From the NCBI RefSeq assembly GCF_009914755.1, contig NC_060935.1: DNA of 64,000 nt; one strand, given 5' to 3'. Every line of letters starts with the position of its first letter. Positions within the stretch are counted from its first letter, which is position 1. Origin of the DNA: the human T2T-CHM13v2.0 reference genome, Homo sapiens. Made by a program: the position numbers and the translations under genes. The notes under the pieces are model-generated. The model searched no databases. It saw only the letters and a list, made by a program, of their open reading frames with translations, and was not told where the DNA came from. This document shows positions 1-64,000 of the stretch, one piece after another.

Positions 1-352
1 GGCTAGAGGAATGCTGTCTATGTCATATAGAGTAAGCAATTCTGAGGCTGATGGTGTATTTCAAAAATAATCTGCATCTGAAATTTGCACATGGAAACTC
101 GAAAACCTTTCTAGCATTCTGTAAGAATGAAGTAGACTGAAAGTGGTTTTCAGATATTAAAAAAAATAGTATTTTTATTATTGAGCTTTACTTCCGGAGA
201 AGATAGTCAACTAAATCTTACATGATGGGCACTCTAATATAAACTATGTAATGAAAAAGTACACAGGGAATTTTGCTTAAAACGTGGAAAATAAAAGATG
301 GTCAAATCTGTCCTCTGTGAGCTGCAAAAGCCACTTCTCCATTATCCTTTTA

Positions 353-592
<240 letters not shown>

Positions 593-3500
593 TTATAGCA
601 AATTTATATTGAAGGAGTATATACATCATAATTGGGACAAGTCACCAATAAAGAAATGAATATCGTGTTAGGTTTTACCACTTCTCTAATACCAAGTGTT
701 AGAAAACATTGTAGTAATGTCTACAGTTTTCTAGAGAAAAAGGGTTGAGAATGATAAACTTTATTTCTAGTCTTACTGTCTTTAATAAGTGTAGGAAATA
801 AAATGACATCTTCACATTTGTTTGGCTTCATAATATACACTACCTACATGTCGTTTTGAATAAAAATTCTAAAAAGTATTTTTACTGATAAACATTCACC
901 ATCTTTGTTCATATCATGCTTGATGAGTTTAAGTCATTCCTCATTTTTGTGTCATAGCCTACTTATGTTTACACTGATCCCTCAAATTCTACTATAAATG
1001 TTGAAACTTTTCTAATGCAACCAGCCTCTAAGAAACCTTTAATTCCCACTTTGATGGTGTTAGCAAGTAAAAGGAATTACTTATTTTATAGTTATATTTC
1101 AAATTTGGCCAATATACTATTGGCACAGGAATTTCATTAAAATTTTGCATTTCATCACTCAGACAGTAATTCCTTAAGCAATATATTTTCTACCAAGAAC
1201 TTAATGCACAAGGAAATATTTTTTTACTATTATTTAAAAATTGAGGAATAAAAAATTCATTATATGAAAGTATAAAATACATGCAATAAACAAATTTGCA
1301 AAAATTCAAAGATCAAATATTATATTAAAACATTCTAAAATATTGGATGTAATTATTATTAGAAAGAGAAAAAGATAAATTTTTTATTTGTATTTTTCAA
1401 GAGTAGTACTACTCTGATAACTAGAAAAGTAGCTTAAAAATGCATGTACAGCATGAACCAATTTTGTTTTATCAATGTGCACACATATACCTTAATAATG
1501 TTTGCCTCAAACTAGAGGGAGAATATATTTTATACGCATTTTTTAATTCCCTTTTTTTTAAAAAAAAGCCAACATAGAAGGATAAATGTAGATTTTTTTT
1601 CACTGGAGAAAGGAGAATTCATTTGAGCAAATGAATGAGAAAGTAAGTCTGCAAAGTTACCAATGCAAGGACCCCAAATCAGAGCTTGAAGAGTATCTGT
1701 AGGGCCAGAGAAGGGGACGATCAGAGGGGATCTCATGGAAAGACCTCTGTGTGTTTAGAAGAGAAATAATTGTGGGAATGCTACATAGACTGGAGGAGAC
1801 ATCCAGAATAAAAGTGTAGTAATGTTTGAAAAAAGATGACCTTAGGAGTGTTGGAAATAGACTAGACAAAAATAGAATACCTAGAATGACTTTCAAATTA
1901 ATTCTTTGGAGTCAAATCAAGCCCCATAACCTGCCCTAGGCAGCTTTAATGCCTTGGATATGGCTTTAGAATTGTCTGACATGTTTTTCACTTCTACAAA
2001 TTATTAAATATCTCACATAAAGACTTCAGAAGAAAAAAGAAGAGACAGAGAGAATTACAGTGGAAGTATCCCTGTAACTGTCACATGAATCAAGAAGCAG
2101 ACTACTCTCATGATCTCCAAAGCCACTCGACATCCTTTCTGGCCTCACTCCTTCCCTTCTCCTTACACTCTTAGAGCCCATCTCATCAGGTCACTGGGAA
2201 GATTAAACCAGAGTGCTTAGGATATGGTGCCTAATAAATACTCAACATGCATTTGCCATGGTTTATTCTGCTCACATAGCACTTGGAAGTCAGCTCTAAC
2301 ATTATATATAGAGTTAAAAGAGGAAAGAAAAGAAAGAAAGAAATATGAAAATGATGTAAGGGCTTGGGAAAAAATTAAAACATGTTCTTTTAAAAAATTA
2401 AAATATGTTCTATATTTTTCCAAATTCTTTTAATGGAAGTTTTACATATCCACACAAAAGAATACTAAAGTTTGTTTGTTTATATTTTTCTGAAATTCTA
2501 CCTAGCACTTGTAAACAAACTAAAACCTATTATAGTTCTCTCAGAGAACACAATATATACATTTTTTGAGGGAAGATGAAGACCATTATCTACCATAAAA
2601 GCCTGAGATGTCCATCTCCCTTCAGTCAATTTATGGATATTATGGAAATAATAAGTCCTTCCGTTAAAAAAGTTCTTTTTTTTTTCATCAGAAAACTCCC
2701 TATATAAAGTGCAAGAGAGTTCAGTCATTGGAGCCCCCGAGACTATATGATTGAGATTCCTAAATCACATGCAAAGATAATTGCAGCTTGCATACTATTT
2801 ATAATCCAGATTCTATCCTAGCTGCAGCAAGCCTGCCAACTTGAATCTAAAGGAAATGGACTTGGTGAGCTTACCATTTCAGAAAGTAAATTCAAACAAC
2901 TTGCAAGGAATAACCAATGCTCTAGAATGAAAGGAACACAGTTTTAAAATTTATACTTTAAGTATTTAGTTAATCATATGAGTCTGGACATCTCTAGAAA
3001 TAATTTTAGTGATGCATATATAGATTGTGTTTTGCCTTATTTGGATATTCAAATTATTCCACTTACCTTCAAACTGTTGCTCTGAGCATACGAATTCCCA
3101 TTGTAACAGCTGTCAGTTATCTCTAAAATGATACACTGTTGTTTCCATGAATTGCTAATAGACTGAGCTAAGTAAAATATGGCATTCAAGAAGCTGAAAT
3201 GAAATAATCTAAATAACAGGAGAATGAACAGAATTTCAATGAGGACAGAGAGAAAACACTGGAAAGGAAGGAACAGGAATGGATTCACAACAATTGAAGC
3301 AGAACAATTGAATCAGAGCTACTGATGGTTAGTGTACAATCAAAACAATTACAACATATGTGGTAAATTATTTTTCCCTTCCTATTATCCTGCCTAACTG
3401 TGTGGTCTTTGTTGCATATATTTTTGTCTCCTTTTTATAGAACACAGACTGACTGTCAGTTAAATTTAAATATAGCCATCCTCTCAGAATTTGATAGATC

Positions 3501-3704
3501 ATTTTTTTTTTAGCTTAGGGCAGCAATACATTCAAATAGTTGCCCAATGAGGATGTAACATGATGTCCTAAAGGGATAGATAGATAGTGATAGAGAATGA
3601 TGCTTAACTGGGTAGCAAATTTCAAACAAAAAAAATACAGTAGTAGAATTTCTGGTAGAATGTCAACAAAGTATTGATCAAGAAAAAGCGTGATTCATAG
3701 GTTA

Positions 3705-3915
3705 CAAAGAGAACATATGGACATAAAGATGGGAACAGTAAACACTGGGAAGTACTAGAGGGGGCAAGGATTGAAAAACTACCTATTGAGTACTATGCTC
3801 ACGACCTGGGTGACAGGATCATTCATACCTGAAAGCTCTGCATCACAAAGCGAACACACATAACAAACCTGCGCATGTACCATTGAATCTAAAATAAAAG
3901 TTTTTTTAATAAAAA
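3705..3915 (+). mobile_element. Old primate L1 3' end (L1PA15/16-like)
   Basis: GAAAAACTACCTATTGAGTACTATGCTCAC...AACAAACCTGCGCATGTACC...TCTAAAATAAAAG resembles an L1 3' UTR. Confidence 0.7.
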
Positions 3916-6900
3916 GAAATGAGAAGACCATAACTGAAAGGACATGTAAGATCACTGCAATAACCACTACCATAATCATTATTCCTCATTCTTCTAAAGA
4001 AAAAAAAAAAAGTCCACCCAAGAATTAACCAGTCAGATACCCTAGGAAGGTCACTAAACAATCAAATGGAAATAACTCAAAATTGGGTCTGTGTGTACGT
4101 TATCCTATTTACTTTGTTCCCTGCCCTTGTTGCCTGTAATTAATGTATGGTAATGATTTTAATTATTGAATAATTTATTTTTATAATATTTTAAGTCATT
4201 GAAGTTATTTATTTTAATAATTCGACAAGTATTTGCTGATTGTTGTGTAAATGAATGGTAGCCTGTATTTCATAAGAGACAAACAAAAATAAAAGTCTTG
4301 GAAATAATTATTTATGGAGTGGCAAAGATGGACTTATTGACACTTTCATGCACTTTATCTAGTTAATTACCTCAATAAAACTGGAAATAAATTACTCATC
4401 AGCAGTATACTCATTAGTAATACAACAATCTGAGAAAAAAGTATTACATACCCCAAATTACACAGATCACGGAGGGGTGAGTAGAATTCAAATTTAAATT
4501 TGTACAAGCACTTCTTAATATTTCAAGACAGAGCATAAAACAGTCTCTGTCCTTGAGGGATTTAGGATCATGAAAATCAAGGATGCATAGAGTTTACTTT
4601 GGCATACATTAAAAATTGAAATGTTTGCATCATTGAGAACCTCTATTTTAAACAATAACAGTATGAAATATTTATTAATTACATGTTATATATTAAGTCT
4701 ATATTTTATAGACTTAGAGAGTTTGGTTTAATTTATTATCTCATTTTGTCATCCGCATATCAAAATTATAAGGGCTTTTAGCTCAAGGCCAATAGCTCTG
4801 GAGGTTATCTGATTTGCACAAAAGAATAAAATAATTATGAAATGAGTAGAGAATTTTATATTAAATCTGTTCTACTGTTTTGGTTCTACATCTTTTATGT
4901 ATGAGCTCAGGCTCTGGATTCAACAAAATCTGATTTCAAGTTCTGATTTGCTGCATACTAGTTTGATAATCTGTATATACTTTTTCAGGAAAACCTTAAT
5001 TAATTTTTACATTTCTAAAATATTATTACTCTTGGATGTCCATCAAACTGAGCGTAATAGCATAGTCATCTGCATAGTGTTTTTTTCTTTTCAAAGTTCA
5101 ACATATATCTTTAAATTTAAAACTTTGAACTATCTGATTTATATGAGGATAAATTATGTCTCAAATTTTACAGTGTGGAAGGAAATGAAATGAAGAGTAC
5201 ACATTTAGAATTGATGGCTGCGTCAAGAATAGAAACGTGATGTCAACTAAAACTCTAAAATTAAGAAGCTAGAAATATAGATGGTAGTAGATATACAGTT
5301 AACCAGATGTGCATGAGGAAGTTGAAGATAAAGGGAGGATTGATAACATGGGAAATAAAGCCTTAGCTTTGGCCTTAAGAATGGAGCAACTGGAGAGTCA
5401 AACAGGTATTTAGAAATATTGTTAGTTCAAAGGTCAGACAATATCTAGTTAGTAGAAAACTTTATTTCATGTACATAAATGAAGATAGAATAATTGTTTG
5501 ACTTTGCCCTGATACTCTAACAATCTTAATTTCTTGAGAGACGTTAGTTCATGTATGAACCACAATTTTTATTTAGGTTTTTGGGAAAAACAAGTCAGGT
5601 GGGTTTTTTCGTCTCCATGCCCATGATTAAAATAATGGATTTGTTTATGTCTATTGATATGAACCAATAAATAATGAATTGTCAAAGCCAGTCACTTAAA
5701 TATTATTTTAAAATGAAAATATCCTCTTTATAGGTAAAGAAATTTTCCCACCTGTAAGTATATTACATGCCGACAGTATAATTGGAGGCATATAAGAACA
5801 ATTACTTTTCAATGGCTAATTCTAAATCTTGGAATTGCACCTTAAATAAATTGAGTTGTTTGAAGGCCTCATTTTTGTTATATTTTTAAAATTAATTTGG
5901 AGAATGGCACAGTTAACAACCTCTAAAAGAAGAGGTGAGCAGGAAATTTAACAGTTAATGGACAAAAAAGACAGCTACAAGATTATGGCAGAGGATACAG
6001 CTCAAATTTTAAGCAAAAATGATAATACTAATGATATTTAGGGTCAAATTTATAGTAAAGACAATTAGACTATTTGGTTAAAAATTCTGTTATTTTACCA
6101 ACAGTTTTGAGACTTAAACTAAATTACCAGGAGCTCTGGTCAACCCCAACTACATTGCCTAGATTTTCATAGAACAAATCCTGTTGATTTAATATTTGCA
6201 GATTCATGAGGATGTTCAAACTTTTTTCACTCTATATTTGACTTTAGTTAAAATTTCTTCCATTTAGAACTAGGGGATTTGACTAAGGGACCTCAAAGTT
6301 TTCTTATTGCTTAAATAATTTTATAATCCTAAGATGTTATTTTCTTCATGGGAATAAAATTAACTGGACTGTACTCTTGATGACTGTTAGAGTATTGATT
6401 TGGTAACTCTAGCGTTTAAATAAAAAATTCAGATGTTAATAGTCTCTGGTTAATAAAGATTTATTTTGGCTTCACAACCATTTTGTGATAATGTCCAGGC
6501 CAATTTCCTCATTTATAAATGAGATAACTTTAACTCAGAGAAATGAAGTGATTTGTATCCATATTCACACACTGTAATATAATTAGGTAACAGAATCCAG
6601 GTTCTACTGAAAATGTGTCTGCACATAAACCTTTTCTCATAAACTTCCAAAAAACTTTGTAGCTGGATTTATTCAATGTGAGGACTTTTCATGGATTTTG
6701 ACAAGAAGCATTAGTTGGACAAAATAGGGAATAGAAATACAGATTCCAATTCAAGAAACAGAAAAAATTGACTTACAAAATATACAAAGTCAAGAGCAAA
6801 ACCATCCAGGTAAAGCTGCCTTCTGCTCCTCTATGTTAGTTTTAACTGCTGCTTTATTCTGTGGTTTATTTAAGTCTATGATTCTAACTGAAGTGCCTAC

Positions 6901-7040
6901 AGAAATAAACCTATTTCTGTTATAAAGGATCAGCATTTTACTGTCAAAATAAAAAATAAGGAAAGGGAAAGCAAGCAATCCAAGTTTACTATAACCAATT
7001 GCATGAGCTTCTTGCTGAGAGTTTTTTATTTTTCACCTTG

Positions 7041-7043
<3 letters not shown>

Positions 7044-7083
<40 letters not shown>
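7044..7083. repeat. (AT)n microsatellite, about 20 units
   Basis: Direct reading. Confidence 0.95.
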
Positions 7084-7086
<3 letters not shown>

Positions 7087-7623
7087 ATTACGTTAATCCT
7101 TAATTTGGTTTTCTACATCACTCTAAAATGATTTGAGGTATAACATATTTTCCACCACATATTTCACAGTTAAACTTTACATTTGTAAGAAAATAAATAT
7201 TCATGACATACTTTCATCTGTAACCAAATTTGAGTTTATAAGGATTCATGACCACATTCTTTGTGAGAAGTTAATTGCATATTGGGAAATGTTTGGCAAT
7301 GAATAATGATTCTTTAACCGTGTTTAAAATGGATTGAATACATTTATTTAAACATTTTTTAAATTGACTGATTGAATGCATTCATTTTATCAATGTTATA
7401 ATGTCCCAAAAATGACTTCTAGAAATCATCATGGTACTAATTAGAAAAAGAAAATATTTTTATTAAATATCAGTTTTCATTGTCTGAAATTCTGTAATCA
7501 TATCCCTTAAACATAGTTGCATAATATTAGTATTATCATCAATACTCTCCATGACATTTCTGACACTGACTTATGCTTAATGTCCTTTCAGGTGGCTTTT
7601 ATGCATTCTTTCTGCACTGGTTC

Positions 7624-8553
7624 ATGGAAAATAGGAATATTGTCACTGTCTTTATTCTCCTGGGACTTTCTCAAAACAAGAACATTGAAGTTTTTTGGTT
7701 TGTATTATTTGTATTTTGCTACATTGCTATTTGGATGGAAAACTTCATCATAATGATTTCTATCATGTACATTTAGCTAATTGACCAACCCATGTATTTC
7801 TTCCTTAATTACCTCGCACTCTCAGATCTTTGCTACATATCCACTGTGGCCCCCAAGCTAATGATTGACCTACTAACAGAAAGGAAGATCGTTTCCTATA
7901 ATAACTGCATGATACAGCTATTTATCACTCACTTCCTTGGAGACATTGAGATCTTCATACTCAAAGCAATGGCCTATGACCACTACATAGCCATCTGCAA
8001 GCACCTGCACTACACCATCATCACGACCAAGCAAAGCTGTAACACCATCATCATAGCTTGTTGTACTGGGGGATTTATACACTCTGCCAGTCAGTTTCTT
8101 CTTACCATCTTCTTACCATTCTGTGGTCTTAATGAGATAGATCAGTACTTCTGCTATGTGTATCCTCTGCTGAAGTTGGCTCGCATTGATATATACAGAA
8201 TTGGTTTCTTGGTAATTGTTAATTCAGGCCTGATTTCTTTGTTGGCTTTTGTGATTTTGATGGTGTCTTATTATTTGATATTATCCACCATCAGGGTTTA
8301 CTCTGCTGAGAGTCATACCAAAGCTCTTTCAACCTGTAGCTCTCACATAATAGTTGTGGTCCTATTCTTTGTGCCTGCCCTCTTCATTTACATCAGACCA
8401 GCCATAACTTTTCCAGAAGATAAAGTGTTTGTTCTCTTCTGTGCCATCATTGCTCCCATGTTCAGTCTTCTTATCTACATGCTGAGAAAGGTGGAGATGA
8501 AGAACGCTGTAAGGAAAATGTGGTGTCATCAATTGCTTCTGGCAAGGAAGTAA
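7624..8553 (+). pseudogene. OR4P1P: Olfactory receptor family 4P pseudogene (OR4P4 paralog)
   Basis: ATG at 7624: [23 protein letters not shown]...[17 protein letters not shown]..., with in-frame TAG at 7774-7776. Motifs are degenerate ([23 protein letters not shown]), though KALSTCSSH is recognisable. Candidate splice acceptor TGTCCTTTCAG ends at 7591. Symbol from similarity to OR4P4 and recalled gene order. Confidence 0.85.
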
Positions 8554-9057
8554 CTTGTATGAAAGGCATTTTAGAATTTCATTTTAATGCCTAAATATCA
8601 GCCTTAGAATTAATATGGAGTAATACAAAAGCATATATGGTGCATGCAAGAGCCAGCTACAGATAAAAGCTCAGTATCTCCAGCACTTGCTCAGACCTCT
8701 TCTGCTTGGGCAATTTTTATTATTTTATTTTAATGCTTATTCTTCCTTTATTCTTCTCACGTACCTGCCTCAAGTTCTCCTTGATTTGACATTTTATTTA
8801 GAATGTTTAATGAAGTCTAGTCTCCCATCCTTTTGATTTTTAATTTTATTCTAAGGGGAAATTGAATAAATTTATTCTATTTTATTATATTAGACAGAAA
8901 CTAATGGAAACCCATGCAGTAAAGGAGAAATATACTCCTACTCCCAGCATCTCAGATGAAAGTATATAAATGTAGATTTTTCAGCTCAAGATAATAGGTA
9001 AATGAGTGGAACATTTAAGTCCTTTAGCTACTCAACATTTATAAACACACTTCTCTA

Positions 9058-9671
9058 CAGTAAGTCCTCACTTAACATCGTTGATAAGTTCTTGGAAACT
9101 GCCAGTCTAAATGAAATGTCATATAATGAGACATATTATATGGCATTTCATATAATATGAAATTACAACTTCATATTCTCTCAAATATTCTATGACATAT
9201 TTCTGGCCTTAACACCCACTAAATTTCTAAATAAAGACCAAAACACTTCTAATATTAAATATTGAAATAAATGTGAGCTGTACATACATTTAGGAAAGGT
9301 TAATAAGCACAAGTAAGATCATTATTTGCCCAGTGATGGAGATTCAGATTCATAGGTAGCTGAAGCCTTTCCAGACAGGTCAGGGTGCAAGGTGGGAACC
9401 ACTCTGGGTAAGACTCCGTCCCGTCACAGGACACACGCACATGCAGACCCACACTCACTCCTCCTGGGACCTTGTAGACATGCCAGTTCACCAAAGCAGC
9501 ATTGCTTGGGATGTGGGAGGAAGCCAGAGAAAATCCACGCACACATGGGGAGACCATACAAACTCCACACAGACAGTGGCCCTGGCCTGGAATTGAGTTT
9601 TTTTTTTTTTTTCTCATTAACCTTATAACAAGATGACATTTAATGAAACAATGCTATTCGAGGACCAGCTG
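9058..9671 (+). mobile_element. TcMar-Tigger non-autonomous DNA transposon (MER82-like)
   Basis: Termini CAGTAAGTCCTCACTTAACATCGTT... and ...ATTCGAGGACCAGCTG form imperfect TIRs; TA on both sides (9056-57, 9672-73). Confidence 0.75.
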
Positions 9672-10827
9672 TATATTTTGGAAACTCCTTTAGAAAATAA
9701 CACCTCTATGCTGCCATTGAGTAAGGTGCTTCTGCAAAGGTACCTCCTTCTACCCCCAAAACATAATATCCCAACCATTCTGGATAATGTTATATTTCAA
9801 TGTCAGTTTATCTTCCAGTCCACATTATTATAATTCCTTTGAAATGATCTGTAATCCAAAGGATACATTGTAAAATCAATGACCTAAAACACTTAATATA
9901 AAATAATAAGAAAAAAGAGAGGGAGGAGGAGCCAAGATGGCCGAATAGGAACAGCTCCAGTCTACAGCTCCCAGCGTGAGTGACGCAGAAGACGGGTGAT
10001 TTCTGCATTTCCATCTGAGGTACCGGGTTCATCTCACTAGGGAGTGCCAGACAGTGGGCGCAGGCCAGTGGGTGCATGCACCGTGCGCGAGCCGAAGCAG
10101 GGTGAGGCATTACCTCACCTGGGAAGCTCAAGGGGTCAGGGAGTTCCCTTTCCAAGTCAAAGAAAGGGGTGACGGACGCACCTGGAAAATCGGGTCACTC
10201 CCACGCGAATATTGCGCTTTTCAGACCGGCTTAAAAAACGGCGCACCACGAGACTATATCCCACACCTGGCTCAGAGGGTCCTACCCCCACGGAATCTCA
10301 CTGACTGCTAGCACAGCAGTCTGAGATCAAACTGCAAGGCGGCAGCGAGGCTGGGGGAGGGGCGCCAGCCATCACCCAGGCTTGCTTAGGTAAACAAAGC
10401 AGCCAGGAAGCTCCAACTCGGTGGAGCTCACCACAGCTCAAGGAGGCCTGCCTGCCTCTGTAGGCTCCACCTCTGGGGGCAGGGCACAGACAAACAAAAA
10501 GACAGCAGTAAACTCTGCAGACTTAAATGTCCCTGTCTGACAGCTTTGAAGAGAGCAGTGGTTCTCCCAGCATGCAGCTGGAGATCTGAGAACAGGCAGA
10601 CTGCCTCCTCAAGTGGGTCCCTGACCCCTGACCCCTGAGCAGCCTAACTGGGAGGCACCCCCCAGCAGGGGCACACTGACACCTCACACTGCAGGGTATG
10701 CCAACAGACCTGCAGCTGAGGGTCCTGTCTGTTAGAAGGAAAACTAACAAACAGAAAGGACATCCACACCAAAAACCCATCTCTACATCACCATCATCAA
10801 AGACCAAAAGTAGATAAAACCACAAAG

Positions 10828-11844
10828 ATGGGGAAAAAACAGAACAGAAAAACTGGAAACTCTAAAAAGCAGAGCGCCTCTCCACCTCCAAAGGAACGCA
10901 GTTCCTCACCAGCAACAGAAAAAAGGTGGATGGAGAATGATTTTGACGAGCTGAGAGAAGAAGGCTTCAGACGATCAAATTACTCTGAGCTACGGGAGGA
11001 CATTCAAACCAAAGGCAAAGAAGTTGAAAACTTTGAAAAAAATTTAGAAGAATGTATAACTAGAATAACAAATACAGAGAAGTGCTTAAAGGAGCTGATG
11101 GAGCTGAAAACCAAGGCTCGAGAACTATGTGAAGAATGCAGAAGCCTCAGGAGCCGATGCGATCAACTGGAAGAAAGGGTATCAGCAATGGAAGATGAAA
11201 TGAATGAAATGAAGCGAGAAGGGAAGTTTAGAGAAAAAAGAATAAAAAGAAATGAGCAAAGCCTCCAAGAAATATGGGACTATGTGAAAAGACCAAATCA
11301 ACGTCTGATTGGTGTACCTGAAAGTGATGTGGAGAATGGAACCAAGTTGGAAAACACTCTGCAGGATATTATCCAGGAGAACTTCCCCAATCTAGCAAGG
11401 CAGGCCAACGTTCAGATTCAGGAAATACAGAGAACGCCACAAAGATACTCCTCGAGAAGAGCAACTCCAAGACACATAATTGTCAGATTCACCAAAGTTG
11501 AAATGAAGGACAAAATGTTAAGGGCAGCCAGAGAGAAAGGTCGGGTTACCCTCAAAGGGAAGCCCATCAGACTAACAGCAGATCTCTCGGCAGAAACCCT
11601 ACAAGCCAGAAGAGAGTGGGGGCCAATATTCAACATTCTTAAAGAAAAGAATTTTCAACCCAGAATTTCATATCCAGCCAAACTAAGCTTCATAAGTGAA
11701 GGAGAAATAAAATACTTTACAGACAAGCAAATGCTCAGAGATTTTGTCACCACCAGGCCTGCCCTAAAAGAGCTCCTGAAGGAAGTGCTAAACATGGAAA
11801 GGAACAACCAGTACCAGCCGCTGCAAAATCATGCCAATATGTAA
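10828..11844 (+). CDS. L1 ORF1p, uninterrupted 338 aa
   Basis: MGKKQNRKTGNSK...; coiled coil, RRM (IVRFTKVEMK) and CTD (ARREW, YPAKLSF); canonical length. Confidence 0.9.
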   Translation: MGKKQNRKTGNSKKQSASPPPKERSSSPATEKRWMENDFDELREEGFRRSNYSELREDIQTKGKEVENFEKNLEECITRITNTEKCLKELMELKTKARELCEECRSLRSRCDQLEERVSAMEDEMNEMKREGKFREKRIKRNEQSLQEIWDYVKRPNQRLIGVPESDVENGTKLENTLQDIIQENFPNLARQANVQIQEIQRTPQRYSSRRATPRHIIVRFTKVEMKDKMLRAAREKGRVTLKGKPIRLTADLSAETLQARREWGPIFNILKEKNFQPRISYPAKLSFISEGEIKYFTDKQMLRDFVTTRPALKELLKEVLNMERNNQYQPLQNHANM

Positions 11845-11880
11845 AGACCATCGAGACTAGGAAGAAACTACATCAACTAA

Positions 11881-15735
<3,855 letters not shown>

Positions 15736-16229
15736 ACAATGAGATCACATGGACACAGGAAGGGGAATATCACACTCTGGGGACTGTGGTGGGGTGGGGG
15801 GAGGGGGGAGGGATAGCATTGGGAGATATACCTAATGCTAGATGACGAGTTAGTGGGTGCAGCGCACCAGCATGGCACATGTATACATATGTAACTAACC
15901 TGCACAATGTGCACATGTACCCTAAAACTTAAAGTATAATTAAAAAAATATATATAAATTGTTGACATAATTTTAATCCACAGCATTATTTAAATTGTCT
16001 AGTTCAAGATTATTTTGAGAAAACAATTAACTGTGGCAATTCTAATTAAATTCCCTTGATGTGTATATTGGAAAAATATATAAAGCACAGATTGTAAAAT
16101 AAAGAACAGCATTGGAAAGTTTCAAAATATATATTTTTAAGAAAAGCTAAAAAAAAAAGAAAAAAGAGAGGACAAAATTTGTAATATATATATTTATATA
16201 CATAAAACACACATATGTGAAAAATATAC

Positions 16230-17000
16230 ATTGCTACTATAGTCCTTGTTCCTGTAACTGGTCATGAGATTTTAGTCAATATTCACACCTTTATTTCTTA
16301 CACTTCTCTTTTCTTTGACTTCAGGCTAAACTTCAGCTGACCTGGGTTCATTTTTACTAGGATAAACCAGATCTTGGTTCTTGAAATTCCGAATCCTTAA
16401 TGGCCTTACCAGTTTTTTGTTGTTGCTTTATTTCTTCATGAAATTTTTCTGCTAGTTATGGAAATTTTAAAAGGTCCCTTGAAGAATCTCCAGAATTCCA
16501 GATATTGGTCATTCTTGCCTCCATTGTGGCCAATACCAATCTCCCTTGTCCCCAGTACCAGTCACTTCAGCCCCATTTTTCTCTGTTTGTTCATTAAAGG
16601 CATGAAGTGGCCAAATTATCCAGCTGACAATTTCTCTAATTCAATAAAGTAATTGCTGTGTTTCTTGATAAAAGCACAACATCTGTGTAACTAAGACATA
16701 ACCACCTGAATTGAAAAATACTGGGACAGAAAGCAAACATTCTGGGTTTTAGGGCAATAAACCCATTTACAGTAAATAATAAAAGGAGGTACTGCCATGC
16801 ACATCCTTTGATTTCCGTAACTGTTTATTTTTGTTCTTATTATTATTTTTTTAAGCCAAGGAAGAAACAATATCCTATTTTGGCCAATACATCCTTCAGG
16901 AGAACCTCCAACTTTTCACTTCGTTGTCTCTGAATTAACACTTGAATGTTCAGTAAGACATTTCACCAGGGTATCAAACCAGTTACTTCAAAGTAGTGGG
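16230..17000 (-). mobile_element. Decayed ERVL/MaLR-type internal sequence
   Basis: TACTATAGTCCTTGTTCCTGTAACTGGTCATG and downstream sequence resemble ERVL-int remnants; by-eye recognition only. Confidence 0.35.
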
Positions 17001-17004
17001 GTAT

Positions 17005-17410
17005 GTATTAGTTTTCTAGGGCTGCCATAACAAAGTAACACAGGCCTGTTGGCTGACACAACAGAACATCATTTTCCAGTCAGTTCTGAAGTTTGGAAGC
17101 CCAAGATCAAGGTGTCCCTTGGTCAGGTTTTTCCAGAGGTCTTTCTCGTTGGCTTTGCAGAGGCCTGCTTATCACTGTGTCCTCACATGGCTCTTTCTCT
17201 GTGGGGTCACGTCCCTGGTGCTACTTGTGTACATCCAAATTTTCACTTCTTAAAAAGACACAAATCAGATTCAGTTAAGGTCTATCCTAATTTTCACTTC
17301 ATTACCTCTCATTTTCACTTAATTACCTCTTTAAGAGCTTACCTCCAAATATACATTCTGAGGTACTGGAAGTTAGGGCTTCGACATGTGAGTTTTAAGG
17401 GCACACAATA
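17005..17410 (-). mobile_element. MaLR LTR (MLT1B/C-like)
   Basis: TGTATTAGTTTTCTAGGGCTGCCATAACAAAGTA...CCAAATATACATTCTGAGGTACTGG. Confidence 0.75.
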
Positions 17411-18319
17411 CTGATAGGAAAAAAATATTCCATGTCCTTATGTTTGGTTACTGTATGGCTCAGGAGGCCAATTTAAGGATTTGAACTGCCACTAAGAATG
17501 GCTATTTCAGCTAGGGATTTAGGAACTATGGAAATAAACAGGACAGTGAGTGTACATATCCATTGGGGTCACTAAAAGATGGACTTGAGCAGCACTAAAT
17601 CTACGAAAACAATTTTAAAGAAATATACCTAAACCATAAAGGTGCAGAATGGTTGAAAAGAAAGGGTAAATAGCTATTGTGCAAGTACTAACTAGGGAAA
17701 GATGGTATTTGTATTAATGATCAGGTATATGTACCAATAGTACTGAGGAAATTTCAATACACTAGGAATTTATGAAAATTCTAAGTTCATATCAACCTAG
17801 AAGTTTATAGATTTGATGGGATCTCATGGACATATACAGCTCACTTGAACCAGAGACTCTAGGGTACACATTTCATTTAAGTACATACAAGTTACTTTAA
17901 AAAATACTGCATGCTATGCTATCAGCATGCTATGCTATCAGCTCAAATTTCAAATCTGTATTACACTAACTTTGTGACATAATGCAACAGCTGATGAAAA
18001 TGCAAATAAAGTAAATATCTGCAGTAATTAGATAAGTATTTTAAATAAATTAAAATTTAAAAACATACATTAAAACACCTTAGTTGGTAAAACAAATCAT
18101 AATAGAAATCAATTAATTCTTAGACCTTAAAGAGAACAACCATGCTACCTGTTTAAGCTTATGCAGGCTTCTGTTTTGAGATAAAATGTTTAACTTGTAT
18201 CTAGAAGTCCTTTACATAGAAATATCCCCTAGAAAAGCAGAGCATATGGTGGGGGTAAAAGGCTTGTGTGAGGACATAAGAGAGATACTGAGGCTGATGT
18301 TTCGTGCCCCCTTTTGTCC

Positions 18320-18426
18320 TTTATTTTATTTTATTTTTCCAGGCTGGTCTCAAAATCCTGAGCTCAGGTCGCCCTCCTCGGCCTCCCAAAGTTCTGGAGT
18401 TACAGGTGTGAGCCACTGCACTTGGC
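18320..18426 (-). mobile_element. Old Alu left-monomer fragment (FLAM/AluJ-like)
   Basis: CAGGCTGGTCTC...CTCGGCCTCCCAAAGTTCTGGAGTTACAGGTGTGAGCCACTGCACTTGGCC. Confidence 0.8.
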
Positions 18427-18811
18427 CCCTTTTTTCCTTGAGTAAAGATGATTTTCAGCAGCAACCAGGAGGAAGAGAGACTAAACATAACAAATGTTGG
18501 CAGTAGAGTGGAGCAACTAGGAAGTGCCACTGGCGGATTCTAAATTTATATAACCAGCAAACGACTTCAGAAGAAAATTGACTAAAATTGAGCATAGAGT
18601 TTCCACATCCCAGAATTCCACTACTAGTCACAAACATACATATGTATACAAACATCCATACAAATGTATGTTCACCAAAAGAGACGAAATTCAGAAAGAA
18701 TTATTTGAAATAGTTATAAACTCTTAATAATATGTCCATCAAAAGTAGAATGAATAAATAGATGATAGCATATTTATACAGCAGGAAGGGGCAATGAAAT
18801 AAAAGAACACT

Positions 18812-19100
18812 GGCCGGGCGCGGTGGCTCACGCCTGTAATTCCAACACTTTGGGAGGCTGAGACGGGTGGATCACAAGCTCAGGAGTTCGAGACCACCCT
18901 GGCTAACACAGTGAAACCCCGTCTCTACTGAAAATACAAAAAATTAGCCGAGCGTGGTGGCGGGCGCCTGCAGTCCAAGCTACTTGGGAGATTGAGGCAG
19001 GAGGATGGCGTGAACCCGGGAGGCAGAGCTTGCAGTAAGCCGAGATCGGGCCACTGCTCTCCAGTCTGGGCGAAAGAGTGGGACTCTGTCTAAAAAATAA
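18812..19100 (+). mobile_element. AluY
   Basis: Full dimer with ATGGCGTGAACCCGGGAGGCAGAGCTTGCAG; TSD AAAAGAACACT at 18801-18811 and 19101-19111. Confidence 0.92.
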
Positions 19101-19439
19101 AAAAGAACACTGCTGCACAAGATATGCAAAATATCACAAATATATTCTTAAGTAAAAGAAGACTGACCAAAGGAGTAGATACTATATGACTTAATCTGCA
19201 TAGTGTTGATAATAGGCAAAATTAATCTGTGGTAACAGAAGTCAACATAGTAATTATCTTTGGGATTTGGAGGATGAGCGTCTTCAGGGTTGTTGCCATG
19301 TACTTTTGTGTAGTTTGGATGGTGATGATATGGGAATATTCCTTATTTGAAAACTCAGAGTGTAATTTATGATTGTACATTTTTCTATATGTAGATTAAA
19401 CTTTAATGAAAGCCTTTTAGAATAAAAATATTTAAGTAA

Positions 19440-21046
19440 TTGATAAATTACTGCAGCATTGAAGGAAAATTTAAAACATTAAATAGCTACACTGGAAAAA
19501 CAGAGGCTGAAATATGATGAATTATGTCCAGCATAAGAAGTTGGAAAATGACCAGTAGACTGTACAAAAATAAAGAATAGGAAAAAATAATATAACATGT
19601 GAACGATTGAACAAAATGGAAAAGAAACATTTAATGTTGCTTTTCAATATCAAATGTGGACAAATTTGGAAGTTTATTACATGTGCATAACTTCTTACTT
19701 AATAATTCTAAAATCAGAAAAACCTTTGTCTGAATCCTAATTTTTCTCCTTTGTATTGGTAGAGAAACTTAACCAATTCAAGGATACTTATGAAATTCAT
19801 GGATTTATCAGAGTGTGGACATTCATGTATTTTTCTGTGGAAATAAACACATATGACAATGAATTGCTACTCCAGATTCTATTAGAATATTACATAATAT
19901 ATAGTTTATAGAATGCAGAATTTTTTAAAATTTGTAAAATTCTGAATTGGTGTAAACATCCAAAACACATGTACATTGTAAAGGAAATTAGTGGATTTTA
20001 TTTGAGCTGACAACTAAGATAAACAAAATATCTATTCAGACTCATATTAAAAAGCACATAGTGTTAAGAATAAAAAATAGACATTAAAGATACTCTAGAA
20101 ATTGAAATAATATTTTTTCAAAGTCACTAAATAGAAAATTTTAAGTAAAATGGAAAATTTACAATATGTAATTAAAATATCTGATTCAATAATTAAAATA
20201 ATTTTTGAAAATTTCTTCATTCTCTTAGACTAAAACGTATTAGATCCTTATTATAAAACACTAGGCCCAAGAAATTCTATAGAAAGTTTCAGTAAACATT
20301 CAAGGAAGTGATAATTCCAATCCTGTACAAACTCCTTCAGAAAATAAGGAAGAAATAGGCCATTTATTTTACAAAAGTAGTATACACTTAACATCATAAT
20401 CAAGCTAGAAAGGGGATTAGAACCCAATTTCATGCATGGGTATGAATGTGAGTCTTAACCAAAATATTAGTAAAGTGAATCCAGCAATATATGAAAAACC
20501 CTAACGCTTCACATCTGATAAGTTTACTAAGAGCACAAAGTCTTTTTCTACATTGTATATCCACTCATACATTAAAGGAGAAAAAATTATGTAATCCCCT
20601 CAAAAGATTTTATTAAAAATATGATAGAAATTCTTAACTAATGCTTACAAGAAAATTTATTACATTTGGTATAGGTTGTATAAAACAAATAAATGAGCAT
20701 AGTATTTAATTTTGAGAGGTTGAAACTATTCTACTCAACAGAAACACATTAAGAATGTCTATTATCTTTGTTCTGTTTATCATTGCACTGGAGGTCCTAG
20801 CAAGTACACTATAATAAGCAGAAGAAATAAAAGCATCAAGAATTGAAAAAAATATATAAAAATAGTATTCAAAAATTATGTGCATATTTATGTAGAAAAA
20901 GCATCTGGATATATAATGAATATAAGGGATTATTCGTTGTATTCAGAAATATGACCAGTAACAAAAGCCAAATTAATTTCCAAATGCAAGCAGCAACAGG
21001 AAAATAAAACTTTAAGTAAACACAACTTATCATAGAAAACACATAA
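19440..21046 (+). mobile_element. Highly decayed L1M ORF2 remnants
   Basis: CCAATCCTGTACAAACTCCTTCAGAAAATA, CAAAATATTAGTAAAGTGAATCCAGCAATATAT and GCACTGGAGGTCCTAGC are L1 ORF2-like. Confidence 0.55.
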
Positions 21047-21047
21047 G

Positions 21048-21888
<841 letters not shown>

Positions 21889-21979
21889 CTAATGGAGCTC
21901 ACTGAGCATATTCTAAAATATATGAGATATATTAAAGGACATTAAAGCCATGATACTCCCAAACAGTAAAAATGGGGGG

Positions 21980-22530
21980 GGGATTGGATGCAATAAATTT
22001 GAGGAATTTCAGGGCTGATTAAGGAAAACTATGTGAGCATGAATAGATGGTAGCATGCAATGAGCTTTATTGGAAGCTCAGACAGATTTGCAAGTGAGGA
22101 AAATTCCCTCACAGCATGAGACCATCCATCAGCACTGCCTAGAATGGGAGGAAAGCAAGGGAACTGCAAGGGGAGAGGATAAGAGAAGAGGTGTACAGGC
22201 ATAAGTAATATCAATCAGCAGCAAGGTGAGGAGTCTGTGGGTCTGAGAGCTCGGGGGGGAAGTAGTGACTTGAGGTCTCGTAACCACAAGGTTCACCTTT
22301 TTCATGGCTAGCTGATGTTGGGTGCAGTTTCATGAAGTATGCAAAGCAGGCTAGCTCTAAATGACTAAAAATCTGCTTTTATGGTCTATGTTTACTACCA
22401 TTGGATATATAAAAAGTTGAGTTATGGTGCTGATGGACTTTTGAGCTAATGGTTCTCACTCTGCTGTGAAGAAGTTAACGACAAAGAAGAAAAATACGGA
22501 TGCTATCTTTGGCTCATTTATGCAACATTG
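21980..22530 (-). mobile_element. Probable old LTR remnant
   Basis: Purine/GC-richer island with a reverse poly(A) signal (GCTTTATTGG) and LTR-like composition; family not determined. Confidence 0.35.
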
Positions 22531-23538
22531 GCCTTTGCAGACAACACCATTTATTATATATATATGCATTAAACAGTGTCATATTGCTTCACAGGGAGTT
22601 AAAAATTATGCAGTGTAAAATGCATATTAAAATCCCAGTGAAATAAGATTTTGCCGTCCCCAGTACTGCAAAATTTAAACTTATAAATGTCCATGTTTTA
22701 GCAAGGATGTTAAATTATGAGAACTCTCAAGCACTGCTTGTGAATGTCAATTTTTGCAATCTGTGGGATAGGGAGTAAGTATTAAGTTGAATGTAGTCAT
22801 TCTCTGTAATTCAGCAATTCAAGTATCATTTACGCTCATCATGGATATTGTTACACATTTCTACCTGGAGCCAATTCTAAGAATGTTCACAACAGTTTTG
22901 TCTGAATTAGCAGATAAAAACAAAACAAGACAAATCAGTTGTTCAAGAATAGAGGAATAGATAAATAAATTGCAGGTTATGCATAGCACAAAACACTAAA
23001 GAAAAAAATGAACTAAATGTTTTTATCCTAATATGAATCTCCAAAAATATAATTTTGAGAGAAGAAAACTATTTACAGAAGATTCAAGTTCAAAAGCAGG
23101 TAAAATTAGATAATATATTGTTTTAGAACTATATCTATATCTACATATTAATAGGATATATTCATATTTTATATATCAATATTTATATATTTACATTAAT
23201 ACTACTGATATAAAAATAAACAGGATATTTATAAATATGTAATTCAATGAGTAGTTACTTCTGAATGGGAGGAAGGGCATAGTTTGGGGAAGGAACCTTA
23301 ATTCATTTAAAAAGAACACATAACATTCTATTTTATGAGGTTGGTGGTATAAAATAATTCATTTTATATGAGTCTTTAAGCTGCAGCCATATATATAATA
23401 TCTGTTTTATTTTATATATGTTATAATTAAAATTATAAAACTCAATTTTGTGTTGAAAAACAAATATTATACTAAAAAAAGAAATAGTGAATTAGAAAAT
23501 ATGCTGGAAAATTCTCCAGACACCAGTGCAAAATGTTA

Positions 23539-24880
<1,342 letters not shown>

Positions 24881-25469
24881 TATAAAGATACTGTTTAAAA
24901 TATGTAGATTACATGGAATAACCACATGTATATACAAGTGGAATTACAGAAGTTATGAAACAGTTATCAAATGAGTAATTTTAGGAAATCACTTTTTAAG
25001 AAAAACATAATTCAGATAATTATGCATCAATCACTGGTATGTATTGATTATCCAATGATTGCTAATTGACATAGGTGAAAACAAAATGATTTATAATACA
25101 CTATAGTTAAATGTATGACATTTTAGGTTTGAAGTGTATAAACTTTCCCTTCATAGCTGTGCTGAGATGTGACCCTTATTATTGTTCTAGTAGCCGCATA
25201 CTGAGAATAAATCAGAAGAAAATTAGCATTATTTTGCAAGAAAATAGCTTCAGGTGAGGTTACTGTAGATCTCCATCCAGACAATAAACAGCTGTCCTTT
25301 TCTGTAAATGAGGAAATGACTGATTGTATTTGCCCAGAGCCAGAATTTATTTTTTGAGACTTTCAGAGTCAACACCCAATGTTACTACCTCAATTACAGA
25401 GTCTTATTTTAGAGCCCATTTGTTAACATAACAAATTGTAGAATTATGACTCAGATTCAGACATCAACA

Positions 25470-27924
25470 AAATAGGACTTTTCAGTGCTTGCTCCCATGC
25501 CGAAATAGCAATTGGACATCTATCCATGCATGATAACCTTCACAAGAGCTAAGAAAACCAGGTGAGAGATTCCAGCAATTGGGCATAGCACAGAAATAAT
25601 GAAACATGCATTGAAGAGGGCATGAAAGAGAATTTTATGTTACCTGTGTCACTTCTCTCCCAACCCTAGGCAGCACGGCTTGGAAAGAGATACCCTCTGC
25701 TTGGAGGGAAGAGAAGTAAGTGAGCACCAAACTTCTCCTTAGACAATACCAGGTCTGCTCCGGTAAAAGTCAGCATTGGTCAGGTCCACATGGCCCCAGA
25801 CTTCAAGCTAACACCTATTGACAGGGCCCAGGCTTGCTGATGTGCCTGACTGCATCCCACAGCCCCAAGCTCCAGGCCAGCACAGCAGATTCAGTTTCAA
25901 GGTTTACCTCAGGACAAGGTTGGCCCCAGTGGCCGCAGGCTCCAAACTGTCCCCACTACTCAGCCGACCCTTACAACCCCAGGTTTCCGCCCCATTCCAA
26001 TGCCAAATCAGTTCTCATGGCCTCAATCACCAGTCCAGCACCTATAAACTCTGGCCTTTGGCCTGCTCAGTAAGAAGTTGGTCCCTGCAACCCTATTCTC
26101 TAGGCCAACCTCTGTGGCCTTTAGCTCCAGCTGACACAGCATCCAGGCCTGTTGTAGCAGACACAGAGTCCTAGCCCAAACCAGAAGATCCCAATGCTTG
26201 GCCAGCTCCCAAGAACATATGCCCCAAAACCAACCTGTGGACCCAGGTTGCTGGTTGGCCCTGATGGCCTTTGGACTCAGACTGGCTACTGCATCTCTAG
26301 GACCTAGACCCACCCTCATGGATCTAGTCTCCACCATGAGACTCCCATACCCTGCCTCCAGGCTGACCCCATGACACAGGCTTTATGCCAATGACTGTGT
26401 CTCTAGGTACCGTGCCATCATGATTCCAGTCTTCAGAAATACTCCACAGACACAGGCTCCATGCCTTCCAAGCAGCAGGTCAGCCCCAGGCTCTGGGCTT
26501 GTTCTAGCGCCCCCAGGCTTCCGTGACCCCAGGGGCCAGGTCTATTCTAGCAGACCTAGGCACTGGGACTACCCACTAGACAGTAGAACCTGGATGGTCC
26601 CCACCAACCAAGGCTCCAGGATTACTCATTCAGACCCAGGCTCTAAGCCAGCTCCCTGGCTGCAAAACATAAGCCCACCTCTGTAGACCTCAGATCCAGG
26701 CCCACTCCAATATCAAGCCCATTCCCATGGATTTCAGGATCCAGGCTCAGCCCAGTGGACCAAGGTTCCAGGCTCAGGTGCTGGAATTAGCACCTCAATG
26801 GCTCCTGTAGATGCAAGTTAAACACCAGGTCAGCTCCTGTGGAATCTCCCTGGTCAGACTCCAGGTCAACAGGTCCTGGAGTCCAGTCTGGAGTGGATCC
26901 AGACTCCAGGCCAATGCCATGGACCCAGTTGCCAGATCTGTTGACCTGCTGACTCAAGAACCAGAAGTCTACCTGAGGAATCCACAGCAAGTCCACCTGC
27001 AGAACATGCAAAACAGCCTAGTCAGAATCTCTGAATAGGTTGACTGGTCAAGCCTTTCTCAGACAAAGCCACTCTTCAAAGACTGAAATAAATCTCTACT
27101 TCCTCAAATGCACAGACAACAATGCATGGTCACAAGTATCAAGAACAACCAGGGAAACATGACATTACAATAAATAAATACATAACTAACTAACTAAATA
27201 AATAAATAAATAACAAATACAAATGCTAGTAGCTAACTCTAAAATAATGGAGATGTCTGAACTGCCTGAGAAATAATTTGATATAATTTTAACAAGATGG
27301 GTGAACTTCTAGAAAATACTGAGAAATAATTCAACAAAATCAAGAAAACAATACATGACCAAACAAGAAATTTAACGGATTGAATTTGAAAAAAAGAACA
27401 AACAAATTATGGAGCTGAAAAATAAAATGAACAAAAGAAAAAATGCAAAAGAAAAACATTAACAAAAGGATTGATCAAACAGAGAATCTGTGAACTTGAA
27501 GGCAGGTTATTTGAAAATATACAGTCAGTTAAAAATAAAGGGAAAAATGAAAAGGAATGGAAAAAGCTTACAGGACATATGGGACATCATCAAAAAAGCA
27601 AATTTGTAACTTGTAGGAGTTGGAGGGAAAGAGAGAGAAAGACATAAAACTCATTTAAAAAATAATAGCAGAATATATTCCAAATGTAGGGAAAGCTATA
27701 AATATTCAAGTACAGGAAAGGGAAAAGTCTCCAATTAGATGCAATCCAAACAAGATGATGCAAAGATATAATTAATATGTCTAAAATCAAAGACTGAAAA
27801 TCCCATATTAGAAAGAATTTAGTAAGACCAGCAACAAATTTCTCAGCAGAAACCTCACAGGTCTGAAGATAGTGGGATGATAGATTTAAGTGCTGAAGGA
27901 AACACACAGACACACAGACACACA

Positions 27925-27971
<47 letters not shown>

Positions 27972-28820
27972 CAAACTACCGACCCAGAATAACTTACCCA
28001 ACAAAGCTATCCCTTCAGAAATGAAGGAGAGAGAAGCTGAGGGACTTCACCATGACCAGATTAGTTTACAACAAATGCTAAAGAGAGTTCTTCAACTGAA
28101 AGAAAAAAGCACTAACTAGTAACATGAAAACATATGAAAGTATAAAACTCACTATTTAAAGTAAGTATATAGCCAAATTTAGAATACACCTGGACTATAA
28201 CGATGATGTGTAAATCACTGATATCTTTAGTTAGGTTTAATGACAAAAGTATTAAAATAATAGTTATGATAATTTGTTTAGGGACATATAATAGACAATG
28301 ATGTAAATCATGACACCAAAAACAAAAAATGTGAAGTGTAAATTGAATAAAAAGACTCACTTCATGTGAGTGATGTTATGTTTTTATCAGCTTAAGATAC
28401 CCTATTATAACTATAAGATGTTTTATGCAAACCTCATCATAACCACAATGCAAAAACCTGTAGTAGATACATAGAAGATGAAAAAGAAAAAAATCAAACT
28501 ATACAACTAGGGAGAAATCACCTAATCACAAAGGAAGACAATAAGAGAGGAAAAAGGAACCAAGGATCTACAATACAACCAGAAACTATTTTTAAAATGG
28601 CAGTAGGTAAGTTGTTATCTACCAACAAATACCTCAAATATAAATAGATTAGATTATCCAGTCAAAAGACATGACATAGAGTGTCTGAATGGATGAAAAA
28701 GAAAGAAAAAGAAAAAAAAAAAAAAACAAAACAAGACCCATCTAAAAGAAAAATACCAAGACCCATCTATCTTCTGCCTATAAGAGACACACTTCACCTA
28801 TAAGGAAACATATACATTTT
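25470..28820 (+). mobile_element. Old L1 (L1M/L1PB-type): 5' UTR, decayed ORF1 and start of ORF2
   Basis: C-rich 5' region with CCAGGCTCCAGG-like subrepeats (25800-26950); ORF1-like TTCTCAGCAGAAACCTCACAGG; ORF2-like CAAGACCCATCTATCTTCTGCCTATAAGAGAC. Confidence 0.7.
27902..27968. repeat. (CA)n microsatellite with CAGA interruptions
   Basis: Direct reading. Confidence 0.95.
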
Positions 28821-29471
28821 AAAATATGGGCCCTTTCACTGTGTATATTCCTATTGTGTTGCTTTTTTATTTTTCCTAAGACTCCAATTATGTAAGTATT
28901 GAATCTTCTTTGACTGTTGACATTTCACTTATTTTTTGTCTACCCTTTTCCTTTCTTTCCTTATTTTTCATTTTCTTGATTGTTTTCCTAATTATTTTTG
29001 GTATACTTTATTAAATTTATATTTGTGTTTAGTCTCCCTTTTCTACTTTGTAACTGTGTCCTGATTTCTCAAATGGACTATTTCTTCAATTTGTTTATTA
29101 AGTCTGCCCAACATTGTTTAGGTATAAGCCCTTTTTGTCTATTTATATTTTATTCAAAATGTTTAATTCAAGATATTTTTAATACTTAAAAATGCTTGTT
29201 AAATTATATTTAATTTAATCTGAAGTGTTATGGTATAATTTCCTTCTGCCCGTTTTTGTATCATTATATTCTCATTGGTTGGAATATTTTGATCTTATTT
29301 GCTGACTCCCTTCCCACCCTTGTAGTTCATTGCATGGATAGAGACATTTTTGTGTGCTATTATAGTGTGTATGTGTCCCTGTGTGAGTTCCTGTGTATGT
29401 AGAAAGATAGGTATATATGTAGTTTGATTGATTGATTTATACATAGATGTCTATATATAGGTAGATAAATG

Positions 29472-30490
29472 CAGTCAGCCATACTGTCTATGAGTTCCAC
29501 ATCTGTGTATTTAATTAGCTGTAGATCAAAAATATTCAAGAATAAAATTGCCTCTGCACTGAACATGTATAGATGTTTTTTTCTCAGCATTCTTTTCTTT
29601 TTTTAAAATTTTTATTATACTTTAAATTTTAGGATACATGTGCACAACGTGCAGGTTTGTTACATATGGATACGTGTGCCATGTTGGTGTGCTGCACCCA
29701 TTAACTGGTCATTTAGCATTAGGTATATCTCCTAATGCTATCTCTCCCCCCCTCCTCCCACCCCACAACAGGCCCTGGTGTGTGATGTTCCCCTTCCTGT
29801 GTCCATGTGTTCTCATTGTTCAATTCCCACCTATGAGTGAGAACATGCGGTGTTTGGTTTCTTGTCCTTGAGATAGTTTGCTGAGAATGATGGTTTCCAG
29901 CTTCATCCATGTCCCTACAAAGGACATGAACTCATCATTTTTTATGGCTGCATAGTATTCCATGGTGTATATGTGCCACATTTTCTTAATCCAGTCTATC
30001 ATTGTTGGACATTTGGGTTCATTCCAAGTCTTTGCTATTGTGAATAGTGCCACAATAAACATACGTGTGCATGTGTCTTTATAGCAGCATGATTTATAAT
30101 CCTTTGGGTATATACCCAGTAATGGGATGGCTGGGTTGAATGGTATTTCTAGTTCTAGATCCCTGAGGAATCGCCACACGTGTGCTGGAGAGGATGTGGA
30201 GAAATAGGAACACTTTTACACTGTTGGTGGGACTGTAAACTAGTTCAACCATTGTGGAAGTCGGTGTGGCGATTTCTCAGCATTATTTTCTAAACAATAC
30301 AGTAGAATAACTATTTAGATAGTATTAGATGTTATAAGTAATCTAGAGATAATTTATAGCATAGCCAAAGATATGCATAGGTTATATGCAAATACTATGC
30401 TATTTTATATCAGAAACTTGAGCATCTGCAGATTTTCATAACCCTGGAGGTCATGAAACCAATCCCCCATGAATACCGAGGGACAACTCT
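29472..30490 (-). mobile_element. MER2-like Tigger DNA transposon split by an L1 insertion
   Basis: Right terminus AACCAATCCCCCATGAATACCGAGGGACAACT is MER2-like; the two halves rejoin across the L1 TSD. Confidence 0.75.
29592..30280 (-). mobile_element. Short twin-primed L1PA4/5-like insertion
   Basis: Minus-strand 3' end 29592-30179, inverted piece 30180-30280. TSD TTTCTCAGCATT at 29580-29591 and 30273-30284. Confidence 0.9.
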
Positions 30491-31983
30491 ACATATACAC
30501 ACACATATAGCTGTGTATATCTCTATATCTAAATACATAAAAATACACAAAAATATTTATAAAATATTACCTCCAACAAACTTTGTTGTAGTGAGTGTGT
30601 GTGTGTGTGTTTTGTTTTAGGAGAATACTCAATTTACTTGCATTACTTCCTCTTTCTTAACCATTACAACTCTACAGGGCAATGTCTTTATTCTACTCTC
30701 CTCCTTTTCCCTGGAAATAACTTTTCTAGGTTTTTCACAACAAGTTTTATACAATAGCTCGGCTTTTTTTCCCTAGGTAATGCTGTTTTCTATCAGGCCT
30801 TGACTCGGTTTTTAATTTTTGTTATGACAGTAGAATTTTCTTATTGATTTTATCCATTTGATCCCACTAGTAGGATTTCTATTTCCCTTTTCTCTTTTCT
30901 AAGCTGTCTCTTCAGACTTCACTCTACCCACATGGAATTATGACATTTTCAAATTCAGTTCTTTTCTTCTGAAAAATATTTCTCTACCTATAGTCAACTT
31001 TCACTTCATAGGGTCATCTGTCTTAAAGTGATGCACAAATGTGTGATTCATTTATTTACTTTCTTTGATCTGAATGGTTTTTGGGAGGATAGATACAAAG
31101 AGTAACTTTTAAGTGCTGTTATTAGCTTAAAGCCTTTTTCTATGTCTTTTCTATGGAATTTCTTATTTATCTTCATTTCATTGATATAGATATACACTAC
31201 CATAAAATGTATTCTGGTAATTGTCCTATGTATACCTTCTATAATAATTTTGCTGTTGTGGTCTGGATCATCCCTGTATTATTTTTAATGGCAAGGTTTT
31301 ACATTCTTAAATGAAATGTCTTATTGTTTAGTAAAATATTGTTATTAATTATTGCTTTTCTCCTGTCTTCATGGAATTCTATTTGCATATTTTTCAACTT
31401 TTGTTGACTTTATAGTTTTTAATATGTTAAAATATAGTCATGTTTTATGACTGCTCATGTGTATGTGAAAACTGTATTCTTATTACTGGTATCACTCTGC
31501 CCTCTAGTGGGTATTCTGTTTTTGCCACTTGCAACAGAAAAATTTATTCCCTCAGCTACTATTCAGGAGGTGGATTTTGTACTACTAGACTATATGAAAA
31601 CAAATTCTACCAATTACAATTGGCTAAGAATTATACAACAATTAGACAATAATTGACTTGTAATATTGATGAAAAGTAAAATATTTTGTTCTCATTATGT
31701 CAAACTAGGATAAAATTTAAAAAAATTTCTTCATGCAAGAAAGAATATTGGACTAAGATTTATTTGTCAACCTCTTATATAATTTGGTAGGTTTCCTTGG
31801 AAAATCATTGAAATATTCAAGTTTTGGTTAACCATTTGTAATATTTTTGAAAACCTTACAAACACATTTGGAAATTCTTTGAGAATTAAATGGTGTAAAA
31901 GTTTGATTTGTAAACATATACTTTTGCAAAATGTAAAGGAAAATGCAAAATGCAAACAGTATGTGACATATAGGTATACTTAA

Positions 31984-32043
31984 TGCACGTTGTGCACATG
32001 TACCCTAAAACTTAAAGTATAATAATAATAAAATTTAAAAAAA
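31984..32043 (+). mobile_element. Extremely truncated L1PA 3' tip (about 60 bp)
   Basis: GCACGTTGTGCACATGTACCCTAAAACTTAAAGTATAATAATAATAAAA. Confidence 0.8.
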
Positions 32044-33251
32044 TGTGTATGCGGTTTATGCATAATATATGTATATGTTTCTGTATTGCTTGATTCTTCT
32101 CTGTATGTATATATGTCTGTCCTGTATCAGCGAGCTATCTATCTACCTATCCATCATCCGTCACCCATCTGTATTTAAATTAGTGCTTCCCTTAAGCCTT
32201 CTGTTTCAAACATCAGGCATAAAGAGGATTTTGTTGCTCAGAGGCAATAGCTCTGCATTTATTTCTCCCCAAGTCCCTGGTAAGCACTAATTTTTTTGTC
32301 TCTGTAATTTGATGTTTCTAGGTACCTCTTATACATAGTATATTACAATATTTGCCTTTTGTGTCTGTCTTATTTCACTTAACTTAATGTTTTCATGGTT
32401 CATGCATGTTGAATTATCTCTCCATGGAGAGCTCTACTTTGAGCTACTGTGAATAATACTGTGAATAATACTGTGAAGAACATTGGTACACAAAAAATAT
32501 GTTTGAATCTCTGCTCTCAATTATTTGAGTATCTATTGGAAGTGTAATTGCTGGGTCATGTGTATTTTCACGTCTAATTATTGGAGGAACTACCATAGGT
32601 TTTTGTAGAGCAGCTTCACCATTTTACATTCTCACCAGTAATATTCAAGGAGTCCAATTCATTCCATCTCCCCTGAATCCTGTTATTTTCCAACTTTTCC
32701 TTCTTTTTCTTTGTTTGTTTTTTCTTTTTCATAATTGCCATCCTAAAGGGTGTGAGGTGGTAGCTGTTTTGTTTACTTATTTGTTTGTGTGTGTGTGTGT
32801 TATTATTGTCATAAGACCAAATACATGAGCTCAAACGTTCAACAGAATTTTAATTTTATGCAGTATGGTTTTAAAAAAAAAAACTAAAAGCACAATGTTG
32901 TACAGCAGAACTCTAGAACTCTAGAATCTGTTCGTCTTAAATAAAGGAGCTGCTGTTCATTGTGGTTTTGATTTGCATATCCCCAATTAGTAGTGCTGGA
33001 CATGTTTCCACATGCTTATTGGCATGTGTGTAGCTTCTTTGAAGACATGTGTATTCAAGTTCTTTGCCTGTTTTTGAATTGGGCTGTTTTTGTTTTGTAG
33101 ATTTATAGGAGTTTTTAAAATATATATATTCTGTACATTAATCACTTAGAAATATGATTTCAAAAGATTTTATCCTATATTTTGGGCTGCCATTTTACTC
33201 TGTTAGGAGTGTTCTTTGAAGTTTTTAGTTTTTAATTTTGATGAAGTCCAT

Positions 33252-33425
33252 TATATATATATGTATGTATGTATATACATATATTATATACATATATACA
33301 CATTATATATACATGTGTATATATGTATATATACATATATATGTATACGTACATGTATACATACATGTACGTATACATGTACATATACATGTACATACAT
33401 ATATTATATACATATATATGTATGT
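33252..33425. repeat. Degenerate (TA/TACA/TATG)n purine-pyrimidine tract
   Basis: Direct reading. Confidence 0.9.
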
Positions 33426-33499
33426 AAATACTTTTGGTGTCATATACAATAAATAATTAACAAAGTCAGTGTCATGAAGTTTTTTTTCTAGGTCTTCCC

Positions 33500-33925
33500 C
33501 TGGCAAGGTTTGCATCTGTATCCCCACAAAATCTCATGTAACACCCCAGTGTTGGAGGTGGGACCTGGTGGTAGGTGATTGAATCGTGGGGGCGGTTTCT
33601 CATGAATGGTTTAGCACCATCCTCTTGGTGCTGTTCTTGTGACATTGAGTGAGTGAGGTCTCATGATATCTGGTTATCTAAAAGTGTGTAGCACCCCCCT
33701 GCCACCCCATCTCTTCCTCTTGCTTCAGCCACGTAAGATGTGCCTGCTTCCCCTTCACCTTTCACCATAATTGTAAGTTTCCTGAGGCCTCCTCAGAAGC
33801 CAAGAAGATGCCATCATCATGCTTCCTGTACAGCTTGCAGAACCATGAGCCAACTGAACCACTTTTCTTTATAAATTACCCAGTCTCAGGTATTTCTTTA
33901 CAGCAGTGTGAGAACTGACTCATGT
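33500..33925 (+). mobile_element. MaLR LTR (MSTA-like)
   Basis: GGTTTGCATCTGTATCCCCACAAAATCTCATG...TTTATAAATTACCCAGTCTCAGGTATTTCTTTA. Confidence 0.85.
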
Positions 33926-34727
33926 ATATCCTAAGAGTTGTATAGTTTTGGCTCTTACCTTTAGGTCTTTAATCCATTTTAAGTTAATTTTTTGTTCATT
34001 GTGTAAGATAAGGGTTCAAATTTCTCTGGCAGGAGGCTAGTTTTCTCAATACCATCTGTTAAAAAGACTGAACTCTTCCTATTGAATAATCTTGGCACTG
34101 ATGTGTAATACATTTGACCATATATATGTACGTTTACTTCTGGGTTGTCTATTCTATTCTATTAGTCTATATAACTTTCTTTATAACAGTACTTTACTGC
34201 TTTGATTACTATAGTTCTGTGGTAAGTATGAAATCAGAAAGTGTGAAACCTCAAACTTTGTTTTCCTTTTTCAAGATTGTTTTGGCCTTTTAGGGTCTCA
34301 TGTAATTCTGTCTAGATTTTAGAATGGATTTTTCTATTAAAAATGTCATTAGGATTTTGATAGAGTTTTCACTGTATTTGTAATTGCTATGGGGAGTATT
34401 GGCATCTTAAAATATAAAGCCTTCAAATCTATGAACATGAGATGACTTTTCCTTTATTTATGTCCTCTTTAATTTCTGTCAGCAACATTTTATGCTTTCC
34501 AGTGTATTATTCTTTTGTCTGTTTGGCTAAGTTTATTCCTGAGTATTTCATTGTTTTTGAAGCAAATGCAAATAACTTGTTTTCTTAATTTTTTGGGGTG
34601 GGGCTTGTTTTTTGCAAGTATAGAAATGCAACAGAGTTTTGTACGTTTAATTTGTATCCTGCAATTTTTCTGGATTTGTTTATTAGTTCTAGGAGTTATA
34701 TTTGGGTAAGGGTGTTTGGAATCTTTA

Positions 34728-35064
<337 letters not shown>

Positions 35065-36004
35065 TCATCTGCTAAAATTCTGATTTTCTTCTGTCAAATT
35101 TGGATGATTTTAAAAAACTTTTCTTGCCTAATTGCTCTGGCTAGAACCTTTAAAACGATTTTGAATGAAAGTGGTGAAAGAAAACATCCTTGTCTTATTC
35201 TTGAACTTTGAGGAAAATCTTTCAGTCTTTCCACCTTTGAGTATTAATTAGCGTAGGTTTTTCATATATCGCTGGCCTTTAATATACTGAAGATGTTTTC
35301 TCTATTCTTAGTTTTTTTAGTGGTTTTATTATGAAAGAGTGTGCACTTTTGTCAAATCGCTTTTCTGCACTAATTGAGAAGATCAGGTATTTTTTCATTT
35401 ACACTGTTAATGTGGTGTATTATACTGATTAATTTTAATGTGGTAAATTGTACTATACTTGCATTCCAGGAATAAATTCCACTTGCCATGTGTTTAATTT
35501 TAATGTCTTTTTACATGCTGTTGAGTACAGTTTGTAGTATTCTCTTGAGGAATTTTTGCATCTCTATTTGTAATGAAATTAACAATGAATTTCGAGAATC
35601 ACTGAACTACATATCTAATAAATTAAAAAATAATGCATATCACATTTACTTAAAGAAAAGTCGAACAGGTATTTATATAAGTTGAATAAACATTTGCTAC
35701 CTAAAATGAAGCTCACAGTGCAATGTTATATAAAAAGGATAATATAAAATATAGCTATGATATTTATTATATAAGCTTTGTATCAGATACACACTAATAC
35801 ATACATACACACATGGGAGTGAGAAAACTTGAAATAAAGAAACAATTGAGAGTATTTATCTCTGGATTGTTGCCCAATGGCTGTTTTTTTTTCTTTTGTA
35901 CATTTTTGTATTTTCAGGTATTTTAAATTAAAATATATTGTGTGGTTCAACATATTTAAGTTTATGATGAAATTATTCACCAGTTATTACAAGAAATTAC
36001 ATGC

Positions 36005-36150
36005 AACCAGGATATTACATGGGGCATTGTTTTATGTAATTGCTTTATTTGTGGCCTCTTAGGCAATACTTCAATTATATTCTCTAGGGTTAACATCCCT
36101 AAGGCCTTTGTGGCATATATATTTGTGACACAGTTTGGTGTCAGGATTCA
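36005..36150 (+). promoter_or_regulatory. Putative OR promoter of the OR5D pseudogene
   Basis: Homeodomain-type TAATTG at 36037-42; O/E(EBF)-like TCTCTAGGGT at 36081-90 and TCCCTAAGGC at 36096-105; block conserved with 47985-48120. Confidence 0.55.
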
Positions 36151-36362
36151 GTCTTTTGGTAACATTTTTCTCTCTGTTATCACTGAGTTTATTTGAAAAA
36201 ATCAGGGGAAAAAAGTCATTTTCTTGAAACATTTATTGAAATATATTACAAACTCCTGCCTGCCACTTTTATTGTGATTTGCTTTTTTTTTTTTTTTTTC
36301 AGTTCTCCACAAGAACTTTCCTGGAGTCCGTTAATCTTTGCAAAAGAAGCGTTAGTAAATGA

Positions 36363-36391
36363 ATGAATAAGTCAATTTATTCTGTACTTAA
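36363..36391 (+). pseudogene. OR5D2P: Upstream coding segment of the OR5D pseudogene (MNKSIYSVL-K)
   Basis: ATG AAT AAG TCA ATT TAT TCT GTA CTT AA|GTGAGT; phase 2, in frame with the acceptor at 39089; homologous to 48316-48344. Confidence 0.7.
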
Positions 36392-37324
36392 GTGAGTTAT
36401 TCAATTCTTACTTTATATAACTTTAGAAGGAAAAGAGTGTGTTCCAACAATCTTTGCAGGAGGCAAACCCATATGTAAATCTAACTGCCGTTCCGTTAAC
36501 TAGGAATATTATCTTTCACCATATTTATTATTATTAATTTGCCTGTATTCTTTTTATCACAATATTCTTCTTCTTTTTATGGGCACAAACTTTAGTTTTA
36601 ATAAGTAATAAGAATTGTATGCTATGTTGTATAATTTGCAATTACATGCATTATGCCTCGGAATAATTCTTAGAAAAACAGTTTTGAGGTCAAGGCCAAT
36701 ATTTTATAATTTTACAGTTTCTAAAATGCCTATTACAGTGCTGAGTGCATAGCAAATGCACAATCGGATAGCCATGCTGGGTGTCACTACAAAAGAGGGA
36801 AAGCCTGTGCACGGCACCTTGAGCCCTCATTCAGCTCAAAAAGGGTGACACTTCCTGGGGCTAAATGGGAGATTGTGAACTTTGGCCCCAAGTCTTTCAG
36901 TCAAGAAATAAGAGTGTAGGAAGTGGGTTCAAAAGTGCCACACATAGAAAAGATGTTTGGGTAACAATAAGTCGAATATATATTATAAAATACATATCTT
37001 TGATGGAAATGATTTTCTTTTCAGGCCCAGTCTGCTCAGAGTTTGTTAGAACATCCTTAGGAAAGAATACAGATATTGGAAAATGCTTGAAAAAGTATGT
37101 TCAGTTAGGAAATTTGCACTCAATGAGTTTTGTGTCAAACTAAAACATAAGTTTAGAAAATAACAACAAATGTAGACGGTCAAATCACAGGTGTCAAATG
37201 AAGTGAATTTAAAGGAGCAATTAAAGAAAGAAACTGCATGGATATGTAAGTTGTACATAAAATACTTTTATATGTAACCCTAACCCTAACCTATATAAAA
37301 CCTATATAATTTTCTCTATATATA

Positions 37325-37328
<4 letters not shown>

Positions 37329-37364
<36 letters not shown>
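37329..37364. repeat. (AT)n microsatellite
   Basis: Direct reading. Confidence 0.95.
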
Positions 37365-37367
<3 letters not shown>

Positions 37368-39089
37368 TGCATGCACTTATGTTTTCTGCAAAATATAAGT
37401 GCGTGCAGTATATTCTCTTGGAGACTAAACATTGTAACAACTCAGTGTAAACTATAGAGTGCTTAATTTCACCTAATGATAAAGCATAGAATTTTTACAG
37501 AATGCTGTGTGGAATGGTGTTCTTTCTATGCCTACTGCTATTTTAGCTTTCGGTAAGCAGTCATGACATGGTTCTGGATTAAACTGGCACAAAACAGTAA
37601 TTGAGTTATTTTGAATGAACTCAGAACATTTTTTAAAAATCCAATACCTCATTTTCCCTTCTAACTCTCCTTGTTTTATTCTAATTCAAGATGCTTAGGT
37701 CCCATGGGGTTTCACTATAGCTACTTGTTCTGTAGGACTCCAGGTGTGCCTCAGTGCATTGTGAGTTTACAATGTGGTCCTGATTTAATAGGCAAGTCCA
37801 GCTTCTTTAGTATTATTATAAACTTTTACCCCAATACATGTATAATATGTGGCTAGATTTATTCACTCACATATACATTCATTTATTCAATCAAGATTGT
37901 TGAGAATCTACTATGTCCTAGCCTTCCATATTTGCCCTCATTAATATTATTTTATTGTAGAACAACAATTTGTTGAAATGGCAAAGAAGAAAACATGAGT
38001 AAAATATATATTATATTACAGATGTTGCATAATATTGATATTTTTCAGGGTTTATAGTTACTGATAATGACATAACTACTATGACCATGATGAATGAGTC
38101 AAGTTGAGATAAAATTATTGGAAAAGATGAAGAAACTAAAAGTATAGGATATAAGAAAGATTATCTGTGTCTCTATTGTAAGCAATTCAATGCAAACAAA
38201 ACAAAACAAAAATGTCCTAACCAAATAAAAACCATTGTAATTCTTCAGGAAGTGATGTCTCATCTTTGAAGATTTGGAGAACTGAATTTTGACCACCTGA
38301 GAATGTTGTGGCAGAAAGTACTTCAGAATAATAAAAATGATCTGGATGTATTATTATTGTTTGCTCCCAAACCAAATCATTCTAAATATCTGATATTATA
38401 ATATATCAAGAAAAGGAAACAGATTTTTTCAATAATTATATAAATGTGGCTGATCAAGTGCATCATTCACATTATACAGGAAGGATCTGAAATATGTGGA
38501 GATAAATGTGTGATTAAATGTAGGGAGGTCATTGGAAAGGGAAATTCAGAAATAGCTATAGAAACAACTGTTACAAAAATGTAATGATCATTTTACTCCA
38601 TCATTAATTTCCTTTTTAGAGTTCCAAGTTCTCATCATTTAATAGGTGAAGAAGTGAAAAAATTACCGAAACTCAAAATAAGCATTGTATTGAAATGAAA
38701 TAAAATGGAAATGCTTATCTTCCTCCAAGATAAGCGTTTTCACTAAACTCTGACTCATGCAAAAGGTAGACTGGCCCTTCTCGTGAAGCCAGTTGCGTCT
38801 GAGGCTACTGAACCGGATGGTTTAAAATATACCAGAGCCAACGGCACTTTTGTTCTTCCTCTCTCAGTTCCCATATTTTATTATTACATTGACATACATT
38901 TTATATGCACTGTATAATTGTGATATTAGCAAATTCTAGCTTTTGAAACAATGTAATTGTTGAAACTAAGCATATCCATAAGTCTTTTTATAAATAATCA
39001 CTAAACCTCTCAACATTTCCTCATTTTACTTGGCCTTGTCCAAATATTTCTTCTTGAATCTCTGAATCAACTTCCCTATTTTGTCCCAG

Positions 39090-40019
39090 GGACCAAGAAA
39101 ATCAGACTTCTGAAGTCACCTTCATCCTCTTGGGCTTCTCAGAATATCCAGACCTTCAGACGCCCCTGTTCCTGGTGTTCCTGACCATCTACACAGTCAC
39201 TGTGCTGGGGAATCTGGGCATGATCATAGTCATCAGGATCAGCCCCAAACTCCACACCCCCATGTGCTTTTTCCTCAGCCACTTGTCCTTTGTTGATTTC
39301 TGTTATTCCACCACAATTACACCCAAACTGCTGGAGAACTTGGTTGTGGAAGATAGAACTATCTCCTTCACAGGATGCACCATGCAGTTATTCTTTGTCT
39401 GCATATTTGTAGTAACAGAAACATTCATGCTGGCAGTGATGGCCTATGACCGATATGTGGCGGTGTGTAACCCTCTTCTCTACACAGTTGCAATGTACCA
39501 GAGGCTTTGCTCCTTGTTAGTGGCTACATCATACTGTTGGGGGATAGTCTGTTCCCTGACACTTACCTAGTTTCTACTGGAATTATCCTTCAGAGGAAAT
39601 AATATCATTAATAACTTTGTCTGTGAGCACGCTGCCATTGTTGCTGTGTCTTGCTCTGACCCCTGTGTGAGCCAGGAGATCACTTTAGTTTCTGCCACAT
39701 TCAATGAAATAAGCAGCCTGCTTCCTATGCTTTCATTTTTATCACTGTCATGAAGACGCCTTCCACTGGGGGGCGCAAGAAAGCGTTCTCCACGTCTGCC
39801 TCCCACTTGACGGCCATTACCATTTTCCATGGGACTATCCTTTTCCTCTACTGTGTTCCTAACTCCAAAAGTTCGTGGCTCATGGTCAAGGTGGCCTCTG
39901 TCTTTTACACAGTGGTCATTCCCATGCTGAACCCCTTGATCTATAGCCTCAGGAACAAAGATGTAAAAGAGACAGTTAGGAGGTTACTCATTACCAAATT
40001 ATTATGTCTCATATTATAA
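39090..40019 (+). pseudogene. OR5D2P: Olfactory receptor family 5D pseudogene, main exon
   Basis: Acceptor CTTCCCTATTTTGTCCCAG|G; [52 protein letters not shown] at 39568-70, and a 13-bp deletion (GTGATCATTCTCA) at 39720/21 relative to the paralog. Symbol from recalled gene order. Confidence 0.85.
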
Positions 40020-41829
40020 AATCTAGAAGTCGTACTTATTCCTATTGAAGAATATTGTGCAGAACTGCCCAAAAGTTGTAGAATTGCTAACAATCCAAAT
40101 CCCTTTTTCAAACAGTAAAGCAGTGCATGTACTTAATGTAACCCCTACTTAACTGGTTATTTGACATCTGTTCAAATTCTAGTAGATTAGCTAACAAGTA
40201 ACACAGTAATTTAATCTCTAATGATTTAACTTATCATTAAACTCAGAATTTGTCATGTAAAGATTTCTGAGTTAATATACATTACCCTATTGTTGCTCAG
40301 TTAACCTTCTGTTCTTTTTCAGTTGTTGGAGAATGGGCTTGTAGATTTGTTCTGAAAAATTATAGCTTACCATGAAGGAAGATATAGCAAATGCAATACA
40401 GTAAACTAAGACATGTTCAGCACTCAGACACTAAGTTTAAAAGTAATATTTATTTAATTCCACATAGGGCACATTGGTATATTATAAATGTGTATAAGGC
40501 GTAAGTCTGCCCACAAAGTCCAGAATATGGTTTGGTAAAATTGTATTGGTTAACATAAAATTTTATTTGATCATTGTACACAATATATCAAAAAATGAAA
40601 ATAGCCACATATTTTAGAAATAGACATTTTGAAATCTGAATTTGTCATTCACTACAATCTTGATTTTCATATAAGTTATAAATTTGATCCATAACAGAAT
40701 ACCATAAATGTCAGTGATACATAACATTAGGTAATTATTAATTTTTTGTCAATTGATTTGGCAGTCCTGATAGTATCAGCTGGTGCATCTTGGTTAATAT
40801 TATCTAGTCTAACGGGTCTAACGGGAACTCATAGACCTACATAACGATTGAGTAGCTCTGCCTCTGTATCTATGGTCCTCTGAACCATTGGGCTAGCTGG
40901 AGTATTTTCTTCCAGTGTTGATGGGTGAGTCACAAGGGGAAATGTACAACAAAAGCTAGTTCAAGCTTCCATTCGCCTCATGTTTTTTAGCATTATTTTA
41001 GGCAAAGAGAATCACATTGCTGGGCTCAAAGTTAATGACTGAGGAAGGATATCTGCCTCTTATTGTAGAATTGAAAAGTTACGTGGCAAATAATGTAGAT
41101 ACACAGAGGAATGAAGGATTCTGCCTACTATTTCTATATATCTAAATTGTTGGGAAATTTTAGTTAATGGGAAATTATCCTTCTTATTCCAGATAAATTT
41201 TTGTCCTAGTTTGACAAAAGTCTTCTGTAAATTGATGAGAAATTTAATCGACTTAACTAAATGACTGTTTTTGTTGATTGTCACTTGCTGTTGATAGTTA
41301 ATGTTTAAGAGGAAAGACAAAGTCTTGGTAAATTTCCATATATCATGGTTCCTGTATTCCTGACTCTCATGTTCAAATAAAAATGGCAATTTCCTTTGTT
41401 ATAAAGTTTATTATAAAACTATTTAACCTAATCCATTTATCTGATTGTTTAGCAATACATAAAAATATTTTTTAACAAATCATATTATATAACTATAGTA
41501 TTGCATAACTTATTTAACTTCTAATTGTTCATCAAACAGAGGACATATACACTTAAGTAAATGTTCCAGTCAAGTACATTAATAGGTTTTGTGTATGTTA
41601 ACAAAAACATTTTAAGAAAAAAGAAAAATGCATTTAGAGAATGTGAAAACAGTATAAAATGAACTATACTTGGCACATTCTAAAGGTCCTTGGATTTAAA
41701 ATCCTATTTGAAAAAAAAAAGATAGATATTAGGTAAATTATAATTTGTAAACTATAATTAGCTTTCTATATTGTAGGAGAAAACAAAACAATAACTTTGA
41801 AGAAAACGGGTTTATTACAGTAAGATGGC

Positions 41830-43080
41830 TGTGAACATTTCTGTCGGAATCTTTGTAAAGGCACATACAGCACTTTTATTTCCTTTTACAAGTACCTAGG
41901 AAAGATAGCCGAGTCATATGGTAGGTGTACATTTAATTTCTTAAGAAGCTTCCAAATGATCTTTAAAGTGGCTGTACCATTTAAAATCCTCCTAGCTGGG
42001 TATGATACTTCTGATTGTTCCCCATCTTGGACAAATAACTATATGGTCATTATTTTCAATCTTAGAAATTCTTACAAGTATGTAATGGTATCTTATTGGA
42101 TTTGTGTTTGCATTCATCTGATAAGTAATTAAGTTGAATATATTTTCATGTGATTATTGGTTATTTGTATTTTTTTGATAAAGTCTATGTTCAAATACTC
42201 TGCCTATTTTTAATTGCAATTCTTTTCTTATTATTGGGGCTTGATAATTATTTATATATTGTAGATACAACTCTTTTTTCTCCTCAAATGTGTGATTTGA
42301 AATATTTCTTTGAATATGTGGCTTATCTTTCACCCTCTTTAGAGTGTGTTTTGAAAAACAGATATTCTGGATTTGTGTAATAATGTATATAGAAATGCAA
42401 AGTAAGTGAAATATCCAAAAATATTTTTAAAAGAGAATGATTGGAGGAATTGAAGGTTTACTGTAAAACAAAAGGAAACAAACCAGTATGGTTTAGGTAT
42501 AAAGACAGACAAATTGAGACTATAATAGAATAAATAAAATAGAATCCAGATATAATCCAAGAAACATATAATCAATTGATCTTTGAAAACATATCTGAAA
42601 AAAACTGGATAATTGAATGGGGGAAAATAACCTCATTTCCTACCTCTCTCCATAGAAAATTAATTCGATATTTATTATCAAATTAATTAACCATAACAGC
42701 TGAAACACTAAGGCCTCTGGAATAAAGAACAGGTGATTATCTATATGAAAATCGACAAATGAGACTGTCAATAATTAAAAACTGCCTATCATCAAATTAG
42801 ATCATTATAAAAAGAAGAGACAACCCATAGATTAGAAGTAATTACCTGTAGACTGGGAGTGTATATTAACAATATATAGAGTTGTCAATTACTAAATATA
42901 TATATATAACAAATAATAAGAAAATTAAATTAAAATAGACTAATGTGCAATTACTTTGTAAAAATATATAGATGGATAATAATCTCACAAAAATATTCCA
43001 ACAATATATGTTTTCAAGGGAATGTAAATTAAATATCACTATGATTGCTTGAAGTTTCAAAATAATGAATTTTTTTAAAA
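41830..43080. mobile_element. Decayed L1M fragments (antisense, then sense)
   Basis: GTCATATGGTAGGTGTACATTTAA / GTGGCTGTACCATTT (antisense), then CAATTGATCTTTGAAAAC (sense). Confidence 0.55.
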
Positions 43081-43269
43081 GGCACAAATACTAGTTTTCA
43101 AAAGTTTTCATTCCCTGTGGTCACATCATCTACTAAAATATCGCTTTCCAAAACTTTTAGATATATATTTTGAAGTGTTCTCTCTAGCTTTTTTTATGTT
43201 CTCTATATCTCTATCTTTGCTGCAAGTTGTATCAGTTCCTCACAGATGTCACAAAATTTATTAAGTTTC

Positions 43270-43690
43270 TGTAATAGCTTTTTGGCCTTAGAAACACCTT
43301 TCATAGTCTGGTGAAGCATATGAGATCTTCTTTAGAAAAACATTTAAAAATAAAATGGATATAAATGTAAATCAAACATATTATATTTCTATAAAATTAC
43401 CAAATATTAAAAATATTAACTTTATGGACTTGTATAATATTTGTGCTTTATTATTCATATTAGATAATATCTACATACATGCACATTAACTATTATAATT
43501 TGGAATAAGGATGATCATAGTAATATTTTTAGGTAGGTTATAATATATAAATAATAAAAATATATCTGTGATTTCTATGGTTAGAGTATTGCTAACAGTA
43601 CTGTGGTTTGTGGTCTACCTTCATAATTAAAAACACACTAAATTTCAGTTAGAGTTAAACAAAAATAATTATGAGTTTTTTCCATATTAT
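43270..43690. mobile_element. hAT-Charlie-like DNA transposon remnant
   Basis: AGTCTGGTGAAGCATATG and AAATTTCAGTTAGAG resemble Charlie-family MERs. Confidence 0.4.
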
Positions 43691-43903
43691 TTCATCATAA
43701 ACTAGCAGATCATTTAAAATACGTTGTACACTACGTTGTATAACAGATCTGTAGAACTTATTCATGTTGCATAACTGAAAATGCGTACCCCTTGAGCAAC
43801 AGCTCCCAATTTCCTCCTCCCCCTAGACCCTGGTAAACACCTTTCTACTCTCTGCTCCTATGAGTTTGGCTCTTTTAGATACTTCATATAAGTAGAATCA
43901 TAA

Positions 43904-44820
43904 TAGTGTAGGACATTTTCTTGACTCTTTCACAGGTCTTGCAACGGGGGTGCCTTGTTTACTCAGTCTGCCCTGCTCAACCCCTTGCTGAAGGGAGCCT
44001 GAGAGTGAACCAGTACAGGAACTGGAGTGGGCAAGTGCAGAACCAGCTGCTTTGGTGCCAGCAGGAGCAAACTCCATGTGAGCCGCAGGGCAGTGTCCAG
44101 GGGCCGTGCCCGTGACCCCCAGGCCCCAGAGGGTGTGTTAAAATGCTTCCTTAGCTGTGCTTTCTGCAGACAGCCATGTGTTACCAGCTCAACGGGCCCT
44201 TTGCCTCATCACATGAGGAAATTGCCTTCCACCAGTAAGGGCAAAGGGCCAGGGTGACAAACCTTTTAGGTATCCACATCTGGTGCATCCTGAATTTTTG
44301 TCTGGTGCCCAAGACGAATGAGGTCATGTGGACGAATTGAAAGATGGTGAATGTGGAGAATTTTATTGAATGATGAAAGCTGCTCTCAGTGGAGAGGGAG
44401 GAGCTGGAAAGGGGATGGGAAGGGAAGGTTGCTCTCCCCTGAAGTCAATCCACCTTTCTGACTTTCTTTTCCAAAGTCAAGTTGCTTCATCCAGCCACTG
44501 TCTTTGAAGTCAAAGTCACCTCTCTCTGACATCCAGCCACTTCTTCCTGAGGTTCAGCCACTTTTCTTCTCTGCTAGCTGGGTCTGGGGTCTTACAGGCA
44601 CAGGATGGGGGTGGGGTGAGCCATAGGTAGTTTTGGAAAAGACAACATTCAACTGGTAAAAAGACGTTATTCAGAAAGAACCAATCAGGGGAGAGCAGAC
44701 ACATAGGGATGGAAGTTCTCACTTAGGGCCACGGGTTTCAGGCTGTTTAGCTTGAAGGTGGGGTTTTGCCAAAGACCTGCCCTTGTCTGCCTAGAATTTC
44801 TCTGCCTCCTGTCATTATCA
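43904..44820 (-). mobile_element. ERV1 solo LTR (LTR28/MER52 group)
   Basis: Minus strand begins TGATAATGACAGGAGGCAGAGAAATTCTAGGCAGAC; 4-bp ATAA flanks at 43900-03 and 44821-24. Confidence 0.7.
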
Positions 44821-45636
44821 ATAACATATTAGTACTTCTGTTGCTCATTTATCTAATTTAGCATAAGGCCCTCTAGGTTAATTTCTGTTATCACATATAG
44901 CAGGATTCGCTTCTTTTTAAAGCTGAATAATATTCCATTTTATGTATATACCAGATTTTTTGTGTCCATTCGTCTGTCAATGGGCTTTTAGATTGTTTCC
45001 ATATTTTGAGTATTGTGAATAATGCTGGAGTGAACACAGTAGTGTAGATATCTCTTCAAGATCTGGATTTCAGTTCTTTTGGTTACATACCCAAAAGTGA
45101 GATTGCTGGGTCATATACTAATTCTAGTTTTAATATTTTAAGGAACGTTGATATGTTTCCCATGGTGGCTGCACCACTTTATATGCCCATCAACAATGGA
45201 CAAGCATCCTTTATCTCCACATCCTTGCAACACTAATTATTATTATTATGTTTCATCATAGCCATACTAAAAGGTATGAGGTGATAGCTCATTGTGGTTT
45301 TGTCTTGTAATTCCCAGATGACTAGTAATTTCATCGTCTTTTCATGTACATATTGGCCACCTGTATGTCCATAATGGAGAAATGTCTGTCTAAATCCTAT
45401 GCTTGTTTTAATTGGCTATTTCCCTTGTGTTGTTGAATTGTAGGAGTTCCTTATATATTTCACATATTAACTTCTTATAAAACATATGATTTGCAAATAT
45501 TTTCTTCCATTTCCTAGGTTGCCTTTTCACTCTATTGATTGTTTCTTTTGCTGTGCAACTTTTTAGTTTGATACAGTTCCACTGACCTATTTTCACTTTT
45601 ATTGTTTGTGTTTCTGTTGCCATGTTCAAGAAATAA

Positions 45637-46090
<454 letters not shown>

Positions 46091-47984
46091 TGACGTCATT
46101 CTTTTGCATGTGGATATCCAGTTTTCCTAACACCATTTGTTGAAGAGACTATCCTTTTTCCCATTATGTATTCTTGGTACATTTGTTAAAGGTTAGATGT
46201 CTGTATGTGTGTGGGTTATGTCTGGGCTTTCTATTCTGCCCAATGGTCTATGTGTCTGTTTATATGCTAGTACAATACTATTTTATTTATTGCAATTTTG
46301 TAATATATTTTGAAATCAGGAAGAGTGATGCCTCCAGCATTTTTCTCTTTTTTTTCTTGTTTCCTTTAGCTGTTTTGATCTTTTGTATGTTTACAAAAAT
46401 TTTAGTTTTCTATTCTATTTTGTAAAAATAGAAAAGAAATCTAGATCTATGTGATTTTAATTGACATTGCATTAAATCATTACATATATTTGAGTAGAAT
46501 TAACATTTTAACATTAAGTTTTCTAATCCATGACCATGGGATGTGAAGCATAAAATTAACAGAAATATGGAAATAATAAATGTTAGGAAAGAAATAAATG
46601 AGATAAGTAATATAAAAAACAATACAATAAATCAATAAAACTCAGGTTTTTAAAAAATATAAACATAATTGGCCAAATAATAGGTGGACCAAGAAAAAAA
46701 AGAGAAGACTCAAATATAATCAGAAATGAAAGAGGAAACATTGCATCTAACCGACCAATGCTATAGAAATTAAGGATCAAAATTGACTACTATAAACAAT
46801 TGTATGCCTAAAAATTGGATGACTTATAAGAGATAAAAAAAAATTTTTAGAAATGTACAAGCTACAATAACTGAATCATGAAGAAATAGAAACTCTGAAC
46901 AGATCAAAGACTAATAACAAGATTGAATCTGTAATCAAAAACCTCCCAACAAAGAAAATGCGGGACAAGACGGTTTCACTTGTGAATTCTACCAAACATA
47001 TAAAAAGTACAAACACTAGTCTTTCTAAAAACATTCCAACAATTAAAGAAGTGAGAACACTTTGAGACTCATTTTATGGAACTGGCATTATGTTGATAAC
47101 AAAGACAGACAAAGATACTACAAGAAAAGGAAACCACAGGCGAATATACTCAATGAACAGATTCCTATTGCTTTTCTATCTGTAGTTCCTTAGTTGTATC
47201 GTGTCTGAGACACCATCAGCTCTTTTGCCCTTGATTTCCCTATGTGCGATATGAGGTCCTCTGCAATGGAACGAGCTTTTTTCTGAAGACACGTTTAAAG
47301 GAGTGTTGCATGATTCCCTCTTCCTCACATGCAAAATACAACTATAACCTCAAATGTACCATGATGATGGCGAAACACAAGTAGAAAGGAACATGAGCCC
47401 CTGCATTACTAACATGTAGCAGAGATGCCCAATGTTTAGGAGTGCATTTTGGACCTGCACTAGTGAGAAATAAGTCTTTATTCTTTAAAAGCATGTTAGA
47501 TAGAGTACCGAAATTAATGGATATATCATCCTTTCCATAAAGTGGCATTTTCCATAAACTGGTTTATTTTTAGAAACATGTAACCCAGTTTTTTCCAGAT
47601 TCAACAGTCAGCATAAACATCTGAAGATCATTTAGCCATATTTAAAAAGGCAAACACAAATTGTTTTCTATTAAAAAAAACAATAGTGTGACTACCAAAT
47701 GAAGTTTGTATTACTAACAAAGGATAAATAAAAGATGTAGCATTATTTAGTCAGCTCTGTATTTCAACATATAATAACATAAATATATCTTCATAAAAAG
47801 AGAAAATAAATTCAACATGAGGTAATGATACCTATCTCTGGACTATTGTTTTATAGCTGATTTTTCCCTTTCACATTTGTATTTTACACCTATGTAAAGT
47901 CAAGATATATTCACTATTACGATTAATTAAGTGAAGTTGGTAAGATAAATGTCAAGGGCTTTAGAAAGGCACTATACAAACAAG

Positions 47985-48120
47985 ATATCACATGGGACAG
48001 TGTTATATCTAATTGCTCAAATGGTAGCCTCCAAGGCAATACTTCAGTGATATTCTCTAGTCACGAGGTCCCCAAGGCCTTGGGGGCAAATATTTGTGAC
48101 ACAGTTTGGTGCTAGGACTT
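47985..48120 (+). promoter_or_regulatory. Putative OR promoter of the intact OR5D locus
   Basis: O/E-like TCACATGGGA at 47988-97; TAATTG at 48010-15; palindrome CCCCAAGGCCTTGGGG at 48070-85; conserved with the paralog. Confidence 0.6.
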
Positions 48121-48315
48121 AGTTTCTAGATGTGACCTTATCTCTGCTATCTATGAGTTTTCTTAATAGGTTGGGTAAAAAAGTAACATTTAAAATCTTC
48201 AAGGAAATATACTCTCGACACTCCTACTGTTGTTTTCAGGTTTGTTTCTATTAATTAAGTGCTAAGCGGGAGCATTATTGGAGTTCGTTAATTTCAGCAA
48301 AAGATCCTTCAGTAA

Positions 48316-48344
48316 ATGAATCACTCAGATGCCTCTGTATTTAG
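48316..48344 (+). CDS. OR5D3P: Predicted first coding segment of the split-CDS OR5D receptor (MNHSDASVF-R)
   Basis: ATG AAT CAC TCA GAT GCC TCT GTA TTT AG|GTGAGT; consensus donor, phase 2, in frame with the acceptor at 50505. Confidence 0.75.
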
Positions 48345-50505
48345 GTGAGTTGATTTAGTTTTTTTAAAATTTTATTTCAGAAGGAAAATACTGAGTTCCG
48401 GTAATCTTAGTACCAGACAAACACACGTGTAGGTTGAAGTGCCCTCAAATCCACTTAGTTCATTCAACAAGCAGAGGACCTATGTTGTTATATCCCGATT
48501 CCTTCTCCCTTTCAAATGATATCAATTCTGATTTTCTCATTCGGCTCCCACCATGTACTCAGCAATGAAATCAATACTTTGGCAGATAAAGAAGAATAAA
48601 GCAAAATTGGCCTTATCTTTAAACTTTCTATACTTTCTGAGGAGATAAGCGAGACTAATAACCAAATCTGTAAATGATAGGATATGGTTTATGGTAACTG
48701 TGAGTTATAAGCACTAATGTTTGCAATATATACAGAGGAGAAGAAACAATGAGTAATCTTTACAAGAGTAGATGGTAAAATAAAGCATTATAAAAGTGAG
48801 AATAGATAGAAAGCAAACTTTATGTAAATGAGCATGTGCTTTATAATAACTTGATACATCTACCATGACTTTGAGAAAAATGTGTTAGTGGTAATGAGAT
48901 TGAGTATCTAGATCTAAGCAGTTTGGGAAAATCCAGTCTGCACAATGCAGTTTTCATGCATTCATCAATAAAAAACATTTGGAATTGTTAAAGTCATTGG
49001 CTCTCAGGTTAAAGTGATTACAGAAAATTATTCTTGCGATGTTGCAAAGGACATTTCAAATTGAGGAGAGTGACTGGGAAATACAGTCATAATCTAGTTT
49101 TATAGTGTTAAGATTTTTATAAATAATTGTTTCAGGGAAATTGCTGAGTAATTGGTCCTTTTGGAAGATATCTTTCCTACAGGCACAAGCTTGTGGGAAC
49201 TAGAGAAAGCTATTGTGTAATGGAAAAACATAAAGGAGAATGGGGAAAATATAGTTATGACTTAGACTAAAGCCACAAATAAAATTCTACAGTACTTCCA
49301 TTTTGTGGGTTCAGGAAACTGATTCTCTGCATTGTATTCACAAATGTGTCCACATGTTGATAGCTGTCCCATATAGGCCTCATTTCAATAACTACTTAAG
49401 GTTTCTGAAACCACACTAATTAGCTATAATTCTAATAAATATAAAAGTGAATATCTAATATGCTTTATACTGTGTTTTATAACCACTACATTCATTAGCA
49501 ATCTTTCTGCTTCCATTCTACTGATTTAAATTTTATATCATGAATATATTATCACATTTTACCATTGAGGAAATGCCTTGTGGCATCAAGGCATATTGAA
49601 AGAATACTATGGTGTCCTGTTTGAGATGGGTCTTCCTGACACTTATTCTTGGCAAAGCTTTAAACTTAAATCAAAAGGACAGAATGCAATTTTCCTAAAA
49701 ACTAATATTTATTTGCAGTACTCAGTACTTTCATGTTTATTATTGTTTGTCACCTACCTGTCTTCTGAGATTTGCCACATCAGAAAATGAAAAACTTTTC
49801 ATTTAAAATTACTTCAACTATTTTATCACTACAGAAACATACATCACATATTTTGTTGCAATAATCTTCTCATAAGTGATATAATACATCATTAAAAATA
49901 ACATGAAAATTTTTTCAAGTTGAGTTCAACATGCATGAGAAAGATTAGCATATTAGTGTAACACAGCTCCAGAATGTGTTGAAAGTATTGGATTATAAGG
50001 AATGAGAAAGGTGTTAAAAATAAAACCACCAATAAACTGTTAAATTTACCATTTTACAGGAATGTTAACATTTTACAATTTGTTAAGAGTTGTAAGTTAA
50101 CTGTCTCAAAGCTTTAGAGGTACAGCAGGAATGAAACTGTAGAAAAGTATATATTTCCTCCAACAGAAATATTTGCACTTATCTCAGATTCATGCAAACT
50201 TAGAGTGGCTCTTCTCATGAAGCCTGCTGTCTTATTATCTGAAATATAGGAAGGTATACCCTGTTTTGTTTTTCCTGTCTTAATTTTGTTTTTTATTATT
50301 CCATTCACAAAATAATCCTATTCACCTTGTAATTTTTATATAAGTACTCTACCTTTTGAAATAATTTGACAGTGGAAACCTAGAATTTTCAGCAACACTC
50401 TTAATAAAGACCCACTAAGTCTCTCAATATTTCTTCCTTTCTGTTTCTTATTGCACATATTGGCTTCTACTTCTCTGGATCAACTTTCTTATTTTTTTCT
50501 CACAG

Positions 50506-51448
50506 GATTCAAAAAAATCAGACTGCTGGAGTCACCTTCATCCTCTTGGGCTTCTCAGAATTTCCAGACCTTCAGATACCCCTGTTCCTGGTCTTCCTGA
50601 CCATCTACACAATCACTGTGATGGGGAATCTGGGCATGATCATGGTCATCAGGATCAACCCCAAACTCCACACCCCTATGTACTTTTTCCTCAGCCACTT
50701 GTCCTTTGTTGATTTCTGTTATTCCACCACAATTACACCAAAACTGCTGGAGAACTTGGTTGTGGAAGACAGAATCATCTCCTTCACAGGATGCATCATG
50801 CAATTCTTCTTTGCCTGTATATTTGTGGTGACAGAAACATTCATGCTGGCAGCGATGGCTTATGACAGATTTGTGGCAGTGTGTAACCCTCTGCTTTACA
50901 CAGTTGCAATGTCCCAGAGGCTTTGCTCCTTGTTAGTGGCTGCATCATACTCTTGGAGTTTAGTTTGTTCCTTAACATACACATATTTTCTGTTGACTTT
51001 ATCTTTTTGTAGGACTAACTTCATTAATAACTTTGTCTGTGAGCACGCTGCCATTGTTGCTGTGTCCTGCTCTGACCCCTACATGAGCCAGAAGGTCATT
51101 TTAGTTTCTGCAACATTCAATGAAATAAGCAGCCTGGTGATCATTCTCACTTCCTATGCTTTCATTTTTATCACTGTCATGAAGATGCCTTCCACTGGGG
51201 GGCGCAAGAAAGCGTTCTCCACGTGTGCCTCCCACCTGACCGCCATTACCATTTTCCATGGGACTATCCTTTTTCTCTACTGTGTTCCTAACTCCAAAAG
51301 TTCATGGCTCATGGTCAAGGTGGCCTCTGTCTTTTACACAGTGGTCATTCCCATGCTGAACCCCTTGATCTATAGCCTCAGGAACAAAGATGTAAAAGAG
51401 ACAGTCAGGAAGTTAGTCATTACCAAATTATTATGTCATAAAATGTAA
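50506..51448 (+). CDS. OR5D3P: Olfactory receptor family 5D, intact 7TM main exon (323 aa when spliced to 48316-48344)
   Basis: Acceptor TTTCTTATTTTTTTCTCACAG|G. Open frame [16 protein letters not shown]...[54 protein letters not shown], ending TAA 51446-48. No in-frame ATG between the upstream TAA (50405) and TM1. Symbol from recalled gene order. Confidence 0.88.
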
Positions 51449-54423
51449 TGCTAGAAATATTAATTATTTATCCTTGAGAGCAGCACTGCAGTTGTTCAAT
51501 AACTAGTCATTGCATGAAATTATGATAACCCTCCAACTGACAGTACAATATCTATTCACACTGATGTTTAGTAAAATAACTTTAAAGTTATAAATACTGT
51601 AAGTATGGAATCTCAGACCATTTAAACTAAATTTTTGATCGAGAATATTGTAATACAAAAGTTTTTGTGTTAGTATACGTTTATTGTGATTGTCCAGGTC
51701 AAATTTCAGTTCAATTTAAATCTTGCAAAATGTAAAAATTTTTGAGATGATCTGAAGAATAGTAGTTTATAATGAGGAAGTTTACCTGATAACATAAAAT
51801 TACTATGATAAGAGCTGTTCAGTATAAAACACTATCTATAAAATAATTACAATTAATTCTGTATGGGCAACTTTGGCATTAGAAGATTTACAGACAAACA
51901 AAAATAAATAAGAAAATTATCTTCCTTACGAAGTCCAGAATCTGGTAAAGTTAAGTTATACTTGGTATTATAAATTATATTTTTCTTTATGCATGATAAT
52001 AAGAAGATGGTAAATATTTTTGCAAATAAATGCCCATCACCCTAGTTCTGCCACTGATGCCAATATGATTGTGCATGTTATTTATTTATTAAAAATTTTA
52101 TTGAGATAATTTTCTATTCATTTTCCTTTGTAAGAAATAATATAGAGGAATTCCAATTATCTTTTAACCAGTTTCCCCCTAAGATAGTACAATATAACAA
52201 CCAGGATAATGATATTGAGATAATACACATACATTATTCAAGCATTAGTTATGTATTGATAAAAGAAATATTCATAAACTCAGTGATATCTAACAGTAAG
52301 CAATCCTTTCAAATAAGTGACTTGACTGGGGTAGCTCTGTTGATATCAGTTCGACCATTTGGGTGTCAAGAATGGGGTAACTAGATCAGCTACCTTTGGA
52401 ACTAGAGACCTGTATGTATGTCATCTTCTTTGGACTCTTTGGCTGATAGTCTTTGTTGAAAGCAGAGCCACAATAGAGTATTCCAAAAATAAAAGCATAC
52501 TTAACGTTCCTGTTTGGGTCTCACCTGTTAACATTTTATGAGTCAGAGAAAATCACGTCCAAGCCCCAAAGCAAGAGTTGAGAAAGTTATCTATTTCTTG
52601 TAGAACTGCAAGATTACAAGTCAAGAGTGATGGGTACAGGGAGAAATGAAAAACTGGGTTCAAAATTGATTGAAACATTTACATCTTTAAACACATTCTT
52701 CCTTGATAATGCCAGATAACTTTACTGCAGAAAACAGATAACCCATGGCTCTAATTGGTTTTAGAGAAGTTTTCAAATAATTGAAATAATTTGATTGCCT
52801 TAACCAAATGGCTGGTTGAGATTAAGTATAAGAACTTACATTTTCTCCTTGTGTCTTGCCAGTCATGATTAAGGCTTACAAGCACAGAATATGAAGTCAA
52901 CCATGTGTTGAAGGTCCAATCCAAGCTGTTAAGTGATACTTGTTTCCCCTCAAGGTTTATCTTTATTTCCAAATAAAAATTCAATAACTTTTTACCTTAA
53001 TGCTTTACACCAACTTACATGTCTATGCAACTTACTGTTTAGGAATATACAACAAAATTCTCAACACTTACAGAATACAGCAAAAGTAACAGAGGATTTA
53101 CTTTAATTTTTAACTGTAGATAATGAGTCATAATTAAATGCTCTAGTCGAGTATTTTTAAAGCTGTGTGTATGTGTGTGCATATGTGTATAGTTTAATAA
53201 AGATGTTAAGGAGCACAAAAAAGGATTTAGAAAGTTTGAGTATGCATCGCAGAATATTTAGTATATTCAATAAGGTTTCCAGGATAAAGTTAGAATATAC
53301 TATTTTTAAATATTGTTTTGGAAGATGTAAGCTGTAATTTGGTAGGTTTCTTTTAGTACAAAATAAAAATCAAAGAAAAAAAGAATAGTTGCTAATCCCT
53401 TTAATACAAGATTTTTTTATTTTGGTAAATGTTCATAAATGGGCAGTTTACACAAATATAATGCAATTTCCCCCCCAAATTCTCAAATTATACTTTCAGT
53501 GTGAAAGCAAACATGTTAACTGTGAAGATAAATACATTTTAGATAATGTAAGTGAGTTTGCTAATGGTCATATTAAGTGATAGCTATGGGCTATTTTTTT
53601 TCTACAAATACATTTGTATGCTGCTCTTCTTTTAAACTTTTGGATACAGTAGGTATAAATGTGACTTTTTTCCCATGGAGGGCTGTGGCAGGACATTTGC
53701 TATCATATGCACAATACTAAAGCAAGTTATATAGTTTAATGCTCACTTCTTAGTGGATTAACAACTATAAAAATTATATCTGGACCATTTTATGTAAATG
53801 TCAACTTTCATATTATGTTGACTAAACAAAGACGGCATCAAAGATTGTATTAGTGTTGGACAAATATATCATTACGTGATTATATTACATAACACTTTGC
53901 TTACGTGAGTGGTTTTTACTGCTATCAAACATAATAGGAAAACAGAGTCCCTATAAAGAAAATGGAAACATATATGATTGATTAAGAAAAGGATAAATAT
54001 TTGATTCAATAGTCAGTATTTCCTGCTTATGGCATTCTCGATACATAGAATATTTAAGCTCAAGGATACCTTGTTGGTAAAAGTTTTCCCCTGAAACTTG
54101 TTGTCATGCAGTTTAAGCACCAGGAAAAAATCCTAAGGAGAGTAAATAACAACAAGCCTGAACCTGTGGATCTGAGAGAACCAAAATTCAGGAAGAATTT
54201 CTGGAGGTAATTCTTGGCTATTTTAGATAACAACTTATAAACAGAATATAGAATACAGCAATACTAATAACAAAGTTTTCACATAAATTTCAACAATATA
54301 TGAAACAAGTTGTATATTATTCTAGGAATTTAAAGTGGATATATCATTTAAATCTCATCAATGAATTTACCATATTAGCAAAATAAGGGAGAAAAGCATA
54401 TGTTTATTTCAATTTATAAAGAT

Positions 54424-55012
54424 ATTTATTCAAATTTATATCTTGTATTAGTCAAAATTCTCCAGAGAAATAGAACCAAGGGGATGGATATCTGCTTAGC
54501 TATATCTATATCTGTCCATAGAGAGGTATTTATTTATTTTAAAGAATTAGCTCATGCGATTATAAAGGCTGACAAATGCTGAGAACTTCAGGGTAAATTA
54601 GCAAGCTGGATCCCAGGGGAGCCAATGATGAAATTCTAGTCTAATTTGGAAGGCCCAAGAACTAGAGAGCCAGGGGTGTATTTCCAGTCAGAAGGTCAAC
54701 AGTTTTGAGACCCATGAAGAGCTGATGTTCCAGTTTCAGTCTATAGGCAAACACCTAATGTCTCAGTTCAAAGGCAGAAAGAGGAAAGAATTTTCCTTTG
54801 CTTGGGAGAGAAGTAGCCTTTTGTTAGACTCAGGCATTTACTGATGGACGCGTCCCATCCCCATTAGCAAAGGCAATCTACTTTACTTAGGCTACTGATT
54901 GATTTAGTTGTTAATCTCATCCAAAAACACCCTTATAAAAACATCCATAATAATGTTTGACTGAATATCTGGGCACCCTGTGGCCCAGTTAATTGATGCA
55001 TACAATTAACTT
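54424..55012 (-). mobile_element. ERVL LTR (MLT2-like)
   Basis: TGTATTAGTCAAAATTCTCCAGAGAAATAGAACCA...ATATCTGGGCACCCTGTGGCCCAG. Confidence 0.8.
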
Positions 55013-55141
55013 TTATGCACTTGTTCATAATAAAACAAAACAGAAGAAAACAAAAGCTCCCAGAAAAATAGAAATAGAAATGTCTTAATCTTTTACCTAC
55101 CAAATCTGTAGGTAAATATCACAATTAAGGTTAAAATAATC

Positions 55142-55468
55142 GGCTAGGTGCAGTGGCTCCTGCCTGTAATCCCAGCAATTTGGGAGGCCGAGGTGGGCGG
55201 ATCACAAAGTCGGGAGATTGAGACCATCCTGGCCAACATGGCAAAACTCCGTCTCTACTAAAAATACAAAAATTAGCTGGGCGTGGTGGTGTGTGCTTGT
55301 GATACCAGCTGCTCAGGAGGCTGAAGCAGGAGAATGGCTTGAACCAGGGAGTTGGAGGTTTCAGTGAGCCGAGATCGCACCACTGCACTCCAGCCTGGAG
55401 ACAGAGTGAGACTCTGTCTCAAAAAAAAGCAAAACAAAATGAAAAAACAACAAAAAAGAGAAAAGAAA
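55142..55468 (+). mobile_element. AluSc-like
   Basis: Full dimer with A-rich tail; AAATAAT on both flanks. Confidence 0.9.
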
Positions 55469-57197
55469 TAATAGAAGCTTTGTTTTAAATTTCAACTCAA
55501 GAGAAGAATGTTCATTATTTCCACTTCTGTGGAAAGGTTGTTCTAGACAATTGAGTAAGACAGGAAAAAAAGAACATTAGTGAAGACAGAATAACACTTT
55601 CATGTTTTAAGATAATATAATTGTATGAACATCCAAATCCAAAAAGATCTATCAAAACCAATTAGAGTTAGTAAGGGAATGTAAAAGATCTCTCAATGTA
55701 AGATAATTAACATTTTTTTTCCTAGATCTGTGATATCTGTCTACATCCTTCCACATTGTATTAATCCCAGCATCCCTCAGCTTTAGAGATAGTAGTTCTT
55801 TTCTGCAGTAACCACTACTGTGGTATATTAAGGTTTTGTGGGGTTTTTGCCTTTTCATCAATTGTTTAACAATTGTAAAAATAATTTTTCTGTACTAAAT
55901 GTTATGTTTTGAAATCCCTAGAAAAGATTGTGTTTTTCTCGAATAGACTCAGACTCTTGGTAATAATGTTCTCTGAACTAGACCTTCAAATATGGGTATT
56001 TAATCATACACTTGGCCGTGAAGACAGGGCTAAGCATCTTTAAAATAGAAATTGTATTCAGTAATCCATGGTGTATAGTAACGTGGCTAACTAAATAATC
56101 CTTTGTGCATGATTATAATGAAGTGCTCACTGAATCAAATGCCTGGAGGACTGAGGTGGGGGTTTCACAAAACTGTCATGGAAGTGGTGGTGATTACAAG
56201 AACTGGGATCTTCTGAATGCCTGGGAGAGCTTGCAAAAAGATAATAAAAATTCAGGGCATCCAAATGTTGGCATAATTTACTGTCAGAGAACTAGAGATA
56301 TTTAAGACACTGGGCAAGTGTCCTCAATTTCTTAGTGAGAAACTGATGTGTCAGAGATGATGTCTTAAATAAATCCTATAAAAATACAAGTATTCTTAAC
56401 ATCAGAAAAGAATTCTTTTGATCTTGTGTTCTGCAGAATGTTGAGATATCCTCTCCAAAGCAAATGACAACTTAGGGCAATTTGTACTGCAATTAAGTGA
56501 TTTAAAATGTACTGCGTCTTTCAGTTATGGAGGCAACACATATCACACTTGAGTAAGCTGTCGCAAACCATTCAAAAAGTAACCTTCAGCTTGCCTCTCT
56601 TGCATAATTCCTTACCAGACACTCTTATTGTCCCACCTCTATCTTTTGAATTTTACTCCCAGTGATTGTGGTAGTCAGCCATACATGGAACCCCCAATGA
56701 TCCCATTCTCTGGTATTCACATCATTGTGGAGTCTCCTCCCATACTTTACCTGGCTTGGTCTGTGTGATGAATAGCATGTGGTAGGAATGAGAATACATA
56801 ATACTTGAGGTTCAGTCTTAACAGTCTGGATTCTCTCTCTCTGTCTTTTTCCACCTACATTAGGTCTCTCATTCGGGAGGAAGTGGCCATATTTGAATAA
56901 CCCTGTGAAGGGACCTTTGGGATGAGGAACCTAAGCTTCTGGCCAACAGCCTTCAAGGAACAAGAGGTGCCAGCAACCTTGTGAGTGAGCTTGGATGCAG
57001 AAGTTTGACATTGTTTAAGCCTTGAGATTACTGTAGCTCTGGAAGGCTGGTTGCAACCTCATGGGAGACTCTAAACTTGGAGCTAAGCTGCTCCTGGATT
57101 TCTGATGCATAGAAACCATGAGGTAATCAGTGTTTATTGTTTCAAACTGCGAAGTTTTGGGGATACTTTTTAGCTGTCAATTAATAATTAATGCAAC

Positions 57198-57571
57198 TGT
57201 ATTAGTCAGTTCTCACACTTCTATCAAGAACTACCTTGAGACTTGGTGATTTATGAAGAAAAGAGGTTTAATTGACATACAGTTCACAGGGTGTACAGGA
57301 GGCAGGTCTAAGGAGGCCTCAGGAAACTTTCAATCATGGCAGAAAGGTGAAGAGGAAGCAGGAATGTCTTCTCATGGCTGGCAGGAGAGACAGAGTAAAA
57401 GGGGAAGTGTACACACTTTAAACCACCAGATTTTCTGAGAACTCATTTACCATCAGGAGAACAGCAAGGGGGAAGTCCGCCTCTGTGAATCACCTACCAG
57501 GTCCCTCCTGCAACACTGAGGATCACAATCGACATGAGAGTTGGGTGGGGACGCAGAGTCAAACTATATCA
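57198..57571 (-). mobile_element. MaLR LTR (MSTA-like)
   Basis: TGTATTAGTCAGTTCTCACAC...GGGACGCAGAGTCAAACTATATCA. Confidence 0.85.
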
Positions 57572-58401
57572 GTGGATTTTTGGTGCCTGGGAATATATTG
57601 TTGCCAAATAAAAACCCAAGATGTTAAGGTGGCTTTGGAAATGAGCAGTCAGTTTTGAACAAAATATCATTGAAATCTTAATATGTTTTGGAGGTCTTTG
57701 ATAAGATTACAGTTTAGAGATTCCAGGTGAGTGAGAAAAATATTATTGGAAGTTGTAGAAAGGAATATTCTTGTTATGTAGGGCAGATGTTTAGTAATGC
57801 TATTGCCTATAGTAATTTGAAAAGTACAAAATGTGCCTAATATTCTGGGTTATCTAACAACAGATATTTTCTAAGTGAAATGTTTAAAGTTCTACCTGGT
57901 TTCTCCTTGAAGATTAGAGTAAGGCATTAGAGGCAAGAAACAAACTAAATTATTAATGTTGAAAGATCCAGGATTTGATGGCTATGAAATCTCTTAGCCT
58001 CCCATAATGGGAAAAGTTGGCAAAATTAAGAAATGGTTTCCAAGGATGATCAAATCCATGGCATTGCTGTGAAAACATGATTTAAAGATGAAGTCTAGGA
58101 TTTGACTATAAAATCTTAAAAAAAAATAGAAAAACCTCAGAAAGATCTAAAGTGGTATCTCAGAGTATATTCACACAAAAGACTCTCAAAAGAGATTAAA
58201 AGTGCTCCACCTCCTCTATCAACAACAAGGCTTTTAGGAACCTTAAGTGTGCCATCTCTGAGCCATCTCATAGAAGCCCAAGGTAGGGAAAGACTTATAT
58301 CTAAAAGACTTAAGGATGTGTTTTTATCTCTAATATAGTGGAATTCAATAAGATTCATAGAAGATCCACAAAGTTCATTTATGTATATATGTGTACATGT
58401 A

Positions 58402-58454
58402 TACACACACACACACATATATACACAAACACACACAGAGAGAGAGAGAGAGAG
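58402..58454. repeat. Compound (CA)n(GA)n microsatellite
   Basis: Direct reading. Confidence 0.85.
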
Positions 58455-59109
58455 ATCACTACCTTAAATTGAAAGACACAGTGACTGAAAAAAATTGAAA
58501 GGGGCCTATGAGTTATCAAAATTCTATTAGAAGAAAACAAGCTAAGAAACCTGCTAAGTTGCAAATATGTCCCACATTTCATGAGAAGAAAGGATGATTC
58601 AGACCGTGGCACCAAAAGTCCAGAGGTGAGAGCTAAGGAACCGAGACTAATTAGGCTAATTATTCCCAGATTTTGCAATTTAACCAAAGAAATTTCTAAA
58701 TTTCCCTGGCTGGACTTCAGAATTCCAATGGATGAGTAATTCCTTTGCATATGTTGAACCAGAATGTTTATAGCAATATCTCTTACCAGTACCAACATTG
58801 TATGCTAGGTTTATAGAGTAACCGTTACTTGTCTCCTTAGTTTCATAGGTTGAGAGAAACTGGACTTGAGAACCTCTAATTAAGACAATACATCCATGGA
58901 GCTTCCTTTATATTTGGTCCTGATGGTGATTACATATTGTCAACTTTAACAAAATGCTGTGGTGGAATAAGGCATTTGGGCCCTTGGGAAGATTTGAGTG
59001 TTTTTTTTATGTGGCGAAGGGACAAGAGTCATTGTAGATCAGAAGGCATCATGTAGCATCCCCAAAATGGCACCCAATAATTTCTACTTTCTTGTAATGA
59101 TCCATTTGT

Positions 59110-59936
<827 letters not shown>

Positions 59937-60489
59937 CCTTGTGTAGTCCCCTCCTAGATTGGGTAACCAATAGCATACTGCAAAAGTGCCAGTGTGTCAA
60001 TGGGAGATTGGCTCACAAAGGTCTCCAGCTTGTGTGTTCTCTTGAATCCCTCATCTGGAATAAGCAAATAGCCATGCTTTGATCTGCCCTTTTGAGAAGC
60101 ATGGGAAGGAACCGAAGCTTCTGGTGAATAGCCAGTGAGGAACTGCCAATAATCATGGAAGTGAGTATAAAGGTGGAATCTCCAACCTTATTGAGCCATA
60201 AGTTTACCACAGTTCTGAAGAGACTTTCAGCCAGAACCACCCACCTCACCTGCTTCTGAATTCCTGATCTTCATAAATTATGGAAGAAAATAAATATTAG
60301 TTAAATAACTAAAATACTGTCCAATCTCTTACTGTCCAAATCATCATTGTTTTGCCTAAGGAATTTTTCTGAAGCTCAGTAGTTAGATCATCGCAAAGGT
60401 GAGGCAAGTGAGATGTTTGAGGCAATGAATCCAAACAAACAGATCTCATTCAATGAGTGATAAAAGTTGATGTAAAAGATGCCAGTGAG

Positions 60490-60802
<313 letters not shown>

Positions 60803-63427
60803 CCAGTGTGATCTATTCTTGATGAGTGATTATTAGCTATATTCTGTACTATTTTCCAGACTATTCTCATGAGACTAAGCTTCATTGTCCTGTAGTTGTA
60901 GCTGACTTGTCAGTGCATCTTATTTGGTTGTCTTTTCTTTCCTGTTTCACTTACACATCTACTATTAATTAGTTTTACTTATTAAATAAATTACCATATT
61001 AAATAAATTACTTATTAAATAAATTATCTGAGCATGACTGCTTGTATCTAATCTGCTTTGGGGAAAATAAAAAAAAAAAACACACACACACACAATTTTA
61101 GTTCAAAAGAAATCTTTAGCTTTGGCCCGGGCTACCTGAAATGTTTCTCTGATTTGGGTATTTTAAGTCAGCAGATTGGATGATACTCACAGTGTTAGAT
61201 TCCACAAATGGAGGACACTACAGTGAGATTGGTAAACTAAAGCAGAGTAAAGCTCTTCCTCATTGTGTGTGTCTGTGTTCTTGTTCCTGTAAGCATATGA
61301 TATTTTTCTCTATAGCAAAACCTGGTTCAAACTTCAACATTGTTAATCCCCTCAATTCAGCATATGGCTGTACTTCCTTTAATTTAATCATATGGCTGTA
61401 CTTCCTTTAATTTGACTGTATATAATAATGTTGGATGGATGTAAAACAATCCAGATTAGATTATTATTGAGAATATTTTCTTTCTCTCTCTCTGACTATT
61501 CCATTGGAGAAATAAATTTCTCATTTCAACTGGGATTGCTATTATACCTTATATTAGTAATACCTACAATATTCATGTGTCTTTTTGTGTTCCCTCTTGT
61601 GTTTATACCATAACTGTAAGAAGACCATGCCCAGGTAGCCTGCTAGTCTCAGAAGAAAGAGAAACATGAGGATCAGGACTACCCTCAGTAACTCCTCAGC
61701 TGCAGTGTGTAACAAAGCCACATCAGCTGATCCACTGTTGTGTGAGCAAGAAATGTATGCTCAATGCTTTATTGTGCTGGGGTATTATAATTTGCATATG
61801 TAGCAATAACTTGATGATACAGAACTTGGAATTTTGAAGTGAGATACTCACCTTTGTGTGTGTCACACAAACACACACACACACACACATGCACACACAA
61901 CTCTGAGATAGGTAGGCTTTGTTCTAGGCCAATTGGTGAATGGCGAGTGATTGGAAGTAAAGGGGGCTATTCAACATAAACCAATGTTTTATATCTTTTT
62001 ATAATTAAAAGTTCTTTAAGGAAGTCAATGGATTGATTTTATATGTGGTTAAAATTGTGTGTGTGTTCACTTTTGTGATGTTGGTAATTCAGATGCTATC
62101 TGTTTTGCTATATCGTGTGATATGGATATGCAGTTATTTTACCTCCATACATCCAGAGGCATGTTCTTTCTCCATGTATCTGTAGTGTAATACCTGCCAT
62201 ATTGAAGTACCTCTTGATAACTTAGTCTGTTTCTGAACATTTTATTATCTTCTACTGTGTGTTCATCTGTTTCTACAATATTACCACACTGCATTAATTA
62301 CCATATAGTAAAACTAGTCTTGACATTCTGTTGAAAAAAGCCTCAGGGAATTTTTTTTTTTTTTTGCTCTAGGTACTTACTATTCTTGGCCTTTCACACT
62401 TTCAGAAAAATTTGAGGATGTTCTTGTCACTCTCCAAAGTAAATGACAATGATGATAATGATAATGAAGACGATGATGACAAAAATACCAGAGTGGTATT
62501 TTTATTGGACAGAATGAAGTTTATTTTGAGAGAATAGATATATATTTTTCCAGTCTTTGAACTTAATACAATTCTATGTAGGTTTGCATTAAATCCTCTT
62601 AATATATTTTGATACACTTATCTTTAGAGTTACTGACCTACCCCTAGGTATTGAATATTTGATGCTATCATAAGTAGTCTATTCTTAAATATTTCATTCT
62701 AGTTTGCTGCTTTTATAAAGACATACAGTTGATTTTAATATATTTGTTTTGAATTCAGAAACATTACAAAACTCTCATTCATTTTTTTTCCCTTATCCAT
62801 GTTATCTCTACATTACTATGTATTATTATCTGTGAAATGTCATCTTATGAAAATGATGACCTTTTTTGTTTTATCTGTCTATCTATTGATCTATCTGTAA
62901 TTGATCCTTGTTTATATGCATTATTACACAACTTTAGTGGTTAAAAGTTACAGTACAATGATTGACAAAATAAAGAAAGCTGTAAATATTTATGATTTCA
63001 AAAGTAATATCTTACGTTTTAATATTAAGCCTGTTTGTCCTGTAGTTATTTGAAGCTCCTTTATGAAATTAAGAAACATATAATTTTATTTGCTAAGGAA
63101 GTTTTTACATGCTTTGATATTAAATTTTAAAAGAAATAGTTCTTATGAGTGTTTATATAATCAAATGCCTTTAGTGTTTTAATATATCATTGTTTGGAGG
63201 TATTTGAAGTAACATTATATTATTACTAATTATTATTATTGTCATGGAAAATTTATCTAAAAGTTTAAGAAAAAGACATTGCTCAGACACTTCTTAGGCC
63301 TGAATTCCCCTGGATTTGTTATTCCAGTTTACTTTTATATTTTCCCTTTATTTTCTATCAGGGTCTTTTAGGATACTGTTAACTTTTATATCTTAGAAAA
63401 ATAAAATAATTTCTCCCACTTGGAAAA

Positions 63428-64000
63428 TTTTTTTATTATACTTTAAGTTCTGGGTTACATGTGCAGAACATGCAGTTTTGTTACACAACCATCTGATATG
63501 TGACAAAACTGATACACACAAGCAATGGGGAAAAGATTCCCTATTTAATAAATGGTGTTGGGAAAACTGGCTAGCTATATGCGAAAACTGAAACTGGACC
63601 CCTTCCTTACATCTTGTGTAAAAATTAACTCAAGATGGATCGAAGACTTAAATGTAAGACCTGGGACCATAAAAATCCTAGGAGAAAACCTGGGCAAGAC
63701 CATTCAGGGCATAGGCATGGGCAAAAACTTCATGTCTAAAACACCAAAAGCAATGACAACAAAAGCCAAAATTGACAAATGGGATCTAATTAGACTAAAG
63801 AGCTTCTGCACAGCAAAAGAAACTATTATAATCAGAGTGAACAGGCAACCTACAGAATAGAAAATTTTTGCAATCTACCCTTCTTGCAAAGGGCTAATAT
63901 CCAGAATCTATAAGGAACTGAAACAAATTTCCAAGAAAAAAAAAAACCCATCAAAAAGTGGGTGAAGGTTGTGATCAGACACTTCTCAAAAGAAAAAATA
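63428..64000 (-). mobile_element. L1PA7-like element: about 57-bp antisense 3' tip followed by an inverted ORF2 segment running off the window
   Basis: TTTTATTATACTTTAAGTTCTGGGTTACATGTGCAGAAC (63428-63484), then + strand ORF2 ([24 protein letters not shown]). Confidence 0.8.

What the first reader, a model, noticed from the sequence alone, without database searches (positions are those of the whole stretch)
48316..51448. Start-less OR 'pseudogene' completed by an upstream coding micro-segment: a two-exon 323-aa receptor
Seen: the 7TM frame 50506-51448 is fully open, with all hallmark OR motifs and the four conserved extracellular cysteines. It has no in-frame ATG before the end of TM1 (first ATG 50621; upstream in-frame TAA 50405). 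It is preceded immediately by a strong acceptor (pyrimidine tract + CAG, 50505). About 2.16 kb upstream, ATG 48316 reads 9 codons + AG into a consensus donor GTGAGT (48345-50). The join AG|G = Arg is in frame and gives [26 protein letters not shown]..., 29+943 = 972 nt. Established: OR CDSs are normally single-exon, but a minority with split CDSs has been reported by manual curation. This locus may already be re-annotated as coding, so novelty needs checking. Inference: this is a functional receptor missed by single-exon ORF rules.
Basis: partly seen in the sequence, partly recalled or inferred. Interest (0 to 1): 0.85.

Follow-up and report, generated by a model that had tools for sequence, protein, structure and literature searches.

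The report
OR5D3: known two-exon olfactory receptor

Summary
ATG 48316 opens 29 coding bases that end at donor TAG|GTGAGT. The acceptor is a 17-of-20 pyrimidine tract followed by CAG|G at 50505/50506. The frame 50507-51448 is open and a strong Pfam olfactory-receptor match. It has no in-frame ATG between TAA 50405 and ATG 50621.

The inferred model is base-for-base the RefSeq 'select' mRNA NM_001396059.1 of OR5D3, annotated protein-coding. The class, pseudogene-looking ORs completed by an upstream exon, was published by Barnes et al. 2020 (13 human cases). A 2009 abstract on 'OR5D3P' activity is cited in a review.

Sequence alone was weak evidence: 16 of 56 GTRAGT sites in the window have an open, phase-matched ATG upstream. 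Conservation is what supports the model. Of the 120 closest database proteins, 32, from eight mammalian orders, start with a homologous 10-residue peptide of the same length. The neighbouring pseudogene OR5D2P keeps the ATG, the 29-base length, the GTGAGT donor and the CAG|G acceptor.

The most likely origin is relocation of the start codon into a former 5'UTR exon. That is inference.

Verdict: real, correctly read, already known, low interest.

The parts
48066..48344 (+). OR5D3 exon 1: 250-nt 5'UTR plus the 29-nt coding micro-segment
   Evidence: RefSeq NM_001396059.1 exon; sequence. It holds two upstream ATGs, at 48130 (ATG-TGA) and 48153 (33-aa uORF).
48316..48344 (+). Micro-CDS: start codon, 8 further codons and the first two bases (AG) of a split Arg codon. 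It includes an NHS sequon at residues 2-4.
   Evidence: The start context is tAA-ATG-A, with T at -3 and A at +4, which is a weak match to the Kozak rule (rule recalled). An out-of-frame ATG lies at 48329.
48345..50505 (+). Intron of 2,161 nt, phase 2, interrupting the extracellular N-terminal tail
   Evidence: No masked repeat of 100 nt or more lies inside it. Its length is typical of the last 5'UTR intron of chr11 OR genes, whose median is 2,679 nt.
48345..48350 (+). Splice donor GTGAGT
   Evidence: It is 1 of 3 GTRAGT sites in the 5 kb upstream of the acceptor and the only one with a phase-matched open ATG. The same hexamer is kept at 36392 in OR5D2P.
50483..50505 (+). Polypyrimidine tract (17 of 20 Y) and the CAG acceptor
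   Evidence: This stretch aligns with the place where the five OR5D paralogues with an in-exon start (OR5D13, 14, 16, 18 and OR5D15P) have their ATG.
50506..51448 (+). Main coding exon part: third base of the Arg codon, 313 codons of 7TM receptor and the stop
   Evidence: open frame; 7tm_4 E 2.5e-49, 7tm_1 E 6.2e-31; motifs, cysteines, hydrophobic peaks.
51449..53911 (+). Annotated 3'UTR of 2,463 nt
   Evidence: No AATAAA or ATTAAA lies within about 500 nt of the annotated end; the last AATAAA is at 53362.
48070..48111 (+). Elements at the annotated transcription start: a perfect 16-nt palindrome (48070-48085) and a 22-nt block (48090-48111) found unchanged in the OR5D2P unit at 36119
   Evidence: The surrounding non-coding sequence is only about 68% identical between the two units. 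A promoter role is inference.
36363..36397 (+). Comparator: the OR5D2P counterpart of the micro-CDS (ATG 36363, 29 nt, reads MNKSIYSVL plus AA) and its GTGAGT donor at 36392
   Evidence: It lies outside the RefSeq OR5D2P feature (39289-39925).
39090..40019 (+). Comparator: the OR5D2P main-exon counterpart. It follows a CAG|G acceptor at 39089/39090 and is broken by one in-frame TAG and a 13-nt deletion.
   Evidence: It is 91.0% identical to the OR5D3 main CDS (846 of 930 aligned positions).

Best explanation
The locus is OR5D3, a class A GPCR of the olfactory-receptor family whose coding sequence is split over two exons.

Transcription starts near 48066. Exon 1 supplies the 5'UTR, the initiator ATG (48316) and nine and two-thirds codons. 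A 2,161-nt phase-2 intron is removed between GTGAGT (48345) and CAG|G (50505/50506). Exon 2 supplies the rest of the extracellular tail, with its NQT glycosylation sequon, all seven helices and the C-terminus. The product is 323 aa. Without the splice there is no usable start, because the first in-frame ATG of exon 2 lies inside TM1.

How it arose is inference. OR genes usually have a 5'UTR intron whose acceptor lies a few tens of bases before the ATG. In the ancestor of the OR5D3/OR5D2 clade the in-exon ATG was lost. The acceptor came to lie just downstream of where that ATG had been, and an in-frame ATG in the former non-coding exon took over. So a pre-existing UTR intron became a coding intron; no intron was inserted into an ORF.

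Shown here: the sequence anatomy, its identity to the curated model, family membership, and conservation of the start, length and phase. Inferred: use of the junction in human olfactory neurons, translation, odorant response, and the evolutionary route.
For: - Anatomy.
- The model is identical to RefSeq 'select' NM_001396059.1.
- Pfam 7tm_4 E 2.5e-49.
- Of the 120 best of 7,289 homologues at E<=1e-60, 33 begin with Met exactly 10 residues before the junction. Of these, 32 carry a peptide homologous to the human one, with 4-9 of 10 residues identical. By my assignment from the species names, they come from primates, rodents, lagomorphs, a tree shrew, artiodactyls, bats, a sirenian and proboscideans.
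- A mouse protein of 320 aa has the same start.
- Another 19 models read 'HR' straight through the acceptor, so the ...CAC AG|G sequence is conserved as well.
- In a tree, the 115 kept database homologues other than P0001 and P0002, together with human OR5D3, form one group apart from human OR5D13/14/16/18 (SH-aLRT 94, below the star threshold). The micro-exon type is scattered throughout that group.
- The tandem paralogue OR5D2P keeps the ATG, the 29-nt length, the GTGAGT donor and the CAG|G acceptor in flanks that are only 68-70% identical.
- dN/dS between the OR5D3 and OR5D2P main exons is 0.34.
- Route: the five paralogues with an in-exon start have their ATG exactly 18 nt before the Asn codon of the shared sequon. 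In OR5D3 that spot lies in the last bases of the intron.
- In 70 chr11 OR genes with an annotated 5'UTR intron, the acceptor lies a median of 32 nt before the ATG (34 of 70 within 30 nt). That intron has a median length of 2,679 nt.
- Literature: Barnes et al. 2020, PMC7055050, of which I read the abstract and sections 7, 10 and 16. It describes exactly this class, with 13 human loci and 7 pseudogene-to-coding changes.
- A review table lists OR5D3P with raspberry ketone and cites a 2009 abstract.
Against: - I saw no RNA reads, so junction use in human tissue rests on the curated record.
- The ATG context is weak (T at -3, A at +4). Two upstream ATGs precede it, and an out-of-frame ATG lies inside the micro-CDS. 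Translation could therefore be inefficient.
- The pattern is not improbable by chance.
- Only 32 of 120 database models show the micro-exon. 65 have other N-termini and 4 could not be placed.
- Automated models can be seeded by homology to human or mouse records. They prove that the ATG, frame and splice sites exist in those genomes, but not that they are used.
- 'OR5D' does not occur in the main text of Barnes et al.. The list of the 13 loci is in a supplement I could not open.
- The clade support (94) is below the tool's star threshold, and the tree used the quick method.
- Exon 1 shows no detectable homology upstream of the single-exon paralogues, so the 'former UTR exon' step is untested.
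- The alignment upstream of the sequon is gappy.
Confidence: 0.93

Rival explanations
1. The locus is transcribed and spliced as annotated but is poorly translated or not translated. It would then be in effect a non-functional or regulatory transcript, a receptor on its way to becoming a pseudogene in humans.
For: The start context is weak (tAA-ATG-A). There are two upstream ATGs, at 48130 and 48153, and an out-of-frame ATG at 48329. The sister copy OR5D2P is already dead. About half of human OR loci are pseudogenes: 457 of 845 OR-named genes are annotated as pseudogene or transcribed pseudogene.
Against: The frame is intact over 323 codons with every family motif present. The human protein is 94-95% identical to an Old World monkey orthologue. 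Barnes et al. report uORFs in 54.6% of human protein-coding ORs, so uATGs are ordinary. They also report split ORs expressed like coding ORs. A review lists an agonist.
Confidence: 0.05
2. The locus is a start-less pseudogene, and the upstream ATG with its donor is a chance in-frame combination that annotation has over-interpreted.
For: 16 of 56 GTRAGT sites in the window have an open phase-2 ATG upstream. A candidate within 5 kb is therefore expected by chance more often than not.
Against: The same 10-residue start, at the same distance from the junction, occurs in 32 proteins from eight mammalian orders and in mouse. OR5D2P keeps the ATG, the 29 nt, the donor and the acceptor although its flanks are only 68-70% identical. 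The curated RefSeq 'select' record uses this model.
Confidence: 0.015
3. The protein starts on an unspliced, single-exon transcript, by read-through of the acceptor region. Several automated models in other species are built that way.
For: 19 of 120 database models read through the acceptor ('...HR' before the junction). A few of them start with Met just upstream, for example in camel and musk deer.
Against: In human the frame upstream of 50506 holds no ATG back to the TAA at 50405. The ORF listing finds only a TTG-initiated ORF starting at 50546. The read-through peptides are what one gets by translating a conserved branch-point, pyrimidine-tract and CAG signal.
Confidence: 0.005

Closest known systems
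Split olfactory-receptor genes, class 1 of Barnes et al. 2020 (BMC Genomics 21:196, PMC7055050)
   Same: The main exon lacks a conserved initiator ATG or N-terminus, so the locus was formerly typed as a pseudogene. The ATG is recovered from the adjacent upstream exon. The intron lies in the extracellular N-terminal tail, as in 12 of their 13 human cases. The intron length of 2,161 nt is within their human range of 1,384-7,585 nt. The Met and junction are conserved in mammals.
   Different: Nothing structural differs. I could not confirm that OR5D3 is one of their 13, because the list is in Supplementary File 3, which is closed, and 'OR5D' has 0 hits in the main text. They speak of intron insertion events. 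My reading for this locus is that a pre-existing 5'UTR intron was co-opted.
Mouse Olfr1174-ps, Olfr1175-ps and Olfr1177-ps (Fig. 5a legend of Barnes et al.)
   Same: They were pseudogene-typed for lack of an iATG, have the iATG in the upstream exon, and give an ORF of about 320 aa. A mouse protein of 320 aa in the OR5D3 clade starts with the homologous 10-residue peptide.
   Different: That these three loci are the mouse counterparts of OR5D3 is my guess from length and family. The database name of the mouse protein gives no Olfr number.
Other chr11 ORs with a two-part CDS in RefSeq: OR51C1, OR56B2, OR10AG1
   Same: Together with OR5D3 they make 4 of 170 'select' OR mRNAs on chr11 with a very short first coding part. 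The first parts are 9, 1, 29 and 16 nt.
   Different: They belong to different OR families at independent loci. OR5D3 has the longest first part of the four.
Human OR5D13, OR5D14, OR5D16, OR5D18 (single-exon CDS paralogues)
   Same: Same subfamily and the same gene cluster. The main exon is 71-77% identical in DNA. The N-glycosylation sequon is shared and the 7TM body is collinear.
   Different: They start at an in-exon ATG 18 nt before the sequon Asn codon. Their N-terminal tail is about 7 residues shorter: the FxLLGF anchor sits at index 12-13 against 20.
OR5D2P, the tandem neighbour in the same window
   Same: The whole two-exon unit is duplicated: promoter-proximal block, ATG, 29-nt micro-CDS, GTGAGT donor, CAG|G acceptor and main exon.
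   Different: It is broken by an in-frame TAG and a 13-nt deletion. RefSeq annotates only 39289-39925.

Membership tests
Olfactory receptor (class A GPCR, Pfam 7tm_4) | Significant match to the OR family profile over its full length | tested here: met
   7tm_4 E 2.5e-49 and 169 bits against a cut-off of 27, over profile positions 2-279 of 280. 7tm_1 E 6.2e-31.
Olfactory receptor (class A GPCR, Pfam 7tm_4) | Hallmark sequence blocks (TM2 PMY..L..LS..D, TM3 MAYDR, TM6 KAFSTC.SH, TM7 PMLNP.IYSLRN), ECL2 cysteines and an N-terminal NxS/T sequon. The list of hallmarks is recalled from general knowledge. | tested here: met
   All blocks were found at residues 67, 127, 245 and 292. Cysteines are at 106, 178, 188 and 198. 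NQT is at residue 14, and NHS at residues 2-4 in exon 1.
Olfactory receptor (class A GPCR, Pfam 7tm_4) | Intact ORF of about 300-330 aa with a usable start | tested here: met
   323 aa, but only when the two exons are joined. Exon 2 alone has no ATG before TM1.
Olfactory receptor (class A GPCR, Pfam 7tm_4) | Expression in olfactory sensory neurons and response to an odorant | not testable with these tools
A review lists OR5D3P with raspberry ketone and cites a 2009 meeting abstract. I saw only the reference and the table row.
Split OR gene (Barnes et al. 2020) | [quoted passage not shown] | tested here: met
   The first in-frame ATG of exon 2 is at 50621, which is residue 49 and lies in TM1. 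It would give 275 aa.
Split OR gene (Barnes et al. 2020) | Initiator Met at the same relative position in orthologues | tested here: met
   33 of 120 top homologues start exactly 10 residues before the junction, and 32 of them carry a homologous peptide. A mouse protein does too. The other 87 models have different or unplaceable N-termini, as expected of automated prediction. Rows with identical cores carry different N-termini.
Split OR gene (Barnes et al. 2020) | Splice junction conserved in orthologues or closest paralogues | tested here: met
   The paralogue OR5D2P keeps GTGAGT and CAG|G in the same phase. 19 models in other mammals read '...HR' through a conserved CAC AG|G. Orthologue DNA itself could not be fetched.
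Split OR gene (Barnes et al. 2020) | Transcript evidence for the junction | not testable with these tools
   I rely on the curated RefSeq NM_ 'select' record with this junction. No reads were available.
Split OR gene (Barnes et al. 2020) | Listed among the 13 human loci of the paper | not testable with these tools
   The list is in Supplementary File 3, and supplements are closed. The main text has 0 occurrences of 'OR5D'.

The most novel reading that the evidence does not exclude
The coding intron of OR5D3 was not inserted into an ORF. It is the ordinary 5'UTR intron of an OR gene, and it became coding once, before the placental radiation. The in-exon ATG was overwritten by what is now the 3' splice signal, and an ATG in the non-coding exon took over.

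The whole mammalian OR5D3/OR5D2-like clade would then share this architecture, and most automated protein models for it in public databases (87 of the 120 nearest) would carry wrong or incomplete N-termini.

In the human pair OR5D3/OR5D2P the main exon also looks about twice as young as its flanks. Synonymous distance is 0.20, against about 0.40 for the non-coding flanks (my Jukes-Cantor conversion of 68-70% identity). That would fit gene conversion confined to the coding exon.
Probability: 0.45. Interest if true: 0.25.

Novelty: already known. Interest (0 to 1): 0.1.

Why it matters
For the scan, this is a good calibration case. A reader with no tools reconstructed, to the base, a curated two-exon model of a gene long named as a pseudogene (OR5D3P). 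For biology it adds nothing new about the locus, because the model is in RefSeq and the class was published in 2020.

Two points are of modest practical value.

- Single-exon ORF rules still mislead. 87 of the 120 nearest database models in other mammals lack the conserved start. RefSeq also annotates only part of the neighbouring pseudogene OR5D2P.
- The comparison with paralogues gives a concrete, testable route by which split OR genes can arise from the usual 5'UTR intron.

Tried and rejected
- Genome-wide DNA search with exon 1 (191 nt) found only the locus itself. A more sensitive local blastn was needed to find the OR5D2P copy.
- I looked for exon-1 homology in the 8-10 kb upstream of OR5D17P, OR5D13, OR5D15P, OR5D14, OR5D18 and OR5D16. 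Only short, low-complexity chance hits appeared, the best at E 0.01 over 20 nt. The idea that exon 1 descends from a shared 5'UTR exon could therefore not be tested.
- The 16-nt palindrome and the 22-nt block at the transcription start were searched with up to 3 and 5 mismatches respectively in the window and six paralogue loci. They occur only in the OR5D3 and OR5D2P units.
- I considered two 'flavours' of the micro-exon peptide (H at residue 3 and A at 6, against K at 3 and S at 6) as markers of an ancient OR5D3/OR5D2 split. I rejected this as too thin, since it rests on two positions in ten residues with intermediates in rabbits and elephants. The main-exon tree groups rows by taxon.
- dN/dS on orthologues was not possible, because only proteins of other mammals are reachable, not their CDS. 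The only codon-level figure is OR5D3 against OR5D2P.
- No structure prediction was run. Family membership is already unambiguous.
- The second homologue search aimed to tie the mouse loci of Barnes' Fig. 5a to this clade. It returned a mouse protein with the same start, but no Olfr name, so the link stays a guess.
- Paper searches: 'OR5D3' gave 3 papers and 'OR5D3P' gave 2. None discusses the gene structure. One of the three hits is the mouse gene Or5d39, matched by word start.
Full report
**What is in the sequence.**
- The window has ATG at 48316. It reads MNHSDASVF and then AG, and it is followed directly by GTGAGT at 48345-48350. The donor 9-mer is TAGGTGAGT.
- At 50483-50505 there is a tract with 17 of 20 pyrimidines, then CAG. 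The next base, G at 50506, completes an Arg codon.
- From 50507 the frame reads IQKNQT... for 313 codons, to a stop at 51446-51448.
- Upstream of 50506 the same frame has no ATG back to TAA at 50405. The first in-frame ATG downstream is at 50621, inside the first transmembrane helix.
- Joining 29 and 943 nt gives a 323-codon ORF. The intron is 2,161 nt.
- No other ORF of 80 aa or more lies at 47000-54500, apart from a short antisense one inside the receptor frame.
- Every coordinate in the finding is right.

**What it is.**
- The 313-residue part matches Pfam 7tm_4 (olfactory receptor) at E 2.5e-49 over almost the whole profile. It matches 7tm_1 at E 6.2e-31.
- The usual OR sequence blocks, the extracellular cysteines and an NQT sequon at residue 14 are present. 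Exon 1 adds an NHS sequon at residues 2-4.
- The annotation file for the chromosome holds one transcript here, NM_001396059.1, gene OR5D3, source 'select'. Its exons are 48066-48344 and 50506-53911, and its CDS is 48316-48344 plus 50506-51448.
- On chr11, 4 of 170 'select' OR mRNAs have a two-part CDS: OR51C1, OR56B2, OR5D3 and OR10AG1.

**Is the pattern more than chance?** On its own, no.
- In the 5 kb before the acceptor there are 3 GTRAGT sites. One of them, this one, has an open ATG in the required phase. With any GT as donor, 54 of 248 sites qualify.
- Across the window, 16 of 56 GTRAGT sites on the two strands have such an ATG. From that rate I estimate that a candidate would appear by chance in about six of ten stretches like this.

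**Conservation across mammals.**
- A protein search with the main-exon translation gave 7,289 hits at E<=1e-60, of which the best 120 were listed.
- 33 of those 120 start with Met exactly ten residues before the junction. 32 of them carry a peptide clearly homologous to the human one, with 4-9 of 10 residues identical.
- By the species names (order assignment is mine), the 32 come from primates, rodents, lagomorphs, a tree shrew, pig and hippopotamus, bats, a manatee and elephants.
- A mouse protein of 320 aa found with a hamster query has the same start.
- Nineteen further models read '...HR' straight through the acceptor. They are translations of a conserved CAC AG|G and of the tract before it.
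- 65 models have other N-termini and 4 could not be anchored.
- Rows with identical cores carry different predicted N-termini. Much of this spread therefore comes from gene prediction, not from biology.
- One caveat: automated models show that the ATG, frame and splice sites exist in those genomes, not that they are used.
- I built a quick maximum-likelihood tree of the receptor cores. It had 116 of the 120 proteins (the 4 unanchored ones were dropped), human OR5D3 and four human paralogues.
- In that tree, 114 of the 116 database proteins (all but P0001 and P0002) group with human OR5D3 and apart from OR5D13/14/16/18. Support is SH-aLRT 94, below the tool's star threshold. Micro-exon starts are spread through the whole group.

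**An internal control: OR5D2P.**
- Sensitive local blastn found a second, diverged copy of the whole unit 12 kb upstream in the window. 47974-48431 matches 36001-36477 at 68%, and 50155-51468 matches 38720-40040.
- This is OR5D2P, which RefSeq marks only at 39289-39925.
- It keeps an ATG (36363), exactly 29 coding bases, GTGAGT (36392) and a CAG|G acceptor (39089/39090) in the same phase.
- Its main exon is broken by an in-frame TAG and a 13-nt deletion.
- Segment identities are 79% for the 5' flank, 67.5% for the 5'UTR, 69% for the micro-CDS, 70% and 69% for the two intron ends, and 91.0% for the main CDS.
- Nei-Gojobori counts over 307 codons give dS 0.20, dN 0.068 and a ratio of 0.34. Both copies were therefore under constraint for most of their separate history.

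**How the split probably arose (inference).**
- I aligned the region before the shared sequon in eight human OR5D genes. The five with an in-exon start (OR5D13, 14, 16, 18 and OR5D15P) have their ATG exactly 18 nt before the Asn codon.
- In OR5D3 and OR5D2P that position falls in the last bases of the intron, or in its pyrimidine tract in the gapped alignment. There is no ATG there.
- Among 70 chr11 OR genes with an annotated 5'UTR intron, the acceptor lies a median of 32 nt before the ATG, and within 30 nt in 34 of them. That intron has a median length of 2,679 nt, close to the 2,161 nt here.
- Barnes et al. likewise found no length difference between coding introns of split ORs and the last intron of ordinary ORs.
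- The simplest reading is that a pre-existing UTR intron became a coding intron when the start moved to the upstream exon.
- I could not test the step that exon 1 descends from a shared non-coding exon. No homology to it is detectable upstream of the other paralogues.

**What is in print.**
- Barnes et al. [quoted passage not shown] In 12 of their 13 human genes the intron lies in the N-terminal domain or TM1. Human introns measure 1,384-7,585 bp. Seven human loci moved from pseudogene to coding.
- The paper's main text does not name OR5D3. The RefSeq record settles the status independently.
- A 2021 review (PMC8402194; passages only) lists 'OR5D3P' with raspberry ketone. [quoted passage not shown] I did not see the abstract itself.
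- A 2026 GWAS paper still uses the name OR5D3P for the nearest gene of a locus.
- The searches for 'OR5D3' (3 papers) and 'OR5D3P' (2 papers) found nothing else.

**Points against, or left open.**
- The start context is weak, with T at -3 and A at +4. Exon 1 has two upstream ATGs, at 48130 followed at once by TGA and at 48153 opening a 33-aa uORF. An out-of-frame ATG at 48329 lies within the micro-CDS.
- Barnes et al. note uORFs in 54.6% of human coding ORs, so this is ordinary. It does leave room for poor translation.
- I saw no reads, no proteomic data and no population data.
- The annotated 3' end (53911) has no AATAAA or ATTAAA within about 500 nt.

**Verdict.** The locus is the known, curated two-exon gene OR5D3, a member of a published class. 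It is of low interest as a discovery, and it is a clean positive control for the first-stage reader.

Noticed in passing
window 36001-36477 and 38720-40040: OR5D2P is a diverged tandem copy of the whole two-exon OR5D3 unit. It keeps the ATG (36363), the 29-nt micro-CDS, the GTGAGT donor (36392) and the CAG|G acceptor (39089/39090). RefSeq annotates only 39289-39925, which is a part of the main exon. The body is broken by one in-frame TAG and a 13-nt deletion.
   Followed up: yes
window 50506-51448 against 39090-40019, with their flanks: The main coding exons of OR5D3 and OR5D2P are 91% identical with dS 0.20. All flanking non-coding segments are 68-70% identical, about 0.40 by my Jukes-Cantor conversion. 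The middle of the intron has no detectable homology. The coding exon looks younger than its surroundings, which would fit gene conversion limited to the exon.
   Followed up: partly
window 48070-48111, and 36097-36140: Right at the annotated transcription start there is a perfect 16-nt palindrome (48070-48085) followed by a 22-nt block (48090-48111). The block is 100% identical in the OR5D2P unit (36119), inside sequence that is otherwise about 68% identical. The palindrome has 3 mismatches there. From recall, the palindrome is reminiscent of the dimeric O/E (EBF)-type sites of OR promoters. This was not tested.
   Followed up: partly
window 48130, 48153, 48316, 48329: The OR5D3 5'UTR has an ATG-TGA minimal uORF and a 33-aa uORF. 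The annotated start has T at -3 and A at +4. An out-of-frame ATG inside the micro-CDS opens a 36-aa ORF across the junction.
   Followed up: partly
window 53362-53911: The annotated 3' end of OR5D3 (53911) has no AATAAA or ATTAAA within about 500 nt upstream. The hexamers in the 3'UTR lie at 51903-53362. The real poly(A) site or sites may differ from the annotated end.
   Followed up: no
proteins P0001-P0120: 87 of the 120 nearest database models of the OR5D3/OR5D2-like clade in other mammals do not start with the conserved 10-residue peptide. 19 of them read through the acceptor, and several have long, unrelated N-terminal extensions (lengths up to 504 aa). Models with identical receptor cores carry different N-termini. 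This looks like systematic mis-annotation of the start in this clade.
   Followed up: partly
window 45780-46080, 55140-55447 and 34751-35063: Three segments of about 300 nt, 78-84% identical to each other, one pair in inverted orientation. One lies in a masked repeat (45765-46160). They are probably copies of a common interspersed repeat. I did not classify them.
   Followed up: no
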